From assembly GCA_963780165.1 (NCBI GenBank), contig CAWABB010000007.1, positions 35,173 through 99,172 on the forward strand: DNA of 64,000 bases, in the 5' to 3' direction. Positions within the stretch are counted from its first letter, which is position 1, and every line of letters begins with the position of its first letter. The stretch comes from an uncultured Ignavibacteria bacterium (GTDB lineage: Bacteria; Bacteroidota; Ignavibacteria; UBA10030; UBA6906). Position numbers and translations under genes: made by a program. The notes beneath the pieces are model-generated. The model saw only the letters and a program-made list of their open reading frames with translations, was not told the origin of the DNA and did not search any database. Below are positions 1 through 64,000 of this stretch, one piece after another.

Positions 1-1
1 C

Positions 2-685
2 TTGAGCCGGTCGCTCGCGGATTTCATTGCAGGTGCGTGCGAGGTGCCACGAGATAGGATCCGGGTAGTGCCGTATTCGATTGATTGTGATGCGTACCGG
101 CCTGCCGCTCCTCCCCCGCCCGGTCCGCCGTACTTCATTCTGTCCATCGGCCGCCTGCAGAAGCGCAAGGGGACTCATACTCTTGTCTCTGCGCTTCAGA
201 AAGTCTGGAAGACGCAACCGGAAACGCACCTTCTCCTGTTCGGAGAGGATTCTGACTTTGGAAGGCCGCAAATCGAATCCCTGATCCCGGCATCAGAACA
301 CCGCGGTCGTATCCACTGTTTGGGGTTCATTCCGCGGAACGAGTTGATTGAGCAATACCGAAAAGCTCACGTCTACGTGACGCCCACGCGTTATGAGACC
401 TTTGGATACACCATTCTCGAAGCCATGGCATGTGGACGGCCGGTGATCGCATCGGATATCGGCCCGATTTCGGATCTGGTCCGACATGAGGAGACAGGCT
501 GGCTTGTGCCGCGTGATGACGTTGATGTGCTGGCAGAGACGATCCTCTCGGCGCTGGGTCATGCAGAGCGGCGTGAAGCATATGGACGCGAAGGTCGACA
601 ACTCGCCGAACGATTTTCCAGCGACATCCTCTTACCGCGACAATTGAAACTGTACGAGGAAGCTGCCGCCGTTCGCAATCGCTAA
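2..685 (+). CDS. Glycosyltransferase family 4, 5' end outside the window
   Basis: GT-B motifs SIGRLQKRKG and YETFGYTILEAMACGRPVIAS. Confidence 0.9.
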   Translation: MSRSLADFIAGACEVPRDRIRVVPYSIDCDAYRPAAPPPPGPPYFILSIGRLQKRKGTHTLVSALQKVWKTQPETHLLLFGEDSDFGRPQIESLIPASEHRGRIHCLGFIPRNELIEQYRKAHVYVTPTRYETFGYTILEAMACGRPVIASDIGPISDLVRHEETGWLVPRDDVDVLAETILSALGHAERREAYGREGRQLAERFSSDILLPRQLKLYEEAAAVRNR

Positions 686-692
686 TGACAGG

Positions 693-1907
693 ATGCCGGT
701 GCATATCGCGCTAGTCAATCAATGGTACCCTCCCGAGGGTGGAGGGGGCGGGGTTGCCACGCACAACCATAACTTCGCCGTGGCGTGCGTCCGGCTTGGT
801 CACCGGGTGACGGTGATCTCGCAGCAGTTTCGGAACAATGTCGCTTCCCGTGATACCGCAGATGGCGTCAGCATCCTTCGCGTGCCGGCGCTCAACCTCT
901 ATGGTGGCCACCGATTGCCGGTTGTCGGGAGACAATACCGGTTCGCCCAGGCAATGGGGTACAGCAGGAAGGTGTGCAGTGTCCTCGAAGCGCTCCATCA
1001 GGAAACGCCGGTCGATATCGCTGAATTCGTGGAGGTCAACGCGGAAGGATTCTTCTGGCGACCCACCATGAGCAAACGCCTTGCCGTTCGATGCCAAACG
1101 CCCAACTGGGTGCTTCGACGCTACTATCTGAAGTCGGAGATGCCGTTTGACACAGGCCTGCTCGGGTGGGCCGAGCGACGCGTCATTCGGCGTGCTCATG
1201 TAGTAACGGCACCATCGCTCGATATGGCACACGTGATCGCGCATGACTGTGATGTGCCGATCGCATCAATTCATATGATTCCCAATGCCGTTGAGACTGG
1301 CCGACACCCCCTTGCCGTCCGGGGAGATCTGAACGATGATCTCAACGTGCTCTTTGTGGGTCGACTGGAGCGCGCAAAAGGGGTAGATACCCTTGTTGAT
1401 GCGATCACGAAGGTCGCGAGCACGGAGTCGAATGTGCGATTTGTCTTCGTCGGGAAACCCCGGAACAGACCCGGCGGTGGAACATACATCGACTTCATCA
1501 TGGACAGGCTTGGCGACCTGGTCCGACAAGGACGGGTCATCGTCAAAGGCTACCTCCCCGATGACGAGTTGGCGCAGGCCTATGCGCAGGCCGATATAGC
1601 CGTCGTTCCGTCGTTGCTGTATGAGAGTTTCTCATATACCTGTGCTGAAGCCATGGCGTTCGGAGTGCCAGTTGTCGGCAGCAGGATCGGGGGAATACCG
1701 GAGACGCTCGACCACGGCAGATGTGGAATCCTGGTTTCACCTGGTAGTGTCGAAGAGCTTGCTGACGGTATTCTTGCGTTAGTGCGCGACAAAGGGCTTC
1801 GTTCAACGATGGGGAATGCGGCTCGATCATTCGCGGTCGGTCGCTTTTCGTCTGAGAGGGTGGCGGGACAGATCCTCAACCTCTATGAGAGCATCGTCTC
1901 AGGATGA
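693..1907 (+). CDS. Glycosyltransferase family 4
   Basis: N-terminal WYPP..GGVAT; FVGRLERAKG; ESFSYTCAEAMAFGVPVVGS. Confidence 0.9.
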   Translation: MPVHIALVNQWYPPEGGGGGVATHNHNFAVACVRLGHRVTVISQQFRNNVASRDTADGVSILRVPALNLYGGHRLPVVGRQYRFAQAMGYSRKVCSVLEALHQETPVDIAEFVEVNAEGFFWRPTMSKRLAVRCQTPNWVLRRYYLKSEMPFDTGLLGWAERRVIRRAHVVTAPSLDMAHVIAHDCDVPIASIHMIPNAVETGRHPLAVRGDLNDDLNVLFVGRLERAKGVDTLVDAITKVASTESNVRFVFVGKPRNRPGGGTYIDFIMDRLGDLVRQGRVIVKGYLPDDELAQAYAQADIAVVPSLLYESFSYTCAEAMAFGVPVVGSRIGGIPETLDHGRCGILVSPGSVEELADGILALVRDKGLRSTMGNAARSFAVGRFSSERVAGQILNLYESIVSG

Positions 1908-1986
1908 ACTCCCCCTATCGCCATGTGGTGTTGTGCTCCAAGTGTCATATGCGACCTCGTAATGAATCCGCCCGGGAGAACGTCCT

Positions 1987-2982
1987 GTGTCTGTGAAGGA
2001 TGATTGCAGGATCTGTTGTACATCGACATCGGGCACCCGCTGGCAGGCGAGGGAGATGATGTTCGGCCTTCGAGACACATTTGAGTACTTTGAGTGTCAT
2101 CGATGTGGATGTGTTCAGATCTCGGAAATGCCAGCGACTCTCGAGAAGTACTATCCACCGGAGTACTACTCATTCTGGCGCCCCCGGGTAGAGAAGCCGA
2201 ATCCCATAAAGATGCTGGCGAAGATGTATCGCCTGCGTCACTTTCTGAATGACAGGAATCTTGTCGGTCTCGTGGCGACAAGACTCAAGGGTCCCGTCCC
2301 GCTCCCGGGCTGGCTCAAGAACGTCAATGTCACCCCGAAATCCCGAATTCTCGACGTCGGTTGCGGATATGGGAACCTGCTAAACAGGCTCCGTGCGGAG
2401 GGCTTCTCAAGCTTGCTGGGCATCGACCCGTATCTGCCCGGAGACGAAATCTACGACAATGGTGTAAGGGTTCTGAAAAGACGATTGGAAGAGATGAACG
2501 GGGAGTTCGATCTGATCATGCTTCATCATTCGTTCGAGCATATGCCGGATCCGCTTCATGCTCTCGTCACGTTGAGTGGCCTGCTTGCTCGTGACGGAGT
2601 GATGCTCATCAGAATTCCGGTCGCTTCTTCCTATGCATGGAGGAGGTACAGAACGAACTGGGTTCAGCTTGATGCCCCGCGTCATCTGTATCTCCATACT
2701 GTCGAAAGCATGAAGATCCTCGCCAACGCGGCTGGCCTCGAACCTGCGGGCATTGAATATGATTCGAACGCATTTCAATTCTGGGGAAGTGAACAGTATG
2801 AGAGGGACATACCACTGAATGATCCCCTGTCGCTGTCAAGCAACGCTCAATCGCCGATCTTCAGCCCGGAACGACTCGCTGAGTTCGCCCGGGGGGCCAC
2901 GGACCTGAACAGCAAAGGGGAAGGCGATCAAGCTTGTTTCTACATACGGAAGCAACTCCACTCCCGGCCCGCAGTACTGTGA
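1987..2982 (+). CDS. Class I SAM-dependent methyltransferase (glycan-cluster type)
   Basis: ILDVGCGYG SAM motif, FDLIMLHHSFEH, DAPRHL, two N-terminal CxxC pairs. Confidence 0.88.
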   Translation: MSVKDDCRICCTSTSGTRWQAREMMFGLRDTFEYFECHRCGCVQISEMPATLEKYYPPEYYSFWRPRVEKPNPIKMLAKMYRLRHFLNDRNLVGLVATRLKGPVPLPGWLKNVNVTPKSRILDVGCGYGNLLNRLRAEGFSSLLGIDPYLPGDEIYDNGVRVLKRRLEEMNGEFDLIMLHHSFEHMPDPLHALVTLSGLLARDGVMLIRIPVASSYAWRRYRTNWVQLDAPRHLYLHTVESMKILANAAGLEPAGIEYDSNAFQFWGSEQYERDIPLNDPLSLSSNAQSPIFSPERLAEFARGATDLNSKGEGDQACFYIRKQLHSRPAVL

Positions 2983-3000
2983 TCGAAAGGACGCATTGAG

Positions 3001-4005
3001 TTGGCACCATCTCGAATCCGGGCAGTCGTGCTCGGGTATGGCTCGCGGATGGATGTCTCCGCTGCGCTCTCATCATTGTCCTCCTCAACGATTCCTGCAG
3101 ACTTGGTGCTGGTGCAAAACGGACTACCGGATAGGGATATTGATGAGCTCGAGACAAGACACCCCGGAATACAAACGATAAGAAACCGGGGCAATATTGG
3201 CGTATCGGCAGGGCGGAACCAGGCGATTCAGGCGTCGCTTGCTGCCGGGGCGACCCACCTGTTCTTCCTGGACCGTGACGCCCGGGTTTCGCCAGATGCA
3301 ATTCGTGTTCTCATGGAGGCTCTCGCGGACATTCCCGACGCGGGAATGCTCTCCTGCATGATCTATACCGAGGAGGGGAAGTCAACCGTCCATTCCGCAG
3401 GGGCGTCGTTTGATCCCTCAGAGATTTCGGAAGATCATTTTCGTTTCGTTCCATCAGACCCGATACTCAATGTGCCGATCGTGTCGACGACTGCTACCCT
3501 CGTGACCAGAGAGTATGTCGAACGCGTGGGCCCGTTCGATGAACGCTACTTCGCCTACTTCGAGGATTTCGACTGGGCGGAACGGGGTACCAGGCTGGGA
3601 TATCGACATTACATTGTTTCGAACGCGGTGGCATATCACGATGAGGAGAGATCTCGCTATCATCCGCTTATTGTCTTCTATATGACACGCAACCGATTTC
3701 TCTTTGCCCGAGTACACGGGTATGTCAGCAGTTCACATGACTGGAAAGTCATTCGTCGTGCCCGGCGAGAGGCGGCATATCATCTCAGGTCATTGTTTGG
3801 ACTGCGTCCGCTCGCAGCGACCTGTCTGGTCGCATTTGTCTTCGGCTGTGGGGCGTTTCTCTTAGACAGATTCGGCAGAGCACCCGGCTGGATGACGAAG
3901 CCGGCCGAACAATTCAGGGAGGAGCGTCTTCGCATTTGGTTCTTAGACAGTTCATTCTTCGCATTGCTCCGAGGTCTTCGTCGGCAACTGTCGGGTCATG
4001 ACTAG
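3001..4005 (+). CDS. Glycosyltransferase family 2
   Basis: NIGVSAGRN, FFLDRDA, FDERYFAYFEDFDW motifs. Confidence 0.85.
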   Translation: MAPSRIRAVVLGYGSRMDVSAALSSLSSSTIPADLVLVQNGLPDRDIDELETRHPGIQTIRNRGNIGVSAGRNQAIQASLAAGATHLFFLDRDARVSPDAIRVLMEALADIPDAGMLSCMIYTEEGKSTVHSAGASFDPSEISEDHFRFVPSDPILNVPIVSTTATLVTREYVERVGPFDERYFAYFEDFDWAERGTRLGYRHYIVSNAVAYHDEERSRYHPLIVFYMTRNRFLFARVHGYVSSSHDWKVIRRARREAAYHLRSLFGLRPLAATCLVAFVFGCGAFLLDRFGRAPGWMTKPAEQFREERLRIWFLDSSFFALLRGLRRQLSGHD

Positions 4006-4099
4006 GTCATTACTTCATGTCACCATGTCCGGGTGTTCCATAAGCCGAGTCAAATCCCTCTTTCAGCGCACTCGGCTGATGAGTAGAAAGTCCTAACGA

Positions 4100-5347
4100 A
4101 TGAGCGAACTAGCCATACGAGTTGAAGGCCTGGGAAAGCAGTTCCGTATTGGAACGAAAACCCAGAAGTACAAGACCTTCAGGGAAAGTTTGATGGATGT
4201 CACGTTGGCCCCTCTTCGAACCGTTGGATCCAGAATCCGGGGTGAGAGGCGGTCCCCGCGACACGAACTCTTCTGGTCATTGAGGGATGTAAGCTTCGAA
4301 GTGAGACGCGGAGAAGTCCTGGGGATCATCGGGCGGAATGGAGCAGGGAAGACTACGCTACTGAAAGTGCTTTCGCAAATAACGGAACCCACCTGTGGCA
4401 GTGCGGATGTGTACGGTCGCGTCGGCTCTCTTCTTGAGGTAGGGACAGGTTTTCATCCGGAGTTGACGGGGAGGGAAAACATCTATCTCAACGGGGCCAT
4501 CCTCGGAATGAAAAGAGCCGAGATCAGCCGGAAGTTCGACGAAATTGTCGACTTTTCGGAAGTGGAGAAATTCATCGACACCCCCGTCAAGCGGTATTCC
4601 AGCGGAATGTACCTGCGGCTTGCTTTTGCGGTGGCGTCGCACCTTGATCCCGAGATTCTCCTGGTCGATGAAGTCCTCGCTGTCGGCGATGCGGCGTTTC
4701 AGAAGAAATGCCTTGGGAAGATGAAGAATGTCGCACATGAAGGACGCACGGTCCTCTTTGTGAGTCATAACATCGGTGTGGTGGCCGGGCTCTGCCAATC
4801 GGGGCTCTATCTCTCACAGGGGAATGTGATTCTCAAGGGGGCGGTGGAGGACTGCATCTCGAAGTACATGCATAGTCTCGGGAATCTCGATGCCTACAAT
4901 ATGGAGGATAGGCCCGGGTACAGGGCCTTCATCAAATCTGCACGGATCATAGGCTCAAAAAGCATAGCGGCAGGCGAATTTCTCGAAGCTGAGGTGACGG
5001 TGTTCAGTCGAGACAGCTTCGCGTTCAGCCTCGACTGGCGGATAAAGACCGAGATGTCGACCCCGGTTGCGTACGGCGTCCCGGTGATTCAGATGAATCA
5101 GGTGGAAACGCTTACCCCCGGGCTCAACCGCTACCTGGTAAGGATCAATTCCTTGTCGCTTGCGGAAGGCGCCTACACGTTGAGTTTTGATGTCAACATA
5201 CCATGGATTGAATACATCGAGAGGGTGGAGGATTGCCTTGAATTTCAGGTGGAGAGATCCCTGGCCTCAAATCAGTCTCACCCCATCAAGGCCTCCTGGA
5301 ATAACGGGGCGGTTCTCTTCCCGTTCACCTGGCAGAGACAAGGCTGA
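4100..5347 (+). CDS. wzt: Polysaccharide ABC exporter ATP-binding subunit with a C-terminal Wzt_C-like domain
   Basis: Walker A GRNGAGKTT, signature YSSGMYLRLAF, Walker B ILLVDE, VSH, plus a C-terminal extension. Confidence 0.92.
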   Translation: MSELAIRVEGLGKQFRIGTKTQKYKTFRESLMDVTLAPLRTVGSRIRGERRSPRHELFWSLRDVSFEVRRGEVLGIIGRNGAGKTTLLKVLSQITEPTCGSADVYGRVGSLLEVGTGFHPELTGRENIYLNGAILGMKRAEISRKFDEIVDFSEVEKFIDTPVKRYSSGMYLRLAFAVASHLDPEILLVDEVLAVGDAAFQKKCLGKMKNVAHEGRTVLFVSHNIGVVAGLCQSGLYLSQGNVILKGAVEDCISKYMHSLGNLDAYNMEDRPGYRAFIKSARIIGSKSIAAGEFLEAEVTVFSRDSFAFSLDWRIKTEMSTPVAYGVPVIQMNQVETLTPGLNRYLVRINSLSLAEGAYTLSFDVNIPWIEYIERVEDCLEFQVERSLASNQSHPIKASWNNGAVLFPFTWQRQG

Positions 5348-5350
5348 CCT

Positions 5351-6526
5351 ATGCCTCCAGTGATGGGCGCAAAGGGTCAGATGAGGATTCTCCTTGTCGC
5401 CTCGGGATATCCTCCTAACATCGGAGGACTTCAGACCACGGTGGAACAGATCGCCATCAGGCTGCAAGAAGCAGGACACACAGTTCTCGTTGTGACCAAT
5501 CGATTTCCTCGCTCGCTGCCAAGGCGAGAGAACCTGAACGGAGTCGCCGTTGTGCGAATGCTCTTCCTCTTCCCGAGGCTCCAGCACTTACGGAATGCGA
5601 GGCCTGATCTCTTCTTCGGAGGAATAGTATTCTTCCCGATCACTCTGGTTCGGCTCTTTCTCCTGGTGCGCCGGTACAAACCTGATGTGGTGAACATTCA
5701 TTACCTCGGCAGTCCCAGCTTGTTCGTGCTCGCGCTTCACTCCATGCAGCATTGTTCTCTGGTGGTTTCCATCCATGGGGGCGATGTTGATGGGGAAACG
5801 CTCAAGAACCGGTTCAATCGGTGGGTGTTCTGCGCCATGATACGAAGGGCTGCCGTGGTGACGTCATGTTCGGATTTTCTTGCCCAACAGGCAGGCTTGA
5901 TCGCCCCGGCACTCAAGACAAAGTGCGTGGTCATCCGTAACGGCGTGAACATCGAATTGTTCTCGACCGCTGCTGCCCACAAGCAGGACCGGCCATATGT
6001 GTTTTGCGTGGGGCAGTTAGAAACTCATAAGGGGTTCGATCTGGCGATCTCGGCATTCGGTCAGCTTCAGCACGACTTTCCCGACGTGGAGCTACTTATC
6101 GGGGGCACCGGAAGCCAGGCGACGGCGCTGGCGTCCGAATCATTGAAACTTGGTCTGGGGTCAAGAGTGAAGTTGTTGGGGAAGCTCGATCAGGCACGAA
6201 TTGCATCATTGATGCGGGGGAGCAAAGCGGTCATTATCCCGTCACATCATGAATCCCTGGGGATTGTCGCTCTGGAAGCTCGTTCCGCGATGGCGACGAT
6301 CATCGCGAGCAGGGTGGGCGGATTACTGGAAGCTCTGGACGGATACCCCGTCATGTGGGTAGAACCACACAGTGTCGTCGAGTTGCGGCGGGCTATCGTG
6401 AGTCTCCTGTCAGGGTGCAGCACAGACCCTCCCTCCAGTGCGCAACAATCTGTCCGACGTACCCCGGTCCTCTCCTGGGCTCAGACCGCTGAAATGTATC
6501 TCAAGATATACAAAGCGCTGAAGTGA
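5351..6526 (+). CDS. Glycosyltransferase family 4 (start may be 5381)
   Basis: YPPNIGG, VGQLETHKG, ESLGIVALEA. Confidence 0.88.
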   Translation: MPPVMGAKGQMRILLVASGYPPNIGGLQTTVEQIAIRLQEAGHTVLVVTNRFPRSLPRRENLNGVAVVRMLFLFPRLQHLRNARPDLFFGGIVFFPITLVRLFLLVRRYKPDVVNIHYLGSPSLFVLALHSMQHCSLVVSIHGGDVDGETLKNRFNRWVFCAMIRRAAVVTSCSDFLAQQAGLIAPALKTKCVVIRNGVNIELFSTAAAHKQDRPYVFCVGQLETHKGFDLAISAFGQLQHDFPDVELLIGGTGSQATALASESLKLGLGSRVKLLGKLDQARIASLMRGSKAVIIPSHHESLGIVALEARSAMATIIASRVGGLLEALDGYPVMWVEPHSVVELRRAIVSLLSGCSTDPPSSAQQSVRRTPVLSWAQTAEMYLKIYKALK

Positions 6527-7650
6527 GAATCGCCATTATACATCCTTTTCTGTTCCGGTTCGCCCGGGGGATCGAGCGCTATGTTGCCAGCCTCTCGACG
6601 GAGCTTGCCAGGAACGGTGTCGGAGTTGACATCCTTACCTGGGCATGGCGCAATGAGATACGTTGGAAGGAGCTCAGTGGGGATGTCCGCATCAGGAAGA
6701 TGCCATACGTGCGCTATTGTGCGGCGACGTTCGCGGCAGTGTTCTATGTTCTCCAGCTTTCGTTTCGACGCTATGATGTGGTCGTCGTATTCTTCCCCGA
6801 CTATGGTGAGACGGTTGCCTTGCGACTCACCCGCCTGATGAGGCATCAACCGTATTGTATTGTGTTCCACTATCCACTCGAAGCGGCACCACATCGATAT
6901 CATCAATTCGCACGGTACAACTTCGCCCACAACGCCGATTCTCTCATCGCCGTGAGCGACTATGTGGCTGCTGACGTGAAACAAGAGTTCGGTCGGGATA
7001 GCGTCGTTATCCCCAACGGTGTTGATGTCTCGTCCTTCAAGTGTGACGAGGGCATGCGCAGGTCTGCTCGACAAAGACTTGGCCTCGCGGAGGATGCGCC
7101 CCTTCTGATTACTCTCGCCGCGCTGGAGGAACGCAAAGGCATTCAATGGCTGGTTCAATCGTTACCATTGCTCCTGCAGGAATTCCCCGACCTCACTTAC
7201 CTCGTCCTTGGTGAGGGGGCCTATCGCAATGCGCTCGAAGCCCAGATTGATCGCCTCTCACTCGGTGATCACGTCAGGCTGCTCGGGAGCCGTGTTGACG
7301 TCGTCGACTTTCTCGCAGCAGCGGATATCGGCTGTTTGCTCTCCAGAGGGGAAGCGATGGGGCTGTCGTTGCTTGAATGTATGGCGATGCGGCTTCCAGT
7401 TGTCACGTCGCGGAATCCCCCATTTACTGAGTTCGTGCGTCCTGAATGGGGAAGGCTTGTGGACGTGAATGACTCACAGTCGGTCGCGCGTACCATTGGT
7501 GGTCTCCTCCACGATGCAGAACTGCGCCGCAAGATGGGGGAATCAGCACGGGAGGAAGCGACTGGCAAGTACTCGTGGGCGAAAACTGCTGAGTGCTATC
7601 TTTCCATCTTTAAGCCGTCGCAGGGTCATCCTCCAGGGCCCGATCGATGA
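6523..7650 (+). CDS. Glycosyltransferase family 4
   Basis: VIPNGVD, LEERKG, EAMGLSLLECMA; start overlaps the previous stop. Confidence 0.88.
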   Translation: MRIAIIHPFLFRFARGIERYVASLSTELARNGVGVDILTWAWRNEIRWKELSGDVRIRKMPYVRYCAATFAAVFYVLQLSFRRYDVVVVFFPDYGETVALRLTRLMRHQPYCIVFHYPLEAAPHRYHQFARYNFAHNADSLIAVSDYVAADVKQEFGRDSVVIPNGVDVSSFKCDEGMRRSARQRLGLAEDAPLLITLAALEERKGIQWLVQSLPLLLQEFPDLTYLVLGEGAYRNALEAQIDRLSLGDHVRLLGSRVDVVDFLAAADIGCLLSRGEAMGLSLLECMAMRLPVVTSRNPPFTEFVRPEWGRLVDVNDSQSVARTIGGLLHDAELRRKMGESAREEATGKYSWAKTAECYLSIFKPSQGHPPGPDR

Positions 7651-8396
7651 TGCTCACCTCATTCTTGCACGAGGGGGGTCGCGTAGAGGTCAATATTCCA
7701 ATCTTGGTCTACCACCAGATCGAGCCGGTCGCAGACCGGGGAATTGAGAAGAGAGGACTGGTAGTGGATGCATCGACATTTCGGAAACAAATGTCGTTGC
7801 TGCGTTCGTTCGGCTATTCGTCAATCGGTTTTGATGATTTGATGCTCATTCTGGAGGGAAAGGCGAAAAGGCCCAGGAGAGTCTTCATTCTGTCATTTGA
7901 CGATGGATACCAGGGTGTCTACGAGTACGCCTACCCGATCCTGAGAGAGTATGGATTCTCAGCCACAATCTTCTGCATCGCTGAGGATTTAACAAGGACG
8001 GGTGTGGCAGATCCTCCTCGTGCCTTTAGAACCTTGAACCGGGATGAGGTGCAAGAACTTCTACGGGCGGGCTTCTCTCTGGGGTCACATTCCTTCTCCC
8101 ATTGTGACCTCGTTTCGGTCTCCGCAGAAGAAGCTCAGAAGGAAATTTCGGTTTCCCGAACTACTCTGGAGGATATGTTCGGAGTGCGTGTCAGCTCCTT
8201 CGCATATCCGTATGGCAGGCACACATCAACGATCGAGAGAATGGTCGAGGACAACGGATACTCGGTGGCGGTCTCGACAGCATTCGGCAAGATCCACGAA
8301 CTCAAAGACCGGTTTCGGCTAAAGCGCCTGCCAATTGGATTCGACCAGGGTCTTGTCGGGTACGTCAGCCGATTCCTTGGATGTCATTACTTCTGA
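7647..8396 (+). CDS. Polysaccharide deacetylase (CE4/NodB-like)
   Basis: PILVYH, LSFDDGY, GSHSFSH, FAYPYG. Confidence 0.9.
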   Translation: MMLTSFLHEGGRVEVNIPILVYHQIEPVADRGIEKRGLVVDASTFRKQMSLLRSFGYSSIGFDDLMLILEGKAKRPRRVFILSFDDGYQGVYEYAYPILREYGFSATIFCIAEDLTRTGVADPPRAFRTLNRDEVQELLRAGFSLGSHSFSHCDLVSVSAEEAQKEISVSRTTLEDMFGVRVSSFAYPYGRHTSTIERMVEDNGYSVAVSTAFGKIHELKDRFRLKRLPIGFDQGLVGYVSRFLGCHYF

Positions 8397-8433
8397 GCCT
8401 CATCGGCAGTCACACATCGCACGGGCTTCACGA

Positions 8434-9279
8434 ATGACGAGGGAACACCTGACTGTGTTGATTCCGACTTTCAATAATGCGAAAGACATTGTTGCCCTTC
8501 TGGATGATGTATCATGGGCAAGCGAGATACTTGTCGTCGACTCATTCAGCACGGATGAGACCGTGAGGACATGCCGGGAACGGGGCGCGAAGGTCGTTCA
8601 ACACACCTATGAGAACTCTGCAAAGCAGAAGAATTGGGCAATTCCCCAGTGCGCCCATCCGTGGGTTCTCCTGATCGACACAGACGAACGATTGCCAAAG
8701 GGGCTGCAGTCTGAGATTCTAGCACTCATGACGCAAGGCATTCCAGAGGACTGTGACGCGTATAGGATTGCTCGAAAGAATATGATCCTCGGAGAGTGGA
8801 TCAAGGCGATGGATCTATGGCCCGACTATCAGACCCGACTCTTCCGGAGGGATGTCGGGCGCTACGAAGACAAGGAAGTCCACGCGGACATCGAGGTTCC
8901 GGGCCGGCTTGGTACGTTGACGAATGCGCTGGTCCATAACGGAACTGATTCGTTGTCGAAACAGATCTCCCTCCTCGACAGATATTCATCCTACAAGGCC
9001 ACTGAATTTAGACGCCGGGGGAGGAGATTTCGCACCATCGATCTCCTTGTGCGACCCTTAGGGGCGTTCTTCTATCTCTTTGTTCTTCGACAGGGATTCA
9101 AGGAGGGCATCAGGGGGCTCTTTCTTGCCTTTCACACAATGGCGTTTTCATTCTTCACGTATGCGAAACTGTGGGAGAAGGAATTGTCGGATCGTCGTGG
9201 ACAGGACATCGTTTCAACCACGGGATCGGGTGGCGAGGCTGAACAGCCGCCATCCGGGCGTCCTCTGACGGGTGGTTGA
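8434..9279 (+). CDS. Glycosyltransferase family 2 (WaaE/KdtX-like)
   Basis: VVDSFSTDET, WVLLIDTDE, PDYQTRLF, VHA. Confidence 0.88.
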   Translation: MTREHLTVLIPTFNNAKDIVALLDDVSWASEILVVDSFSTDETVRTCRERGAKVVQHTYENSAKQKNWAIPQCAHPWVLLIDTDERLPKGLQSEILALMTQGIPEDCDAYRIARKNMILGEWIKAMDLWPDYQTRLFRRDVGRYEDKEVHADIEVPGRLGTLTNALVHNGTDSLSKQISLLDRYSSYKATEFRRRGRRFRTIDLLVRPLGAFFYLFVLRQGFKEGIRGLFLAFHTMAFSFFTYAKLWEKELSDRRGQDIVSTTGSGGEAEQPPSGRPLTGG

Positions 9280-9290
9280 CTGGTTGGCGT

Positions 9291-10205
9291 ATGATCCAAT
9301 TCTCCGTTTTGATTTGCACGTACAATCGACCGGTCATGTTAACGGCGGCGCTCTCCGCTCTTCTCGAGAGAACAACGGAGAAACCCGACCAGGTCGTGGT
9401 GGTGAACGGCGGCGGCCCCGAGGCGGACGACATTGTCCGTCGTTTTCAGGACACTGCCGGTTCCCGGGGGGTGGAGCTGAAGCTTGTCCGAACGGAGAAC
9501 ATCAATCTCGCGACAAGCCGGAATATCGGTTTGCGGGAATGTTCAGGCGATGTTGTAGCGATGACGGATGATGATGCCGAGGTGTTTCCTGATTGGGTCC
9601 TCCGCATGAAAGAGACTCATGAAAGGCATCCCGAAGTGGGAGCGGTCGGAGGGCCTGTGTTGGGGTTCGGGAGTTCGAAGAATCTTGTCAGCAGGGTGTC
9701 GGACATCGTCACGTTTCCCGCTTCAGATCACGCCTCGTACGTTCGGACCCTTCCGGGCGTAAATGTGTCCTACAAAAGGGTGACGATCCAAAAAGTGGGG
9801 ACCCAAGACGAGTCCCTCTTTCGCGGGGAAGATGTGGATTTTAACTGGCGAGTGAAGCTGGCGGGATATGAAGTGTTGTTCGATCCAACGATCAGAGTCC
9901 GCCATCACCATCGTCCCGGCCTGTTCCAGTTGTTGCGCCAGCACTATATGTACGGCCGCGCATACTATCTGGTCCGCAACAAATGGCCGGAGATGTACTG
10001 TGTATATCCCCGGTCATTGGGTTCGGCCAGAGATGTCCTGAAGGCGATCCATTTTGTGCTGGCGGCCATCTATGAGCCTTTTCTGTACGCCTCGAAGCTT
10101 GAGCGTACGACCGATAAGGTGCTTGCGTGGCCTATTCTCTTCATGAACCAATGTGCCTGGCGCGGCGGAATGATCGCACAGAGGGTTCTTGGCGGATCCC
10201 ATTGA
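9291..10205 (+). CDS. Glycosyltransferase family 2
   Basis: SVLICTYNR, MTDDD, GEDVDFNWR. Confidence 0.88.
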   Translation: MIQFSVLICTYNRPVMLTAALSALLERTTEKPDQVVVVNGGGPEADDIVRRFQDTAGSRGVELKLVRTENINLATSRNIGLRECSGDVVAMTDDDAEVFPDWVLRMKETHERHPEVGAVGGPVLGFGSSKNLVSRVSDIVTFPASDHASYVRTLPGVNVSYKRVTIQKVGTQDESLFRGEDVDFNWRVKLAGYEVLFDPTIRVRHHHRPGLFQLLRQHYMYGRAYYLVRNKWPEMYCVYPRSLGSARDVLKAIHFVLAAIYEPFLYASKLERTTDKVLAWPILFMNQCAWRGGMIAQRVLGGSH

Positions 10206-10241
10206 CGTGGAAGAAGTGGTCATGAGACAACGCGTCGTGAT

Positions 10242-11498
10242 ATGAATCCAGCACAATACAGAAAACTGATCTTGATCTTGAGTTTCGCAGGAGTTGCTCT
10301 CGGATGGCGAGGGCTGAATCTGGGGTTCGGACTCAAATTGTATGCGTCAGAGTTCTTTATCTGGACCGGCTTCGTAGCATCCATGCTCATGCCGGTACGT
10401 GCGCCTCGCATCTCGTCCCCGCCCCAATCAAACGCTCTTCCGATGATCCTTGCATATTGTGCGCTCCTGGGCGTGATCGTCGGATTCGCCAATGGCAACC
10501 GCCCTCAAGAGATCATCATCCAGGCGAAGGGCATGCTGTGTTTCGTTCCTATCCTTGCCATGTTTAGAAAATGGATTCACACCGAGGAGGATATTTTTCC
10601 CTGTGCGGTCACTCTGGTCGCCAGCGGAGTCATCATCGCCCTGTTGGGCACTTTTGAGTTTGTCTTCCCTGCGATGGCAAAGAGTCTCCGGTGGCTGTTT
10701 GTAGACCCGGGGTATACCCGGACCAACTTTGGAACGTCGGGAACAATCAGCCTTTCCGGGTTCAGTTCCTGGGGGACCCCCGTGGTCGGCGTTATGCTGG
10801 TACCTGCCTTTGGTTTCTGGATTGCGATCCGGAAGTCGGTCCCCCAACGGTTCAAGGCGCTGTCATATGTTGCGGCAGGCTTCCTGGTTGTCGGCATCGT
10901 GCTATCCGGATACCGGTCCGCATGGGGCGGAATGATCGTCATCACCGGTTTGCTGCTGTTGTTCGATCGCAAAATCGTGACTGGATTGATATTCGCCGGC
11001 CTTATTCTCTTCTACGCCCTTCCACAAGAATTCTTCGCTCGTTTGACAACGATGTGGCTGCTGGGTCAATCCGGCGATACGAGTCTGATACGACGCGAAA
11101 ACACGCTTAAGCTTACCCTTTCAACCATACAAGAACATCCACTCCTTGGTACCGGGTGGGGATCCTTTTCCACCTACAATGACTTTGCCTATGTAGCGCT
11201 TGCCCTGGGCATCCCCGCGCTGGTGGTCTTTTGTCTCTGGTACATTTCAAATCTTGCACGCACTTGGAGGGTTGCCAGGCTCTACTCCGAGGTCCGCCCT
11301 CCGAAAAGCCTGATCAATCCAATAGGGTTTCTCAGTGCACTGGGTGGCTATGTGTTTTGTATGATGAGCGGTGCCATGAGCAACGTCCAGCCATTGATGA
11401 TCAATTTCTGGCTCATGTTTTGTCTGCTTCTGCGATATACCGAGATCAGCAGTATCCCAAATCACGATCGATTATCCGCGAGATCCCGGCCACAGTGA
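10242..11498 (+). CDS. O-antigen ligase / Wzy-like membrane protein
   Basis: Many hydrophobic helices, SGYRSAWGG, EHPLLGTGWGSF. Confidence 0.8.
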   Translation: MNPAQYRKLILILSFAGVALGWRGLNLGFGLKLYASEFFIWTGFVASMLMPVRAPRISSPPQSNALPMILAYCALLGVIVGFANGNRPQEIIIQAKGMLCFVPILAMFRKWIHTEEDIFPCAVTLVASGVIIALLGTFEFVFPAMAKSLRWLFVDPGYTRTNFGTSGTISLSGFSSWGTPVVGVMLVPAFGFWIAIRKSVPQRFKALSYVAAGFLVVGIVLSGYRSAWGGMIVITGLLLLFDRKIVTGLIFAGLILFYALPQEFFARLTTMWLLGQSGDTSLIRRENTLKLTLSTIQEHPLLGTGWGSFSTYNDFAYVALALGIPALVVFCLWYISNLARTWRVARLYSEVRPPKSLINPIGFLSALGGYVFCMMSGAMSNVQPLMINFWLMFCLLLRYTEISSIPNHDRLSARSRPQ

Positions 11499-12733
11499 AA
11501 TGGCGTGACACGCAACAATCACAGGCTCGAAGAATTGCGTTTGTGGGCAACAGCTCACAAATGAGCGGAGTTGAATTCAGCACTCTCAATCTCGCCCGCT
11601 CGTTGAATTCTTCACGCTGGGCCCCAATAGTAGTTGTCCCCGGTGAAGGAGACCTGTCAGACCGGTGCAAATCAGCTGGTGTCCGTTATGAAATCCTCTC
11701 ACTTCCAAAGTATCTCTCAGTAGGGATCAGGGTCGGCCGGCACACGATTCTGAACCCCGTGGCCTTCGCAGTGAATGCAATGGCATTGTTGTATGGTGCC
11801 ATTCAAGTGCTTAGTTACCTGCGCCGGGAACGCGCGGTAATCGTCGTTACGAAGGGCCTGCCCGCCCATTTCTTTGGTGGTCTGGGATCCGCGCTCGCGC
11901 GCATCCCATGCGTGTGGCACGTTCAGGATAGGGTCTCAGAGCGTCTCGGGCTCATCTACCCGCTTGTCCTGTCCATCGCAGGGAGGTTGCTCGCAAAACA
12001 TATCATCGCCGATGCAGAGAGTATACGCGGGCAACTCTCGATGTGTGTTCCTCCAGACAGGATTTCAGTGATCTGGAACGGGGTCGATACACGGGAATAC
12101 TCTCCAGCTATAGATGGATCCACTATTCGTCGCGAATGGCTGATTCCTAAGAATGAGATCCTCATTGGAGTCGTGGCTCGCATTACTCCCTGGAAAGGAC
12201 AGCATCTTCTACTGGAAGCTTTTGCAGGGCTCTCCATAGACAATCCTTCTCTCAGGCTCGTCCTAGTCGGCACTGCCATGTTCGACAACGACAACTATTT
12301 CAATTCATTGCGTGAGTATGTCCGGGACCGGAATCTCGAAACAAAAGTCGTGTTTGCTGGATTCCGGTGGGATCTCCCCCAGGTCTATGCAGCCATAGAT
12401 GTGTTTGTCCATACGGCCGTGGAGAAAGACTCTACCCCATTATCGGTTGTTTCAGCAATGGCAGCCGGGAAGGCGATCATATGTCCGCGCATTGACGGGA
12501 TCACCGAACTCTTCAGAGAGGAAGAAGATGGGCTCCTGTACCCTCCTGGGGACGTTACGATGCTAGAGCATCAGTTGAAACGACTTATTCTGGATCGTGA
12601 TTTGGCGACGCGGCTGGGGAAGTGTGCGAGGGAAAAAGCTGTTCGTGAGCTGGGACTGGATATCTTTACTGCAAAGTGCGAGGCCGTGTTCTCCGAATGT
12701 GCGAAGGCAGGAGGCCGAGGCGAACATGAATAG
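11495..12733 (+). CDS. Glycosyltransferase family 4
   Basis: IWNGVD, VARITPWKGQ, AMAAGKAII; GTG start overlaps the previous TGA. Confidence 0.85.
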   Translation: MKWRDTQQSQARRIAFVGNSSQMSGVEFSTLNLARSLNSSRWAPIVVVPGEGDLSDRCKSAGVRYEILSLPKYLSVGIRVGRHTILNPVAFAVNAMALLYGAIQVLSYLRRERAVIVVTKGLPAHFFGGLGSALARIPCVWHVQDRVSERLGLIYPLVLSIAGRLLAKHIIADAESIRGQLSMCVPPDRISVIWNGVDTREYSPAIDGSTIRREWLIPKNEILIGVVARITPWKGQHLLLEAFAGLSIDNPSLRLVLVGTAMFDNDNYFNSLREYVRDRNLETKVVFAGFRWDLPQVYAAIDVFVHTAVEKDSTPLSVVSAMAAGKAIICPRIDGITELFREEEDGLLYPPGDVTMLEHQLKRLILDRDLATRLGKCAREKAVRELGLDIFTAKCEAVFSECAKAGGRGEHE

Positions 12734-13763
12734 GTCAGCCCCATCCCCTGATCCCGCGAGCCTCGGGAGTCCCAAACGACGTCGAATACTCTTTGTTCAC
12801 AGCAAGCGGAGGCGGTTCGTACAGATCGACATGGACCTGCTTGCCACGGACTTCCTTGTACAGGAATGGTACCAGCGAACACGATTTGTAAACCTCTTGA
12901 AACTTGTGCAAGGAATATGGTCCAGTGATATAGTGTTCGGGTGGTTTGCCAGCTGGCACACGTTCTTTCCCTTCCTGCTCGCGCGGTGGCTCAACCGTCC
13001 GTCGGTGCTTGTCATTGGCGGCTACGACACGGCAAACATGCCCGAGATCAAGTACGGTAGCCAACGGGGAGGGGTCCGTCGATGGATTGCGCGCAGGGTG
13101 ATTCGATCCGCGTCCCGCCTGGTGACGAATTCTCAGTTTGCCAGATCAGAGGCAGTAGAACAGGCGGGTGCGGCTGCAGAAAAGATCTCTGTTCTCTATC
13201 ACGGAGTCAAACCGTACGGTATTGAGGGCGATACAAGCAAACGAGCTCTTGTTGTCACGGTTGGTGACGTCGAATACCCGAATCTACAGCGCAAGGGACT
13301 GGAGCCATTTGTGCACGCTGCTGCTATGCTACCAGACATCCAATTTGCGGTAATAGGAGAATGGCTTGACCGGTCGATAGAGAAATTGCGCTTGAACGCC
13401 TCACCCAATGTCCAATTCACCGGCAGAGTGAGCGATGAGGACCTCGCTCGTTTTTACCGGGAGGCCACAGTATACGTCCAGGCTTCAAGCCATGAAGGCT
13501 TCGGTCTTTCTCTTGCCGAGGCAATGCTCGCCGAATGCGTGCCGGTTGTCACTTCCAATGGTGCCTTACCCGAAGTGGTCGGAGACACGGGTGTCTATGT
13601 TGATTCTGTCGCGCCGAAACCGTTATCAGAGGCGATTCGGACGGCGCTCAGTCTCCCGCCTGAATACGGCAAGCGGGCCCGGTTGCGCATACTCCAAGAG
13701 TTCACATTGGAAAAGCGAAAGCGGATGCTTTGTGATCTGATTGACAGCGTCATAGAAGCATGA
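12726..13763 (+). CDS. Glycosyltransferase family 4
   Basis: RKGL, HEGFGLSLAEAML, GALPEVVGD. Confidence 0.87.
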   Translation: MNRSAPSPDPASLGSPKRRRILFVHSKRRRFVQIDMDLLATDFLVQEWYQRTRFVNLLKLVQGIWSSDIVFGWFASWHTFFPFLLARWLNRPSVLVIGGYDTANMPEIKYGSQRGGVRRWIARRVIRSASRLVTNSQFARSEAVEQAGAAAEKISVLYHGVKPYGIEGDTSKRALVVTVGDVEYPNLQRKGLEPFVHAAAMLPDIQFAVIGEWLDRSIEKLRLNASPNVQFTGRVSDEDLARFYREATVYVQASSHEGFGLSLAEAMLAECVPVVTSNGALPEVVGDTGVYVDSVAPKPLSEAIRTALSLPPEYGKRARLRILQEFTLEKRKRMLCDLIDSVIEA

Positions 13764-13842
13764 CAACAGCCCAACAGCCCTCATTGCGGTGTCCCGCACT
13801 TTGGCCAAAGTGAAGGAGGTCAGCTGCTAGCTGTGACCCTTT

Positions 13843-14982
13843 TCACACCTTAAAGTCCGTCACAGAAGATATGACCTGCGATTGCTGCGTGCGTGATAGC
13901 GTGTTGTAGAACGGCAATCGTAGGAGCCGGTCGCTAATGTCCTCCGTCACGGGGCAATCTCCTTTCCTTCCTCCGAATTGTCGACCCATTTTTGAAAGAT
14001 GAAGCGGGAGATAGTGAAACACGGCCGTGATTCCATTACTATGCAAATGACTTATCAGGGCCTGTCGGCGTTCCAAGGAAGGGAGGAGAATATAGTACAT
14101 GTGATAGGGTTGTTCACAATCGACTGGCACGAACGGCAATCGAACCTCATTCTGATCTGCCCAGGTCCGCAGGTTTTCGTGATAATACTCCCAGATGACA
14201 CGGCGCTCGGCCTGTATGGTGTGGCGAGCCTGGAGCTGGGCGAACAGGAAGGCGGACAGGATATCCGAAGGTAAATAACTTGATCCCATGTCAACCCAAG
14301 AATACTTGTCCACCTGCCCACGAAGGAATCTGCCTCGATCTGTCCCTTTTTCGCGCAGAATTTCAGCCCGCTCGATGTACTCCGCCTCATTGATAATGAG
14401 TGCTCCGCCTTCACCGCAGGTGAAATTCTTCGTCTCATGAAAACTTTGACCTGCAAGAGCTCCAAATGTGCCGAGGTATTTCCCCTTGAATTTTCCGTAG
14501 AGCCCGTGGGCGTTGTCCTCAACCACCCGGATTCCAAGAGTCCGCGATATGTCAAGGATTACATCGATCGCACACCCTACGCCTGCGTAGTGCACAGGAA
14601 CTATCGCCTTCGTGCGAGCTGAGATGAGGGAGTCCAGTCTCGTCTCATCGAGGTTCAGAGTATCCGGACGAATGTCGACGAAGACCGGCTTGGCCCCTCG
14701 CAGGACAAAAGGGTTGACTGTCGAAACGAATGTAAAGGACGGGACCAGGACCTCATCACCGGGGCGAATGTCGAGCAAGAGCGCCGACAGCTCAAGGGCA
14801 TGGGTGCAGGAGGTCGTGAGCAGAACCCTCTGCGATCCAAGTGCTTGCGTCAATAGCGAGGTACAACGCCTTGTGTACTCGCCGTCTCCAGCGATGTGAC
14901 CCCGCTGGACACAGTCCAGCATGTATTCCATTTCCTGTCCGACAAGCGATGGCTTATTGAACGGAATGGTCACAGTATTCAT
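13843..14982 (-). CDS. rffA: dTDP-4-amino-4,6-dideoxygalactose transaminase (DegT/DnrJ family)
   Basis: IPFNKP, LLTTSCTHALE, SFHETKN (PLP lysine), EKGTDR, VFHYLPLH. Confidence 0.9.
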   Translation of the reverse strand: MNTVTIPFNKPSLVGQEMEYMLDCVQRGHIAGDGEYTRRCTSLLTQALGSQRVLLTTSCTHALELSALLLDIRPGDEVLVPSFTFVSTVNPFVLRGAKPVFVDIRPDTLNLDETRLDSLISARTKAIVPVHYAGVGCAIDVILDISRTLGIRVVEDNAHGLYGKFKGKYLGTFGALAGQSFHETKNFTCGEGGALIINEAEYIERAEILREKGTDRGRFLRGQVDKYSWVDMGSSYLPSDILSAFLFAQLQARHTIQAERRVIWEYYHENLRTWADQNEVRLPFVPVDCEQPYHMYYILLPSLERRQALISHLHSNGITAVFHYLPLHLSKMGRQFGGRKGDCPVTEDISDRLLRLPFYNTLSRTQQSQVISSVTDFKV

Positions 14983-15622
14983 GGAACGTTCCCTTTTCTT
15001 GTGACATCTCTCATGAGACTTTCTTGGCTGCTCCTACCTCCCCCCTTCGTGTGATGCCAAAGTAATATAACACCTGGATCGTAAGGAGGGGGGAAAGTCC
15101 AGCTTTCCGGCTATCTCCAACAGGGTAAGGACCTGATTTCCAATATACGAATCGGATCGGTCTAGAGGGGGTAGGTCAATACATCTTACATCACGGGTCG
15201 CGACCTGGACAATGCCGTCTCCTCCGCCAGCCCCGGCAGGACCTTGTTCGGCTTCTGCATCAAGGATGCAATCGAACGAGGTTTCACTGCGTTCGATTTC
15301 CTTGGCGGAGAGCAGCCGTACAAGCTGAGCCTCGGCGGAACCACTTCGTACTACGGCCGCCTCGTAGCCCGACAACGCGGCGCCGCCGGACTCCCGGGCA
15401 TGCTTGCGCACTAGCTCCTCGAGGCACGTACACAGCATCCAGATCAGGTTCTACCGCCACCGCGTGCTGCCAAAATTCAACAAGATCTTCCGAGATCGTA
15501 AACACTCGGCCGTCAATCATCCGTAGTCGACAATCGTCAATTGTCGATTGGTCCTGCAAGGCAAAGGGGGTATCGCAGGGGAAAAGTCTCCTGCGACTTG
15601 GGCAGCTCCACGGCACGAAATA

Positions 15623-15654
15623 GCACGGCCCGGGCATCGCTGCCCGGGCCGTGT
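15623..15654 (-). terminator. GC-rich hairpin downstream of the giant minus-strand gene
   Basis: cacggcccgggca-tcgc-tgcccgggccgtg; no strong U-tract; same GGCCCGGGC core as the hairpin at 33176. Confidence 0.5.
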
Positions 15655-15677
15655 TGCATACTGAGTGCCGCTGATAC

Positions 15678-18600
15678 TTATCTCACGAGCACGAGCCTCT
15701 TGGTCTGCACAAAGTCACCCGCTCCGCTCTTGGAGTCCAGAGGGCGGACTTGCAGCCGATAGAAGTACACTCCTGAGGCAAGCGTCGTTCCGTCAAACCT
15801 CACCTCGTGGTAGCCCGCCTCCTGCGGCTCATCCGCCAGGTCCGACACACGCTGACCCGCCGAGTTGAACACCGCCAGCCTCACCATCGAGGGCTCAGGA
15901 AGCGCATAGCGGATTGTCGTCACCGGGTTGAACGGATTCGGGTAGTTCTGCAGCAGGCTGTACTCCGTCGGCATCTCCACCGGAACCGCTTCCACTCCCT
16001 CCTTCGCCAGGGCTCCAACCTTCGCTATGACGACATTATCCAGGTAGATGGTGCGTGATGCCGTGCCTCCCACAAAGTAGAACTGCAGCATCGCATCATT
16101 GACCGTCCCCGTGAAGTTTGCCGTCGTGAAGTCAAGCGTGTAGGTCTGGACGCTCGTCGTCGGGTACACGTACCTGAATGCGAACCCGTACACCGTGTAG
16201 TCGTCGTTCTGTTCGATCACCCGCACCCGGAAGCTGGTGCTGGCCGAGGCATGGTAGTCAAACGTGATCCGGTACGCCGTGTTCGCCTCCAGCGTCAGAC
16301 CCCGTCTGATAGAGCTGGTTGTTCGTCCCGATCGTGCTCCCCAGGACGATCCTGGCCTTGTAGGCACCTTCGGGAACCGGTGCCGTGGTCACCACGCTGA
16401 AGGCATTGCCCGTGCCGTTGTGGTAGAACTTCCACGGGGCTCGTCCCACTTTCAAACCCTCCGTTGACCACGAGGTTCGCCGAGGGGGGCGGCGTAGTGG
16501 TGATGTTGAACGGCACCGAGGTCGCTCCCGTGAGGCCTGAGGCAGAGGCCACGAGCGTGTAGCCTGTCCCCGGATTGTCGATCGTGAGTGTGCTGAACGT
16601 CGCCACACCACCCACGGCAGCAACCGTCTGCGTCCCACCCAGCGTTCCTGCGGCAGGGTTCGTCCCAATCGCCACTGTCACATCCCGCGTATCCGTTGTC
16701 ACCAGGTTCCCGCCGGCATCCGTGATCCGTACCGTCACCGCCGGGGTGATCACCCCGCCTGCCAGCGTGTTCGACGGCTGCGTCCCGAACATGAGCTGTG
16801 TCGCCACAGGGGGCGGTGTCTCACCCTGTTTTCGTAATGACTATGTTATCCAGGTAGATGGTGCGTGATGCTGTGCCTCCCACAAAGTAGAACTGCAGCA
16901 TCGCATCATTGACCGTCCCCGTGAAGTTTGCCGTCGTAAAGTCAAGCGTGTAGGTCTGGACGCTCGTCGTCGGGTACACGTACCTGAATGCGAACCCGTA
17001 CACCGTGTAGTCGTCGTTCTGTTCGATCACCCGCACCCGGAAGCTGGTACTGGCCGAGGCATGGTAGTCAAACGTGATCCGGTACGCCGTGTTCGCCTCC
17101 AGCGTCAACCCCTTCTGATAGAGCTGGTTGTTCGTCCCGATCGTGCTCCCCAGGACGATCCTGGCCTTGTAGGCACCTTCGGGAACCGGTGCCGTGGTGA
17201 CCACGCTGAAGGCATTGCCCGTGCCGTTGTGGTAGAACTTCCACGGGCTCGTCCCACTTTCAAACCCTCCGTTGACCACGAGGTTCGCCGAGGGGGGCGG
17301 CGTAGTGGTGATGTTGAACGGCACCGAGGTCGCTCCCGTGAGGCCTGAGGCAGAGGCCACGAGCGTGTAGCCTGTCCCCAGATTGTCGATCGTGAGTGTG
17401 CTGAACGTCGCCACACCACCTACGGCAGCAACCGTCTGCGTCCCACCCAGCGTTCCTGCGGCAGGGTTCGTCCCAATCGCCACTGTCACATCCCGCGTAT
17501 CCGTTGTCACCAGGTTCCCGCCGGCATCCGTGATCCGTACCGTCACCGCCGGGGTGATCACCCCGCCTGCCAGCGTGTTCGACGGCTGTGTCCCGAACAC
17601 GAGCTGTGTCGCCACAAGGGGCGGTGCCGCACCCTGTTTTCTAATGACTATGTTATCCAGGTAGATGGTGCGTGATGGTGTGCCTCCCACAAAGTAGAAC
17701 TGCAGCATCGCATCATTGACCGTCCCCGTGAAGTTTGCCGTCGTAAAGTCAAGCGTGTAGGTCTGGACGCTCGTCGTCGGGTACACGTACCTGAATGCGA
17801 ACCCGTACACCGTGTAGTCATCGTTCTGTTCAATCACCCGCACCCGGAAGCTGGTACTGGCCGAGGCATGGTAGTCAAACGTGATCCGGTACGCCGTGTT
17901 CGCCTCAAGCGTCAGGTCATTCTGATAGAGCTGGTTGTTCGTCCCGATCGTGCTCCCCAGGACGATCCTGGCCTTGTAGGCACCTTCGGGAACAGGTGCC
18001 GTGGTGACCACGCTGAAGGCATTGCCCGTGCCGTTCTGGTAGAACTTCCACGGGCTCGTCCCACTTTCAAACCCTCCGTTGACCAGCAGCGTCGGCCCAG
18101 GGCCTCCGCCCAGCGTCGTGAACTGCTTGATCTCCCCGCTCGAGGTCCCCCAGGTGTTGTTCGCCACCAGCCGGTAGTAGAGGGGACTTCCCGCAGGGAG
18201 GCAGTCAACGCCTGCGACACCGCCACATTGCTCGTCCCGGGATCCAGAGACTGCTCGGGAGAGCTCGTGCCCAGCGCGTTTGTCGGCCCGTACTCGAAGT
18301 GGTACAACGTCGTATGTCCCTTTCGGGTTCACCGTCCCGTTCAGCCTGGCCGAGGTCTCGGCGATCTCGGTCGCATCGCCCGTGGTCGCGACCGGGCCCT
18401 CGTGGGTCACAAACTGCTTGATCGCCCCGTTCGAGGCCCCCAGGGTGTTGTTCGCCACCAGCCGGTAGTAGACGGTGTCACCCGCAGGGAGGCCAGTCAA
18501 CGCCTGCGATACCGCTACATCGACTCGTCCCGGTATCCAGAGACAGCTCGGGAGAGCTCGTGCCCAGCGTATCCGTCGGCCCATACTCGAAGTGGTACAG

Positions 18601-21547
18601 ACGTCGCCGTCCCTTTCGGGTTCACCGTACCGTTCAGCCTGGCCGACGTCAGGGTGATCTCGGTCGCATCGCCCGTCGTGGCGATCGGGCCCTCGTGGGT
18701 CACAAACTGCTTGATCGCCCCGTTCGAGGTCCCCAGGGTGTTGTTCGCCACCAGCCGGAAGTAGACGGTGTCACCCGCAGGGAGGCTTGTCAACGCCTGC
18801 GACACCGCTACATCGATCGTCCCGGCATCCAGAGACAGCTCGGGAGAGCTCGTGCCCAGCGTATCCGTCGGCCCGTACTCGAAGTGGTACAACGTCGCCG
18901 TCCCTTTCGGGTTCACCGTCCCGTTCAGCCTGGCCGACGTCACGGTGATCTCGGTCGCATCGCCCGTCGTCGCGACCGGGCCCTCGATCAGAAGAACGGA
19001 CTTCAGGACCGTGCCCCAGTCGCCGACCGCAAGGTACCTTCCACCCACATGTGTCACACCTCTCAGGGAGTTCGTGGTACCGGTATTGTCCTTCGTCCAG
19101 AGCGTCCCACCGTTTGTCGTTCTGTGGAGACCACCCCCAAGTCAGAAGGACCCAGTTCGAGGCGTCAACGCAGGTGATAGCCGGTCCACCTCAGATTCCC
19201 CGAGGTTTCCCACGTGGACCCACCGTCGCTTGTGACGAAGACCGTCCGCTCACCCGAGGGTGCGGCAGCTCCGATCATGACTTGCATTGTTGGACTAATC
19301 CACTGGACGTCACGCAGGGCCACCGAGGGGGGAGTCGTCGAAGGTGTCCACGTGGCTCCGCCATCGGTGGTCCGGAGAACCACCCCTTTGTCTACTCCGC
19401 CTCCGTAATCCGTTCCCACCGCAATTCCATTCTGCGCATCTCCCATCGCAACACCGTGGAGCTCGTAGGGCAAGCCGGACTGGACTTTCTGCCAGTTCGC
19501 CCCTTCGTCGGTCGTCCGGAATATTACCCCGCCCGCACCGACTGCAATGCCTATCCCCGACACCGCAAATGACACGTCATACAGTTCGGGGTTGCCCGAG
19601 GGCACCAGTGTGGCGAGGGTCCATGTGTCCCCGGCGTCGGTCGAGCGCACAATTCCACCATATCCCACGACGCATGCCACCGAAGACGACGCAAATGCGA
19701 CGGCCTTCGCTTCAATCAGACGACTATCCGCGGAACTCCTGTCGACCCAGGTCGTTCCACCGTCGGTGGTTTTGAAGATCAGATCGCCCCCTGCCGTCAG
19801 ATAGAAATTCTCATCTCTCGCGGCAACACCAATGAGCCCTGTGAGAGCGGACCATCGATTGCGCCGGCGTTTCCTGAATCGACCACAATGTCGGCTCAAC
19901 CGGGAGAGGAATGCTTTGCCCCTCCGACTCGGTTCTTCCAAGAGCATTTGTGGCCACGACACGGAAGTCCAGTTCAGGAAAGGCGGGAATGTTTCTCAGT
20001 TTTTCCGTGAGTACAGTTCGAGCGCCGATCCCTTCCATTCCGTTGCTGGCTGGCACGAAAACGTTGCCGTACGAAATGTCCTGTCCCCATTCAATTTCAT
20101 ATGTCGTCGGGAGACCATTCGGATCAATGGTCACATAGAAGCGTGCCGAATTATACGTTACATCATCTATCGTCAGACGATGGATAATCGGCGCCCCGGG
20201 TGTGAATTTCTCCAGGGTGATGGTGTACGGTCCAGTTGGGGCGTTCGTCCCGCCGTGCGCACCAGGACCCAGGCGTTCGGGGAGTCCGCCACATCCTGCG
20301 CACCCCGACCCCGGGTGCTCTGGGCTTCCCATGGATAATCCTTCCCTGCTGGACGATCTCCATCCTTGTCGGTCATCTCAAGGTTCTTGAGACGTATCGA
20401 AGATTGGACCGGCAGTTGAGTTGCTCGCAGGCGTGCGGTGTTCCCTCCGACCGGGGGCTGAATCACGGGGCTGTTGGGGAAGACGCCGGTGTTGGTCAGG
20501 GAGGAATATCGTACATAGTAGACATCGCTCTCGGGGACAACCACCGTTATGCCTTACGGAGGATACGCCTCTGAATAGTAGCCTTTGCTCTCTATTGAAC
20601 AAAAGCATTTTGTAGTAGGGGCGATGACGGATCGACCGTTGACCTGACCCTGATCGTGTCTCCAGCCTTTGCGAATGTGACGTAGTAATCAACGTCCTCG
20701 ACGGCACTCGTCTACTCCTGTGAGCGACTCACCGAGGACGATCGTGTTGGACAAGCCTGCATGGTCGTTCGGCTCAGTTTCAGTCGTCAGCCCATGGTTC
20801 GGATTGTAGTTGTTGAAGTAGACAAGCGGCAGCGTCTCATCAACCATTCCAAACGTCGCACTCCTGTTGCCATACTGGTCTTCCGGTCCCACCCAGGCCT
20901 CCCACCCGCTGCCCGGGGCCCCGGCTGTGCTGATCTTGAAACGGTACTGGCTTGTCGTGCCGCCGGCCATTCGCACCGTCCGCGAATAGACCGTCCCGAC
21001 TGGGCGTCAGTGGTTCAGGAAAGAGAGAGGGAAGCCCCACTTGATCGGTGGCAGGATTGAACATGCCCAACGCGATATAGGGCCCCATCTCAACCTGAAA
21101 GGTCACATTGACGGAGACGAGATCCGAGTATTCGTCGAAGTTGTTGAATGATGCCACCGGCAGAGTCTGGCTGCCGGCGACAACCGTGTATCTCCGGTTC
21201 CCGTCCGGTGGATTCCCGGGATCCACGTTCCCCTCCAGGGAGATATCGGCCCTCGGAGTCTTGAAGAACTTGTACTCGATCGGACCTTCGGGGAGGTTCA
21301 TTGCCAGGGTGTACACGCTGTCGCCCTCCGGGTCGCTCATCACCCGGGCGTTATCCTCCGCCCAGCCGTCGACACTCGATCGCAACACGATGAGATCGCC
21401 GTTCTGCGGCTGGAAGAACTCGTGATACATCACGACGCGCATGTCCACCTGAAACGTCACCTCGTTCTGCGCGAAGGCCGAGGCAAGTGGAACGGACGCG
21501 AGCAGGATCAAAAGACCCACGAAGAGCAACCGTTTGAAAGGCTGCAT
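15678..21547 (-). CDS. Giant secreted multidomain protein (signal peptide, CBM20-like, PPC-like, FN3-like, BNR/YCF48-like propeller, 3 FN3-like, 3 CBM4/9-like with Ig-like spacers, T9SS/FlgD tail), split by many frameshifts
   Basis: Successive ORF fragments (20840, 20689, 20173, 19811, 19165, 18515, 16821, 16295, 15678) are collinear with the intact paralog at 29059-33153; starts MQPFKRLLFVGLL and has QNYPNPFNP near the end. Confidence 0.8.
16036..18085 (-). repeat. Near-identical intragenic tandem repeat of about 810 bp (CBM4/9-like + Ig-like unit), about 2.5 copies
   Basis: caggtagatggtgcgtgatg recurs at 16041, 16851 and 17658; the translated blocks are almost identical. Confidence 0.9.
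18120..18990 (-). repeat. Three near-identical FN3-like repeats of about 294 bp
   Basis: ccgttcagcctggccga near 18337, 18630 and 18921; peptide ATTGDATEI..SARLNGTVNPKGT repeated. Confidence 0.88.
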
Positions 21548-22124
21548 GGCACCCCCCATGAAGGTAGGATACGGCTGGTGTGAAAGAGAGCAGATGAAGA
21601 AAGGTTGGAGAGAGAAAGGAAGCTGGCAGAGATCGGCCTGGTTCAAAACACCCGTCACAATATAATCAGAACAGAAGTGTCGAAGTACAGAGATTCTCCA
21701 AAGAGAATTCTGCACCAGTCTACCTGATGAGATACTGCGGGCTCTAATCACACCGTGCGTGATTACGGTCAAACACGCGCTGCGAAGTCGGTGCGTTCGC
21801 TCACGCGGGAGGGACAAATACCGCCGAGGGAAGAAGTATCTCTGGACATACTCAAAGGCATGTGGCGATCTCTGCCGCCCGACTTCCGGCCATGGTCGCG
21901 CAGGGGCTCCTCGAAGCACGCCATAGTATCCATACGAAGTTCTACCCCCCCCCGCTGAGACCCGCAAAAGCCCTCCGTCTCTTACGACACAAGCGAGCGC
22001 TACCTCTCTGTGGAGGGTCTCTTCCAGTAGCAGTGCTTTCGAGAGGGCAGAGACAAGAGATTTTCATTGATTCTCCGCTCTTCCTCTGCTACTTTCCGCC
22101 AACGCCCGGGACCCGGGGGCCACG

Positions 22125-22692
22125 ATGGCATTCCTCCACAACCTCACCTCACGACTGCGCCAACGAGGCGACCGCCACGCGACCGTAGGCGAATTGGCCG
22201 CCGGAGCGGCCCACGAGATCCGCAACCCGCTCACGCTGATCCGGGGTGCGGTCCAGCTGGTGACGCCCGAAGTGCCGCCGGCACGCCGGCCGCTTCTGGA
22301 GACCGCCCTCACCGATGCCGACATGGACGATCTCATCCGTCAATCGATGCTGCTGCTCAAGGCGGAATTTCAAAACCGCGGGATCGACGCAGCGGTGGAC
22401 GTCGCCGAAGGGAGACGCCTGGCGGGAGACGCCCGCGGAGAGCCGTCGCTGATCGTCCAGATCCGCGACACCGGCCATGGGATCACGGAGGAACACCGCG
22501 CGAGGGTCTTCGACCCATTCTTCACGACCAAGGAGGGAGGGGACAGGACTCGGGCTCTCGATCGCTTACGGGATCGTTGCCCAGCATGACGACGGAATTT
22601 CCATCGAATGCAGCACGGACCACGATAACCAGTGGACGTGCGTGACTGTGACGTTGCCCCGCAGCGGAACCGCACCCGGAATCGACACATGA
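22125..22692 (+). pseudogene. Degenerate sensor-less histidine kinase (HisKA + partial HATPase)
   Basis: H-box AHEIRNPL, G1 IRDTGHGI, F-box VFDPFFTTK, then a frameshift to G2 GTGLGLSIAYGIV; no N-box; stop overlaps the response regulator ATG. Confidence 0.75.
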
Positions 22693-24104
22693 CGGTCCTT
22701 TCAACAACCGGCCGCGTGCTTGTGGTCGACGACGAGATGCCGGTACGCCTTTTGCTTAGGACGCTTCTCGAGGCCGACGGACTCGAGGTCATGGAGGCCG
22801 GCGGCGGAGCGGAGGCGCTCAACGCGCTCGGTTCATTCAGGCCGCATCTCGCAATCATTGACCTCCAGATGCCACGGATGAACGGCATCGAGGCACTCAA
22901 CAGGATCAAGGAGAGACAGCCTGGAATCACCTGCGTGATGCTGACCGCCCACGGGTCTGTACAGTCAGCTGTTCAAGCCATGAAGGCTGGCGCGTACGAC
23001 TACCTCACGAAGCCCTTTGACAACGAACAGCTGTTGCTGGTCGTTCGGCGCGCCCTCGACCGAGCCATGCTGAGCGAGCAATTACAGGAGCTACAAGCCA
23101 GACTCAACGTCGGGGAGGGGATCGAGAAGATCCTGGGCGATAGCGCTGTGATGCAGGATCTGCGCCACCAGATTATGAGGATTGCGGATACGGATGCGAC
23201 TGTGCTGATCGAGGGGGAGACCGGAGTCGGCAAGGAACTTGCCGCCCGGGCTATCCACTTTCACAGCAAACGAAAGGCGGGTCCCTTCGTCGTAGTGAAC
23301 TGCGCAGCGGTTCCGGTTCACCTGGCTGAGAGTGAGTTCTTCGGCCATGAGAAGGGGGCCTTCACAGACGCCACCTCTACGCGGGCTGGAAAGTTCGAGC
23401 AGGCAAATGGCGGGACGCTTCTTCTGGACGAAGTCTCGGAGCTGTCGCCCGAAATCCAGGCAAAGCTTCTCCGGGTGCTGCAGGAGCGCACGGTCGTCCG
23501 CGTTGGCGGTACCGAGTCGTTCGTGGCAGATGCCCGCATAGTCGCAGCCTCCAACCGACCCCTTGAGAACCTTTCAAGAGAAGCCAAGTTCCGGCAGGAT
23601 TTGTACCATCGTTTGAACGTAGTCCGTTTATCGATCCCTCCATTGCGCCAGCACCCCGAAGACATAGCCCCTTATGCAAACAACGCGATACTGCGGGCCT
23701 CAGCCGGCCTCGGCAGCAAAGTCCGCTTCATAAGTGATGGGGCCATCGAACTGCTACGCGTGCATTCTTGGCCCGGCAACATCCGGGAGCTTGATCACGT
23801 GATCCAGCGGGCAATGGTATTTGCGGAGACCGACACTCTGGAGACCAGAGACATTGAAGACGCATTGCCGCCAACATCGGGGTCAGCAGGAGCGGTCGAA
23901 GGTTCTGGTCTTGGGCACAAAGTGCGCCTCATTGCAGAGGAAACCGAGCGACGGCTGATCATTGAGGCTCTGGTGAAGACCGGTTGGAACAGGACGGCAG
24001 CGGCGCAGCTCCTGCACATCGGTCGCCGGACGCTCTTTAGCAAGATCGAGAAGTACTCGATTGTCGCCCCGGACGAGGTGCCGAATCTGCCCGGCCCCCA
24101 ATAG
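22689..24104 (+). CDS. NtrC-family sigma54-dependent response regulator
   Basis: Receiver VVDD/IIDLQMP/TKP, Walker A GETGVGKE, GAFTDA, Walker B LLLDEV, Fis-type HTH. Confidence 0.95.
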   Translation: MTVLSTTGRVLVVDDEMPVRLLLRTLLEADGLEVMEAGGGAEALNALGSFRPHLAIIDLQMPRMNGIEALNRIKERQPGITCVMLTAHGSVQSAVQAMKAGAYDYLTKPFDNEQLLLVVRRALDRAMLSEQLQELQARLNVGEGIEKILGDSAVMQDLRHQIMRIADTDATVLIEGETGVGKELAARAIHFHSKRKAGPFVVVNCAAVPVHLAESEFFGHEKGAFTDATSTRAGKFEQANGGTLLLDEVSELSPEIQAKLLRVLQERTVVRVGGTESFVADARIVAASNRPLENLSREAKFRQDLYHRLNVVRLSIPPLRQHPEDIAPYANNAILRASAGLGSKVRFISDGAIELLRVHSWPGNIRELDHVIQRAMVFAETDTLETRDIEDALPPTSGSAGAVEGSGLGHKVRLIAEETERRLIIEALVKTGWNRTAAAQLLHIGRRTLFSKIEKYSIVAPDEVPNLPGPQ

Positions 24105-24484
24105 TGGCCCATTCATGAGACACGCGGTGTGTCCAGCCGCGGGTGTACTCCGGTTGCCCCTCTTTCGGCCCTTGTTGAGTCTGCCTGCCTAACACTCACT
24201 CACGGATTGCTAACGGGAAATCAGTCATTGCGCCGGACTGGGATCGCGGGTATCCCCCTTGAATGTCTTCCCCCTTTTGGCTAGACTCTTCTCGAAATCT
24301 CTCCCTTTCCGTTCTCTGACTGCAACCTCTTCCGCACAGGGCCAGGCCTGCGTGAGGATTCGGATCACCAGCTCCTGCGGAACCTCCTGCTCCCCGCAAA
24401 TGTCGAGTCAAGCCGACTGATAGTGGAAGGGGAGAGCCCCGTTTTTGAAGGGAGATGAGTTCCTTAATTCAGGGTTGATCAACT

Positions 24485-25576
24485 TTGGGATCTACGACAG
24501 TCAATACAGGAGAGATTCGCACACTCCTCGAGGCCGTCCTTGGGGGGGCATACACTCCTGCTGAGGCGTCCTCCATCGTCAATCTGTGCCATAGGTTTGC
24601 GACGGCGTACCTGCGGATGAAGGCAGCGCGAGGTGTGTCTGATCCACAAAGGATCGGCGCTTCGGTGGATCAGTTGGCCTTCGACTCCATCGCCGAGCTC
24701 TTTGCCCGCCACGATGATGGGCGATTTCATGTGCTCGAACGTTACTTCGTCCGCCTCGGTCCCCTGGCGCACCTCTCAGACGACCAGCTGATCGCGTTCC
24801 TCCGGAGACTCATCTTCAGTGCGGTCAATAACCACCGGTATCGCACCTTTCGGGAATTCGAGCCCTGGCTGGGCCGCATCTCCCGCAACATCAAGCTGAC
24901 ACTGAAGGACCATAAGTCGTTGATGCTCGCAAAGAGGCACGGGTTCCCCAGCGTTGCGCTCCGTAATGGTCCCAAGGAACGTGAGGGTCTTCCCGAGTTG
25001 CCCTCGGAGTTTCTCCAGGCGGAGTTCTTTGCGGCCGGTGTCCACGAATCAACTCTTCGGAGAATGCTCGACGCGGTCGCCGAAATACTTCGTGCGCAGC
25101 ACGCCTACGCCGTCTCGCTCCCCCTGGTACAAGTCACCGAACTCGTTCACACAGCCTATCTGGCCCAAAGGCCCGTGGAGAGTGACATGGTCGAGGATTC
25201 GTCAATCGCCGATGGAGAGTTGAGATTGCTCATCAGTCGAGTCGTCAACACCCTCAAAGTCGGCAAGATCGCAGGATACGTTCGAAAAGGGAAGATCCCC
25301 CAAAGCGATGTCGGTGCGTATTGCGCGACCCTAACGGAAATCCTTGAGTTGACTTTCTTATCGAACAACGGCGACGGGCAAACATACTACTCGGTTTTTC
25401 GGAATCACATGCCCGGGGTAGGCAGCAGAACATACCGTGGGACGCACCGCCCCATCCTCGAGTACCTGGCCAAAACAGCCAAGTCCGCTATGCGATCGAA
25501 ACTCCTGGTTGAATTTCGGTTTCCGCAGGGAGGTCGTCTTGCTCCAAAAGTAGGTGTGGGAGCAACCCATGACTGA
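24485..25576 (+). CDS. Hypothetical protein, divergent extended sigma70/ECF-like factor
   Basis: Region-2-like segments DQLAFDSIAELF and FLRRLIFSAVNN; overlaps the downstream ZAS gene. Confidence 0.5.
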   Translation: MGSTTVNTGEIRTLLEAVLGGAYTPAEASSIVNLCHRFATAYLRMKAARGVSDPQRIGASVDQLAFDSIAELFARHDDGRFHVLERYFVRLGPLAHLSDDQLIAFLRRLIFSAVNNHRYRTFREFEPWLGRISRNIKLTLKDHKSLMLAKRHGFPSVALRNGPKEREGLPELPSEFLQAEFFAAGVHESTLRRMLDAVAEILRAQHAYAVSLPLVQVTELVHTAYLAQRPVESDMVEDSSIADGELRLLISRVVNTLKVGKIAGYVRKGKIPQSDVGAYCATLTEILELTFLSNNGDGQTYYSVFRNHMPGVGSRTYRGTHRPILEYLAKTAKSAMRSKLLVEFRFPQGGRLAPKVGVGATHD

Positions 25577-26396
25577 CCGTCACTTCACAGATGACGAGCT
25601 GGACCACATGGCGCGCCAGAAGGGGCACGGCATGCATGGCGCTCTTCGTGGACATCTCCGTGTTTGTGTAGCCTGCCGGGAAAAACTCTCATTCCTGATC
25701 GAGTTCTACGCTATGGTGGGGGAGGAACTCCAGAAGGCACCTGATCCCCAAATCGCAAAGCTCGGCTCGCCTGCGCCTTTGCCGGTCCGATCATTCCAAC
25801 TCCACTTCTTCCGCCCCTCTCCTGATCTGACCTCGCTGGGAGTCCGCGAGCCTTCCATGCTTCTGGCAGCGCAGACAGTCAGCGAGACAATGGGGGCCTA
25901 CGTTACCGTCGCGACGTATGCTTCAGAACGTGACCGTGCGCTTGTTCGCATCACGAGAAAGGCCGGGAGCGACGAATACCAGCTCAACCTCGTGACACCC
26001 GGGGATCAACCCGCGGGTCGGGCCCTGGTCTCTCTTGCAGGGACCCCCACATCCATTCCACCTATTCTCACCGGCGAAGACGGATCCGCGGCCTTTGCTC
26101 TCCCCGGCGAAGTTGCATGGGAGAGCCTCACAGTGCTGGCCTCGCTGCCTATTGCCCGAGTCGTCGTGCAGGCCCCACTCGCAGACGGTCTCGAGCTTGC
26201 GGACCGCAACGTGTCACTGCTCTTCTCCGTTCTGGAAAGCGGACTTCGCTTGACGGTTCGCGGTACTGCGTCCGTGGGTCATGCTTCACTTGTCTCATCC
26301 GACGGCCAGCAGCAGGTCGTTCGAGTACGTGATGGGATTGTTGCGTTCTCGCAGCCCTGGGACACGGACACAGGGGAAATCCTGCTGTTCCCGTGA
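25569..26396 (+). CDS. Putative zinc-finger (ZAS) anti-sigma-like soluble protein
   Basis: HFTDDEL...HLRVCVACRE matches Hx3Cx2C; no TM helix seen; beta-rich C-terminus. Confidence 0.6.
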   Translation: MTDRHFTDDELDHMARQKGHGMHGALRGHLRVCVACREKLSFLIEFYAMVGEELQKAPDPQIAKLGSPAPLPVRSFQLHFFRPSPDLTSLGVREPSMLLAAQTVSETMGAYVTVATYASERDRALVRITRKAGSDEYQLNLVTPGDQPAGRALVSLAGTPTSIPPILTGEDGSAAFALPGEVAWESLTVLASLPIARVVVQAPLADGLELADRNVSLLFSVLESGLRLTVRGTASVGHASLVSSDGQQQVVRVRDGIVAFSQPWDTDTGEILLFP

Positions 26397-26400
26397 CATA

Positions 26401-28650
26401 ATGCTCGACCCAATCACCGTCGAACAGAGTTACCAGAATCTCGCCCACGCCCTTCGGCTGCTGTCCAGCCCGAGAGCCCGTATCCTCCAGATTGTCGATT
26501 TCCTCGAACCGCTGGTGCAATCCAGTAACGAGAGCTTTTTGGGGGCCTATCGCCTCGAGCTGTGTCCAAGGCTCTGTGAGCTGCTCATTCACACCGATCT
26601 GTCCTGCACCCCCTCCTCGTTCCTTCAGAGGTCGAGCGCACTGCTTGACGCGATTCAACTTGCGTATCCGGAACTGAAAGACGACCACACCCTGGGGGCT
26701 GCCAGGCAGCACCTGGTTGATACCCGACAGACGATCGGAGAATGGACACAAGCCAGAGGAGTGGCGGACCTTCTGCCCCGCGGCGAAGGGAGGCGCGATC
26801 CTGACCTTGCTTCAGATGCTGCCTGGGTGCCTCTTGTTGAGCACGAGCCAATTGTTTCTTCGCGGCCGGCTGGGTTTGCCTTGCTCAGACAACTCCACGT
26901 TGAGGTATTACTGGGAGGCCGCTCGCCAGCAAAGGACAAGATCTACGTTAATAGGCGGGCTGATTTTGAGGGAGTGGAGCATGAAACTATTCAGGAAGCT
27001 GTCGTTGGCGCGAAGTTGCTGTTTGAGCAATTTACCGGGGGAAAGTTGAGGAAGTCTCTCCGGGTATACTGCGAGCTGGACGATCCACACCTCGTTGAGG
27101 GCGACTCTCTGGGGCCTTCACTCGCGATGCTGGTGTTCTTCGAACTTCTGAAGCTTCACCACATTCGCGAGCTGTTTGCGATGTCGTCACGCGCAGCCAT
27201 TACGGGCCGAATAGGAGCGGACGGTCTGGTACTGCCGGTCGATGAAGCAGGCCTTGAGAGAAAGCTCGAAGCGTGCATGTACTCCTGGCTGCGCGTACTC
27301 GCCGTCCCGCGTGAACAGGAGAGACAATGCAAAGAAATTGTCGAACGACTGGCGTCGGAGCCTGACGCACCCCCTGCCCTTGAGGTTGCGGGAATTTCCC
27401 GGCTCCAGGAAGTGCTTCTGGATCGGCGGCTTACGGTGGGATGGCATGTGCCGATTTCAGTGTACGTGGCTCGACGCGTCTGGGAATGGCGGAGGCCACT
27501 TGCAGGAGCGATCATTGTTGGTTTGGCAGTGACTCTGGGCTGGCGGCTACTCGCACCTCTGGATCGCACACCTGCGGACGCTGTCTTTGTCGCGAATGAG
27601 CTGGTGGTCAATAACCGGTTCGGAGAGGCAATCGAGCATATTCTTGTTGCGGCGTCTGTCACTCGCTATGCTGAACTTCACTTTCAATTAAGTGGTGGGA
27701 GACTGGTATCGCTCTGTGACGTGGACGGCGACGGCAGAACCGAGGTGGTCTGGGCGGACGCGACCCCCGAGACGCCGAGCTTCCCGTCTGTCATCCACTG
27801 CAAGACCATCGGCGAAGACACGCTTCGGTGGACATTCAATCTGCAACGCTCGCTGAAGTTTGTGCGAAACAAGGATGTTCACTCGCCTATGTTCGGAGCG
27901 GGAGCCTTGATTGCGGGTGACGTCGACCGTGATGGTCGAGCGGAGGTCCTGATTGTCGCAAATCATGAGCTGTTCTTCCCATCCTTGCTGATCAAGCTGG
28001 ATGCGCGAGTCGGGCAAGAGATATCGCACTATGTGCACGTCGGGCATTTGACCGGACTCCTCTGTGTTGATCTGGATCTCGACGGACAGGACGAGACCGT
28101 CGCCTATGGAACGAACAACGCCTTCCAAATGGCCGTTGTTGCGGTCTTTGATCCGAGGAAGATAGAAGGACACTCACCGCTCACCGCCGAATATGCGTTG
28201 GAATCATATCAGCCCGGAACAGAGAAGATGTATTTGGCGATTCCGCGGACTATTGTGGGGACGGCTCTCGCCGATAAGGTGCCCCACAACGGAATTCGTC
28301 GCATGGTAGCGGTGGGGCGCGATCATCTCACGCGTGTTGATGTGGTGGACGTCAGTTATCATTTAGGAGAATCGGATCAACTTTCCGCCCATGTGTACGC
28401 GTATTTCGGCAAGAATTTGGAATTCAGGGGATTCTCAACTGGTGACGACTACGATATCCTGGCCGAGCGGCTGTTCGCCGAAGGTCGCATAGCTCGCAAA
28501 CCCGACAAAGCCTACTTCGAGGAGTTGGGGAAGTCCATCCGATATTGGGACGGGGAGGGGTGGCAGACGTCGCTTGTTTTGAACAAGCACTACCTCAGAT
28601 GGCGTGATACCACAGCCGCACAGACCCGTCCAAACCCTCTGCAGCAGTAA
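26401..28650 (+). CDS. Membrane protein with a Lon-like S16 protease domain, one TM helix and FG-GAP/DxDxDG repeats
   Basis: VEGDSLG..AAITGRIGADGLVLPVDEAGLERKLEA..VLAVP parallels Lon KDGPSAG..AMTGEI..VLPIGGLKEK; TM PLAGAIIVGLAVTLGW; DVDGDG, DVDRDG, DLDLDG. Confidence 0.75.
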   Translation: MLDPITVEQSYQNLAHALRLLSSPRARILQIVDFLEPLVQSSNESFLGAYRLELCPRLCELLIHTDLSCTPSSFLQRSSALLDAIQLAYPELKDDHTLGAARQHLVDTRQTIGEWTQARGVADLLPRGEGRRDPDLASDAAWVPLVEHEPIVSSRPAGFALLRQLHVEVLLGGRSPAKDKIYVNRRADFEGVEHETIQEAVVGAKLLFEQFTGGKLRKSLRVYCELDDPHLVEGDSLGPSLAMLVFFELLKLHHIRELFAMSSRAAITGRIGADGLVLPVDEAGLERKLEACMYSWLRVLAVPREQERQCKEIVERLASEPDAPPALEVAGISRLQEVLLDRRLTVGWHVPISVYVARRVWEWRRPLAGAIIVGLAVTLGWRLLAPLDRTPADAVFVANELVVNNRFGEAIEHILVAASVTRYAELHFQLSGGRLVSLCDVDGDGRTEVVWADATPETPSFPSVIHCKTIGEDTLRWTFNLQRSLKFVRNKDVHSPMFGAGALIAGDVDRDGRAEVLIVANHELFFPSLLIKLDARVGQEISHYVHVGHLTGLLCVDLDLDGQDETVAYGTNNAFQMAVVAVFDPRKIEGHSPLTAEYALESYQPGTEKMYLAIPRTIVGTALADKVPHNGIRRMVAVGRDHLTRVDVVDVSYHLGESDQLSAHVYAYFGKNLEFRGFSTGDDYDILAERLFAEGRIARKPDKAYFEELGKSIRYWDGEGWQTSLVLNKHYLRWRDTTAAQTRPNPLQQ

Positions 28651-29058
28651 GTCAGCCTCCGCGGTTTTCTTCCGCGCCCATTTCTTTCCCGTTCTTGCAG
28701 GTGTTGCGTCCCGGAGTGTATCCATGATCGAGTTCTTGTATCAAAAACATCCGGTGACTGCGCGCACCTGTTCCCTTTCGCGCACATGACGCGGATCACA
28801 AGCTAGACACGCTGAATCTGCCGGGGTTCTCCCAGCGAGGTCGACCTTTGACTTCGTTCCTACATTCCACGTCAGTCCAGCATCAGGCGACCTGACATCT
28901 TTCTTTCCATTGTCTCTGCGCTGAGTCACTTCTGTGATTAGTATCCTGTGAATGGCTCCTCGGATCCGGCTGATGTCTGCCGGTTTTGCCTTCCGCTCCA
29001 AATTCACTTCACCTGTTCTCTTTCACGCCAGATTCATCCCACAACAACAGGGGGTGCT

Positions 29059-32000
29059 ATGCAGCATTTCAAGTGGTTGCCATGGGCAGGACTTCTCCTG
29101 CTCCTCATTTTCACATCGGGCGCGCCGGTGTTGGCGCAAGGTGACGTTGAGTTTCGTGTCGACATGCGCGTCATGATGGAACACGACTTCTTCAGGCCCC
29201 AAGATGGTGACAATGTCTACTTGACCGGGAACTTCTCGGGATGGAATGGGGACTTCATTCCCGACCGTCAGTTATCGGACCCCGATGGAGATAGTGTCTA
29301 CTCCATTACACTCGGGCTGCCAGCTATGGACTTGGAGTACAAGTTCTACAAGTCACCGAGGGGCGGCTTGATGTGGGAGCTGAATCCGAATCCTTCAAAT
29401 CCGCCATGGGGCAACCGGCAGTACACAATCGTTGCGGGTACCCAGATCCTTCCTGTGGTGTTCTTCGATAACTACAACGCATACAATGATCTTGTCCCCA
29501 TTAATGTCACATTCCGGGTCGAGATGGGGCCGTACATTGCAATAGGCATGTTCAATCCGACCACCGACCAGGTGAAGGTTCCGCTCTGGTTTCCCGAGCC
29601 GCTGACACCGAGCGGGACAATCTATTCGATTACGGCAAAGGTTCCGCGAGGGATTTCCGGCAGCTATAAGTACCAGATCAGCACGCCCGGTGCCGCAAAC
29701 AATGGTTGGGAAGCCTGGGTAGGTGAGGAACGGCAGTACGGCAATCGACTCGTTTCATTTGGGATGACTGATGAAACGCTCCCACTGGTCTATTTCAACA
29801 ATTACAATCCCAACGATGGGCTGACGACAGAGACAGAGCCTAACGGAAAGCCTGGGCAGTCGAACACGATCGTCATGGGTGAAACCCTCACGGGGGAGAT
29901 TAGCGCGGTGGAGGATGTGGACTACTACATTCTGTTCGCCAAAGAGGGTGATACCATCAGAGTAAAGCCGATGGTCGATCAGTCGTCGCCGCTGGACTAC
30001 AGAATGACGTTGCATGGCCGAGACGGTGGTGGATATGCATCTGCGTACCCTCCGTACGGCATGACACTGGTTGTTCCCTATACAGATGTCTATTACATAA
30101 GATTCTCGACCGCCTATAATGGTGACTGGTTTCCGACCGGTGCCGTCGCCCCACATTCGGGCGGAGGAGCCATGGGCCAGCCGCAGGTCATCGCCTTTCC
30201 TGGAAAGACTCCCACGCGCCTTACCAACCTTGAGCTACCCGGAACCGTCCAAGGTTTTCCGACGGATAACGAAACGGTGCGAAGGAAATCGGATCCTCGG
30301 GGTCGAGAGACTCAGGCACGCGCACAAGGCCCGACCGGATCATACAGTATATCGCTCACAGAATTTGTCCCCGGGCCACCGATTATCAACTATGGCTGGG
30401 TGTGGGATATCGTGTTCAACTCAGGGCGTTTCTATTTCGAGATGGACCCCAATGGCCTCGAAACGACCTTGGAAGTCGAATGGGGAACCACGATCGGCTA
30501 CGGTGAGGTTTTCGACCCAAAGGGCAATACGCTCGATGGCGTTGGAATGCGCGGTTACTACACTGACGAACTGATGAATCTCCAGCCCTCGACCGAATAT
30601 CACTTCCGTCTCAGGGCCAGAAATGCTCTCGGGGAAGCGGTCTCGGGAGACCAGGGGTTCTCTACCCCGCCTGAGCCGACCTTGTGGGCTCATCAGGAGA
30701 CACCAGCGCAATCTATGGCCGACTACTTAGGAGGGTCTTGGGGCATTGCGGCGAGGGACCAGAATGTGTACCTGGCTGCTGGAGCGTATCGTGTCTTCAG
30801 AACAACCGACGGTGGATCCACCTGGGTCGACAAAAGCTCTGAGATTGATGGTTGGATCGATGGGCGGGCCATCGCATTTGCTTCATCTTCGGTCGCTTGC
30901 ATCGTTGGATATGGATGGATCCAGCGTTCGACCGACGCGGGGGACACGTGGACCCGCGCCACGGTAGCCTCTTCACCTTACCGCGAAGTGTATGATGTGT
31001 CATTCCCTGTGCCGGGGGTTGGGATAGGTGTCGGATATGACGGCGTAATCCTCCGGAGCACTGACGAAGGGGCGAGCTGGCAGGAAGTGCAGCTCGGCGC
31101 GCCTTATGCTCTGCGCGGCCTGGCAATGATAGATGCGTTGAACGGAATCGCGGTGGGAGATTACTATGGCGGTGGTGGCGTAGTCATCCGGACATCCGAT
31201 GGCGGAGTTTCCTGGACCCCCTCCACAGCCCCATCCTCCACTGTTTTGTATGACGTGCAGTGGATCTCGCCCAGCGTGCTCGTGATGGCGGGCCTGGAAG
31301 GGACGTACAATAGCCCGGCGATCTTTGCGACGACGGATGGCGGCGCAACGTGGGAGAGTTCAAATATTCCAGGAGAAGCGATCGCATGCGTAGACGCCAA
31401 GAACTGGATTGCAGTTGGGTGGGGAGGGCAAATCCATCGAACAACCGATGGCGGGAAGAATTGGGTAAGAGATGAAAGTGGCACCAATAACGCCCTCTTC
31501 GACGTGATTCATGTGAGCGGCCGTTTCCTCGCGGTAGGCGAGTGGGGTACAATCATGAAATCAATCCGCTTGATCGAGGGCCCGATTGCGACGACGGGTG
31601 AACCGACGGAGGTCACCGAGAACGCTGCGAAGTTGAACGGGACGGTGAACCCGAGCGGGACTATAACGACGTACTATTTCGAGTATGGGCCCACAGACGC
31701 TCTCGGCTCGAAGTCTGATGAAACCATATTGAGCCCTGGTACGGCCGACGTCCCGGTCTCGTTCCTGCTCGAGGGGCTTGAACCTGGCCGCACGTACTTC
31801 TACCGGCTTACAGCCAAGAACGTGTCCGGTACGTCACGGGGGAACATCCTGCAGTTCAAGACGATCTCCGACGGCCTTGCCCCTCCCGTCACTATCAATG
31901 GTGGTTTTGAGAGCGGTCTCGACCCGTGGGTATTCCACACCGACGCCGAGGGGTCCGTATCGTCACGGACACCTGGCCCGAGCAGTCCCCGCTGTGCGCA

Positions 32001-33153
32001 TATTACGCTCCAGTCCATCGGGCAGAACATGCAGCTCTACCAGTCCGGCCTCAAGCTGGAGCCTGGTGAGCTGTACCGGCTGACGTTCACCGCGAAGTCG
32101 TCGAAGGGACATAACCTTGCCGTCTACCTTCACAAGAACAACTCTCCGTACACACCATACGGACTCACCAAGGCGGTGTTCGATCTGACGACGGAGTGGA
32201 AGACGTTCTCGATCGAATTCCGTACGACCGGGTTTGCGAGTCCAGTCAGTGACGGGCGGATTCGGTTCTGGTTCGTAGGGTATGCATCAGCCGCGGATCA
32301 GTACTACATTGACGACGTGATTCTGCAGAAGACGGGGGAGCAACCTCCGCCTCCAGGGCTCGTCGATGCAATCATCAACCCGGGGTTTGAGACCGGGCTG
32401 CCTCCGTGGACCTTCTATACGAACGGTGGCGGAACATGCATTTCGAACTCTCCCGGCCCTGAAAGCCCGCGGTCGGCACATATCACGATCACGAAAGCTG
32501 GATCGAATGTCCAGCTGTATCAAACAGGACTCAAGCTGTATGCCGGAGCGCGCTATCGGCTGACTTTCAGCGCATACGCCAGCACAGGGCATGATCTCTC
32601 CGTCTACCTGCAAAAGGAGATATCTCCGTACACGGCGTACGGGATCTCACGGGTGAAGTTTGACCTCGAGAATGCCTGGAAGACCTTCACGTGGGAATTC
32701 ACAACATCGGGCTTCACAGGCAGCGCGAATGATGGGATGTTGCGAATCTGGCTTGCTCCATACGCGGTGTCGGGGGATGTGTACGGCGTTGACAACGTAC
32801 ACCTCGAGCAGCTCCCGAGCACGCTGGCAGAACGGGCTGCTGGGAATCTCGTGAAAGCATCAGAGTTCGTACCGGTTGAGACGCGGCTGAGCACGAATTT
32901 CCCGAACCCGTTCAACCCGTCAACGACCATCGAGTTCTCCATGGCCACGGCGGGTGAAGTGCATCTCGAGGTGTTCAACACGCTCGGGGAAAGGGTTGCG
33001 ACATTGGCCTCTGGATGGTATGACGCCGGCCAACATATGCTCACGTGGCATGCCACCAGTGACCGCGGCGCGCCGTTGCCTTCGGGGGTGTACTTTGCAC
33101 GTATGCAGGCCGGGGACTACTTCGCGACTCAGAGGATGCTGTTGCTGAAGTAG
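29059..33153 (+). CDS. Secreted multidomain protein (CBM20-like, PPC-like, FN3-like, BNR/YCF48-like propeller, 2 CBM4/9-like, T9SS/FlgD tail)
   Basis: Signal peptide ending VLAQ; VEFRVDM, ETEPN..DVDYY, repeated S/T-T-D-G-G, NGGFESG and NPGFETG, NFPNPFNP. Confidence 0.88.
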   Translation: MQHFKWLPWAGLLLLLIFTSGAPVLAQGDVEFRVDMRVMMEHDFFRPQDGDNVYLTGNFSGWNGDFIPDRQLSDPDGDSVYSITLGLPAMDLEYKFYKSPRGGLMWELNPNPSNPPWGNRQYTIVAGTQILPVVFFDNYNAYNDLVPINVTFRVEMGPYIAIGMFNPTTDQVKVPLWFPEPLTPSGTIYSITAKVPRGISGSYKYQISTPGAANNGWEAWVGEERQYGNRLVSFGMTDETLPLVYFNNYNPNDGLTTETEPNGKPGQSNTIVMGETLTGEISAVEDVDYYILFAKEGDTIRVKPMVDQSSPLDYRMTLHGRDGGGYASAYPPYGMTLVVPYTDVYYIRFSTAYNGDWFPTGAVAPHSGGGAMGQPQVIAFPGKTPTRLTNLELPGTVQGFPTDNETVRRKSDPRGRETQARAQGPTGSYSISLTEFVPGPPIINYGWVWDIVFNSGRFYFEMDPNGLETTLEVEWGTTIGYGEVFDPKGNTLDGVGMRGYYTDELMNLQPSTEYHFRLRARNALGEAVSGDQGFSTPPEPTLWAHQETPAQSMADYLGGSWGIAARDQNVYLAAGAYRVFRTTDGGSTWVDKSSEIDGWIDGRAIAFASSSVACIVGYGWIQRSTDAGDTWTRATVASSPYREVYDVSFPVPGVGIGVGYDGVILRSTDEGASWQEVQLGAPYALRGLAMIDALNGIAVGDYYGGGGVVIRTSDGGVSWTPSTAPSSTVLYDVQWISPSVLVMAGLEGTYNSPAIFATTDGGATWESSNIPGEAIACVDAKNWIAVGWGGQIHRTTDGGKNWVRDESGTNNALFDVIHVSGRFLAVGEWGTIMKSIRLIEGPIATTGEPTEVTENAAKLNGTVNPSGTITTYYFEYGPTDALGSKSDETILSPGTADVPVSFLLEGLEPGRTYFYRLTAKNVSGTSRGNILQFKTISDGLAPPVTINGGFESGLDPWVFHTDAEGSVSSRTPGPSSPRCAHITLQSIGQNMQLYQSGLKLEPGELYRLTFTAKSSKGHNLAVYLHKNNSPYTPYGLTKAVFDLTTEWKTFSIEFRTTGFASPVSDGRIRFWFVGYASAADQYYIDDVILQKTGEQPPPPGLVDAIINPGFETGLPPWTFYTNGGGTCISNSPGPESPRSAHITITKAGSNVQLYQTGLKLYAGARYRLTFSAYASTGHDLSVYLQKEISPYTAYGISRVKFDLENAWKTFTWEFTTSGFTGSANDGMLRIWLAPYAVSGDVYGVDNVHLEQLPSTLAERAAGNLVKASEFVPVETRLSTNFPNPFNPSTTIEFSMATAGEVHLEVFNTLGERVATLASGWYDAGQHMLTWHATSDRGAPLPSGVYFARMQAGDYFATQRMLLLK

Positions 33154-33175
33154 TAGTCTGTCCTTCGAGCAACAT

Positions 33176-33209
33176 CACAAGGCCCGGGCACCAAAGCCCG
33201 GGCCTTGTG
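33176..33209 (+). terminator. Hairpin with a 14-bp stem after the giant secreted gene
   Basis: cacaaggcccgggc-accaaa-gcccgggccttgtg. Confidence 0.65.
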
Positions 33210-33626
33210 CTTACACCTGGCTCGACTCGGCAGAACCTTGAGGGCCACCGGGTTCCGACCTCGTTTCCATGAGGGGAACAGGAGTGACAAGCTCTTGTCC
33301 AAGTAAGCTGCGCAACGAGGAGGGTCTCCGGCAGCGGGGCAGTAGTCTGGTTTACTTCTCTCTTCCTAAGTAGTACATTCGATCCACAATTCCTCTGCCA
33401 TCCGTCTGCTGCTAACGCGAGCCTCACGAGGGGCAGAGAATACCCTCAATGCACTTCGCATTTTGCCGATTCTGCGCAGGAAAGCGATTCCCTAAGCCGT
33501 CCCTTGACCTGACCACGTTGCTACCCGCGCTGTTTCCAGTCGGCGGTCATCCACCAGTACTTGGTCCTCCCTAGCCGCGGCCGAAACGTGGTGCCCTCCA
33601 TCGATGGAGCCTCACCTGTCACAAGT

Positions 33627-33666
33627 TGGGCAATCACTTGCCCACCGGTGGGCAATCACTTGCCCA
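33627..33666. promoter_or_regulatory. Tandem palindromic operator, probable enhancer-protein binding site (UAS)
   Basis: TGGGCAA-tcac-TTGCCCA identical at 33627-33644 and 33649-33666, 22-bp period. Confidence 0.65.
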
Positions 33667-33717
33667 ACTCGAATCAGCAAGCCCTCGATTCCGTTAAGAT
33701 TTGGAGAATTCCTATTC

Positions 33718-33733
33718 TGGCACGAGGTCTGCA
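33718..33733 (+). promoter_or_regulatory. Sigma54 -24/-12 promoter
   Basis: TGGCACGAGGTCTGCA with correct GG-N10-GC spacing, upstream of ATG 33780. Confidence 0.65.
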
Positions 33734-33779
33734 TTGCTGGGGGCATACGATTCGATACCCTACACCATGGAGCCCCCAC

Positions 33780-34028
33780 ATGGTACGCGCCCTCGCAGGG
33801 AAGGAATTCCGTGAAGCGGTCAGGAGTGTGCGCTTCCTGGCCGTCGCTCTGACCTCCTGCCTCCTCATCCCGCTCACGGTTTTCGTCAATACCCGTGCCT
33901 ACGAGCAGAGGTTGGTTTACCACGAGGAGCTGGTCGGCCTCTGGAGGACGCAGGCCCAGACGGCCGGCCTCCGCGCGGACCTGAGCGTCGAAGGGTTCCG
34001 GCGCCCGTCGGTGCGTTATACACCGTAG
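33780..34028 (+). pseudogene. N-terminal fragment of an ABC-2 type permease-like protein
   Basis: MVRALAGKEFREAVRSVRF + one TM helix + YEQR..RRPS, then stops at 82 aa. Confidence 0.55.
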
Positions 34029-34046
34029 CCCCTGGGTTTTCCGAAC

Positions 34047-34301
34047 ATGGCCTCTGGTGCTGTTCGAAGGTCTCGCTTCACATCACTCGCGATTGCCATT
34101 CTGCTCACACCGGCGACCGCCGCGCAGACGATGGACCTGATCATTGAAGTCGTGGCCTCAGCCCCGTTTCTGAAACGCTCGAGCCTCCGCGAGTTTGCGC
34201 TCCTGCTGATCGCGGACATCTACGACAGGCACTACGACCTGCTCGAAGCCCGCGGCCTGGTTGACCGGGTCGAGCAGGCCTACCTCAAACTCAAACGATA
34301 G
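34047..34301 (+). CDS. Small hypothetical protein or gene remnant
   Basis: Helical, coding-like C-terminal half (from ATG 34131); ends 9 bp before the next gene. Confidence 0.4.
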   Translation: MASGAVRRSRFTSLAIAILLTPATAAQTMDLIIEVVASAPFLKRSSLREFALLLIADIYDRHYDLLEARGLVDRVEQAYLKLKR

Positions 34302-34310
34302 AGGCACCCC

Positions 34311-35396
34311 ATGAAGTGGTTCCAACACGAATGCATGGCGAAGTACGACCTGAGGTTGCGCGCCCTGGGCGAGGAGTGCGGGGCCGAAGGCATAGGTATC
34401 TACTGGATGCTGCTCGAAGAGCTCGGGCAGAACTCCGAGACGTTCCACCTCAAGATCGCCGGTGTGTCGCCTGAATCGGACCGCGCGTTCGCTGAAGCGA
34501 TTCGCGGCGATGGCGGGACCGCCGCTTCCGGGAGTTGTCCGGTGGATGGCTGCGTGCCCCGGATCCAGCTGAAGAGTCTCGCGGTACTGCTGCATACCAC
34601 GGAGCGGAAACTCCTGCGCGCCATTCAGACATCGGTGGAAGCGGGTCTCTTTCACGAGGGGAAGTGGCTCGCGTACGGCCTGCTCTACAGCGCCGCGTTC
34701 GAACGGCGCGCCGACAACTATACGCGTCGACGCCGGCGCAGTGAGGAGAGTGTACGTACAATGTCCGAATACGGTTCGACGCGCTCCGAATACGATGCGC
34801 AGCCAGTTCCGTCACACGACGCAGCGACGCAGCAACATGTTCACCCAGAAGAGATACAGAAACAGAAAGAGACAGAGAAGCAGAGTAAGAACCAGAATGA
34901 GATCAGTGAGAGAGAGATAAAGCTTTGTAGCGTCCCGACCGGTTTCAACTTATCCACCGGTCACCCACACCCTGCACAGAACGCACACGAGGATGAAGCG
35001 GTACTCGTGCCCTCCGCGGGTTACTTCATGGATGTATGCACCGAGTTCAGGGAAGCGATCAGGGAATGGAATCAGCTGGAGCGGTCGTCCATCAACTGGG
35101 TTCCGAGCCACGGCGAGATGAAAAAGCTCTTTTACGGCGGGGACAGGCGCCACAAGCTCTGGCTCTGCAGACAGGCCGCGGGCTTCACCGGGGGAAGACC
35201 GGACTTCCCGGCGGTGGTGCTCCGGGCTCTGGGCCTCCTTCTCGAAGCCAGCACCAATCGGCGGATCGACAATCCCTTCGGGTGGGTGTGGAGCTGCATT
35301 CACGGCACGCCCGAAGGGATGCCGCCCTGGGTCCACCTCCGGACGGCCGCGGAGGAGGCGGGGAGAACCGGCCCAACGCGATCGCCGCCGTGCTGA
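34311..35396 (+). CDS. DUF4373/Lin1244-like phage replication-initiator-type protein
   Basis: MKWFQHE..DLRLRAL..GAEGIGIYWMLLEEL N-terminus; central charged linker EEIQKQKETEKQ. Confidence 0.6.
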   Translation: MKWFQHECMAKYDLRLRALGEECGAEGIGIYWMLLEELGQNSETFHLKIAGVSPESDRAFAEAIRGDGGTAASGSCPVDGCVPRIQLKSLAVLLHTTERKLLRAIQTSVEAGLFHEGKWLAYGLLYSAAFERRADNYTRRRRRSEESVRTMSEYGSTRSEYDAQPVPSHDAATQQHVHPEEIQKQKETEKQSKNQNEISEREIKLCSVPTGFNLSTGHPHPAQNAHEDEAVLVPSAGYFMDVCTEFREAIREWNQLERSSINWVPSHGEMKKLFYGGDRRHKLWLCRQAAGFTGGRPDFPAVVLRALGLLLEASTNRRIDNPFGWVWSCIHGTPEGMPPWVHLRTAAEEAGRTGPTRSPPC

Positions 35397-35408
35397 GGAA
35401 GCACGAGG

Positions 35409-35562
35409 CGATTCGTGCCGGATGGTTAGACCCGCTGGATGCGAACGTCAGGGTTCGACCTGCAGGTTGCGCACCGATGGATTTCACCGGGTGGATGCGA
35501 CCCGCTGGGTTCGTCCCCTTGGATTCGAGCCATTGGGTTCGACCCGTTGGATTAGAGCCGGA
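35409..35562 (+). repeat. Degenerate tandem array of 11 x 14 bp, consensus about GGRTTCGACCCGNT
   Basis: Units such as ggatgcgacccgct, gggttcgtcccctt, ggattcgagccatt and gggttcgacccgtt in exact 14-bp register. Confidence 0.8.
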
Positions 35563-35628
35563 AGTGCATCAAGACCTGCGCGATCGAAGGGCGGACATGA
35601 ACACCTCACAACCAGGACAAGGGACCAG

Positions 35629-36120
35629 ATGTTTACGCGATCGTTTGCCGCATCGGTGGCCTCAGAGTTTGTTGGCGAACTTTCAGCCTGCTGCCGCCGG
35701 GTCGAAATCGCCAGATCCATCCGCCGCGAGAAGCCGGATGTGAACAACATCGACATCATCGCGATCCCTATGGTCGTGCAGGTGCAGGACCTCGACGGGA
35801 AACACGGCTTGCTCCAGGAGAACCTCCTCGAAGCCCGGCTCAAGCAGCTCTATGCCCGCGGATGGTTCACCGTGCACTTGAACGGGCCGCAGGTCAAACG
35901 CCTCACCAGGCTAGCCGACCGGGCATCCGTCCCCGTCACGATCCGCATCGCGGAGGACGGGTCGGTTCGCACGCTGGGCGTCGAGTACGAATCCGATTTT
36001 GCCGCCGATAGGGTTGTCGCCTCGCGCGGAGATGTGGTGGTCCTCCGAGGAACGCTCACCGTCCGGCAGGCCGTCCAAGAAGTCGCTATCATGTTGACTT
36101 CTAAGACGCGCCCCTTCGAT
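35629..36120 (+). pseudogene. Degenerate PolX-like nucleotidyltransferase fragment (3' end uncertain)
   Basis: RVEIARSIRREKPDVNNIDIIAIP versus PolX AGSxRR..DIDI; frame runs into the convergent gene without its own stop. Confidence 0.5.
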
Positions 36121-36140
36121 CCTGCGGTCTGTGACTTGCT

Positions 36141-36657
36141 CTACTTCTTCTTTTTCTTGTCCGGTTCGGGCGTCTTCGGCGGCTCGGGCATCGGCGGCGG
36201 CCTGTTGGTGTTCCAGGTCTCTACCTTGATCCGCCACTTGCCGTCCTTGCCAAGCTCGTATACTGTGAGGTACTTGCCCTGGTCCGTCCATCGACGGCAT
36301 GCCCGCCATCTCCATCGTCATGGTGTATGTGCCGACCTCGTACGCATAGGGGAGCCCGACCTGCACGTCGATCGTGACGAAGTCGACCTTGCTGAACTTC
36401 ATCCCCATGCCCATCATCTGCTGATAGTATGCCTTGATGGCCGGCTTGCCCTTCTGCAAAGGCTCGTTATTTGGCATCGAAACCGCATCATCTGTGTAGT
36501 TTGCCAGGGTGGTGTCAAACACACCGGCCATCATGTCCTTCGCAGACTTGGCCGTCATGGCTTCAATGGTCTTCCGGACCGCCGCGACATCGGGTGGGGG
36601 AGGGGCACACGAGACAAGAAGCACACACCCCAACAACAGCAAAAGTGCAGTCTTCAT
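36141..36657 (-). CDS. NTF2/SnoaL-like (DUF4440/YybH) lipoprotein, one frameshift near 36287
   Basis: Lipobox LVSC; YTDDAVSMP, AYEVGTY; after the shift DQGKYLTVYE..GKWRIKVETWN..KKKKK stop. Confidence 0.8.
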
Positions 36658-36711
36658 CGAGAGCTCCGGTATTGTGGTTGAATGGGTGGAAAGTGCGGCA
36701 GAAACTGGCCT

Positions 36712-36740
36712 AACGTACACAAGGGACCGGGCAGTGTCAA
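36712..36740 (-). promoter_or_regulatory. Sigma70-type promoter for the lipoprotein gene
   Basis: TTGACA-N17-TACGTT on the minus strand. Confidence 0.55.
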
Positions 36741-36898
36741 GGCGCAAGGGACAATTGACCGCTGTCACACCTTCCGGGCAGCCGGGGTCTTATCTTTTGG
36801 GATATCCCGCCTGTGAAGCGGATTGACCGATCGGTCATCGCCAGGCCTGGGCAGCAGCGGAATGCCCTCCGGACGGCTCCATTTTGGGCATTTTTTCC

Positions 36899-36927
36899 TT
36901 GACAAAGCCTCTTGATTTCACTAGGTT
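36899..36927 (+). promoter_or_regulatory. Sigma70-type promoter
   Basis: TTGACA-N17-TAGGTT upstream of ATG 36960. Confidence 0.55.
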
Positions 36928-36959
36928 AGTTCGTCTTCATCCACCTCGCCCCGAGTTTG

Positions 36960-37346
36960 ATGCGCTATCTTCTTCTGGCAGTAGCAGCTGTGGCTCTTAC
37001 GACTATCGCCCTCGCCGCGACGATCAAGGATATCCGCGGTTGGAGCGACGGCCGTGTCGTCACGATCGAGTGGTACGCTGACGACGAGACGGGCTGCAGA
37101 GGGTACATCGTGATGCGTCGGTCCGGCATCAACGGATCGTTTACGACCATCACGCAGAACCCGATGGCGCTGGAAGAAGACAAGCACTACGTCTTCACCG
37201 ACGAAACCGCGTTCCGCACCAGCGACAGCTTCTATCAGTACCGCATCGTTCCTGTCGGCAAGGCGGAAACGTACGACGTGTCCGTCACACATAGCACCAG
37301 CGGCGTCAGGAGAACCTGGGGAAGCATCAAGGCGATGTTCCGCTAA
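36960..37346 (+). CDS. Small secreted FN3-like protein with C-terminal TWGSIKAMFR
   Basis: Signal peptide, VTIEW..GYIVMRR..YVFTD..YQYRI, has its own promoter and terminator. Confidence 0.8.
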   Translation: MRYLLLAVAAVALTTIALAATIKDIRGWSDGRVVTIEWYADDETGCRGYIVMRRSGINGSFTTITQNPMALEEDKHYVFTDETAFRTSDSFYQYRIVPVGKAETYDVSVTHSTSGVRRTWGSIKAMFR

Positions 37347-37377
37347 TCCATATGCTCCATCCGCTCCCGACCGTGAC

Positions 37378-37410
37378 GGCGATACGAAAGTGTCGCCTAT
37401 TTTTTTATTT
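37378..37410 (+). terminator. Rho-independent terminator
   Basis: ggcgatac-gaaa-gtgtcgcc followed by a T-run. Confidence 0.8.
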
Positions 37411-37443
37411 GACCGGATGTTCTCAGTCCGGTGAGACGCCCCG

Positions 37444-38042
37444 ATGCGCCTGATCAAACCGCTCATCCTGGCATCCCGCTCCCCGAGGCGCATCGCTCTG
37501 CTCCGTCAGATCGGCTTCGATCCGGAAGTCGTCCCGTGTGACGTCGAAGAGACGTTCGACCATAACCTCTCTCCCGATGATAACGCCATCCGGCTGGCAC
37601 TCGACAAGGCGCGGTGCACCGCCCGCATGCGCGAGAACGCGCTCGTCATCGGCGCGGATACGATCGTCGTGCTCAACGGCACTCTCCTCGGCAAGCCGAC
37701 CGACCCGCGGACGCGCATCGAATGCTCCGGCTGCTGAGCGGCAGAACCCATACGGTCCATACGGCGTTCGCACTCGTGGACCGACCGAGCGACCTCTCGG
37801 AAGTGGGAGTCGAATCCACGCGCGTGACGTTCCGCGATCTGCCCGACCCGGAGATCGAAGAGTACGTACGAGGCGGATCGCCGATGGATAAGGCCGGCGC
37901 CTACGGCATCCAGGACGACTACGGAGCCGTGTTCGTGAGCCGCATCGAAGGCTGCTACTATACGGTCGTCGGGTTCCCGCTCTCGCTATTCTATACTACG
38001 CTGTCCGACTTTCAACATAGACTGAAGGTGTCCCATGGATAA
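37444..38042 (+). CDS. maf: Maf family nucleotide pyrophosphatase, frameshift near 37710
   Basis: [21 protein letters not shown] in one frame; [20 protein letters not shown] in the next. Confidence 0.88.
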
Positions 38043-38433
38043 GAAGATCCGCGTGCTCGTCGCAAAGGTGGGGCTGGACGGACACGACCGCGGCGCAAAA
38101 GTCGTCGCCGCCGCACTGCGCGACGCCGGCATGGAAGTGATCTACTCGGGCCTGCGCAAGACGCCGGAGATGATCGTCGAGGCCGCGCTGCAGGAGGACG
38201 TGGACGCGATCGGCGTCAGCATCCTGAGCGGCGCGCATATGACGATCTTCCCGCGCATCCTCTCGCTCATGAAAGATCGCGGACTGGATGACGTTCTGCT
38301 CTTCGGCGGCGGGATCATCCCGGAGAAAGACATCGTTGAGCTGAAGAAGATCGGGGTGGGAGACCTGTTTACGCCAGGGGCGCCGACGGGGAAGATCGTG
38401 GAGTATATCAAGGGGCGCGTCAGGACGAACTGA
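38035..38433 (+). CDS. Methylmalonyl-CoA mutase-type cobalamin-binding subunit
   Basis: [31 protein letters not shown]. Confidence 0.93.
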
Positions 38434-38528
38434 AGCCGCGGAAGTCAGCGCGAATCGAAGATCGGGAATCGAGCGTCTGCGTTGTCAATTGTGGATCGTA
38501 GACGACTCCACGATTGTCGATCGGTCCT

Positions 38529-38560
38529 AAAACAAAACAACCCCCCATATGGAGGGTTGT
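38529..38560 (-). terminator. Rho-independent terminator of the cold-shock gene
   Basis: acaaccctcc-atat-ggggggttgt followed by tttgtttt on the minus strand. Confidence 0.7.
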
Positions 38561-38585
38561 ACCGTGCGCACACGAAGTGGTGATT

Positions 38586-38789
38586 CTAGGAGACGTGGGA
38601 AACGTTCACTGCCTGCAACCCCTTCTGTCCCTCCTCCACGTCAAACTGCACCTGCTCGCCCTGCTTCAACGTCTTGTATCCATCTCCTGCAATTGATTTG
38701 AAGTGGACGAAGAGGTCCTCGCCGTTCTCACGGGTGATGAACCCGTAACCCTTGGCGTTGTTGAACCACTTCACGGTCCCCTTTTCCAT
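38586..38789 (-). CDS. csp: Cold-shock protein
   Basis: GTVKWFN, KGYGFI, LFVHF. Confidence 0.95.
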
Positions 38790-38851
38790 AAAACACCTCG
38801 CTTAAGGGTGAACGATGGGGGAAGACTAGTAAACCCATTCACCAAAAGCAA

Positions 38852-41212
38852 CTACTCGTCCAGCCAGATCCCAAACTGAGACGGTGGGCCAGGGTCTCGT
38901 TGCGGCGATTCCTCAACCTGGGGCTCCATGGTAAGTATCGTGACACCTTTGGGGTCGAACGGAAAAAGATCGTCGGAATTGAAAATATTGCGGAAATCTT
39001 GCGGTAGGAAGAAATCCTCGAATTTCGAGGCAAATTCGTCAAGCCGGCGTAGATAGTAAGCAGTATTCTCGTCCGGGAAGTTGGGATCCCAATCCTCCAG
39101 CCGCTTGCAGTTCTCAAACCCCTTCGGATTGGGGTCCGTGCCGGTTATGTAGTATGCCACCCGGTCCCCGGGCCGGTAAGGCTTCCCGGAGGCCAGGGCC
39201 ACCTCGTACGCCGCCCCCCGGTTCCGCTTCCCGCGCCTGACCTGCTCGCTGTACTCCTCCAGCGTCTCCCTGAGCGTCTCCATCCGCCCGAAATCCCTCG
39301 CCTCCAGCGTCCGGTCCGTGATCGCGCTGCGGTACTGGATGTACAGGCTGTGGAGGCCTACGACGTCCCCGTTCAGCAGAAAGTCGATGCACTGCTGCAC
39401 GAAGGTCCTCCCGAAGTGCTCCATGCTCCTCGAGATGAGGGACGATCCCTTGATGCGGATCCGGTTGTCGTAGGAGAGGAGGGCGTAATTCTTCTTGCGG
39501 TAGCTCAACATTTTGCGGTAGCGGCCCGCCATTGCGAGACTGATCCCCTCCGGTAACGCAAGAGAGATCTGTTTTACGTAATTCTCCTCCTGTTCCTCGC
39601 CACGGACGCCCTCGGGCGGCACACAATAGACGCCGTCGGTGTCCACCTCTATGACCTTCCCGCCGGATGAGCGGATCGCTCCCATCATCGTCCTCAGGAT
39701 CTCCTGCCCGGTGGTCGTGACCCGGTCCGCCGAACCGTAGTCGTTGAAGATCCCCCGGCTGTATCCAAGATACCCGTAGAACGAATTGATCAGAATCTTC
39801 AGGGAGCTCTGGATTGCGTCCAGGCGGGACCGCTCGATTTCGTCGGTGACTGCGGCAAGTTCGCGCTTGCGCGCCAGGCGCATGGAGGTCAGATCCTTCA
39901 GGAGACCCAGGAAGCATCCAAGCGCGTCCGTGTCGGGGGCGATGGACTTCGTGAGCATGAGGGAAGGATACAGCGATTCGACGTCCGCGAGCACGACCGG
40001 ACCGGTGACGCCAGTGAGGAAGAGGTCGGTGTAGCCTCCGGTAGTCTGCGCACCCTGTCGTGCCCTCGGGATGGAGTGCTTGGCGTGCAGGTAGGCACGC
40101 ACCATGAGGTACTCGATTTTTGCGGCGGCGCCCATGCGGGCGACGTGGCCGAGGGAGGCGGGGACCATCTGCGCCAGATAGAAGGAGGTGGGGGCGAGGT
40201 GCGCGCTCAAGGCCCGCGTTTCGTGGACGTCGTCAAGCGCGTACGCGAGGAGCGGTTGCGGGTCGTTGTCCCAGTGCCACGCAATCCGGTCCCCCTGAAT
40301 GTACGTCCGGTCGGGCGACGCGAACCCGAAAAACTGCGCAGCGTACTTCAGGCCGTGGCTCTCCATCGTCCGCCGCGTGGAGTCGTAGTTCTGGACCAGC
40401 ATGAGCGTGTCCACGATGCCCCGGCCGGGGATGTCCACCAGCGTGTAGTCGTACGGATACTCGCCCGCTGCCTGGCGCGACTCGATGATTTTCGGGACGG
40501 TGCCGTTGCGGCCGATCGCGAGCGAGACCTTATGCATCGCTGCCCGCTGGAGGAGGTACGGGAGGTCGAAACTCAGGATGTTGTGCCCCTCGATGGCGTC
40601 CGGGTCCTTCTCTGTGACCAGCTTCACCAGCTCCTGAAGCATCTGGCGCTCGGTCTTGTGGCGGCCGTCGATGACGAGGTTCCAGCCGCGATTGTCGGAG
40701 AGCGCAATCAGGATGATGCGGTCCGACGGACGAGAGGCGTTGCTCAAGCGATAGTGGCCGGTTGAGTACGTCTCGATGTCCAGCTGCAGACGGTAGAGGT
40801 CCTTGAACTCCATCCCCTTGCAGAACGTCCGGCCCGACTGCATGAGGAACTGCACGACCGGGTCGGTGAGCAGGTAGACCGATTCAAGCTCGGCGTAGGT
40901 TTCGACCTTTGTTATTGCCGTGCGGTTGTGGGCGTCCAGGATGTGGCGGACGGCGTCCCACATGGCGGGCCATTCCTCGAACACGGCGAGGTGCTGGTAG
41001 TGGAGTGTGCCGTCGAGCTTCTTGATCCAGTGCTTCCGGGGGAAGCCGTCCAGGAGAGTGCGGTCCGAGAGAAACAGGAAGGGGTAGAACGACTCGTCAA
41101 CGCTGTGAACCCCCTCCTCGGTCCGGACCCAGAGGCGCATCGTCGCATCGTCAAGCGGCTGGACGCCGACGATACGTTCCTCGGTGTTATGTCCGAAGAG
41201 AAGGGGGTTCAT
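38852..41212 (-). CDS. Family B DNA polymerase with 3'-5' exonuclease
   Basis: ExoI LDIET, ExoII GHNILSFDLPYL, ExoIII YALDD; polymerase motifs DVESLYPS, KILINSFYG, VDTDG. Confidence 0.93.
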   Translation of the reverse strand: MNPLLFGHNTEERIVGVQPLDDATMRLWVRTEEGVHSVDESFYPFLFLSDRTLLDGFPRKHWIKKLDGTLHYQHLAVFEEWPAMWDAVRHILDAHNRTAITKVETYAELESVYLLTDPVVQFLMQSGRTFCKGMEFKDLYRLQLDIETYSTGHYRLSNASRPSDRIILIALSDNRGWNLVIDGRHKTERQMLQELVKLVTEKDPDAIEGHNILSFDLPYLLQRAAMHKVSLAIGRNGTVPKIIESRQAAGEYPYDYTLVDIPGRGIVDTLMLVQNYDSTRRTMESHGLKYAAQFFGFASPDRTYIQGDRIAWHWDNDPQPLLAYALDDVHETRALSAHLAPTSFYLAQMVPASLGHVARMGAAAKIEYLMVRAYLHAKHSIPRARQGAQTTGGYTDLFLTGVTGPVVLADVESLYPSLMLTKSIAPDTDALGCFLGLLKDLTSMRLARKRELAAVTDEIERSRLDAIQSSLKILINSFYGYLGYSRGIFNDYGSADRVTTTGQEILRTMMGAIRSSGGKVIEVDTDGVYCVPPEGVRGEEQEENYVKQISLALPEGISLAMAGRYRKMLSYRKKNYALLSYDNRIRIKGSSLISRSMEHFGRTFVQQCIDFLLNGDVVGLHSLYIQYRSAITDRTLEARDFGRMETLRETLEEYSEQVRRGKRNRGAAYEVALASGKPYRPGDRVAYYITGTDPNPKGFENCKRLEDWDPNFPDENTAYYLRRLDEFASKFEDFFLPQDFRNIFNSDDLFPFDPKGVTILTMEPQVEESPQRDPGPPSQFGIWLDE

Positions 41213-41241
41213 TCAGCCCTATGCAAATCTTCCTGCGGCCC

Positions 41242-42009
41242 TTAGTTCTTCTTCTTTGCGTAAGCGTCCATAAACGACGTAATCAGATCGATTGGGAACG
41301 GGAAGATTACCGTCGAGCTGTTCTCTGAGGCGATTTCAGTGAGCGTCTGGAGGTAGCGGAGCTGCATGGCCATCGGGTGAACCTGGATGACTTCGGCGGC
41401 TTCGGCAAGCTTCTTGGATGCCTGGAGCTCTCCCTCCGCATGGATGATTTTCGCCCGCCGTTCCCGCTCCGCCTCAGCCTGTTTCGCCATAGCCCGCTGC
41501 ATCTCCACCGGGAGATCGATGTGCTTCACCTCCACGTTCGAGATCTTAACGCCCCACGGCTCGGTCTGAAGGTCCATGATCTTTGCGAGCTCGGCGTTGA
41601 TCTTGTCCCGTTCCGCCAGCAGCTCGTCAAGCTCGGACTGGCCCAGGATGCTCCGGAGGGTGGTCTGGGAGAGCTGTGAGGTTGCGAACAGGAAGTTTTC
41701 GACCTCAACGATCGCCTTGTCCGGTTGAAGGACACGGAAATAGATCACCGCGCTCACCTTGACCGAGACGTTGTCCTTGGTGATGACGTCCTGTGGGGGG
41801 ACGTCCATGACGACGGTCCGGAGGCTCACCTTGACCATCTTGTCCACGAGCGGGATCAGGAAGATGATGCCCGGGCCCTTGACGCCGACGAGCCGGCCCA
41901 GACGGAAGATGACGCCGCGCTCGTACTCGCGCAGGATTCTGATCGCATTGGCGATGATGATGACGCCGAAGACGACCAGGACAAAGAAGAACATGCTAAT
42001 GGTCTGCAT
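41242..42009 (-). CDS. SPFH/stomatin-like (slipin) protein
   Basis: [32 protein letters not shown]. Confidence 0.93.
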
Positions 42010-42120
42010 GCCGGGTTCCTTTCGTTGGATGAGGCCGGCTCAGCAGCCGGGGGGCCGACCTCGTGTGGTACTGTGCTGAGTCTTTTACCTGGTTGGGTGT
42101 TGCCCCAGCCTGGTGTGGTG

Positions 42121-43399
42121 CTATTCCGATTTCTTGACTGTAAGAGAAAGGTCCTTGACTGCCGTGACCGTCACGCGAGTGCCTTTCTTCAATCGACCCT
42201 CGGTGCTGGTGGCTGTCCAGATCTCGCCGTGGACGCGCACGCGGCCTTCGGGGTTCAGGTCGGTGAACGCTTCGCCGGTTTCGCCGATGATCCCTTCGGC
42301 ACCGGTCGTGGGCTTGCGCCTCTGTGCTTTGACGCCCATCCCGATCGCGAACACGAAGAAGGCAACCGTGAACAACACCGCGGGGATGATCACACTCCAG
42401 GAAATTGAAACGAATTCCAAGGCAGACTCCGAGTTGATAAGCATGACCGAGCCGAGAAGGAGGGAGATAGCGCCGCCGACCGTAAGGAGGCCGTAGCTGG
42501 CGATCTTTATCTCCAGCAAAAACAGCAGTATCCCGAATGCGATCAGGGCGACGCCGGCGTAGTTCACCGGGAGCGTGTGAAGCGAGTAGAACGCGACGAT
42601 GAGGCAGATGACCCCCACCACGCCGGGCAGGATTGCCCCGGGATTGTACAGCTCGAACAGCAGGCCGTAGATCCCCAGAAGCATGAAGATGTACGCGATG
42701 TTCGGATCGCTCAGCACGTCCAGGATCTTGTGCTTGAACCCCATCTCCTTTTCGATGACGGTTGGCGTTCTTTGTGTTGAGGACCTTTGTGCCGCCTTCA
42801 ACCTCCACCGTGCGGCCGTGGATGGAATCCAGAAGAGCAGGGATCGATCCCGCGATCAGGTCGATGACGCTGTCGCGAAGAGCCTCGGTTTCGGGGATGG
42901 AGATGCTTTTGCGGACGGCGTCTTCCGCCCAGTGGACGTTTCGCTTTCGCTTTTCGGAAATGGACTTGATGAATGCGGCCGCGTCGTTCGTCGCCTTTTC
43001 GTTCGCGACGGAGTCCGTGATGCCTCCCTGCGCACCGACCGGGTGTGCGGCACCGATGTTAGTGCCGGGTGCCATGGCGGCGATGCTGGCTGCCAGCGTG
43101 ATGAACGTGCCTGCGGAGGCGGATTGGGCCCCGGAGGGGGCGACGTAGACCACGACGGGGATCCTGGCTGTCAGGAGGTCGCTGACGATCTCACGGGTGG
43201 ATTTCAGGAGGCCGCCCGGGGTGTCCAGGCGGATGATAAGTGCCTCGGCCCCTGCTTCCTCGGCTTCCTTGATCGAGGTGCGGATGAAATCCGCGCTGGC
43301 AGGGTTGATCGACGCCTCGACGGTGATGACATGGACGGTCTGGGCGGGGAGGGGCCTGGCCCAGAGAAGGAGAAGAATGAGGCAGAAAGCGCGTTTCAA
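42121..43399 (-). CDS. nfeD: NfeD membrane serine protease (S49), frameshift near 42765
   Basis: LDTPGG, SASAG, IGAAHPV, EKATND; then ELYNPG TM region and VRVHGEIW OB-fold; typical partner of slipin. Confidence 0.88.
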
Positions 43400-43423
43400 G
43401 GGCGGGTCCTCCGGGGGACTGAT

Positions 43424-43458
43424 GATATCAGATATCCGATATCAGGTATCCGATATCG
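43424..43458. repeat. 5 x 7-bp tandem repeat GATATCN
   Basis: gatatca gatatcc gatatca ggtatcc gatatcg. Confidence 0.75.
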
Positions 43459-43491
43459 TCCCGCTACCGCATGAGGCGGGAGCGGGACGTG

Positions 43492-43578
43492 CGGAGAGGC
43501 AGGGATTCGAACCCTGGATACCGCAAGCGGTATACCGGTTTTCGAGACCGGCGCCTTCAACCACTCGGCCACCTCTCC
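43492..43578 (-). tRNA. tRNA-Ser(CGA)
   Basis: GGAGAGG acceptor stem, anticodon arm ccggt-ctCGAaa-accgg, long variable arm, GGTTCGAATCC. Confidence 0.95.
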
Positions 43579-44003
43579 AGGCAAAACACACCTTGCGCGG
43601 CAAAGATACGAAACCTCGCGTAATCTTCCAAACCTCTGGTTCTTGTGGGCTTCTCGGGGTGAATCGTCTGCGATCCTGAGGCCGAATGGGGGAGGGAACA
43701 GCTTTTGAAGGGCGAAACGGGAATGGCGGCTCACATCTCTCATGAAAATGGGTGTAAAATGTAGAATCACAGTATAGTCCGCTCTGAAAATCCTTCCAAG
43801 CGTCCATTCGCCGATTCCTGCCGGTGTGTCATAGGCTCGATAAACTGTGATAAGTTACAGACTTCCGGCGGTTACTCAAATGGCCGCCCTAAAGCACATT
43901 CTGGCACGGATGGTGAGTCTCTTTCTACGTGATCGAAATACGTCCCGCCGGGTCGCCACCCCCATCGGTCCGAGTAGGGGCAGGACATATCCCCCCACAA
44001 TAC

Positions 44004-44025
44004 GTGCGTCACCTAGGTGACGCAC
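44004..44025. repeat. Perfect 22-bp palindrome, copy 1
   Basis: GTGCGTCACCTAGGTGACGCAC. Confidence 0.9.
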
Positions 44026-44064
44026 ATGCAGGGTTGATATCTACACGCAAAGGAAGGACCGTGT

Positions 44065-44511
44065 ATGATCGCACTCGGTGAGGCAGAGTACAGCATGCTG
44101 AATCCCCCGGGCGAAAACGGACAGGATCAGGTCGGCGAGAGTGGCGCCGGCGCGTCCCTGCATCCAAGATTGGCCTGGATGATGATGTACAATGAAACGA
44201 AAAGTGCCCAGGCAGTCTGCAGGAAGTTCGGTATCAGCCGGAAGACTTTCTACAAGTGGCTGAAGCGGTATCGCGAGATGAATGGTGACACGGGAGCGCT
44301 GGCGGATCGTTCACGGCGGCCTCACCGGTTCCCGCGCGCGACGCCGGAAGATCAGATCGCCATTCTGAAGATGGCGAAGCAGCAGACGGGATACGGACAG
44401 CGCCGGCTCCGGGCGTATCTCGAGCAGAAGTATAACATATCGCTCTCGGAACGCACGATCTGGAAGATCCTGAAGCGGGAGCACGATGCGGGCTACGCCG
44501 CAAAGACGTAA
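44065..44511 (+). CDS. IS481-type tandem HTH protein lacking the DDE integrase core
   Basis: VCRKFGISRKTFYKWLKRY, LADRSRRPH, YGQRRL, LSERTIWKILKR, then stop; SD aaggaagga. Confidence 0.8.
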   Translation: MIALGEAEYSMLNPPGENGQDQVGESGAGASLHPRLAWMMMYNETKSAQAVCRKFGISRKTFYKWLKRYREMNGDTGALADRSRRPHRFPRATPEDQIAILKMAKQQTGYGQRRLRAYLEQKYNISLSERTIWKILKREHDAGYAAKT

Positions 44512-44565
44512 GGTGTGACGCGCCCTCTGAAGTCGTCAGGGCGCAAGGAAGCTGGCACGACGTGG

Positions 44566-44599
44566 CAACATGTGCGTCACCTAGGTGACGCACATGTTG
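44566..44599. repeat. Perfect 34-bp palindrome, copy 2
   Basis: CAACATGTGCGTCACCTAGGTGACGCACATGTTG. Confidence 0.9.
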
Positions 44600-44849
44600 T
44601 GTGTGTTCTGTCTGAGGTCCATGAAGCGAGGACGCACTCCCCCCGTCCTCGCTTTCGTTTTCTTGTCCTGGCCTGGCTGCACCAGCCTTCGTGTTCCCAC
44701 ATCTGTCCCGGGCATCGGTGATCCTGCGGCCGCGATGCTGCTGCCGTTTCCCCGCTTCCACCTCAACCTTCTCGCATCTCTTTTCGCAAAATCCCCTGCC
44801 GTGATGTAGACCTGTTAGAAGGCCTTCACCTCAAAGGTCCTACAACAAG

Positions 44850-46442
44850 GTGAAGCCACCCGGCCCCCCTGAACCGTCCATTCCACGCGTGGAGGACCCC
44901 ATGGGATTTCGTTGCCCCGGTCTGTGCTTGATCTTGATGCAAATGGTTCGCGCGCTATCGTCTCCTGCGACTCTGGTTCGGGCTGCACGGCTTCATCTGG
45001 CGAGACTCATCGCCACACGCCTGCTCAAGTTCCTTCTGCCTGCAGCCATCTTCATTGGCGCATTGACTTCCTCGTTCCTCCCCGGCCGGCTGTACGCTCA
45101 ACGCCTCCTCATGGAAGATTTCGTCTATCCCCCGGGTGACTCGCTTACGCCTTACGGATGGACATCTTCCTCGGCTACCGGTCCAATCCTGACGAGCAGT
45201 GAGGGGCTGCAGTTCGGAATGTACCAGGGCTCCGGAATCGGCAATGCGGCAATCCTCAAATCTACCGGACAGGACGTGCAAAAGGAGTTCGCGCCCGACA
45301 CCTCCGGCAAGTTCTACGTGTGGGCGCTCGTGAACGTCAGCAGCGCCAAGTCCGGCGACTACTTCATGCATCTCCAACCAAACGCCGGATCCTCGGTCTA
45401 TGTCGGGCGGACGTACGCAAGGCTTGCCTCGAACGGTGGTCTGACATTCGGGGTGGCCAAGCGGGGCACGAACACTGTGCCGACGGTCGTTTACTCGGAT
45501 TCTGCCTTTGCGCCTGGGACTACATACCTCCTCGTCATGAAGTACGAGTTCAGGCCGGGCTCCAGCTCCAATGACGAGGTTACGCTTTACCTGTTCGCGA
45601 ATGGGGAGGTGCCTCTGAACGAGCCGGCGACGCCTGCGGTAGGGCCGGTGGCCGATGCGACTGCGGATCCCGCCATCCTGGGGGCTCTGGCGCTTCGCCA
45701 GGGCGATCAGAGCCGGGCCCCCGTGCTTACGATCGACGGAATCCGCGTCACGCGGGGGTGGGCAGCAGGCCTGCCTGCCACTCTGGATCCCATGCAGGCT
45801 GCCCTAAGCACCTCCCCACCAGGGGTCCTGCTATCATGGAGGGCCTGGACGGAGGTCTCGGTTGGGGGGTACAACATCGATCGTTGGTCGCAGGCAGACA
45901 ATAGCTACCTTCCCCTGAGTACGGATCCCGTGCCCGCCGCAGGGGCATCGGGCCACCCGGTAGAATACACATTTCTGGACTCTTCGGTCGGTGCCGGGGT
46001 GACTTCTTACAGGCTCAGGCTTATGGCGAGTGGGGGACAGGAGTTCATTGCGGACTCAGTCTCGCTGGACCTGCCTACCGATGTGGCCGCCGAGCATGAT
46101 CAAGCGAACGGGTCACGCAATGAAACCGGGGACCCTGGCACATCTCGAAATGACGATGTGGGTGGTAGAATCAATGCTCGTCTTGTGCTTACACAGAACT
46201 ACCCTAACCCATTCAATCCTAAGTCACTTATTCGATTCGTCTCGCCGATAACCGAGCAGATCTCTGTCGATCTGTACGACGTCCTGGGTCGACACCAGGG
46301 CGTTCTCTTTCGTGGTATGGCCGAGGCAGGTCGGGTGTACGATGTGGCGATCGACGCGAGTCCCCTGGCGACGGGTGTCTATTTCGCCCGGCTCGTATGG
46401 TCGGGTGGCACAGCCACAAGGAGGTTGGTCGTCGTCCGATGA
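44850..46442 (+). CDS. Secreted T9SS/FlgD-tail protein of unknown function (true start probably downstream)
   Basis: Signal-like segment ending LYAQ, beta-rich body, IDGIRV..W, QNYPNPFNP..GVYFARL. Confidence 0.75.
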   Translation: MKPPGPPEPSIPRVEDPMGFRCPGLCLILMQMVRALSSPATLVRAARLHLARLIATRLLKFLLPAAIFIGALTSSFLPGRLYAQRLLMEDFVYPPGDSLTPYGWTSSSATGPILTSSEGLQFGMYQGSGIGNAAILKSTGQDVQKEFAPDTSGKFYVWALVNVSSAKSGDYFMHLQPNAGSSVYVGRTYARLASNGGLTFGVAKRGTNTVPTVVYSDSAFAPGTTYLLVMKYEFRPGSSSNDEVTLYLFANGEVPLNEPATPAVGPVADATADPAILGALALRQGDQSRAPVLTIDGIRVTRGWAAGLPATLDPMQAALSTSPPGVLLSWRAWTEVSVGGYNIDRWSQADNSYLPLSTDPVPAAGASGHPVEYTFLDSSVGAGVTSYRLRLMASGGQEFIADSVSLDLPTDVAAEHDQANGSRNETGDPGTSRNDDVGGRINARLVLTQNYPNPFNPKSLIRFVSPITEQISVDLYDVLGRHQGVLFRGMAEAGRVYDVAIDASPLATGVYFARLVWSGGTATRRLVVVR

Positions 46443-46468
46443 CCCGGGCGTCGCTCCGTACTCTGCAC

Positions 46469-46497
46469 TTGACATGCCGATATGATGTATATATCTT
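46469..46497 (+). promoter_or_regulatory. Sigma70-type promoter of the TA operon
   Basis: TTGACA-N17-TATCTT. Confidence 0.65.
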
Positions 46498-46509
46498 TAG
46501 TATGACAAG

Positions 46510-46785
46510 ATGGAGTACGGTATGCTCGCACAGGGGGTCGCTGCCAGCCGGATGAGGAAGCTGAATTTCTACTTTCCCCCGGGGCTTATCGAGCGATTGG
46601 AGAAGATCGCGTCCGCACACTCCACAAATCTGAGCCAGGTCGTGCGTGAAGCCGTCGAGGAGTTCGTGATGAGGGTCGAGCGAGAAGAGATCGAAAGGGA
46701 GCTCGCATCAGCTTCCAAAGCCAATCAGGAATTCGATAGACAGTTTGCCAAGGATTGGGCCAGGTTCGAGCCAGAAACCCGATGA
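46510..46785 (+). CDS. Ribbon-helix-helix antitoxin
   Basis: RKLNFYFP..LSQVVREAVEEF with an acidic tail; coupled to the toxin. Confidence 0.8.
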   Translation: MEYGMLAQGVAASRMRKLNFYFPPGLIERLEKIASAHSTNLSQVVREAVEEFVMRVEREEIERELASASKANQEFDRQFAKDWARFEPETR

Positions 46786-47126
46786 GCATGAAACGAGGTG
46801 AGGTCTATCAGGTTCGACCAGACCCCGCGATCGGGCACGAGCAGCAAAAGACACGCCCCTGTGTGATCGTCTCGGCAGATCCCGTCAACGACAATTCACC
46901 TCTCGTCGTGGTTTGTCCTATCACCGAGGGGGTGAAGTTGACCGCCACCATTCTGCACATCCCCATTGCGAAGGGCGAGGGCGGCACCACCAAGGACTCG
47001 ATAGTACTCTGCAATCAGGTGAAGGCTGTCGACAAGGTGCGCCTTATGGAAAGGATGGGCACCCTGACGCTGGAGACCATGAGCAAGCTCGACTCGGGTC
47101 TTCGGGCTCTCCTCAGCCTGTATTGA
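46782..47126 (+). CDS. mazF: PemK/MazF endoribonuclease toxin
   Basis: KRGEVY, GHEQQKTRPCVIVS, VCPIT, QVKAVDK. Confidence 0.92.
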   Translation: MSMKRGEVYQVRPDPAIGHEQQKTRPCVIVSADPVNDNSPLVVVCPITEGVKLTATILHIPIAKGEGGTTKDSIVLCNQVKAVDKVRLMERMGTLTLETMSKLDSGLRALLSLY

Positions 47127-47232
47127 CCCCAACAGCTCCTCGTTGCTGCAAGCGGGCAGCTCCGGCGGCTCCAGCTCACCTCATTTCGTTGCATTTCCGG
47201 CCCAATATTCCTACTATTATGTTCGCTTTCTC

Positions 47233-47319
47233 GGAGAGGTGCAGGAGCGGTTGAACTGGCACGCCTGGAGAGCGTGTAACCCCGTAAGGGGTTCGTGGGT
47301 TCGAATCCCACCCTCTCCG
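47233..47319 (+). tRNA. tRNA-Ser(GGA)
   Basis: GGAGAGG acceptor stem, cacgc-ctGGAga-gcgtg, long variable arm, GGTTCGAATCC. Confidence 0.95.
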
Positions 47320-47423
47320 CCGGTCACATATCACGCTGCAGCTGTGACGCGAGACCAATCGTCCGTTGCCTGCTGTCTATTGTCAATTGTGTTTTCCGGC
47401 TCACTCACATTCCCAATCCAAAC

Positions 47424-48110
47424 ATGACCCCTCGCCCTTCATCCTCAATCCTCTTCGCCAAGGGAGTCAGTTTCGCCTCCGCAAGCACGGTCCTCTGTGC
47501 CCTGGGCACTGTCATCCTGGCCGCCGCTCTCATGTCGCTCGCGGGCTGTTCCTCCACCTCACAGGTCTCCGAGTCGTACAGGGACCCCGCGTACACGGGC
47601 GGACCGGTGTCCAAGGTCGCTGTGTTCTGGGTCGGGGCGGATGAACGGGTCAGAAGGGTTGCCGAAGATGAGATCGTGAAGTCGTTCCCCAGGGGCACCA
47701 CGGCGCGGGCGTCCGCCGAAATCGTCCCCACGGAAGCCCTTGGCGACACGTCAAAGATCTCAGCGTTCCTCTCGAAGGAAGGCTTCGATGCGATTCTCGT
47801 CGCCCGGCCGGTGCCGCCAGGAGAGAAGATCACGTACCGTGGCGCGTCGGTCAATCCGTCAGCATTTATGGGCAACTACGGGTTCTATACCTACTGGTCG
47901 AATTCCTACGCGCAGCTCTTCAGTCCTGGCTACATGAAGGACGAAGAAGTCTTCAAGATCGACACGCGACTCTATCTGCTCCGCTCCCGCACCACGCCGC
48001 TCTGGGCGGGGCTCTCCTCTTCCGGTGACGTCTCCTCGCTGAGGAGCGGCATCTCTGACTATGCAAGCGGGGTCATGAACAGCCTGCAGGCCGAAGGGCT
48101 ATTAAAGTAG
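47424..48110 (+). CDS. Hypothetical lipoprotein
   Basis: Hydrophobic signal with lipobox LAGC; FDAILV, IDTRLY, LWAG. Confidence 0.75.
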   Translation: MTPRPSSSILFAKGVSFASASTVLCALGTVILAAALMSLAGCSSTSQVSESYRDPAYTGGPVSKVAVFWVGADERVRRVAEDEIVKSFPRGTTARASAEIVPTEALGDTSKISAFLSKEGFDAILVARPVPPGEKITYRGASVNPSAFMGNYGFYTYWSNSYAQLFSPGYMKDEEVFKIDTRLYLLRSRTTPLWAGLSSSGDVSSLRSGISDYASGVMNSLQAEGLLK

Positions 48111-48162
48111 GCAAGCGTCGAGCTCCCCGTCGCCTCACGCAAATCCTTGTTGGAACGGGACC

Positions 48163-48191
48163 TTGACACTGAGGTCCCTCTCTTGTATATT
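48163..48191 (+). promoter_or_regulatory. trp operon promoter
   Basis: TTGACA-N17-TATATT. Confidence 0.75.
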
Positions 48192-48203
48192 CTCTGCACG
48201 AAT

Positions 48204-48299
48204 ATGAAGCTTTATCTGTCATATAACAGGACGTCAGAACTCCGTCATTGGTGGTGGTCGGGCCCCCGCAGGCATTCCGGCACCGCAGTGAACGGCTAA
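48204..48299 (+). CDS. trpL: trp leader peptide (31 aa)
   Basis: MKLYLSYNRTSELRHWWWSGPRRHSGTAVNG with three consecutive TGG codons. Confidence 0.85.
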   Translation: MKLYLSYNRTSELRHWWWSGPRRHSGTAVNG

Positions 48300-48323
48300 G
48301 TCGCTCCCGATTCTCATCAAATC

Positions 48324-48360
48324 GACCCTTCCTGCAGTCCGGGAAGGGTTTCGTGTTTCT
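48324..48360 (+). terminator. trp attenuator terminator
   Basis: gacccttcctg-cagtc-cgggaagggtt with a T-rich tail just before trpE. Confidence 0.75.
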
Positions 48361-48366
48361 ATAGGC

Positions 48367-49869
48367 ATGATCAACTTCGAACAATTCTCATCACGTGCGG
48401 CCGAAGGCAACGTGGTTGTCCTTACGCGGACGCTCATGGCGGACCTGTTGACGCCCGTGTCGACATACCTCATGCTCCGTTCGCAGCAATCGCCGTCGTT
48501 TCTCCTCGAGAGCGTGGAGCCGAACGAGAAGATCGGACGCTATTCGTTCATCGGAAGCGGACCGGTCATGACCGTCCGTGCGCGCGGGCAGGAAGTGACG
48601 ATCGCGCGCAATGGGTCGACGGAGACGCGCGCCGGATCGATTCTCACGGTCCTTCGGGAGGAAACCGAGCGGTTCTCCCAGGCCTACGATCCCGAGACCG
48701 GAGCCTTCGCCGGCGGGTTCGTCGGGTATCTGGGGTACAACGCGGTCAGGGACATCGAGAGGATCCCGATCCCGGCGCCCGCAGCTGATGAGGAGGACGA
48801 TGCGGTGTTCGGACTGTTCCCCACAACCGTCCGGTTCGACCACCGGAATCAGATCATCACCCTCTCGCATGCGGTATTGATCGACAGGAACATTCCGCTC
48901 CGCGACCAGTACGAACAGGGCAGGAAGGCCATTGAGGCGCTCGAGTTGAAGTTGCGTGGCTATTCTCTGCCGCCGACAAGCTTTCAGTGCGCGGTCGTGG
49001 GTTCGGGCGACCAGGTCGATCATGCATCGTTCTGCGCGGCCGTTCGCAGGGCGAAGCAGTACATCACCGAAGGGGATATTTTCCAGGTCGTGCTTTCGCG
49101 CCGCGTCACGCGGCGGTTCTCGGGCGACCCGTTTGCGGTGTACCGGGCGCTCCGCATGATCAATCCATCCCCTTATCTGTTCTATCTGGATTTCGGAGAC
49201 ACACAGCTCATCGGCTCATCCCCTGAGGTCCTCGTGCGCTCGCGGCAGGGGAAGGTTGAGGTTCTGCCCATCGCAGGAACACGGAAGCGCGGTGTGGACG
49301 AGGCTGAGGATCGCCGCCTCGAGACAGAGCTGCTTAACGATACCAAGGAGCTGGCGGAACATCTGATGCTCGTGGATCTCGGGCGCAACGACATCGGTCG
49401 GTTGTGCTCGTACGGAAGCGTCACCGTGCCAGTGTTCAAGCGCGTCGAACGCTACGCGCATGTGATGCACCTGGTCTCTGAGGTCGCGGGAGCCCTGCGC
49501 CCTGACGTCTCGCCCGTGGATGTGCTGACCGCCTGCTTCCCTGCAGGAACCGTGTCCGGTGCGCCGAAGGTTCGCGCGATGGAAATCATCGCCGAGCTCG
49601 AGCCGCGCGCAAGAGGAGGATATGCCGGTGCCGTCGGGTACATCGGATTCGACGGAACGCTCGACACCTGCATCGCGATCCGCACGATCATCGCTCACGG
49701 CTCCACGCTCAAGATCCAGGCGGGAGCGGGGATCGTCGCGGATTCGGTCCCGGAGTCCGAGTACGAAGAAACAATGAACAAAGCCCGTTCGATGCTCGAA
49801 GCGGTCCGGATGGCCGCGTCCGGACTGTCGGCGGCTGACATGGCGGAACGCTGGGGTGTGCGACGATGA
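48367..49869 (+). CDS. trpE: Anthranilate synthase component I
   Basis: FLLES, GDIFQVVLS, NPSPY, PIAGTR, EHLMLVDLGRND, GAPKVRAM. Confidence 0.96.
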   Translation: MINFEQFSSRAAEGNVVVLTRTLMADLLTPVSTYLMLRSQQSPSFLLESVEPNEKIGRYSFIGSGPVMTVRARGQEVTIARNGSTETRAGSILTVLREETERFSQAYDPETGAFAGGFVGYLGYNAVRDIERIPIPAPAADEEDDAVFGLFPTTVRFDHRNQIITLSHAVLIDRNIPLRDQYEQGRKAIEALELKLRGYSLPPTSFQCAVVGSGDQVDHASFCAAVRRAKQYITEGDIFQVVLSRRVTRRFSGDPFAVYRALRMINPSPYLFYLDFGDTQLIGSSPEVLVRSRQGKVEVLPIAGTRKRGVDEAEDRRLETELLNDTKELAEHLMLVDLGRNDIGRLCSYGSVTVPVFKRVERYAHVMHLVSEVAGALRPDVSPVDVLTACFPAGTVSGAPKVRAMEIIAELEPRARGGYAGAVGYIGFDGTLDTCIAIRTIIAHGSTLKIQAGAGIVADSVPESEYEETMNKARSMLEAVRMAASGLSAADMAERWGVRR

Positions 49870-50441
49870 TCCTCGTGATCGACAACTACGATTCGTTCAC
49901 GTTCAACCTCGTTCAGCTCATCGGCTGTGTCGAGGGGGATGTGATGGTGCGGCGCAATGATCAGATCGGGATTGAGGAGATCCGGACGCTGGCACCGCGC
50001 GGCATCGTCATCTCTCCGGGCCCGGGTCGGCCGGAGAACGCCGGCATCAGCGTCGAAGTGATCCGGCAGATGGGGCCCACGACGCCGGTGCTTGGCGTGT
50101 GCCTCGGGCATCAGGGCATCGGCCTCACGTTTGGCGGGAAGGTCGTCCATGCCCCAACGTTGATGCACGGGAAGACCTCTCAGGTGTTCCATTCGGGTTC
50201 GCGACTGTACAAAGACGTCCCGAGTCCTTTCACCGCGACGCGCTACCATTCATTGGTGGTTTCGACAGATGACTTGCCGCAGGAGTTGGAGGTAACGGCG
50301 CAGACCGAGGACGGGGTCATCATGGGGTTGCGGCACAAGCGTTTTCCGATCGAGGGGGTGCAGTTTCATCCTGAGTCGATATTGACCGAGAAGGGCGAGC
50401 AGATCGTCCGTAACTGGCTGGAGGGCACGAAGCGATCATGA
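49866..50441 (+). CDS. trpG: Anthranilate synthase component II (glutamine amidotransferase)
   Basis: IDNYDSFT, SPGPG, GVCLGHQ, QFHPES. Confidence 0.95.
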   Translation: MILVIDNYDSFTFNLVQLIGCVEGDVMVRRNDQIGIEEIRTLAPRGIVISPGPGRPENAGISVEVIRQMGPTTPVLGVCLGHQGIGLTFGGKVVHAPTLMHGKTSQVFHSGSRLYKDVPSPFTATRYHSLVVSTDDLPQELEVTAQTEDGVIMGLRHKRFPIEGVQFHPESILTEKGEQIVRNWLEGTKRS

Positions 50442-51448
50442 AACAGTTCATCGAGAAAGTCGTCGAGGGCCGCGACCTGACCGCGGACGAGGCCGCCGGA
50501 GCGCTGGAACAGATCATGACCGGGAATGCGACGGATGCACAGATCGCCGCGCTCCTTGCCGGACTCCGTACGAAAGGGGAGACGGTCGGCGAGATTGTCG
50601 GCTTCGCACGAACCATGCGTCAGCACTCCCTAAAGGTGCGCGCCATAGATACGGACGCGATCGACATGTGCGGCACGGGAGGCGACGGCAAGGGGACGTT
50701 CAACATCTCGACTGTCGCTTCGTTCGTGGTCGCAGGGGCGGGTGTGACGGTCGCGAAGCATGGGAACCGGTCCGTCTCCAGCAGGAGCGGAAGCGCGGAC
50801 CTGCTCGAATGCCTCGGCGTGAAGATACAGATCGCTCCCGAACGGGTAGAGGGCTGTCTCAACGAGGTGGGCCTGGCATTCCTGTTCGCGCCGGCATTTC
50901 ACCCGGCGATGAAATCGGTGGCGAAGGCCAGGACAGAGATGGGAGTCCGGACCATCTTCAATATCCTGGGCCCCCTGACGAACCCCGCGGGCGTCACGAA
51001 GCAGGTGGTCGGGACGTACTCTCCGGCGGTTCAGCAGAAGCTCGCGGAGGCGATTCGTGCGCTCGCCTCCGAGCGTACCTGCGTCGTGCACAGCGAGTCC
51101 GGTCTGGACGAGGTATCAGTGAGCGGCCGGACGCACGTCTATGAGGTTGCGGGCGCCGGTGAGCCCAGGGAATATGCCCTGTCGGCAGAGAGCTTCGGAT
51201 TGTCGGATGCCGGCGGGAACGGGATCTCCGGCGGGACGCCTGCGGAGAACGCGGAGATCGCCATGAGGGTACTCGAGGGCGAAACGGGGCCTGCGCGTGA
51301 TGTCGTACTCGCAAACGCCGCTCTCGGCATCTACGTTTCGGGAAAGGCGATGAATCTCGAAGATGCCAGCGCAAGGGCCAGAGAGTCCCTCGATTCGCGC
51401 CGCGCGCTCGGCATTCTTCAACGACTGGTGGACCATACGAACGCATGA
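50438..51448 (+). CDS. trpD: Anthranilate phosphoribosyltransferase
   Basis: CGTGGD, NIST, KHGNRSVSS, GPLTNP. Confidence 0.96.
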   Translation: MKQFIEKVVEGRDLTADEAAGALEQIMTGNATDAQIAALLAGLRTKGETVGEIVGFARTMRQHSLKVRAIDTDAIDMCGTGGDGKGTFNISTVASFVVAGAGVTVAKHGNRSVSSRSGSADLLECLGVKIQIAPERVEGCLNEVGLAFLFAPAFHPAMKSVAKARTEMGVRTIFNILGPLTNPAGVTKQVVGTYSPAVQQKLAEAIRALASERTCVVHSESGLDEVSVSGRTHVYEVAGAGEPREYALSAESFGLSDAGGNGISGGTPAENAEIAMRVLEGETGPARDVVLANAALGIYVSGKAMNLEDASARARESLDSRRALGILQRLVDHTNA

Positions 51449-52230
51449 CGATCCTCGACGAGATCCTGGCACACAAGCGGGAGGAGGTGGCCGCGGCGAA
51501 GCGCACCACTCCGCTGGAACGGCTGCGGCAGATGCCGGGGTATGCTCGTCCGACACGGTCGCTCCGCTCCGCGCTGTCTGCCAGTGGGCCAGCGGTCATC
51601 GCCGAGGTGAAGAAAGCCTCTCCGTCGAAGGGGGTGATCCGGGCCGACTTCGATCCACTGAAGATCGCCGAATCGTACGTGCGGCATGGCGCGAGGGCTC
51701 TGTCGGTCCTGACAGACGAGAGGTTTTTTCAGGGAAGCCTTCAGTACCTCTCCGACATCCGGGAGCGCACCGCGGTCCCGGTCCTGCGGAAGGACTTCAT
51801 CGTTGATGCGTATCAGGTGCATGAGACGAGGGCGTACGGTGCCGACGCGATTCTCTTGATCGCTGCGGCTTTGTCGCCTGAAGTTCTCCGTACGCTCCAC
51901 AACGAAGCGGAACAGCTGGGGCTCGATGTGCTGGTGGAAGTTCACTCCGCGGAAGAGATTGACGCATTGCGAGGGATAGGCGTCTCGATGTACGGCGTGA
52001 ACAACCGGGATCTCAGGACATTCGAGACGTCGCTGGATGTGACAGTCCGGCTGGCGGGAATGATCCCGGAGGGGGCCCTGCTCGTCAGCGAAAGTGGGAT
52101 CAGGGACAGGAACGATGTTGCCATGCTGATGTCGCACGGAGTGAACGCCGTGCTGGTTGGGGAGTCCCTGATGAGGGCGCCCGATCCGGGCCTCGCGCTG
52201 GCGGAGCTCCTGAATGGAGCGCTTGGATGA
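51445..52230 (+). CDS. trpC: Indole-3-glycerol phosphate synthase
   Basis: IAEVKKASPSKG, SVLTD, LRKDF, GVNNRDL, SESGI. Confidence 0.96.
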   Translation: MTILDEILAHKREEVAAAKRTTPLERLRQMPGYARPTRSLRSALSASGPAVIAEVKKASPSKGVIRADFDPLKIAESYVRHGARALSVLTDERFFQGSLQYLSDIRERTAVPVLRKDFIVDAYQVHETRAYGADAILLIAAALSPEVLRTLHNEAEQLGLDVLVEVHSAEEIDALRGIGVSMYGVNNRDLRTFETSLDVTVRLAGMIPEGALLVSESGIRDRNDVAMLMSHGVNAVLVGESLMRAPDPGLALAELLNGALG

Positions 52231-52865
52231 CGTTCTTCGAGGGAAATGGCAGCGTGCGGATCAAGATTTGCGGCATCACGCGGGTCGAGGATGCTGCGGC
52301 GGCTGTTGCGGCTGGAGCCGATGCCGTCGGCTTTGTCTTTGTCTCATCCAGCCCGCGCGCGATTTCAGTTGAGGCTGCTGCACGTATCATCGAGACCCTT
52401 CCACAGTCCGTGACGCCTGTAGGCGTATTCCTCCGTCCGGCGGCAGACGAGATTCGTGAGGCTGCAGGAGTCGCTGGTATCAGACTCGCCCAGGTCCTTG
52501 AGGCACGGGGCATTGAGCGGAAGGATGTTCCCATTTCCCTCCTCCATGCGGTTCGTGTCGGACCACACTTCAACCATGCAACGCTCCGTGAGTGGGGAAT
52601 GCCTGAGTACCTCCTTGACACTCATGTTCAGGGACGCGATGGAGGGACGGGTCAGACGTTCGACTGGAGCGTTGCGGCAGAGGCGGGAAAGTATGCTCGC
52701 ATTGTGCTCGCCGGCGGACTGACGCCCGAGAACGTGGGTCGTGCGATCGAAGTGGCAAAGCCCTATGCGGTCGACGTAAGCACCGGAGTGGAGACGGCTC
52801 CCGGCCTCAAGTCCGCCGCAAAGATTGAAGCATTTGTGAAAGCCGTCCGCGCGTCGCAGTCCTGA
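52227..52865 (+). CDS. trpF: Phosphoribosylanthranilate isomerase
   Basis: [28 protein letters not shown]. Confidence 0.94.
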
Positions 52866-52935
52866 CACGGCGGTGAATTCCCACCCGGGGACAGCTCCCT
52901 GCCCCCGGTGCTACAGAAGAAAGGATCTGGCATCC

Positions 52936-53967
52936 ATGCTCGTTGTCATGAAAGCCCACGCGACTCCTGAAGAGATCGCTGCAGTGAAGCGGAAGATCAC
53001 CTCGATGGGGTACCGTCCGCACGAGATCCCCGGGGCGCTGCGGGTGGCAATCGGTATCACCGGCAATCGTGAGAAGATCAACCCCGAGAGCTTCAACACG
53101 ATGGGCGGGGTCGAGCAGGCGATCCCGGTATCGAAGCCGTACAAGCTTGTCGGGAAGGATGCCCGGCCCGACGGCGGCGGGGTGGACGTCGACGGCATCA
53201 CGATTGGAGGGCGCGAGCTGGCAGTCATGGCCGGGCCGTGTTCCGTCGAGAGCTGGGAGCAGCTGATCACCACGGCTCGGGCGGTGAAGGAAGCCGGGGC
53301 GCGATTCTTGCGCGGAGGTGCCTACAAGCCTCGCAGTTCTCCGTACAGCTTTCAGGGGATGAAAGAGGAGGGTTTGGTACTGCTGCGCGAAGCCCGGGCC
53401 GAGACGGGGCTGAAGATTGTGACCGAAGCACGCGATCCGCTGACACTGCCGGCGGTGGCGGAGGTCGCGGACATTGTCCAGATCGGCGCGCGGAACATGA
53501 GCAACTTCTCTCTCCTGGAGGCGGTAGGGGAACTCCGCAAGCCCGTGCTGCTCAAGCGCGGGATCTCAGCAACGATCGAAGAGCTCTTGATGGCTGCCGA
53601 ATACATCGCCGCCCGCGGAAATCTCAACATCATCCTCTGTGAGCGGGGGATCCGAACCTTCGAAACGGCCACGCGCAACACGCTCGACATCAACGCCGTG
53701 CCTGTCCTCAAAAAGCTGACGCATCTTCCGGTCATCGTCGACCCCAGTCACGGGATAGGGATGTGGGAAGGCGTCCCCGCGGTTGCGCTGGCGGGAGTTG
53801 CGGCCGGTGCCGATGGGCTGATGATCGAGGTACATCCCGAGCCTGAGAACGCGCTGTCGGATGGCTACCAGTCGCTCAAGCCGGGCAGATTCAGAGATCT
53901 CATGGTGAAGGTGCGCCGCATCGCTGAGGTCGTTGACAGAACGGTGCATGAGGAGGTGCCGGCATGA
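52936..53967 (+). CDS. aroF: DAHP synthase type I-beta with an N-terminal regulatory domain
   Basis: [43 protein letters not shown]. Confidence 0.93.
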
Positions 53968-55169
53968 CGGGGAAGACTGCTGCGTCCGGCTCCTACAGCT
54001 TCCCGGACGCGCGAGGATACTTCGGTGAGTTCGGTGGCCGGTTCGTTCCGGAGACGCTGATGCCCGCGCTGTTCGAGCTCGAGCGCCTCTACGAAACGGC
54101 ACGCGCCGATGCCAGCTTCCAGCGCGACTTCGAGCGGATGCTCTCGGAGTTTGCGGGGCGCCCGACACCGCTGACATTTGCGGAGAGACTGACTGAACAC
54201 TTCGGGAAAGGGAAGATCTACCTGAAGCGGGAGGACCTCTGCCACACGGGGGCACACAAGATTAACAACACGATAGGGCAGATCCTGCTCGCGAAGCGGT
54301 CGGGAAAGACCCGCATCATAGCGGAGACGGGGGCGGGCCAGCACGGCGTCGCGACGGCTACGGTTGCGGCCAAGCTCGGCATGCAGTGCGTCGTGTACAT
54401 GGGAGAGGAAGACACCGTGCGCCAGGAACTGAACGTCCGTCGCATGCGGATGCTCGGTGCGGAGGTGGTGCCGGTGACATCAGGCACGCGCACGCTGAAG
54501 GATGCGACCAGCGAGGCGATCAGGGATTGGGTCACGAACGTCCGGGACACATTCTATATTATTGGTTCGGTGGTGGGGCCGCATCCGTACCCGAGGATGG
54601 TGAGAGATTTCCAGACCGTGATCGGCCATGAGACGCGGCGGCAGATCCGGGAAGTCGAGGGGAGAGATCCGGACATTCTCCTTGCATGCGTGGGTGGAGG
54701 CAGCAATGCGATCGGGTTGTTCCATCCGTTTCTGGACGCCGATGTGAGAATGATTGGAGTGGAGGCTGCCGGACTCGGACTGGATTCCGGCAAGCATGCT
54801 GCGACGCTGTCGCTTGGACAGCCGGGCGTGCTGCACGGGTCGCTCAGCTATGTGCTTCAGGATGACGATGGGCAGGTCGCGCTCGCGCATTCGATCTCCG
54901 CGGGCCTCGACTATCCCGGGGTGGGCCCGGAGCACAGCCATCTGAAACTTGTTGGGCGGGTTGAGTATGGAGCGGTGACGGATCGGGAGGCGCTGGCCGG
55001 AGCGCATCTGCTTGCCCGTCTTGAGGGGATCATTCCCGCGCTTGAGACTGCGCACGCGCTTGCGTACCTGAACAGTCTGATGCCGCAAACGAATGCCCGT
55101 GACATCGTGATCGTGAATGTGTCGGGCCGGGGTGATAAGGACATTGCAGCGTTGACCAGCCATGAGTGA
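53964..55169 (+). CDS. trpB: Tryptophan synthase beta chain
   Basis: [32 protein letters not shown]. Confidence 0.97.
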
Positions 55170-55950
55170 CCGACTGCAGAAGCGTCTCGAGGGTTTGAGG
55201 TCCCGGAAGAAGCGGGCCCTGGCGTTCTTCTATACTGCCGGCTATCCGGCGATCGATTCGACCGTGCAGGTCGGGCGTGCGCTTGCTGCGGGTGGTGCGG
55301 ACATCATCGAGCTTGGCATGCCGTTCTCGGATCCCCTGGCGGACGGGCCGGTGATACAGAAGAGTTCAGAGGCAGCGCTCCGCAACGGGATGTCGTTGAA
55401 GTTGCTCCTGGAGCACGTGCGTCTTCTGCGGAATGAAGTTGATGTTCCGATTGTGCTGATGGGCTACCTGAACCCGATCATGCGGTACGGCTCGAAGAAG
55501 TTCTTCGCGGAGGCGGGAAGTGCGGGTGTGGACGGTATCATTCTGCCGGAGCTGCCGCTTGAGGAAGCAGGGAGGTATGCAGAGGAATTGCGTGAGGCGG
55601 GTCTTGCGCAGATCCTTCTTGTGACGCCCACGACACCTCCGGCTCGGCTGGCGGAGATTGATTCCCTGGCGTCCGGGTTTGTCTATTGTGTCTCGATGAC
55701 CGGTGTAACGGGTGGGCAGGTCACTGGGGGCGTGTCCGCGTACCTTCGGGGAGTCAGGGAGCGCGTCACGCAGAATCCTATGTTGGTCGGGTTTGGTATT
55801 TCCACGCCTGACCAGGCCGCCGTGATGGGAGCGGAGGCCGACGGTGTCATTATCGGGAGTGCCTTGATCCGTCAGTTGGAGAAGCCGGGTGCCGTGGCGG
55901 CTCTACCCGGTTGGGTCCGCACGTTCCGCGAGGCAATCGACCGCATCTGA
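55162..55950 (+). CDS. trpA: Tryptophan synthase alpha chain
   Basis: [32 protein letters not shown]. Confidence 0.96.
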
Positions 55951-56547
55951 ACCTCTTCACCCTTCTCTTTGAGTAGGTTCGTCACCCCTCAGTCTTCCTC
56001 GCTTCCTTGGTGATTCCCTGTTCAGGTTGCCATCTTTCGCGTCCACTGCAGCCCTCGTCATTCATCCATCCTCGTGTCCTCACCCTGTCCAAGTGGCTTG
56101 TGGCTTGCCAAGGCATCCTGCGGGTTGTGTCTTGCCCACTTGTTTTGTGCCTTGTCTAGGCCTTTGGTGGGTTGCCCTTGGGTTCTGTGCCCTGCTCCGA
56201 GGTCTTGTGCCCCGGCCCTGAGTCCATCGCCGCTCCCCAACATCCTCTGCTTTGCCTCAGTGTCGCCCGTGCTCATTTCATGTGCTTCACCCATCTCTCT
56301 TCATGGATTCATCACCCCTCTGTGTTCATATCGCAGTCACCTATCTTTCATCACTGCCATCACCCACAAAAAAAAGTTTTGCGTTCGATCGAAAAAACTC
56401 GGATGACTGAGTAGGATGGGTAGAACACAGCTCATCGAGTTTGCCTGGCGTCGCTTGTTCCCTGCCGCATGTGGCCCTTCTCTTGCGCGGCTGAAGTGAC
56501 GCACTGCTTTCCGCATCACTAGCGTTCAAGTTTGTCCCGAAAACTGT

Positions 56548-57090
56548 GTGAACCCTATGGCGGACACCCCTCCAACCCGGTCTGGAGTTAAGCCTTCTGA
56601 TCTCTGGATCGCAGCCTACAAACAGTACTTCGCGTTCTGGAAAAATCTCGCGAGGACTATTCATCTGTCGTCCGAAGAGGCTGAGGACGTCGTGCACACC
56701 GTGATCGCAGGATTGCTCACGGATGGGGCGCGCGACTTTGAGTCGCTCGAACACCTGAGGAACTACGTATCGCGAAGTGTTCTCAACAGGGCGATGCAAT
56801 ACAAGCAGCGGTCGAAGCGGTTCTCCGTCTGGGAGGAGGCCGTGGAGGTGAAGCTAGCGTGTGCCCCCGATCTGGCCCCGGGAGACGCCGAGCTTTTACA
56901 GGGCTCGTTCAGGCGCGGGTTGCTTCGACTGTCGGACAGTGATTTCCAGCTAATCAAGTTACGGTTCTTTACGGGACTGACGTTTGCCGAGTTGAGCACG
57001 CTCCTGGGCATGCCCATATCGACGCTCAAGAGTAGGGAAATCTCCGCGTTGCGCAAACTTCGCACCTGGATGCGCGACGACGGGTTCTAA
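56548..57090 (+). CDS. ECF-type RNA polymerase sigma factor
   Basis: Region 2 EEAEDVVHTV..YVSRSVLNR; region 4 LRFFTGLTFAELSTLLGMPISTLKSR. Confidence 0.8.
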   Translation: MNPMADTPPTRSGVKPSDLWIAAYKQYFAFWKNLARTIHLSSEEAEDVVHTVIAGLLTDGARDFESLEHLRNYVSRSVLNRAMQYKQRSKRFSVWEEAVEVKLACAPDLAPGDAELLQGSFRRGLLRLSDSDFQLIKLRFFTGLTFAELSTLLGMPISTLKSREISALRKLRTWMRDDGF

Positions 57091-57129
57091 TCACTCCACG
57101 GTCCCACTGGATCGTGTCTGGAGGATACT

Positions 57130-57936
57130 ATGGCCCCGAAACTTAGTCCTTCCCAGCTTTCCGATTTTGTGCTCGGGAAACTCTCGCCTGAAGAATCCCT
57201 TCGCGTGCTCGACGAGCTCGAGCGTGACCCCGAAGCTTCGGAGACTGTAGACTACTATGCTTCCTTGCTTGCCTATGCTCGAGGCGAGGGGAGGTCGGTC
57301 TTTGAAGATCGGGTGAATGGGCGTCAAGGTGGCTCGTTCGCCGAGGTACGGCGTGCGGTCCGCCGTGTCTCCCACCGGCGGTGGGTCTTCGCTGCCGCTG
57401 CGATACTTGCTCTGAGCATCTTCGTGGGCCTGCTGATTCGCGGGAAGTCCATCCTCTGGGGTGACGATGCCAGGTACGCTGCGCTGTCGGAGGTGGAGTT
57501 CGGCGTTGGCATTCGGGCCGAGACTGATGACAATCTCCTGGTGGCGATGAATCTCTTCCATGAAGGTGAGTACGACAGGTCCATCCGGATTCTGGAGAGG
57601 TCGATAAAGAGGGAGCCTGCACATCCGCATTTGGACTTCGTGAACTACTCGCTTGGTTTGGTACATCTTGTCGCGGCCGAAGGAAGTGGGAGTGGTCCCA
57701 TCAGGGTTTTTGACCGGGAGCATGTTCGTCAGGGGCTCGAGGGTCTGAGGCGGGCAGCAATGTTGACCGCGAGTTCACGGTTGGCTGAAGAGTCCTACTG
57801 GCTGATGGCAAAGGGGCATCTGATGGTCGGGGAGACGGAGGAAGGGATACGATTTCTGCAGAAGGTAATCGAGTTGGGGGGACAGCGTGGGGGAGAAGCC
57901 ACGAGGTTGAAGGTCCTTATCGAGAGTGAGGAGTGA
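57130..57936 (+). CDS. Putative anti-sigma factor: short N-terminal domain, one TM helix, TPR-like C-terminus
   Basis: LSDFVLGKLSPEE, TM WVFAAAAILALSIFVGLLI, TPR-like YSLGLVHL and YWLMAKGHL; directly follows the sigma gene. Confidence 0.65.
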   Translation: MAPKLSPSQLSDFVLGKLSPEESLRVLDELERDPEASETVDYYASLLAYARGEGRSVFEDRVNGRQGGSFAEVRRAVRRVSHRRWVFAAAAILALSIFVGLLIRGKSILWGDDARYAALSEVEFGVGIRAETDDNLLVAMNLFHEGEYDRSIRILERSIKREPAHPHLDFVNYSLGLVHLVAAEGSGSGPIRVFDREHVRQGLEGLRRAAMLTASSRLAEESYWLMAKGHLMVGETEEGIRFLQKVIELGGQRGGEATRLKVLIESEE

Positions 57937-57943
57937 AGCTGCC

Positions 57944-60900
57944 GTGAGGTCGAAGATTCGTTTCCTGGCGGTATGTGCCATTGCGCTTGCGTCGGGGCAG
58001 GTGGCGATAGCAGGGACGTTCAGCAAGGAGTATCTGGACCTTCGTCGGATGGTCGGGAGGGCGGATTACGATGCCGCCTTAGAGCGTTGTGAAGCGATGA
58101 TCGTGCAGTATCCCAGGGAAGGTGTGTTGTACGAGGGATTGGCGGAGATCGCCCAATACGCTGGTCGGATTGATGATGCGATGTCGTTCCTTTGGGAGCG
58201 CGTGGAGGACGGGGCGGGTTTGTCGATGTGCTATTTTGCGTTGGGGAATCTGAGTTACCGTCGCGAGGACGATAGGAATGCGGTCATGTTCCTTGGCAAG
58301 GCCATCGAGCTCGGCGTGGAGGTGCCGGAGTGTTACTCTGCCTTCATATACTCCTATGAACGCTTGGAAGGAATTGATGCGACCTTGAGACTGATGACAT
58401 CGCTCTGCCATCGGCATCCCGCAAAGGCTGGCTACTGGTACGGACTTGCTTTGGCATATTGGGTCAATGGTGATTATTCACAAGTTCTGAGACATCTAGG
58501 GGAGGCATTAAGAATCAGGCCACTGGAGGATCGATATCAGCATGCAAGAATTACCGTCATGATGCTCAATGCCAAGGACACGGATGCGGGCGGATTCGTG
58601 TCCCAGATGATTGCAAATGCATTTGAGAAGAATGATTTCCACGGCCTGTTCCTGATGATGTCCGGGGTTGTCATCCGCAGACAGCAGCAAGGCCTCATTG
58701 ACTCTGCGATAGAAGAATGTAGGGCGTTGCTCAGAGTGTCAGAGAAATTCGGATATGTCAGGTGGACAGGCTGGGGGTACAAGCAACTTGCTGACATCTA
58801 TTCTGTGCTATCGCAATATGGTGGGTCGGTCGAGGCAGCAGAAAGGGCATATTTGAATGCGTGCGTCTCTGGGGACTTTCACCTGATGCAGTCCTCCCTG
58901 GCGAGGGCATTTGATTCGAATCTTGAACTCCTGAACCTGGGCGGGGCAATCCCGTGCCTTGCTCGACGAGTTGAAGCGTGCAAGACATCACAGTCTCGAA
59001 CATATCTGATCGGCATATTGCTGGACGCATCAAGGCTCTTTGTGTTCTTGGGACAGCCAGAGGTAGCACTTGAACTGGTAATCAGTGCTTTAAATTTGTC
59101 TGAACGCACTGCCCTCGACCGTCGACTCTACTGGGAGATACACTCTACCCTTGGTAACGTGTATGAGCAGTTGGGTGATTATCAATCGGCTCTCAGGCAT
59201 TACGAGATCACGCAATCCATTACTCCTGCCGAGCCCTTCTACTCTCGAGTTCAGGCAATCACTCAGGGCAACTTGGGGAGCGTCTATTTGCGAATGGGAT
59301 TTCCGCAGCGGGCGCGGGAGCGATTTTTGGCACAGGTGGCGTTTGCATTGGAAGCCAGATACGTGCGGGAGGCTGCATACGGGCACCTGAATCTAGGAAA
59401 GGCAAATCTTGAACTAGGGAAATGGAGGTCCGGTCATGAGGAATTGCTTCAGGCACTCGAGCTATCAGAAAAGGATTCCATCCGTCTTTGCCAGAAATTG
59501 GCACTGAAGGCCATTGCAGCTTCATATTTGGCTTGCGGTGATAGTACAAGAGCAGAGCAAGCGCTCCGCAGGCATGATTCACTTTCCGCCTGCAACAGAG
59601 TATCCAGTTCACTCTTGGTTAGCAGTAGGTTGCTGCGAGATCCGAATGACGACGAAGATAAACTTGCGCAGATTCTCTGTGCCCTCGGAAAGATGGAGCA
59701 AGGATTCTTGTCCGAAGAGACAATTCGCACAAGACATCAGCCCCTGTGGGCTGTGAATTGGGAGGGGATGAGAGATGACGAAGGCGGCAATGTGGCAATC
59801 TCGAACTTCGTGCAGACCTCGAAGAAGCTGAGAGCGGCTGTTGACAGTCTTTCTTCAAGGCCTGAGATGCAGGGCGGTCTTGTTGCTATGCCAGAGGATG
59901 CATTGTTCCTATTCGCAACCGCTGCTACACTCGATCTCCAGCGTCAGCAGGCACTTGCGGATCTGAAGGGAGATCCGCGGACGCAACGACTTGTCGCGAA
60001 GAGGGGAATGATTAAGGAGCTAGGGCAGATTCAATATCGACTTGGCAAGGAAGAGGCCGTTTTGTCATATATCCTTTCAAGCCAGGAATCCTTTGCCTGC
60101 GTCATTACTCGGGACGCAATCGCCTTCTGCAGCAATCTTCCTGGTCGGGATTCTATATCGTCACTGCTAAAGAGACTCAATCACATAACAGATCCATCTG
60201 AATCCCAGGCTCTCATACTGCCGCCGCTCCTAGATGACAGTGATTTGAAGTTGTGTGAAGAAGTGTACAGAGAGTTGATGGCTCCACTAGAAGCACTACT
60301 TTCCCGATCGTCGAGAGTCTTCATTATCCCTCCCACAGGGATACCGCCGATACCATTTGACCTGATGGTGTGCAAGTCTGCTGCGGCGTCAACGAGCAAC
60401 CTAAATGGAGGGATGTTCCTCATCGAGAGATTTGAGATCTGCTACATACCGGATTTGTCAAGTCTGCTGTCCAAGAGTAGCCAGGACTCTCAATCTGCGC
60501 ACAGGTGGATCGGGTTTGGAAACCCAGACTTGCCCTCGCGATCGAGGGGAAGCTTCGATCCAGACATGGAATTTCTCGGCAAGCACCTTGGGGTGAGTAC
60601 TCGCGTTGAGCTTGCGGCAGTACCAGAGGAGATCGATGGAATCAAGGAGAGATTTCAGAAATCGGGAGTGGCATTTCTGGGCGCGAATGCAACTCGGACC
60701 ACACTCCTATCTTTGGCCGGCACCGCTGATGTTGTGCACATTGCGGCCCATGGCTACCTTCATGATCGTATACCATGGGCGAGTGGGCTAGCATTATCAG
60801 GCACCAATCAGGCGGGGGTACCAACTGTTCTCACGGCCTTTGACATCTTCGAGTATCCTCTCGCGCGGAAGCTTCTCGTGCTTTCAGGTTGCATGTCTCT

Positions 60901-61282
60901 CAAGGCTGGGGGAATATGGACAAATGCCGGTGGGTTAAGACTCCCTTTTCACGGGGAAGTGCCGGTGATTGGATCCTGGTCATTCGTGGATGATCGTAGC
61001 ACGGCTGATCTCATGCTCAGGCTTTATGCGCATCTAGGCAGCGGCGTGTCGAGTTCCATGGCGCTAACTATGGCCAAGAGGGAGATTATTCGAGAGACAG
61101 GAGGTCGTTCACCCTATTGGGCAAACTTTTCTCACATCGGTTCACCAGTGGCTATATTCAGAAGCAAGAGTGAATCTCCCTCTGGAAAAGATGACTGGGC
61201 ATGGTTGCTGGTAGGTGGGGTTGCACTTCTGCTTGTCTCGGTTTGCGCGGTAGTTCTTGTGAGGAGGTACTCAAATTCATAA
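57944..61282 (+). CDS. TPR-CHAT caspase-like protease with a signal peptide and C-terminal membrane anchor
   Basis: Signal ending VAIA-G, many TPRs, IIPP..IPFDL, VVHIAAHG (His), LVLSGC (Cys), W.VDD, PYWANF, terminal TM followed by RR. Confidence 0.88.
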   Translation: MRSKIRFLAVCAIALASGQVAIAGTFSKEYLDLRRMVGRADYDAALERCEAMIVQYPREGVLYEGLAEIAQYAGRIDDAMSFLWERVEDGAGLSMCYFALGNLSYRREDDRNAVMFLGKAIELGVEVPECYSAFIYSYERLEGIDATLRLMTSLCHRHPAKAGYWYGLALAYWVNGDYSQVLRHLGEALRIRPLEDRYQHARITVMMLNAKDTDAGGFVSQMIANAFEKNDFHGLFLMMSGVVIRRQQQGLIDSAIEECRALLRVSEKFGYVRWTGWGYKQLADIYSVLSQYGGSVEAAERAYLNACVSGDFHLMQSSLARAFDSNLELLNLGGAIPCLARRVEACKTSQSRTYLIGILLDASRLFVFLGQPEVALELVISALNLSERTALDRRLYWEIHSTLGNVYEQLGDYQSALRHYEITQSITPAEPFYSRVQAITQGNLGSVYLRMGFPQRARERFLAQVAFALEARYVREAAYGHLNLGKANLELGKWRSGHEELLQALELSEKDSIRLCQKLALKAIAASYLACGDSTRAEQALRRHDSLSACNRVSSSLLVSSRLLRDPNDDEDKLAQILCALGKMEQGFLSEETIRTRHQPLWAVNWEGMRDDEGGNVAISNFVQTSKKLRAAVDSLSSRPEMQGGLVAMPEDALFLFATAATLDLQRQQALADLKGDPRTQRLVAKRGMIKELGQIQYRLGKEEAVLSYILSSQESFACVITRDAIAFCSNLPGRDSISSLLKRLNHITDPSESQALILPPLLDDSDLKLCEEVYRELMAPLEALLSRSSRVFIIPPTGIPPIPFDLMVCKSAAASTSNLNGGMFLIERFEICYIPDLSSLLSKSSQDSQSAHRWIGFGNPDLPSRSRGSFDPDMEFLGKHLGVSTRVELAAVPEEIDGIKERFQKSGVAFLGANATRTTLLSLAGTADVVHIAAHGYLHDRIPWASGLALSGTNQAGVPTVLTAFDIFEYPLARKLLVLSGCMSLKAGGIWTNAGGLRLPFHGEVPVIGSWSFVDDRSTADLMLRLYAHLGSGVSSSMALTMAKREIIRETGGRSPYWANFSHIGSPVAIFRSKSESPSGKDDWAWLLVGGVALLLVSVCAVVLVRRYSNS

Positions 61283-61320
61283 CTCGTTGGCCGTACTGAC
61301 TCGTGAACAGCAAGGCCGGT

Positions 61321-62268
61321 CTACAGGCTGAAGGGGACGGGGCTGAAGCTAAGGACGAAACAGCCTACGGAGAGAAAGAAGGCTGTTGATCTCGAAGCCG
61401 TCAGTGCCATGCCCTGCTCTGAGGGCCCGTGCTGGCGTCGACTCCCAAACCGCTCGAAAATGAAGAGAAGCAGAGCCCACATACCCCACCCGAGCCATCC
61501 TAGGTTTGTCGGTCCACCAAGTAGCTGGAGTAGGCCCAAAGCACCTAATAGGACGAGAATCACAAATGCTACTCGTCCAACATTGTGGGCAGCAACAGGA
61601 TATACAGCGGCAACAATGTGTCCGCCATCCAGCTGTCCGATTGGGATGAGGTTCAATGCTGTAACAAAGAGACCAAACCAGCCCACACAGAGAAGGGGGT
61701 AGTGGTAGATCTCGTTCATGGGGGGAACAAAGGCACCATCCTTGGTAAACAAGAACTTGATAGCTTCAAATGCTAGGTTCGAACCAAATGTCAAGCCTGT
61801 CGTGGGTATGGATTCCATCGCTCTGTATTCAGGATGCACACCATATAAGAAGTCAACCGGCGGGAGAGTAGCGAACCCGATAGCGAGGATGACAATACTA
61901 ACAAAGAATCCAGTGAGGGGTCCACTTACGCCTATGTCGAATAGAGCAGTGCGAGACGGGATCTCGCTCCTAATTCTAATTACAGCTCCAAGCGTTCCAA
62001 AAGGCACGAGACCATAGTATGGAGGGAATGGCAGGAAATACGGAAGGCTGGAGGAAACTCGGTTCAGTCTGGCGGCGAGAAAATGCCCCATTTCATGAGA
62101 TCCCAACATTAGAGTCAGTAGTAGCGCGTATGGTATCCCTTTCGACCAGTTGGTTAACTCGGTAGGATCGTTTCCTGACCACTGTACCCCAGCCAATGTC
62201 GTGGTTAGCACAGTTCCTAGCAGAAGCAATCCCGGAAGTAAGAGACTCCTCGCTGTGATCTTCTCCAT
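61321..62268 (-). CDS. Site-2 protease (M50) without PDZ or CBS domains
   Basis: HEMGH, GTLGAVI, SGPLTG, NLIPIGQLDGGH. Confidence 0.92.
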   Translation of the reverse strand: MEKITARSLLLPGLLLLGTVLTTTLAGVQWSGNDPTELTNWSKGIPYALLLTLMLGSHEMGHFLAARLNRVSSSLPYFLPFPPYYGLVPFGTLGAVIRIRSEIPSRTALFDIGVSGPLTGFFVSIVILAIGFATLPPVDFLYGVHPEYRAMESIPTTGLTFGSNLAFEAIKFLFTKDGAFVPPMNEIYHYPLLCVGWFGLFVTALNLIPIGQLDGGHIVAAVYPVAAHNVGRVAFVILVLLGALGLLQLLGGPTNLGWLGWGMWALLLFIFERFGSRRQHGPSEQGMALTASRSTAFFLSVGCFVLSFSPVPFSL

Positions 62269-62335
62269 TTGGATTAGAGAGTTAATGGGTCAATGATTGG
62301 GACGATGATTACATTACAAATCACTACATGTAACA

Positions 62336-62370
62336 ATAAAAAGAAAGGCCGGCTCATTTACGAGCCGGCC
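62336..62370 (-). terminator. Rho-independent terminator after the repeat-peptide gene
   Basis: ggccggctc-gtaaat-gagccggcc followed by tttcttttt on the minus strand. Confidence 0.8.
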
Positions 62371-62417
62371 AGCGGGATATCAAGCAACTACACTAAAGCT
62401 GGGCGTCAGCCCAGGAT

Positions 62418-62663
62418 CTACGGCCGAGGAGATTCTGGAAGATGCGGAACGCCGCTACGAGTGGGGCGCGGCGATTCGGGCAGGTGAGGGACGCCGCTCT
62501 TCGCTGCCTCTTGGCCCAGTTCCACCGATGAAACTGAAGCCCTCGTAGGTCTCGGAGATTCAGGAAGATGTGGGACCCCGCTCGCGAGTGAGATTGCGTA
62601 ATTTGAGATGGCAACAACTGCCAAGACAAATGCCAACGAACGCACACGTTTCATTGTTTGCAT
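62418..62663 (-). CDS. Small secreted precursor with three SGVPHLPESPRP cores (81 aa)
   Basis: GGAGG SD, Sec-type signal, three identical 12-aa repeats that differ only at synonymous sites, own promoter and terminator. Confidence 0.85.
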   Translation of the reverse strand: MQTMKRVRSLAFVLAVVAISNYAISLASGVPHLPESPRPTRASVSSVELGQEAAKSGVPHLPESPRPTRSGVPHLPESPRP

Positions 62664-62841
62664 TGCGTTCACCTCCAGAAGTGAGTCAAGGGTAATTCTG
62701 TCAGACGTTTAGTTTCTTCGTTCAAAGCGGTGTTGGTCATCTCTAGCAATCGCAATTAGTCGGCGCTGACCAAACTTCGTGATGAATAGTGGCGAACTAT
62801 CGCACGGAAGGGGTGGCTAAACTCTCAACCAACTGTGTGCA

Positions 62842-62870
62842 AATATATGCAGCCCCAAAACATTTGTCAA
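62842..62870 (-). promoter_or_regulatory. Sigma70-type promoter of the peptide gene
   Basis: TTGACA-N17-TATATT on the minus strand. Confidence 0.65.
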
Positions 62871-63017
62871 GGAATTACTGAAATTCCGCAAAATTTTTTG
62901 TATGGCGTCGTTGGTTGGCTCCGGGCATACAGGTTGCTGCTGCCAGATGCCCTTGGGGCCAAAATGTGATAAGTGACACAAAAACCGCGTTTTCGAGTAG
63001 ATTTCTGCGTCTTGCAC

Positions 63018-63046
63018 TTGACTCCCAAATATGGGGTGGATATATT
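63018..63046 (+). promoter_or_regulatory. Divergent sigma70-type promoter
   Basis: TTGACT-N17-TATATT, ending 11 bp before ATG 63058. Confidence 0.65.
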
Positions 63047-63057
63047 GGACGCAGACA

Positions 63058-64000
63058 ATGACACTGCCGGGGAGACATAGCAGCACGTTGGGCAGGGCAT
63101 ACCTGATGGCAGGGGGGGTCATCGGGTTCTATGGTATCACCCTGTTGCTGCTCCCTCACTATCCTGTGGACCTTGCCGCATTTCTTACCTACTCGGTCCA
63201 GACACTTCTGCTGTTTATCTGCCTTGCGGTGTTCAGGCACGAGCCGACCCGTAATCGCCGGTTCGTTTTCCTCAACTTTGCGATAATGCTTTTCGATCGC
63301 CCCCGTAGCCCACCTCTACAACTTCGTGGGTACAGTCATCCCGGCAGAGTGGTTCTACTCCGACACCCGATTCTCCAGGTTCCTGATCAATCAGTATGTC
63401 TTCCGCGGCGCGTATTTCCTTTTCCTCGCTGTGGCGCTCGGCTACCTTGCGATCGATCTCGTCCTTCGTGAGCAACGGGTCATGATGAAATACATCGTCA
63501 CGATAGGTATCGTCGCGATGTTCTTCGGCGTGTACTACTACCCGTTCATTCGTGATCCGCTCTATCTCCACAAGACCGCCGACGTCCAGGAATGGAAAGT
63601 CCTCGACCAGGCGTTCGCAAGCGTCAAGCAAAGGACCGGAGCAGACCCGACGGCTGAACAGCTCGCAGCCTTGCCGTCGGTCCGGGCGGCGTTCGATGCG
63701 ATGGAGGTCACCAACGAGCCGGCACGCGTCACGGAACTCTATCCGTACCTCTTCGCGGATAACTGGAAGATTCTTGTGTTCAAACCGCTCCACCTGAACC
63801 AGGTCTATATGTCAATTCTGGCGATCGGGTTCGTGATCCTCTTCTTCGGCTATCAGTTCCTGAAGGATCCGCCACAGGGGGCGTACATCGAGAAAGTCAT
63901 GTTCCTCTTCCTCGCGTTCTGCACGCTGGAAGCGTTCCATGCCTATATGGCGACGTCTATCATCGAGTGGCAGGCACTCAAGCACTTTACTATCCTCGGG
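63058..64000 (+). CDS. Multi-pass membrane protein of unknown function (frameshift near 63290, runs off the window)
   Basis: Hydrophobic helices in the first frame; second frame open to the window end (YFLFLAVALGYL, YYYPF, FFGYQFLKDPPQGAYIEK). Confidence 0.7.

Follow-up and report, generated by a model that had tools for sequence, protein, structure and literature searches.

Three co-directional genes in an uncultured Ignavibacteria bacterium raise the question whether a single membrane protein, combining a sensor with a protease, can gate the release of a sigma-like factor. The genes, here called g1, g2 and g3, lie in the window, a stretch of 64,000 nucleotides (Table 1). An earlier note on this DNA had described them as tightly coupled, and their coordinates agree with the list of open reading frames: g1 and g2 overlap by 8 bp (25569-25576), and a 4-bp gap separates g2 from g3 (26397-26400). 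For g1, the TTG start is favoured over a 319-aa call because homologues span 97-99% of the long form. We give roughly even credence to the reading that the three genes constitute a protease-gated transmembrane signalling switch, with g1 as its divergent sigma-like output.

Table 1. Features of the three-gene locus and its downstream neighbour, in window positions.
Feature	Position	Strand	Details	Basis
g1	24485-25576	+	363 aa, TTG start	ORF list
g2	25569-26396	+	275 aa counted from ATG	ORF list
Hx3Cx2C motif HLRVCVAC, g2 residues 29-36	25653..25676	+	upstream His5 at 25581-25583	
Conserved LAA, g2 linker residues 99-101	25863..25871	+	candidate cleavage site and C-degron	CalpT precedent
g3	26401-28650	+	749 aa counted from ATG; predicted single-pass receptor-protease	
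Lon-type (S16-like) protease domain, g3 residues 193-340	26977..27420	+		profile vs solved structures
g3 Ser236, in GDSLG	27106-27108	+		aligned to LonB GDS
g3 Lys288, in GLERK	27262-27264	+		aligned to LonB K
Predicted single transmembrane helix, g3 residues 366-388	27496..27564	+		Kyte-Doolittle
Predicted extracytoplasmic FG-GAP/DxDxDG repeat sensor domain, g3 residues about 390-735	27568..28605	+		Pfam
1401-aa secreted BNR/CBM_4_9 protein, type IX secretion tail	28948..33153	+	downstream of g3	Pfam

Genes resembling g1 occur at 57 places in 34 of 301 genomes of the phylum, and we examined 44 loci, namely 43 of these places and one metagenome locus. Two architectures were found. In the two-gene form (22/44 loci), g1 is followed by one protein consisting of an Hx3Cx2C domain, a helix and a sensor domain, and the Hx3Cx2C motif is present in 21 of these 22 partner proteins. 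In the three-gene form (18/44 loci, the window included), g1 is followed by a g2 homologue and then by a protein with a Lon-type domain, a helix and a sensor domain. Four loci had neither sensor form. The three-gene order recurs across several families of the phylum, which bears out the neighbourhood conservation that the earlier note had named as a check on its reading; recurring at 18 of the 44 loci, the arrangement is more than chance. An anti-sigma-like ORF stands after g1 in 43/44 loci, and the pairing of g1 with an anti-sigma domain is obligate. In all 18 three-gene loci, g1 and the Lon gene flank a homologue of g2, and outside Lon-containing loci the soluble form of g2 was seen only in locus L055.

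The sensor domain, which forms the C-terminal part of the two-gene anti-sigma proteins, is homologous between the two architectures, and so is the Hx3Cx2C domain. The two forms follow the logic of a domain swap, in which the Lon domain occupies the place of the Hx3Cx2C domain and the anti-sigma domain is then a separate protein. The genome studied here has both architectures, with the two-gene form at L037 (6452-7849).

The gene downstream of g3 encodes a secreted protein that we regard as context and a possible target, its membership of the module being putative. In the stretches fetched, 13 of 41 sensor genes are followed on the same strand by a gene whose C-terminal tail is similar.

The earlier note had read g3 as a Lon-like protease domain with its serine and lysine in place, followed by one transmembrane helix and DxDxDG/FG-GAP repeats, and as devoid of an ATPase; profile, Pfam and hydropathy analyses agree with it on every one of these elements. 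A g3 profile built from six sequences matched the protease domain of Archaeoglobus fulgidus LonB (1z0e_A) at E=6.3e-7 and the Lon of Thermococcus onnurineus (3k1j_A) at E=7.7e-4, with Ser and Lys aligned to the GDS and K of the LonB protease domain. Both Ser236 and Lys288 are invariant in 21/21 Lon-helix-sensor relatives. The protein itself falls under the Pfam Lon_C cut-off (12.8 vs 21.1 bits, E=0.087), and NCBIfam endopeptidase La covers only a 61-residue stretch (E=0.041); Lon_C is matched at E<=1 by 4/6 relatives, the best at 5.2e-4. No AAA/ATPase family is among the Pfam matches of g3 at E<=1. On the strength of these comparisons, we conclude that the Lon-like domain of g3 is real and has no ATPase module of its own.

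The predicted helix of g3 peaks at a hydrophobicity of 1.91 (Kyte-Doolittle, 19-residue window) and is preceded by the Arg-rich stretch RRVWEWRRP. From this stretch and the single helix, the topology that the earlier note had assumed, with the protease inside and the FG-GAP domain outside, is plausible. Pfam matches to FG-GAP_3 (1.5e-7) and FG-GAP (3.8e-5) mark the sensor part, where DxDxDG occurs three times (residues 440, 507 and 557), and an FG-GAP match is present in 6/6 relatives.

The protein g2 has an anti-sigma-type zinc-finger domain at its N-terminus, joined through a Pro-rich linker to a C-terminal domain rich in beta structure. As the earlier note had observed, it carries the Hx3Cx2C motif and has no transmembrane helix: its one hydrophobic window (1.63, 19-residue Kyte-Doolittle) barely exceeds the cut-off of 1.6 and lies within the beta-rich C-terminal part, and a comparable segment is absent from the between-gene of the 13 relatives listed. 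Thus, g2 is predicted to be soluble. The proposed ZAS-type identity of its N-terminus is supported by comparisons of the domain family. While the g2 of the window has no Pfam zf-HC2 match even at E<=1, this family is matched by 15 of the 37 members of the Hx3Cx2C-domain alignment (best 2.2e-5), and the profile of the domain matched the anti-sigma factors RslA (3hug_B, E=0.0059) and RsiW (E=0.062) among solved structures.

All four candidate ligands, His5, His29, Cys33 and Cys36, are kept in the g2 of the window. Among 15 aligned g2 homologues, the Cys/His ligands are kept in six and lost in nine, indicating that the zinc ligands of this domain type are dispensable in one lineage. The linker behaves differently: in an otherwise variable stretch, AA is found in 22/23 and LAA in 20/23 g2-family sequences. 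The one protein without AA is that of L055, and the stretch fetched for this locus contains no Lon gene. Because LAA is conserved and the ligands are kept in only 6/15, the switch is likelier to reside in the linker than in zinc or redox chemistry.

Modelled as a complex, g1 and residues 1-80 of g2 reached a median score of 0.88, compared with 0.02 for the best of three controls, in keeping with the sequestration of g1 by g2 that the earlier note had proposed. The mark applied to this score is reached by 58/80 solved complexes and 2/110 mismatched pairs. The runs had at least 58% of contacts in common, with a partner pLDDT of at least 66. Confident contacts on g1 involve residues 5-6, 25-108 and 175-208 and none in the C-terminal domain (241-345). 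Given that sigma/anti-sigma complexes have been solved, the model may partly echo these known structures; it supports the prediction that g1 binds the N-terminal domain of g2.

Taken as a switch, the trio would work as follows. The zinc-finger domain of g2 would hold g1, the output, and g3 would be a single-pass receptor with its FG-GAP domain facing outward and an ATP-independent Ser-Lys protease of the Lon type in the cytoplasm. A signal at the outer domain would activate the protease, by analogy through bringing protease domains together, and g3 would then cut the g2 linker at or beside the conserved LAA. The new C-terminus of g2 would serve as an ssrA-like degron, so that a cytoplasmic unfoldase-protease clears away the fragment bound to g1 and sets g1 free. 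The cleavage of g2, the degron step, activation by oligomerisation and the sigma activity of g1 are the parts that we infer; by analogy with the CalpL-CalpT-CalpS system discussed below, signal-triggered cleavage of g2 at LAA, exposing a degron, is the most likely course.

What, then, is g1? The earlier note had assigned it to the sigma factors, calling this its weakest link, and the searches do not establish the assignment. Its family, which has no name, is large (1412 clusters at 50% identity, E<=1e-3); the protein has zero matches in Pfam and NCBIfam, and its profile searches against solved structures returned nothing relevant and no solved sigma factor. Aligned at full length with 13 ECF sigmas of the same genome, it gave an hhalign probability of 1.4%; for its N-terminal domain, residues 67-138 aligned in the correct order with the positions of ECF sigma-2, with a probability of 13.7%. 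The AlphaFold2 model is all-helical (mean pLDDT 89.3; N-terminal domain model 92.2). Foldseek searches of 350,542 chains gave sigma-32 for the full model (E=0.067, prob 0.89, TM 0.25/0.32), and sigma-B (E=1.5, TMq 0.40) and ShbA (E=1.7, TMt 0.49) for the N-terminal model, none of them significant. In both searches, sigma factors were the first named matches (E 0.064 to 1.7, TM <=0.49). Sigma70_r2 and Sigma70_r4 are among the nearest named language-model clusters, with scores of 0.84-0.87 that serve as leads only. The stretches upstream of 44 g1 genes had no k-mer in common and so gave no sign of an autoregulated promoter. The likeliest reading of g1 is a highly divergent factor of the sigma-70/ECF type.

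The switch could also operate as proposed with a g1 that is not a sigma factor, for example a DNA-binding regulator or an adaptor of new fold. We consider this rather unlikely, yet several results speak for it. The 25 Pfam families listed for g1 together with 138 relatives include no sigma family, neither hhalign nor the profile searches led to a sigma factor, no sigma structure reached a TM-score of 0.5, and with 340-363 aa the protein is far longer than the 13 aligned ECF sigmas of its genome (178-216 aa). It is, however, bound in the model by a domain of a type known to bind ECF sigmas, and sigma factors came first among the named matches of both structure searches and appear among the nearest language-model clusters. 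Moreover, just two of the examined loci (L037 and L006) have a canonical ECF sigma in their neighbourhood, so that no other sigma factor is available as the partner.

The two remaining alternatives keep the partner and question the protease. It is improbable, in our view, that the Lon-type domain spares g2 and instead processes g3, degrades g1 or trims membrane-proximal proteins, leaving g2 to act as a zinc or redox anti-sigma factor. The intact ligand set of the window's g2, the pattern of zinc-binding anti-sigma domains, would fit such a role, but most aligned homologues have lost it while the Ser-Lys pair and the linker AA persist, and the g2 homologue accompanies the Lon gene without exception among the three-gene loci. 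A Lon-like domain that is catalytically dead and merely docks g2 at the membrane, with conformational release in place of proteolysis, appears very improbable. It would be in line with the sub-threshold Lon_C score of g3 and with the low identity of its Lon-like domain (33-57% to five relatives; 22% to the metagenome relative L006, best tblastn segment); precisely at such identity, though, a serine and a lysine invariant in all 21 relatives are hard to explain without catalysis.

The boldest reading goes further, and we place its likelihood a little short of even. In it, g1 would be the first representative encountered of a large clade of sigma-70-like factors (1412 clusters at 50% identity) missed by domain libraries. 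In 18/44 loci, this factor would be controlled by a one-polypeptide receptor-protease that senses outside and cuts a soluble anti-sigma protein inside, in place of the two-protease intramembrane cascade, and the trio would be the envelope-sensing counterpart of the CalpL-CalpT-CalpS system.

The components of the trio have separate counterparts in known systems. ChrR and RsrA contain zinc-binding class I anti-sigma domains. This class shares the Hx3Cx2C motif and the upstream His with g2, the profile matches to RslA and RsiW being weak. It differs in two respects: no ECF sigma can be recognised in the partner of g2, and one lineage dispenses with the zinc ligands. LonB (1z0e, 3k1j), the best solved match to g3 residues 193-340, has an AAA+ ATPase module, whereas g3 has none and adds an outer repeat domain. 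The RseA cascade has a membrane-spanning anti-sigma factor and two separate proteases, DegS and RseP; in the trio, sensor and protease are joined in one polypeptide and the anti-sigma protein is predicted to be soluble. A classical membrane-spanning layout like that of RseA is found in the two-gene form of this genome at L037. As a preprint describes it, a signal from the envelope triggers cleavage of RseA, whereupon an Ala-Ala C-terminal degron (VAA) is exposed for ClpXP and sigma-E is freed (bioRxiv 10.1101/2024.05.08.593097). The introduction of the same preprint describes Craspase (TPR-CHAT, type III-E CRISPR), in which, as proposed for the trio, a protease under the control of a sensor cleaves a protein that binds a sigma factor, Csx30, and thereby frees that factor, CASP-sigma; that protease is caspase-like and RNA-activated in a Cas complex, whereas that of g3 is Lon-type and part of a membrane receptor.

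The closest parallel is the CalpL-CalpT-CalpS triad of type III CRISPR. PADLOC gave 0 matches for g1, g2 and g3, Pfam found no SAVED, MazF-like or DUF2080 domain in g2 or g3, and solved structures searched at E<=10 with the profile of g3 yielded no CalpL chain. The earlier note had not recognised the arrangement among described ECF groups, nor had it mentioned this triad; the switch logic is not without precedent, because a triad of Lon protease, anti-sigma and sigma factor has been published. According to the same preprint, CalpL, a Lon protease, cuts the anti-sigma factor CalpT, the fragment ends in ...LQLAA, and the LAA C-degron is required for release of the sigma factor CalpS (bioRxiv 10.1101/2024.05.08.593097). 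In both systems, an ATP-independent protease of the Lon type carries a sensor and is accompanied by a soluble anti-sigma protein and a partner of sigma type, putative in the case of g1, and the CalpT degron resembles the conserved LAA of the g2 linker, where g2 would be cut. They differ in their parts: the sensor of CalpL is a cytoplasmic SAVED domain that binds cA4, that of g3 a transmembrane helix with a predicted outer FG-GAP domain; CalpT is described as consisting of MazF-like and DUF2080 domains, g2 of a zinc-finger-type anti-sigma domain and a beta domain; and CalpS is an ECF-like sigma factor, unlike g1 as far as can be recognised. If the proposed switch is correct, the trio would be the envelope-sensing counterpart of CalpL-CalpT-CalpS, LAA degron included.

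The three genes of the trio, which encode a candidate sigma-like protein (g1), a soluble anti-sigma-type protein (g2) and a membrane receptor with a Lon-type protease domain (g3), lie head to tail on the plus strand, with an overlap of 8 bp between g1 and g2 and a gap of 4 bp between g2 and g3 (Table). The collection's gene call for g1 (P0006) begins at Met45 and yields a protein of 319 aa, starting at window position 24617 versus 24485 for the TTG start. Alignment with homologues shows that the upstream TTG start adds a conserved N-terminal helix, and because homologues of 360-375 aa span 97-99% of the long form, the 363-aa protein is more likely to be the correct one.

Table. Coordinates of the trio, of neighboring genes in the window and of the two-gene module at L037, a second locus of the same genome (G000)
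Feature	Coordinates	Strand	Remarks
g1	window 24485-25576	+	363 aa, TTG start
g2	window 25569-26396	+	275 aa
g3	window 26401-28650	+	749 aa
HisKA ORF	window 22125-22589	+	154 aa, HisKA and only part of HATPase_c (Pfam)
NtrC-type sigma-54 activator	window 22632-24104	+	intact, upstream of g1
Secreted BNR/CBM_4_9 protein	window 28948-33153	+	1401 aa, BNR and CBM_4_9 domains (Pfam), type IX secretion tail, downstream of g3
Split BNR/CBM_4_9 paralogue	window 16821-21967	-	at least five ORFs in different frames
ECF-like ORF	window 56548-57090	+	180 aa, 28 kb from the trio
g1 paralogue	L037 5235-6284 (G000 contig 4, 206234-207283)		349 aa, two-gene module
Hx3Cx2C-helix-sensor protein	L037 6452-7849 (G000 contig 4, 207451-208848)		465 aa, sensor homologous to g3 residues 384-724
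Canonical ECF sigma gene	L037 8686-9240	-	convergent, ~0.8 kb beyond the two-gene module

Pfam recognizes the g3 repeats clearly (FG-GAP_3, 1.5e-7), finds no ATPase domain in the protein and leaves Lon_C (E=0.087, 12.8 bits) under the cut-off of 21.1 bits. When g3 was combined with five relatives at 33-57% identity and the resulting profile was run against solved structures, residues 193-340 matched the proteolytic domain of Archaeoglobus fulgidus LonB (E=6.3e-7) and also Thermococcus onnurineus Lon (E=7.7e-4). Lon_C appeared at E<=1 in four of these six proteins (best 5.2e-4) and FG-GAP in all six. In the Lon alignment, the GDS and the Lys of GLERK in g3 stand opposite veGDSas and GGvtqKiea, whose Ser and Lys we take to be the catalytic residues of the family; both are kept in all 21 Lon-helix-sensor proteins from other genomes. 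An Arg-rich stretch precedes the sole hydrophobic helix of g3 (residues 366-388, score 1.91), so that, by the positive-inside rule, the protease likely lies inside and the repeats outside.

The candidate zinc ligands of g2 are His5 and those in HLRVCVAC at residues 29-36, spaced as in anti-sigma domains that bind zinc, such as ChrR. Pfam zf-HC2 does not match the window's own g2. In an alignment of 37 sequences, made up of g2 relatives and the N-termini of the two-gene-form partners described below, zf-HC2 matched 15 (best 2.2e-5), and the profile of this alignment found the solved anti-sigma factors RslA at E=0.0059 and RsiW at 0.062. An earlier note, made from the sequence alone, had described the tight coupling of the three genes, the Hx3Cx2C motif of g2 and the anatomy of g3 (a Lon-like domain, a single helix and FG-GAP repeats, without an ATPase), and this anatomy is confirmed.

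Within g2, the helical domain is followed by a Pro-rich stretch and then by MLLAAQT. This linker motif is conserved in a region that is otherwise variable, with AA present in 22 and LAA in 20 of 23 sequences of the g2 family. The Cys/His ligands are retained in just 6 of 15 aligned g2 homologues and are replaced in one lineage of the phylum. The homologues of that lineage (L056, L061-L064, L066, L067, L073, L077) lack the zinc-finger His and Cys residues and retain LAA along with both the helical and the beta domain. At L055, a single case, a g1 homologue is followed by a 274-aa ORF which is the sole g2-like protein without AA, and the fetched stretch contains no Lon-helix-sensor gene.

No Pfam or NCBIfam family matched g1. 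Its own family is large: 1412 cluster representatives were found at E<=1e-3, a number that falls to 614 at E<=1e-30. In the phylum sample, we found 57 g1-like places spread over 34 of 301 genomes; 14 weak or partial places were left out, and the remaining 43 fetched places plus one metagenome locus gave the 44 loci examined here. In half of them (22/44), g1 is directly followed by a gene for a protein of 440-813 aa that combines the Hx3Cx2C domain, one helix and a g3-type sensor (two-gene form). The three-gene order, whose conservation the earlier note had proposed as a check, recurs in 18 of the 44, each with g1, a g2 homologue (18/18) and a Lon-helix-sensor protein (three-gene form). Neither sensor form was seen in the last four loci, each of which still has an anti-sigma-like ORF after g1. 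Such an ORF follows g1 in 43 of 44 loci, and the single miss (L065) probably reflects a wrong ORF start. When the g1 proteins of all 44 loci are placed on a tree, most three-gene-form members (16 of 18) fall into one weakly supported cluster (80/84) and the remaining two sit on long branches. L066 and L067 carry tandem pairs of Lon-helix-sensor ORFs, and the two-gene-form partners of L050 (813 aa) and L053 (803 aa) have two sensor domains per protein. Among the 6- to 8-mers upstream of the 44 g1 genes, none rose above shuffles in a crude test that leaves room for lineage-specific promoters.

The two-gene and three-gene forms coexist in this genome and together provide a built-in natural comparison. 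On our reading of the sequences, the three-gene form is one in which the sensor, usually fused to the anti-sigma domain, is now joined to the protease, and the anti-sigma domain has become a separate protein, the likely substrate of that protease.

As the earlier note had suggested, genes 1 and 2 were modeled together. The predicted complex between g1 and the first 80 residues of g2 had a median score of 0.88 over three runs, versus 0.02 for the best of three controls. Among solved complexes, 58 of 80 scored up to that mark, as did 2 of 110 mismatched pairs. At least 58% of contacts recurred between runs, with a partner pLDDT of at least 66, and confident contacts on g1 cover residues 5-6, 25-108 and 175-208. 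As a prediction, this supports binding between g1 and g2.

Whether g1 is itself a sigma factor was the weakest link in the earlier note and is still so: sigma factors lead the structural matches weakly, whereas sequence profiles find none. For g1 and its relatives (139 members), no sigma was among the 25 Pfam families listed, hhalign of g1 against 13 ECF sigmas of this genome gave a probability of 1.4%, and g1 profiles against solved structures returned no sigma, only TPR and other helical noise. For the full AlphaFold2 model of g1 (pLDDT 89.3), the first named sigma match was sigma-32 (E=0.067, prob 0.89, TM 0.25/0.32), with sigma-S lower in the list, and for the N-terminal 146 residues (pLDDT 92.2) the top two structural matches were sigma-B and ShbA (E=1.5 and 1.7, TM 0.40-0.49). 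With the N-terminal part, hhalign aligned residues 67-138 to sigma-2 of the ECF sigmas in the correct order, and the near-invariant Arg134-Asn135 came to lie opposite the Asn that is conserved among these ECF sigmas (prob 13.7%). Language-model neighbors of g1 scored high only for unnamed clusters; the nearest named ones, which serve as leads only, include Sigma70_r2/r4 (0.84-0.87). An HMM built from this genome's ECF sigmas was run with filters off on all g1 homologues, and its match to the homologue at L069 (= L030; E=1e-4) was dismissed as noise, since the matched stretch does not fit the hhalign register. The possibility that g2 instead pairs with a canonical ECF sigma encoded close by was also set aside, as such a gene is present near just two of the examined loci, which leaves g1 as the one evident partner of the anti-sigma domain. 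The 180-aa ECF-like ORF of the window is recognized by the ECF profile of this genome (E=2.4e-9) and falls under the Pfam Sigma70_r2 cut-off (18.7 bits). On balance, we lean towards g1 being a divergent sigma-type factor.

The HisKA ORF upstream of the trio is overlapped by another frame of 192 aa and directly precedes the sigma-54 activator gene; this kinase looks truncated or frameshifted. The split BNR/CBM_4_9 paralogue shares 37-67% identity with the intact copy, which suggests either gene decay or a series of frameshift errors. A gene with a type IX secretion sorting domain lies 3' of the sensor gene on the same strand for 13 of 41 sensor genes, within 500 bp in nine, a raw count and a lower bound, since stretches reached 2-4.5 kb past the module. 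Besides the window, these loci include L040, L006, L073, L077, L041, L043, L039 and others. That genes for secreted glycan-binding proteins with type IX tails flank the trio hints at a role in controlling surface or polysaccharide-related functions. PADLOC and NCBIfam gave no useful match for g1, g2 or g3, and a role in defence was set aside given the missing PADLOC match, the extracytoplasmic sensor and these secreted neighbors.

Searches of full-text literature found the work on CalpL and no description of an anti-sigma factor that is coupled with a Lon-type protease anchored in the membrane. In the ECF reclassification paper (PMC7826278), whose group contexts are in the supplement, the main text has 0 occurrences of Lon, FG-GAP, VCBS or protease as whole words. 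The closest described system is CalpL-CalpT-CalpS, a type III CRISPR-linked triad. According to the preprint, CalpL, in which a SAVED sensor and a Lon protease are fused, cuts the anti-sigma factor CalpT, leaving an N-terminal fragment that ends in ...LQLAA; this ending acts as a degron, and the sigma factor CalpS is no longer released when an Ala is changed to Asp (bioRxiv 10.1101/2024.05.08.593097). The same text draws a comparison with RseA, which on cleavage yields a fragment ending in VAA that is passed to ClpXP (bioRxiv 10.1101/2024.05.08.593097).

Three features of the trio fit the CalpL scheme: LAA is conserved in g2, Ser and Lys are invariant in g3, and the zinc ligands are dispensable. 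Unlike in that triad, the sensor of g3 consists of a helix in the membrane and repeats on the outside, the anti-sigma factor g2 has a different fold, and its partner g1 is not recognizable as an ECF sigma. By analogy with the CalpL filament model, ligand-driven clustering of g3 would activate the protease. The mechanism of the earlier note, in which an external sensor triggers cleavage of the soluble anti-sigma to free a sigma factor, is plausible and now has a specific candidate cleavage and degron site in the LAA of g2. If true, a receptor that crosses the membrane once and uses a built-in Lon-type protease on a soluble anti-sigma would be a new route across the membrane, distinct from partner switching as well as from the classical cascade of two proteases. 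It would also give a testable role to the large g1 family, invisible to Pfam and NCBIfam, and extend the Lon/anti-sigma/sigma/degron logic beyond CRISPR defence as a general module with varied sensors. Protease-gated release from an anti-sigma factor is a known principle; the trio is a variant of it that the literature searched here does not describe, and it comes with a large unannotated output family.

Follow-up and report, generated by a model that had tools for sequence, protein, structure and literature searches.

Six genes at the end of a stretch of Ignavibacteria DNA, whose full 64,000 nucleotides we call the window, raise the question whether a repeat peptide, two proteases, an anti-sigma factor, an ECF sigma factor and a membrane protein work in one signalling circuit. 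A preliminary description had joined them in this way. All six genes were found in the geometry described, with matching frames and domains (Table 1): the M50 gene follows the peptide gene, and the stop codons of the CHAT and M50 genes face each other across a convergent gap of 38 nt (61283-61320). The membrane-protein gene is indeed divergent from the peptide gene, but its reading frame is broken in the assembly by a frameshift near 63285. Together the locus genes look like a new peptide signalling system, as far as sequence can tell.

Table 1. Features of the locus in window coordinates
Feature	Position	Strand	Remarks
ECF-type sigma factor, 180 aa	56548..57090	+	Sigma70_r4 E=2.7e-9; TIGR02937 47.4 bits vs cut-off 42.9; alternative ATG 56557
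Putative single-pass anti-sigma factor, 268 aa	57130..57936	+	N-terminal cytoplasmic domain, TM ~residues 85-103, extracytoplasmic TPR domain
TPR-CHAT protease (predicted), 1118 aa	57926..61282	+	overlaps anti-sigma gene by 11 nt; CHAT domain 775-1073
Block without nucleotide similarity to sister species	58474..62544	.	flanks 91-96% identical; G+C low
PDZ-less M50 (site-2-protease family) intramembrane metalloprotease, 315 aa	61321..62268	-	PF02163, sole domain
Intrinsic-terminator-like hairpin and T tract	62347..62370	-	3' of peptide gene; 10-bp stem, 8 G-C pairs
Precursor peptide gene	62418..62663	-	81 aa from ATG at 62663; stop 62418-62420; leader MQTMKRVRSLAFVLAVVAISNYAISLA, then three cores
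Core copy 3, SGVPHLPESPRP	62421..62456	-	precursor C-terminus; codon listing
Core copy 2, SGVPHLPESPRP	62463..62498	-	preceded by spacer TRASVSSVELGQEAAK; codon comparison
Core copy 1, SGVPHLPESPRP	62547..62582	-	starts right after predicted A-x-A leader cleavage site; codon listing
Promoter-like site of peptide gene	62842..62870	-	TTGACA-17-TATATT, then TG; ~175 nt upstream of ATG
Promoter-like site of membrane-protein gene, divergent	63018..63046	+	TTGACT-17-TATATT; 10/12
8-helix membrane protein of no known family	63031..64000	+	runs past window end to ~64222
AAA+/HTH regulator	~64240-65286, outside window		directly after membrane gene

The precursor gene and its repeats

The peptide ORF spans 62418-62672 on the minus strand, and its probable start codon lies behind a GGAGG sequence. 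The precursor consists of a Sec-like leader and three copies of a 12-residue core. Between copies 1 and 2, 10 of the 14 codons differ, all of them synonymously; across the 35 genes compared, as many as 15 of 20 codons are different between copies of identical amino-acid sequence, and the spacers differ too. Because the copies keep their amino acids while the synonymous sites are heavily diverged and the spacers are unlike, we regard the gene as encoding a multi-copy bioactive peptide precursor. Leader, tandem identical cores, divergent spacers and purifying selection at the protein level would place it among the multi-copy secreted pro-peptides, which are a functional class and not a homology family. 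The precursor matched no Pfam or NCBIfam family.

Among 60 species-representative loci whose flank is 900 nt or longer, 59 carry in this place a homologue with the same leader and two to seven copies of a species-specific core (51 recognised by a leader HMM and 8 more by a repeat search). This occupancy, together with the synonymous-only differences between copies, shows that the gene is not a chance ORF, and the earlier view of a real, secreted-looking peptide is thereby borne out. Of 401 genomes sampled from the class, 33 gave a profile match to the peptide, and nearly all of these belong to this order (by family: f1 14/14, f5 6/8, f8 6/23, f7 2/16, f2 1/1). Scored over 8000 candidates, the profile picked out 127 protein clusters at E<=0.01; those listed, 120 in number, are without Pfam domain and either unnamed or called hypothetical.

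Of the 79 unique precursors, an exact repeat of 7 aa or more is seen in 72, the C-terminus reads P[RK]P, with no more than one further residue, in 68, and the leader motif N-x-[AGTS]-[ILV]-[SGATN] is conserved in 73; an invariant Asn lies in the middle of the hydrophobic segment of the Sec-type leader. The first core directly follows an A-x-A site in at least 12 genes, and the spacers between cores often end in Lys or Arg. In genomes with CHAT, K or R stands ahead of every core, and it also stands ahead of cores in genomes without CHAT; in some relatives the basic residue in front of the core or the PRP ending is missing. With one acidic and one basic residue each, the short cores are nearly neutral; they are neither amphipathic nor cationic, and they diversify fast between species. 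Each genome has a single copy of the gene, at a fixed place in the chromosome and not in an island.

A hairpin of <=-10 kcal/mol with a T-rich tail was found within 140 nt of the stop codon in 25 of 30 homologous genes (a raw count, without shuffle comparison). As the terminator lies between the peptide gene and the M50 gene, the two do not form an obligate operon. The promoter-like site of the peptide gene scores 11/12 and is the best of 6 sites in 8 kb, a number of sites not above that in shuffles (5.2 +/- 2.2). TTGAC(A/T/C) followed 16-19 nt downstream by a -10-like hexamer occurs 95-320 nt before the ATG in 38 of 58 homologous upstream regions (again a raw count without shuffles). The promoter-like sites of the peptide and membrane-protein genes stand back to back, about 150 bp apart.

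Core module and accessory trio

The order T9SS-like operon, M50, peptide, membrane protein, regulator, GT2, M16, aminotransferase, nuo is syntenic over 15-20 kb across the order, and adjacency may therefore partly reflect inheritance and not function. By domain, the conserved neighbours are the M50 protease, the 8-TM protein, the AAA+ regulator, GT2, M16, and PorV/PorQ-like and choice-of-anchor proteins. No Opp importer was found near the locus, where the neighbouring genes are T9SS-like, and no exporter, importer or modifying enzyme near the peptide gene. The conserved neighbourhood contains no immunity gene, no ABC exporter and no recognised RiPP enzyme, so that it does not qualify as a RiPP cluster, though GT2 or M16 may conceivably play a role. 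PADLOC gave no match to a defence family at the locus, and CBASS or CRISPR genes are absent nearby.

Of 54 loci with a flank of 2.2 kb or more, 50 have the M50 gene next to the peptide gene (29 of 32 in a separate count). The link of the peptide to the M50 gene and to the divergent membrane-protein gene, as proposed earlier, is thus supported. In two genomes the M50 gene does not adjoin the peptide gene and the peptide is kept; in genome G405 the peptide stayed with the membrane-protein/regulator pair and the M50 gene moved elsewhere, and at locus L067 the peptide is still beside that pair after a rearrangement. The M50 protein matches PF02163 with 71.6 bits (cut-off 27.2; E=7.7e-20), and the motifs H58-E59-x-x-H62 and N206-x-x-P209-x-x-x-x-D214-G215, kept in at least 29 of 30 orthologues, assign it to the M50 or site-2 protease family. 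No solved relative was found by sequence. The RseP/Eep subgroup is characterised by one or more PDZ domains between the membrane segments and a length of about 420-450 aa; the locus protein has 315 aa, no PDZ domain and only 16.3 bits against TIGR00054 RseP (cut-off 147), and was not assigned to it. A separate 442-aa RseP-type M50 protein with a full-length match is encoded elsewhere in the genome.

The membrane-protein gene is split by a +1 frameshift, with an N-terminal part from 63031 and a C-terminal part in frame from about 63290 (listed ORF from 63326). In the sister species the gene is also frameshifted, at another site, and in relatives it is intact (365-400 aa). Such frameshifts are odd for an essential receptor, unless they are assembly errors. 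The AlphaFold2 model of an orthologue reached a pLDDT of 86.5 and a pTM of 0.83, and neither a Pfam or NCBIfam family nor a Foldseek match in the PDB below E=0.2 was obtained. In the phylum sample of 401 genomes, 19 encode the protein, and all 19 belong to this order.

The preliminary description did not contain the AAA+/HTH regulator, which is paired with the membrane protein in 76 of 76 cases; in four genomes paralogues of the membrane protein are accompanied by regulator paralogues, without M50 or peptide. The regulator is PspF-like in consisting of AAA+ (PF00158, E=1.8e-33) and Fis-type HTH domains only. GAFTGA is replaced by an RGVEGLPYTS-like sequence in all 29 orthologues covering the site (a 30th, truncated, falls short of it), and the protein is therefore probably not a sigma-54 activator. 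In spite of the PF00158 match it was not counted among the sigma-54 enhancer-binding proteins, which are AAA+ proteins with a GAFTGA loop. PspF-type enhancer-binding proteins are controlled in trans by a membrane-associated partner. The regulator resembles them in domain content and in being encoded with a membrane protein, but differs in the missing GAFTGA and in a partner, the 8-TM protein, that is unrelated to PspA.

Beside the M50 gene, and convergent with it, lies the trio of ECF sigma, anti-sigma and TPR-CHAT genes. The sigma factor, of about 180 aa with sigma-2 and sigma-4 regions only, belongs to the ECF group (group 4); Sigma70_r4 is above its cut-off and Sigma70_r2 is weak (17 vs 24 bits). 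Orthologues in other genomes, 38-48% identical, have these anti-sigma and CHAT genes as neighbours too. The candidate anti-sigma factor reaches 26 bits against NF052375 'anti-sigma factor' (cut-off 100), with TPR_14 at its cut-off; in relatives its gene is invariably flanked by those for ECF and CHAT, and in 10 or more genomes it is conserved together with the ECF gene. Having no Cys, the protein is not a zinc anti-sigma factor. The third protein combines an N-terminal signal-like segment, TPR arrays (TPR_12 E=1.7e-20), a CHAT domain (PF12770, 119 bits, E=3e-34) and a C-terminal TM anchor. The dyad H942 in H(I/L)A(A/S/M)H and C989 in LS(G/S/A)C is kept in all six orthologues covering the region, a seventh, truncated, falling short of it; by the PF12770 match and the catalytic His and Cys it is predicted to be a CHAT (clan CD) protease. 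No sequence match to a solved CHAT chain was found.

Where present, the trio always sits between the T9SS-like operon and the M50 gene. It converges on the M50 gene in genomes G000, G001, G015, G763, G021, G010, G017, G335, G101 and G034, and is also carried by G007 and G008 at contig ends; it is confined to part of family f1, to f3 and possibly to f9. A CHAT gene is present at 11 of the 54 loci with sufficient flank (at least 2.2 kb), and an anti-sigma relative in 11 of 121 genomes of the order (0/24 in each of f5, f7 and f8). The trio is a facultative insert at the peptide locus. Since most genomes keep the peptide, M50 and membrane-protein genes without it, the trio is not an obligatory part of a peptide circuit, in which point the earlier inference is not supported, and the M50 protease has a role independent of it. 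The core module is the triad of precursor, M50 protease and divergent membrane protein, or a tetrad with the AAA+/HTH regulator, and is conserved through the order. These findings are best explained by two modules lying side by side, a core peptide module A and an accessory ECF/anti-sigma/TPR-CHAT module B.

Between the window and the sister species a block appears to have been replaced. The blastn HSPs end at position 2646 of locus L007 and restart at 6718; the block comprises the CHAT gene from about residue 183, the whole M50 gene and peptide repeats 2-3. Its G+C is 0.52 (flanks 0.57-0.59, genome 0.615) and its GC3 0.53 vs 0.65-0.77. The M50 protein of the sister species is 55% identical while the AAA+ regulator is 98% identical. 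In core copy 1 of the sister species, CAT CTT is changed to GTG TTG within otherwise near-identical DNA, turning H of the core into V. The replacement is a single event, with none comparable in other same-genus pairs.

By partial Mantel tests (34 loci, regulator divergence controlled), divergence of the core was correlated neither with the external insert of the membrane protein (r=0.08, p=0.19) nor with the M50 protein (r=-0.02, p=0.59); the remainder of the membrane protein gave a weak signal (r=0.18, p=0.025).

Comparison with known systems

Yeast alpha-factor, insect apidaecin and cyanobactin PatE combine a signal sequence with tandem identical cores and discarded, often basic-ended spacers, and their cores vary between species. 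The locus precursor shares leader, tandem cores and basic-ended spacers with them. However, those precursors are eukaryotic with Kex2-type processing, or RiPPs with dedicated modifying enzymes, of which none is encoded at the locus, and membership is not claimed.

The Eep/RseP-dependent pheromones of enterococci and streptococci are single-copy hydrophobic fragments, re-imported by Opp and bound by cytoplasmic RRNPP or Rgg receptors. In contrast, the locus products are hydrophilic proline-rich repeats, the M50 protein is PDZ-less, Opp is lacking at the locus and an 8-TM protein, paired with an AAA+ regulator, is the candidate for the sensor. In several Eep/RseP- or YydF-type systems the signal gene is divergent from that of the sensor or regulator. 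RRNPP regulators are cytoplasmic TPR receptors fused to an HTH or phosphatase domain, with a peptide re-imported by Opp. They had been named earlier as a precedent for peptide binding by TPR domains; an assignment of the TPR proteins here to them was rejected, as the TPR domains of both proteins are extracytoplasmic (signal peptide or TM anchors), an HTH is lacking and the neighbours are T9SS-like, not Opp. YydH presumably belongs to family M50. According to the accessible part of PMC7026026, it is a putative protease, anchored in the membrane, for which release of the YydF peptide is proposed; the locus resembles YydH/YydF and the Eep/RseP pheromones in a small precursor with a hydrophobic N-terminal segment, encoded beside or dependent on a membrane-embedded protease.

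The trio is, judged from its gene and domain layout, a putative split relative of DdvS/DdvA of Myxococcus. The sections of PMC11506125 available describe DdvA as a TPR-CHAT anti-sigma factor with CHAT as proposed site-1 protease and RseP as the S2P shown to cut it, which gives a precedent to the earlier idea that a CHAT protease acts on an anti-sigma factor. The adjacent M50 protein had been given the site-2 cut, with Eep named as an M50 protease that matures pheromones; it is PDZ-less, and the separate 442-aa protein is of the kind shown in the same sections to cut DdvA. Shared are an ECF sigma gene adjoining that of a single-pass anti-sigma factor (putative at the locus), an extracytoplasmic TPR-CHAT protein with a His-Cys dyad and, as a proposal, the site-1 to S2P logic. 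However, the anti-sigma factor (268 aa, TPR ectodomain) and the TPR-CHAT protein (1118 aa, own signal segment and C-terminal anchor) are two proteins here, encoded by overlapping genes, in another phylum and without CBASS or CRISPR genes nearby. A DdvA-type anti-sigma factor, as defined in the text available, requires a zinc CHCC domain fused via one TM to a periplasmic TPR-CHAT part; the locus, with two proteins and an anti-sigma factor without Cys, was not assigned to this type. In the same text DdvA-like proteins are recorded from Myxococcota and one Comamonas alone, and the portion of PMC8999054 available mentions an ECF group with CHAT neighbours. In the Type III-E Craspase (Csx29 TPR-CHAT, Csx30 and the ECF-like CASP-sigma), as described in the accessible part of PMC10028731, a TPR-CHAT protein also cuts an inhibitor and relieves an ECF-like sigma factor, which for the locus is a proposal only. 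Craspase is cytoplasmic, RNA-guided and CRISPR-linked, whereas the trio is predicted to be extracytoplasmic and membrane-anchored and has no cas genes nearby.

Proposed mechanism and rival explanations

We tentatively favour a secreted peptide signal with its own sensor module, to which the CHAT switch is an accessory or an independent neighbour. From the genes, domains, catalytic motifs, conservation, co-location and selection signature observed, we infer the following course of processing, sensing and output. The peptide gene would be transcribed alone from a strong promoter, with a long 5' UTR and an end at the terminator. The precursor would insert N-in/C-out, and its leader could be taken off by signal peptidase, cleared or cut by the adjacent PDZ-less M50 protease, or both. 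A putative envelope protease would cut after the basic residue of the spacer, so that from each precursor one proline-rich, species-specific peptide with a P-R/K-P end would be released in several copies. The released peptide would act as an extracellular or periplasmic signal. Its most likely sensor would be the divergently transcribed 8-TM protein, which may control the PspF-like AAA+/Fis-HTH regulator via a conserved cytoplasmic loop and tail. In module B, CHAT would be a signal-activated site-1 protease for the anti-sigma factor, and an S2P, possibly the RseP-type protein encoded elsewhere in the genome, would complete the cleavage. A bolder form is possible but unlikely: a pheromone, namely a species-specific multi-copy proline-rich peptide, would be released from an alpha-factor-like precursor with help of the PDZ-less M50 protease and received by the 8-TM protein with a sigma-54-independent AAA+ factor; it would feed a split DdvA-like switch in some lineages, and the protease/peptide cassette would be swapped like a pherotype locus.

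We considered several alternatives. In the single circuit proposed at the outset, the 12-mer would bind to or be matured by the periplasmic TPR-CHAT protein, the anti-sigma factor would be cut, the adjacent M50 protease would make the site-2 cut and the ECF sigma factor would be freed. Its parts are all adjacent in the window, and the trio, wherever present, occupies the same spot convergent on the M50 gene, but one ancient insertion could explain this constant position. CHAT, M50 and the distal repeats were replaced as one block, together with the H to V change of the core; this, however, is one event. Clan CD proteases often cut after a basic residue, and K or R stands before every core in CHAT-bearing genomes, but also before cores where CHAT is absent. 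Together with the restricted occurrence of CHAT and of anti-sigma relatives, this makes the single circuit very unlikely; DdvA, in the sections of PMC11506125 available, is a precedent for CHAT as site-1 protease, but RseP is the S2P shown there, and the genome has its own RseP-type protein. At the other extreme, the peptide gene could merely lie in a very stable chromosome stretch, with M50, membrane protein and trio acting on other targets. Gene order conserved over more than 15 kb including housekeeping genes, the terminator after the peptide gene, the lack of specific co-variation in the Mantel tests and the two genomes that relocated M50 without losing the peptide agree with this. The divergent promoter pair common to peptide and membrane-protein genes, the pairing kept after the rearrangement at L067, leader features beyond a generic signal peptide and the narrow taxonomic range that both genes share argue against it, and we consider it improbable.

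Two further explanations keep the peptide functional and give it another task. It may be an anchored ligand, held by an N-in TM anchor and docking a periplasmic partner through repeated PxxPxP epitopes, with M50 setting its abundance by intramembrane cleavage (the precursor itself being the RIP substrate) and no diffusible signal. S2P substrates need helix-destabilising residues, and the invariant Asn with its conserved motif is closer to such a residue than to a generic signal peptide; the N-in orientation with a short ectodomain would suit a PDZ-less S2P, the M50 gene is nearly always adjacent, and identical repeats within a genome fit a multivalent binding array too. A first core placed exactly after A-x-A and non-identical, often basic-ended spacers point instead to excision of units, and no partner domain is encoded alongside in all genomes, so that we hold the anchored ligand to be distinctly unlikely. 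An antimicrobial or secreted effector (a multi-core bacteriocin or RiPP-like product), matured by M50 in the manner of YydH/YydF in Bacillus, would agree with a stand-alone, strongly promoted small gene with a terminator beside a membrane protease, and with the fast diversification of the cores. It is made highly doubtful by the conserved neighbourhood, free of modifying enzyme, immunity gene and ABC exporter, by the charge and non-amphipathic character of the short cores, and by a single-copy gene at a fixed site outside islands and without a PADLOC match.

Peptide cell-cell signalling is well documented in Firmicutes and eukaryotes; our literature search found nothing on peptide signalling in Ignavibacteria or on this gene set, and the precursor family is unnamed in Pfam, NCBIfam and the source annotations. 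Its selection signature is unusually clean, with cores that are the same within a genome, synonymously recoded, and different between species, and it yields, for dozens of uncultured species, a definite prediction of a ligand that can be synthesised. The 8-TM/AAA+ regulator pair is an uncharacterised candidate signal-transduction module, and the naturally split DdvA-type TPR-CHAT/anti-sigma pair could help to test CHAT as a site-1 protease. If the pheromone reading is true, the locus would represent the first peptide quorum-sensing system in the Bacteroidota/FCB group.

Gene order of the locus

The preliminary description had placed six genes in this region, and open reading frames together with domain searches recovered all of them. 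The CHAT and M50 genes are convergent with 38 nt from stop to stop, as had been claimed.

Genes of the locus (positions in the window)
Feature	Position	Remarks
ECF sigma factor	56548–57090	
Single-pass TPR protein, anti-sigma position	57130–57936	
TPR-CHAT protein, 1118 aa	57926–61282	11-nt overlap with the preceding gene; signal-like N-terminus; C-terminal TM anchor
M50 protease	61321–62268	strand opposite to the ECF/anti-sigma/TPR-CHAT trio
Precursor gene	62418–62663	same strand as M50; product is MQTMKRVRSLAFVLAVVAISNYAISLA followed by three copies of SGVPHLPESPRP
Multi-pass membrane gene	~63031 to ~64222	extends past the window end; divergent from the precursor gene
AAA+/Fis-HTH protein, 348 aa		directly after the membrane gene, outside the window

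The translations upstream (51445–55950) read as a tryptophan-biosynthesis row (trpC-like, trpF-like, DAHP-synthase-like, trpB, trpA), from which trpB and trpA are the sole labels used in the locus comparison. The G+C content drops from about 62% in this row to 0.49–0.57 across the locus. Pyrimidines predominate in the trpA–ECF intergenic region (55955–56352; about 600 bp), where a direct repeat of about 43 nt (CTTCACCC...TCACCCCTC...) occurs three times, the copies being 60–77% alike. The sign of the G+C skew flips in this region, which the sister species matches in part (74% over 318 nt).

A family of multi-copy precursors

Sequence comparison identifies the peptide gene as real and as a member of an unnamed family. 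A single-sequence search with the window precursor retrieved 13 of 41 relatives at E≤1e-3, all from one family. A profile of 12 precursors (A1; those of genomes G004 and G010, frameshifted in their own assemblies, were left out) matched 33 of 401 genomes of a class sample: 14/14 in family f1, 6/8 in f5, 6/23 in f8, 2/16 in f7, 1/1 in f2 and three others, one of which (G171, from a stop-containing frame of 359 aa) was rejected as spurious. In a collection of 5.8 billion proteins, 8000 candidates were scored and 127 clusters reached E≤0.01; none of the 120 clusters listed carries a Pfam domain, and their names are absent or 'hypothetical protein'. Searches of Pfam, NCBIfam, PADLOC and openly accessible full texts turned up neither a description of the precursor family nor one of its association with an M50 protease and an 8-TM/AAA+ pair.

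The precursors share a leader that is basic at the N-terminus and hydrophobic further on; its hydrophobic segment contains an invariant Asn, closes with an A-x-A-like motif (TN-x-AIS-x-A) and is followed by two to seven tandem units, nearly all with a P-R/K-P ending. Among 79 unique precursors, 73 keep the leader motif, 72 repeat a stretch of 7 aa or more exactly and 68 have P[RK]P, followed by no more than one residue, as their C-terminal end. Genome G016 has two peptide genes (L026 9899–10141 and G016:C53:43–165), one at a contig end and the other a full second copy in an unrelated neighbourhood, with neither M50 nor membrane gene nearby.

The cores inside one genome have the same amino acids and recoded DNA. 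Copies 1 and 2 of the window differ in 10 of 14 codons, and in relatives up to 12/13 and 15/20 codons differ; as amino-acid-identical copies were taken for this comparison, all differences are synonymous by construction. The spacers between the cores are unlike each other (TR versus TRASVSSVELGQEAAK in the window; K, TISLEK, AMQL and SIAL in other genomes). Across species the middle of the core varies (PHL, PVL, PII, GTV, ATT, AVM and others) and the flanks are constant (SGV..., ...P-D/E-x-P-R/K-P). The first core directly follows an A-x-A site in at least 12 genes, and Lys or Arg precedes each later core in most genes. This pattern is that of multi-copy pro-peptides with the cores as the selected products, and it speaks for units that would be excised or at least read individually. 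We regard it as very likely that the peptide is a genuine exported multi-copy product.

The best promoter-like site within 8 kb is TTGACA-17-TATATT at 62870–62842, and 38 of 58 relatives have a comparable TTGAC(A/T/C) site 95–320 nt before the ATG (a count without shuffle control). A strong hairpin with a T tract follows the stop codon in the window (62347–62370) and in 25 of 30 relatives. The promoter-like site and the terminator-like hairpin suggest a stand-alone, probably highly expressed gene with a long 5' UTR. This 5' UTR resembles no described RNA; an Rfam scan of 55800–64000 at E≤0.1 yielded zero families. The membrane gene has its own promoter-like site in the opposite direction, about 150 bp away. 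A sigma-54 promoter before the peptide gene was considered and rejected, as the spacing of GG..GC, judged by eye, is wrong for one and the conserved site is of the sigma-70 type. Upstream regions of peptide genes in related loci (e.g. L023, L025, L027, L028, L032, L192, L198, L217 and L224) were also inspected by eye. In several f1 promoters T(T/A)GCGA(A) is directly repeated, with copies about 20 nt apart in the −35/−10 spacer and just after the −10 element, and f7 loci have a palindrome, GTGATG-n3–4-CATCAC, just 3' of the −10 element. These repeats and the palindrome may be operators or 5' hairpins.

Genes that accompany the peptide

In 29 of the 32 loci around peptide matches the M50 gene is directly downstream, and one locus is ended by the contig. 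The orthologous M50 gene is located elsewhere in G016 and G405; in the latter genome M50 has moved and the peptide remained beside the membrane protein/regulator module. Using a profile of the 8-TM protein encoded by the divergent membrane gene (A2), we collected 80 loci. Of the 60 membrane-protein loci whose flank reaches 900 nt, 59 have the peptide; of the 54 with 2.2 kb or more, 50 have M50; and all 76 that extend 600 nt or more downstream have the AAA+ regulator. For L147, L151, L163 and L216 wrong-frame ORFs were discarded and the peptide was taken from leader-HMM matches. A partial Mantel test of co-variation, for which 34 of the 80 loci were usable, singled out no partner. The synteny across the order comprises PorV/PorQ-like and choice-of-anchor genes, M50, peptide, membrane protein, regulator, GT2, M16, aminotransferase and nuo. 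In most genomes a co-directional four-gene operon lies downstream of M50 (L029 4170–8497), coding for a choice-of-anchor-X protein, a BNR/sortilin-like protein with a T9SS C-terminal domain and two PorV/PorQ-family proteins; in the present genome (G000) it is found elsewhere (C7:384181), and the trp operon fills the M50 side instead.

The M50 protease retains HExxH and NxxPxxxxDG in at least 29 of 30 orthologues and lacks a PDZ domain. A PDB sequence search with it returned zero matches. The genome encodes a second M50 protease of 442 aa, which is of the RseP type.

Among 401 genomes sampled from the phylum, the 8-TM protein is confined to this order (19 of 401; 0/87 and 0/61 in the two largest other families). 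It belongs to no Pfam or NCBIfam family and matched no solved fold. Its confident model (pLDDT 86.5, pTM 0.83) consists of eight long helices, residues 165–231 forming a helical insert, and the conserved motifs DPPQGAY and, in the C-terminal tail, ITRWRD are probably on the cytoplasmic side. Foldseek of this model against the PDB gave 0 matches at E≤0.001; kinship to GPCR/7TM proteins was dismissed, the GPCRs in the top rows (E 0.2–0.9, TM 0.26–0.38) being taken as generic helical-bundle noise. In the ESM Atlas the best feature score was 0.79 with TM≤0.30. Co-folding of the 8-TM protein (A2) with the cognate mature precursor region gave 0.47, 0.02 and 0.01 against a mark of 0.32, scores to which we attach no weight in either direction. 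The gene is one ORF of 365–400 aa in other genomes. Here it carries a 1-nt frameshift near 63285 (63031–63330), and the sister species G001 has a different 1-nt indel (L022); these could be assembly errors or gene decay in this genus.

The regulator has a PspF-like architecture, and RGVEGLPYTS replaces GAFTGA in all 29 orthologues covering the site, so that action through sigma-54 appears unlikely. Four genomes contain paralogues of the 8-TM protein, each with a regulator paralogue and without M50 or repeat peptide; the two genes thus behave as one two-gene module. The extra copies are single or tandem pairs (L117 in G031, L118 in G072, L119 in G039, L120 in G028), those of G031 and G072 adjoin a PorV-like gene, and the regulators of these loci are diverged (29–41% identity) and GAFTGA-less.

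Compared with G001, the ECF gene, the anti-sigma gene and the first 182 CHAT codons are 91% identical, and the 10 kb from peptide codon 39 onward are 96% identical. The part in between, 58474–62544 (rest of CHAT, M50, distal repeats), has zero blastn similarity and is G+C-poor in both species (0.52–0.53 versus 0.615 for the genome). The M50 proteins are 55% and the regulators 98% identical. The first repeat, in conserved DNA, shows a single residue change, H versus V (CAT CTT versus GTG TTG). Hypervariability of M50 and CHAT as a general property is ruled out by other same-genus pairs, which align at 79–87% straight through M50. As they show no break, a single replacement event is indicated, and the block would be compatible with protease genes having been exchanged like a cassette, along with a change of peptide.

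The sigma factor trio and the role of the peptide

The preliminary description had proposed that its six genes might form a linear circuit, in which the peptide is matured by or activates the CHAT protease, the anti-sigma factor is cut and the M50 site-2 protease releases the sigma factor. The trio adjoins M50 in G000, G001, G015, G763, G021, G010, G017, G335 and G101; G034, of another family (f3), carries it as well, and so do G007 and G008, where it sits at a contig end. Where present, it always has the T9SS-like operon on one side and M50 on the other. The His-Cys dyad of the CHAT domain is conserved. Most peptide carriers are without the trio: CHAT occurs in 11 of 54 loci, and among 121 genomes of the order 11 have an anti-sigma relative (8/24 in f1 without G000, 1/3 in f3, 1/3 in f9, 0/11 in f2 and 0/24 each in f5, f7 and f8). 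We consider the linear circuit improbable. No shared ECF-type promoter was seen by eye before the ECF genes of seven genomes. A PDB sequence search with CHAT returned TPR matches only. PADLOC returned generic TPR and AAA-HTH matches only, leaving a defence system unsupported.

The reading we favour, tentatively and at somewhat less than an even chance, is that of a signal peptide: M50 would help the peptide, the 8-TM/AAA+ pair would read it, and the CHAT switch would be accessory or independent. Because the whole stretch is syntenic across the order, adjacency alone is weak evidence; this speaks for the neighbours being unrelated, an explanation to which we give a small probability. The tandem units could also form an anchored multivalent ligand or a RIP substrate, which is about equally unlikely, and an antimicrobial-type product is as improbable as the linear circuit.

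For the trio, the closest system described in the openly accessible literature is DdvS/DdvA of Myxococcus xanthus. In that system the anti-sigma factor itself bears the periplasmic TPR-CHAT, and DdvA is proposed to cut itself as site-1 protease and then to be cut by RseP (PMC11506125). The trio would be a split, zinc-free variant of that kind. An ECF group with CHAT-domain neighbours is on record (PMC8999054), and Craspase/Csx30/CASP-sigma is a cytoplasmic analogue (PMC10028731).

Element by element, the locus resembles known kinds: multi-copy pro-peptides, M50-dependent peptide maturation and a TPR-CHAT-controlled ECF sigma factor. For this reason we rate the locus as a variant of these; there is a real chance that as a whole it is a new signalling system.

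Follow-up and report, generated by a model that had tools for sequence, protein, structure and literature searches.

A family of predicted exported multi-copy propeptides in Ignavibacteria whose repeated peptides are kept by purifying selection

The ORF 62418-62663(-) in the window, by which we mean the whole 64,000-nucleotide stretch of Ignavibacteria DNA that was analyzed, is a real small gene, and each copy of the peptide that it encodes in triplicate is kept by purifying selection on the peptide. As judged from sequence, it is one member of a large undescribed family, Ignavibacteria-wide in distribution, of exported multi-copy propeptides. Export, cleavage, and signaling are sequence-based predictions, and the reading that we favor, with confidence evenly balanced, is that the propeptide is cut into species-specific 12–13-mers that act as a signal, probably sensed via the divergently encoded pair c1/c2. 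The features of the locus are collected in Table 1.

Table 1. Features of the precursor locus and its surroundings, in positions of the window.
Feature	Position	Strand	Basis or remarks
Precursor gene	62418..62663	(-)	246 nt, 81 aa, ATG start, TAG stop
Leader, residues 1-27	62583..62663	(-)	Basic n-region, 11-12 uncharged residues, N-x-A-I-S c-region
Unit 1, SGVPHLPESPRP	62547..62582	(-)	Translation
Spacer, TR and 14 non-repeat residues, the last being K	62499..62546	(-)	Translation
Unit 2, peptide same as unit 1	62463..62498	(-)	Translation
Spacer TR between units 2 and 3	62457..62462	(-)	Translation
Unit 3, peptide same as unit 1, stop codon directly after	62421..62456	(-)	Translation
Sigma-70-type promoter TTGACA-17-TATATT	62842..62870	(-)	11/12 matches
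5' leader, ~170 nt	62664..62836	(-)	Promoter-to-ATG distance
Shine-Dalgarno GGAGG, 8 nt before ATG	62672..62676	(-)	Sequence
Intrinsic-terminator-like hairpin and T-run, between precursor and M50 genes	62337..62370	(-)	10-bp stem, 8 GC pairs
M50-family intramembrane metalloprotease, 315 aa	61321..62268	(-)	PF02163, 7.7e-20
TPR and CHAT protein, leader and C-terminal membrane helix	57926..61282	(+)	Convergent with M50 gene
Anti-sigma-like	57130-57936		Operon whose last gene is CHAT
ECF sigma	56548-57090		Operon whose last gene is CHAT
Segment without detectable DNA similarity to congeneric genome G001	58474..62544		Flanks 89-95.5% identical
c1, orphan multi-helix membrane protein, divergent from precursor gene	63103..64000	(+)	Runs off window
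c2, sigma-54 activator after c1	Just outside window		Sigma54_activat 1.8e-33, HTH_8

The original prediction of three identical 12-residue cores was confirmed in its coordinates, its reading frame and translation, and the synonymous nature of all differences between the copies. Pairwise, the unit DNAs differ at 9, 8, and 9 of 36 nt, none of which alters the peptide; one difference is a first-position AGA/CGN change in an arginine codon, and all others are third-position changes, with 10 of the 12 third positions variable. Across the three units 11 sites vary, and the substitution events number at least 15, none of them non-synonymous. Because 27–29% of random single-base changes in the units are expected to be synonymous, the probability that all of the changes would be synonymous is ~5e-9, which bears out the purifying selection on the peptide that had been proposed, and the pattern holds family-wide: exact repeats of 8–16 aa are kept in 30 of 32 genome-derived family genes, in which the repeat copies differ at a median of 0.72 of synonymous sites. 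The flanks of the units were also as predicted, with unit 1 preceded by ...AISLA at the presumed signal cleavage site, unit 2 by K, and unit 3 by R, and with TR after units 1 and 2 and the stop codon after unit 3. The unit contains one acidic, one basic, and one His residue, giving a net charge of ~0. The gene is single-copy in a search of its genome; a second match in the same genome (E 0.003) was rejected as spurious, as it lies out of frame within a 739-aa ORF.

Homologous precursors were matched at E<=1e-3 in 20 of 61 related genomes, and 18 true matches were found in 301 genomes of the class, where a further match in family f11 (G188) proved spurious. A metagenome search returned 124 clusters at E<=1e-3 among 1.84 billion representatives; 113 of these are no longer than 170 aa, and among the 113 the leader motif is present in 104 and exact repeats in 94. 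The family genes contain 2–6 tandem units of ~12–13 residues (the commonest period is 13 aa, 80/174 intervals), which are identical within a gene and different between species, and between congeners all unit copies have changed at once. Such species-specific units fit a specificity-bearing peptide. The unit always ends in P-[R/K]-P, usually with the stop codon right after the last unit: these are the last residues of 76 of the 113 small representatives, and 18 more end at most 6 residues away. There is no match for the family in Pfam, NCBIfam, Rfam, or PDB, a profile search of PDB sequences with the peptide gave chance matches only, and no description of the family was found in a literature search whose scope excluded supplementary files.

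The N-terminal leader shows three traits of Sec/signal-peptidase-I substrates, namely a basic n-region, an h-region of appropriate length, and small residues at -3 and -1, and these are present both in the window protein, for which a secretion leader had been claimed, and across the family. The net charge of the leader is +2 to +6 with a median of +4 in 104 family sequences, the basic residues in the window protein being K5, R6, and R8. Ahead of the conserved Asn stand 12 uncharged residues in 78/104 sequences and 14 in 26/104, and the N-x-A-I-S c-region has A at -3 in 99/104 and S at -1 in 94/104. A second S-x-A site often follows the N-x-A-I-S, with no lipobox Cys. The precursor would be of the kind exported by Sec, and signal peptidase I would take off the leader. 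Cuts between the units, mostly beside K/R, would then be made by proteases of the periplasm or the cell surface, and trimming of the cut ends would stop at P-[R/K]-P. Each precursor would in this way yield the same short, proline-rich, roughly neutral peptide several times over, for use as a species-specific signal.

Cleavage after basic residues, as put forward originally, agrees with part of the family. Of 174 internal P-[R/K]-P ends, 116 (67%) have K or R as the next residue, and in 51 of 82 genes this is true of every internal unit end; other residues follow the remaining 58 of 174 ends (33%), and the remaining genes have D, H, T, V, G, or longer spacers after the unit ends, with D throughout in some lineages. 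Because the spacers are not uniformly basic, one simple K/R-specific protease cannot explain all members.

The gene has signals of its own on either side. The promoter, the leader of ~170 nt, the Shine-Dalgarno sequence, and the terminator that had been claimed were each located in the sequence. In most related loci a TTGACA-like -35 and a TAnAnT-like -10 element were recognized by eye ~170–300 nt upstream of the ATG, an AGGAG/GGAGG-like site lies 5–9 nt before the equivalent ATG in all 18 relatives with an intact family-type ORF, and a simple scan found a similar hairpin and T-run within 20–90 nt of the stop in 14 of 25 related loci. Rfam gave no family at E<=1 for 62250-63100 except a chance snoRNA match, and the 5' leader folds no better than its shuffles (z = +0.96). 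RNA-library contigs from three metatranscriptome runs of three studies, which may contain DNA and come from runs found by searching with this stretch, cover 62427-62687 with 88–97% identity; the same contigs leave the M50 gene uncovered and cover c1 over 35 nt in one run only. The gene is probably highly transcribed. A lack of expression or homologs had been named as grounds for abandoning the prediction; homologues were found, and the RNA-library contigs cover the gene.

The M50 gene directly downstream and the divergent c1/c2 pair were overlooked in the original prediction. The c1 protein has 8 helices, a periplasmic insert of ~70 residues, and a conserved cytoplasmic tail, and c2 is a sigma-54 enhancer-binding protein without a sensor domain of its own. 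The pair is the only neighbor whose distribution tracks the precursor gene: all 18 precursor genomes fall among the 28 of 301 genomes with c1, c1 adjoins the precursor gene in 25 of 26 assessable loci, and in genomes that lack the precursor the corresponding slot of the backbone lacks c1 and c2 as well. In two genomes with c1 that the peptide model had not flagged, a family-type or single-unit small gene lies beside c1. Gene order is conserved clade-wide, so that the adjacency is partly inheritance. Within genus g20, c1 is the fastest-diverging neighbor, with identities of 52–59% compared with 90% for c2 and 66–84% for M50, which is the pattern expected of a specificity-matched receptor.

No recognizable fold or family was found for c1 in family, structure, and profile searches. 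The AF2 model of an intact c1 homologue, in which the periplasmic insert is placed at residues ~155–229, has a pLDDT of 84.6; Foldseek of this model against PDB gave no match at E<=0.001, the best being GPCR bundles with TM<=0.39, an ESM Atlas search gave nothing above 0.75, and a profile search of PDB sequences gave 0 matches. Prediction of a complex between c1 and the mature part of the precursor gave a score of 0.23 (mark 0.32), and was counted on neither side of the question of binding. The c1 gene of this genome breaks into two frames near 63291, and other indels are seen in the congener; the proposed receiver may not be functional here, or the assemblies may contain errors. A scan of 30 loci from -1.5 to +2.5 kb around the gene (at least 10/12 matches, GG and GC required, precursor gene located in 26 of the 30) gave no positionally conserved canonical sigma-54 site, and weaker GGCAC-like elements seen by eye are for this reason not claimed. 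A literature search on the c1/c2 pairing found nothing. On the favored reading, c1/c2 would be the most likely receiver of the peptide: c1 would sense the peptide and act with c2, both being divergently encoded and traveling with the precursor gene. A further extension, which we hold less likely than not, is a hitherto unknown form of peptide cell-cell signaling in Ignavibacteria, which are diderm relatives of Bacteroidota: a prohormone-like precursor would supply one species-specific proline-rich peptide of 12–13 residues, ending in PRP, in several copies, c1 would be a new kind of 8-helix membrane receptor for it, and the conserved cytoplasmic tail of c1 would pass control to the sensor-less activator c2. 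The unit peptide is 1.2 kDa and an intercellular signal would have to cross the outer membrane, for which no exporter was identified.

In 29 of the 30 loci that could be assessed, the M50 gene follows the precursor gene on its downstream side; the related loci were gathered with an M50 alignment. Its HExxH and NxxPxxxLDG-type motifs are intact, with H58, E59, H62, and D214 invariant. The same M50 orthologue, with the same downstream genes, occurs in many genomes without the precursor, and the M50 gene thus appears from its distribution to belong to an older gene backbone. It was considered as a specifically co-evolving partner, since the M50 proteins of G000 and G001 are 55% identical within flanks of 95–98% identity, but this was rejected because other congeneric pairs are 70–92% identical. 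The dissimilar segment in Table 1 spans CHAT from about residue 183, the M50 gene, and units 2–3 of the precursor with the spacers, and on the extended signaling reading the specificity region in this genus appears to be exchangeable as a block, like pherotype cassettes. The CHAT protein, which had been proposed as the processing protease, adjoins the precursor locus in only 8 of 29 loci and was discarded in that general role. The M50 protease may clear or process the leader, and CHAT may contribute where present; neither is required by the evidence.

The strongest competing explanation is that the protein is exported and stays uncut, as an intact, proline-rich, multivalent periplasmic or membrane-associated polypeptide, for example a P-x-P-[R/K]-P ligand or spacer for c1, for the TPR domains of CHAT and the anti-sigma protein, or for envelope components. 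Extended proline-rich repeats often serve as spacers in the periplasm or as ligands for TPR-like domains, the spacers between the units are short and not always basic, and TPR proteins are encoded next door in this genome. However, a structural repeat does not need copies that are identical to the letter while their DNA is near synonymous saturation, nor a stop codon exactly at the end of a unit, which most small representatives nonetheless have. The copy number of 2–6 and the possible single-unit form argue against a fixed length or valency, and the TPR/CHAT neighbors are absent from most loci. We therefore regard an intact polypeptide as unlikely, although it deserves serious consideration.

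A multi-core antimicrobial or bioactive precursor directed against competitors, whether bacteriocin-like, similar to proline-rich antimicrobial peptides, or a RiPP with remote tailoring enzymes, is a distinctly unlikely source of the pattern. RiPPs and bacteriocins typically have multi-core precursors and hypervariable cores, and several cores behind one conserved leader are indeed present here. The units contain PRP triplets, a signature of the insect proline-rich antimicrobial peptides, some of which derive from multi-copy precursors. Nevertheless, the units are about neutral, lacking the strong positive charge of such peptides, and nothing points to antibacterial action. Cys occurs after the leader in only 4 of 104 family members, and the leader is of Sec type rather than a RiPP recognition leader. 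The conserved module contains no immunity gene and no dedicated exporter, and Pfam and NCBIfam scans found no tailoring enzyme among the neighbors in the window and one related locus, in line with what was first noted for this stretch. A glycosyltransferase (c3) is a constant neighbor two genes away, but it belongs to the backbone, which genomes without the precursor have as well.

Lastly, the main role of the small protein could lie in regulated intramembrane proteolysis, as a substrate or as a regulator; the adjacent M50 site-2 protease would cut the N-terminal helix of the small protein, and where CHAT and the ECF sigma/anti-sigma pair are present the system would form an envelope-stress-like cascade. 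The M50 gene is immediately downstream in nearly all assessable loci, the leader is unusually conserved with its Asn invariant, RseP/Eep-type M50 proteases process signal peptides and peptide-pheromone precursors, and a single block replacement in this genus has taken in the units, the M50 gene, and most of CHAT. This is improbable, because the M50 orthologue is kept where there is no precursor and is not unusually divergent in other congeneric pairs, a strong terminator separates the two genes in 14/25 loci, the uncharged stretch of 12–14 residues has the length of a signal peptide and not of an anchor, the cytoplasmic part would comprise only ~9 residues, and CHAT/ECF are adjacent in few loci. 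A chance ORF or non-coding repeat, for which only the small size and the lack of database families speak, has practically no likelihood given that all copy differences are synonymous, more than 100 homologous clusters exist, the Shine-Dalgarno sites are conserved, and RNA-library contigs cover the gene.

Returning to the favored reading of a cleaved signal propeptide, linear peptide pheromones from Sec-exported propeptides are textbook knowledge for Bacillota, and to our knowledge they are almost unheard of in diderm bacteria. Eukaryotic hormones, fungal repeat proteins, and insect immune peptides are the main known cases of precursors that contain many identical copies, and the present family looks like a bacterial counterpart of hormone and pheromone precursors. 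A bacterial class carries such a gene, with over 100 clusters, selection on the peptide, and tight linkage to the orphan membrane protein c1 and a sigma-54 activator. Provided that the peptides are set free and sensed, they would form a new bacterial signal family with a built-in catalogue of natural ligand variants, c1 would be a candidate for a new receptor type, and a sensor-less sigma-54 activator would gain a function; if the c1/c2 reading is true, the signaling architecture would have no described counterpart. Even without signaling, the family provides a clean natural case of repeated coding units held identical in protein while their DNA diverges.

Among known systems, the Rap-Phr systems of Bacillus and its phages include Phr-type propeptides with tandemly duplicated pheromones (PMC11343458). 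These resemble the present family in being small Sec-exported propeptides, as is predicted here, with more than one copy of a short unmodified peptide; in having peptides that differ between related systems, as the units do here; and in releasing the copies by extracellular proteolysis, again a prediction in our case. They differ in belonging to monoderm Bacillota and usually having 2 copies of 5–6 residues, compared with 2–6 copies of 12–13 residues in a diderm Ignavibacterium. The Phr peptide is taken back into the cell, where it binds to a cytoplasmic TPR receptor encoded next to it. The small Sec-type propeptide with short mature peptides that is characteristic of RRNPPA systems has its match here in the predicted precursor, and no adjacent RRNPPA-type receptor was found, the neighbors being a membrane protein, a sigma-54 activator, and M50; the TPR proteins nearby have leaders or membrane segments and occur in only 8 of 29 loci.

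The pheromones of Enterococcus and Streptococcus are matured by Eep/RseP-type M50 proteases. They share with the present family a small precursor, an N-terminal hydrophobic segment, and an M50 gene in the genome, which here is even adjacent. They are, however, single hydrophobic peptides from the signal sequence or the C terminus, whereas here the repeats are hydrophilic and proline-rich, and genomes lacking the precursor have the M50 gene too. Cyanobactins and graspetides are made from multi-core RiPP precursors, in which several hypervariable cores likewise stand beside a conserved leader; these have cytoplasmic recognition leaders and adjacent tailoring enzymes, in contrast to the Sec-type leader here with no such enzymes nearby. 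Apidaecin, an insect proline-rich antimicrobial peptide from a multipeptide precursor, is similar in that short linear PRP-containing peptides follow one signal peptide in many tandem copies, but peptides of this type are strongly cationic and 16–20 residues long.

Yeast alpha-factor is a eukaryotic multi-copy pheromone precursor. Fungal Kex2-processed repeat proteins (PMC7329392) are further multi-copy precursors of eukaryotes. The resemblance of alpha-factor and the Kex2 repeat proteins to the present family lies in a signal peptide, tandem identical peptides, short spacers with basic residues, a last copy at or near the C terminus, and a copy number that varies between species. In these eukaryotic precursors kexin cleaves at dibasic KR sites within the secretory pathway, whereas here the sites are mostly single K/R, dibasic (KR/RR) sites between repeats are not a property of the family, and there is no kexin pathway because the host is a bacterium. 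The resemblance of these bacterial propeptides to eukaryotic multi-copy precursors is convergence, not homology.

Translation of the precursor ORF and pairwise comparison of its units establish the gene structure given in the table below, and the original prediction of three identical units separated by purely synonymous DNA differences was borne out in every detail. The unit pairs differ at 9, 8, and 9 of 36 bases, synonymous throughout, with 11 variable sites across the three units, at least 15 substitution events, and variation at 10 of 12 third positions. Only 27–29% of random single-base changes in the unit codons would be silent, and the probability that every unit substitution is silent is ~5e-9. 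A GGAGG Shine-Dalgarno site lies 8 nt 5' of the ATG. The gene is present as one copy in its own genome, the runner-up match being out of frame within a large gene. By eye only, a conserved GTG-N8/9-CAC-like palindrome was seen at ~62950–62975, upstream of the precursor promoter and within the intergenic stretch between the divergent genes, and likewise at the equivalent place in four related loci (L028, L029, L030, and L037); it could be a candidate regulator site.

Features of the precursor gene and the adjoining protease gene
Feature	Position	Strand	Description
Precursor ORF	62418-62663	-	246 nt, 81 residues; translation as originally predicted
Unit 1	62547-62582	-	encodes SGVPHLPESPRP
Unit 2	62463-62498	-	encodes SGVPHLPESPRP
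Unit 3	62421-62456	-	encodes SGVPHLPESPRP
Promoter match TTGACA-17-TATATT	62870-62842	-	upstream of precursor
10-bp GC-rich hairpin and T-run	62370-62347	-	3' of precursor
M50 metalloprotease gene	61321-62268		downstream of precursor; HExxH and Asp ligand intact

Sequencing runs were sought with 62250–63050 as the query, and three metatranscriptomes from three studies and one raw-read run were aligned to 61000–63600. The RNA-library contigs (112–254 nt, 88–97% identity to the window) span 62427–62687, corresponding to the precursor and the first leader bases, and nearly all of their differences from the window fall at three-base spacing. Within the aligned region, no contig from the three metatranscriptome runs covers the M50 gene, and c1, the orphan membrane protein gene divergent from the precursor, is covered over 35 nt only, in one run; two reads came from the raw-read run, and they lie upstream of the precursor. 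The contigs are consistent with an abundant short precursor transcript in close relatives, with the caveats that RNA libraries may contain DNA and that the runs were chosen with the precursor stretch itself. In 14 of 25 related loci the precursor stop is followed by a terminator-like hairpin, in agreement with a mostly monocistronic unit.

The precursor protein has no match in Pfam or NCBIfam. Homology searches nevertheless recovered a family in related genomes, a class-wide sample, and metagenome clusters. Of 61 related genomes, 20 contain matches at E ≤ 1e-3; a profile of 20 members matched 19 of 301 genomes sampled class-wide, one match being spurious; and a search of 1.84 billion representative proteins yielded 124 clusters at E ≤ 1e-3. 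Loci retrieved via the neighboring M50 protease put the clade within Ignavibacteria and relatives. Five metagenome homologues are 65–98% identical to the precursor. The family architecture is constant, as counted in 113 representatives of ≤170 aa, excluding ten longer proteins that match the proline-rich half of the profile only. The leader has a net charge of +3 to +5 and carries the motif N-x-A-I-S in 104 of the 113, with an uncharged stretch of exactly 12 (78/104) or 14 (26/104) residues, Ala at −3 in 99/104, and Ser at −1 in 94/104. It is followed by two to six tandem units, every one ending P-[R/K]-P, with a commonest period of 13 residues (80 of 174 intervals); exact repeats occur in 94/113. 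The stop directly follows the last P-[R/K]-P in 76/113 and lies ≤6 residues beyond it in 18 more. An AGGAG/GGAGG-like site precedes the equivalent ATG in all 18 intact family-type ORFs among the 20 loci returned. Two loci, L019 (G030) and L020 (G004), retain the leader and half a unit, after which the reading frame continues into unrelated non-repeat sequence; they may be frameshifted family members. In the congener G001 (L007), the third of five units is degenerate at its end (…SRDP versus …SPRP) and is followed by a longer spacer; it looks like a decaying copy. One member (L031, G016:C64) lies in a wholly different neighborhood, with M50, c1, and c2 absent within 9 kb, and the same genome has another, incomplete copy where a contig ends.

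Selection on the units, established for the precursor, is general across the family. Exact peptide repeats of 8–16 residues occur in 30 of 32 genome-derived family genes, and the median fraction of synonymous sites that differ between the DNA copies is 0.72 (range 0.04–1.11). The compared stretches were picked as exact repeats, so the absence of amino-acid change is built in; what is informative is the survival of exact repeats despite such high synonymous divergence. Near-identical DNA copies were found in one gene only (L154). Congeneric species differ in their units, with all copies changing together, and copies in one gene resemble each other only a little more closely than they do those of a congener, which suggests turnover followed by purifying selection rather than ongoing homogenization. 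Identity within genes, fast change between species, and a fixed P-[R/K]-P end together form the pattern that would be expected of excised, specificity-bearing peptides and not of a structural repeat. An uncut multivalent proline-rich polypeptide is an unlikely reading.

The gene c2, just beyond the window edge, encodes a sigma-54 enhancer-binding protein with AAA+ and HTH_8 domains and without an N-terminal sensor domain. Linkage of the precursor to c1/c2 is firm: c1 adjoins the precursor in 25 of 26 assessable loci, and every one of the 18 genomes in which the precursor match is genuine falls among the 28 of 301 that are c1-positive. By its distribution c1 tracks the precursor, in contrast to M50. 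Six c1-positive, profile-negative genomes were inspected; one held a five-unit precursor missed by the profile, one a single-unit look-alike in the precursor position, two ended at contig edges, and two were diverged paralogous or unresolved contexts. In L157 (2592–2825, minus strand) and L047 (652–894, plus strand), a 77–80-aa ORF between M50 and c1 has a leader, one unit-like stretch, and a charged tail, and may represent one-copy relatives in another family-level clade. At L158 (6213–6491, plus strand), a divergent 92-aa ORF that begins with a leader and has a proline run at its C terminus lies beside a diverged c1/c2 paralogue pair (~30% identity); small proline-rich partners may accompany the sensor-activator pair more widely.

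An AlphaFold2 model of an intact c1 homologue (mean pLDDT 84.6, pTM 0.81) shows ~8 membrane helices, with a ~70-residue insert bearing a small hairpin between helices 5 and 6; the C-terminal tail is of low confidence, yet is the most conserved sequence of the protein. c1 matched no family, fold, or structure atlas. In pairs within the genus g20, c1 is 52–59% identical compared with 90–91% for c2 and 66–84% for M50. Some sensor-less activators are controlled in trans, and by analogy we infer that c1 may be a membrane sensor holding or releasing c2 via its C-terminal tail. No canonical sigma-54 promoter conserved across loci was found near the precursor locus. In the window, c1 is split over two frames near 63291 (63103–63471 and 63284–64000), and G001 has two other single-base indels nearby; the cause is either faulty assembly or, in this genus, decay of the putative sensor. 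The 97% protein identity of c1 argues for continued constraint. An antimicrobial or modified peptide is somewhat less likely still than an uncut polypeptide.

M50 adjoins the precursor in 29 of 30 assessable loci. Downstream of it lie genes for an unknown 300-aa protein, a 515-aa protein with a FlgD_ig-like end, and PorV-like barrels, and M50 together with these genes is an older backbone. Without the precursor, the same backbone is present in Ignavibacteria and extends to genomes labelled Rhodothermales. In these precursor-free genomes, radical-SAM-like and outer-membrane-like genes fill the slot of c2-c1-precursor. At eight such loci from Ignavibacteria (L042, L045, L048, L050, L051, L055, L056, and L112; positions 1000–3000), this slot lies between a glycosyltransferase and M50, the radical-SAM-like gene has CxxxCxxC near its N terminus, and a leader-bearing 275-aa protein is encoded. 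Convergent with M50 is an operon of an ECF sigma factor, an anti-sigma-like TPR protein, and a TPR-CHAT protein of 1118 aa that carries a leader and, at its C terminus, a membrane helix, and whose gene start overlaps the anti-sigma-like gene end by 11 nt (57926–57936), suggesting translational coupling. The CHAT protease, originally named as the candidate for processing, adjoins the precursor locus in only 8 of 29 loci and is not a conserved partner. That the precursor is a substrate or regulator of M50/ECF proteolysis is improbable.

Flanking DNA of the window and G001 (L027) is 89–95.5% identical on both sides of a 4.1-kb block, 58474–62544, that has no detectable DNA similarity to this congener. 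Units 2–3, M50, and the greater part of the CHAT gene lie within the block, and its right-hand break falls within unit 1, at the sole residue differing between the species (His versus Val). The M50 proteins of the pair are 55% identical compared with 95–98% for c1, c2, and the glycosyltransferase. This looks like block replacement, as in pherotype cassettes; the pattern is not generalized, because M50 is not unusually divergent in other congeneric pairs.

Our preferred reading, to which we give about even credence, is that a multi-copy propeptide would be exported via Sec and cleaved into identical short, species-specific signal peptides, whose ends would be trimmed and which would be sensed, probably via c1/c2. 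The prohormone analogy holds for the architecture, a leader with tandem identical units; the cleavage after basic residues that came with it suits two thirds of the unit ends.

Our literature search found no description of the precursor family or of the c1/c2 pairing, although mentions that are not indexed could be present in supplementary files. Among bacteria, the closest published parallel is that of Phr propeptides whose pheromones are duplicated in tandem (PMC11343458). The two differ in host envelope, unit length, and unit number, and the precursor family differs further in its invariant P-[R/K]-P end and type of partner gene. Multi-copy secreted propeptides are themselves a known type; what is new here is the phylum and the partners.
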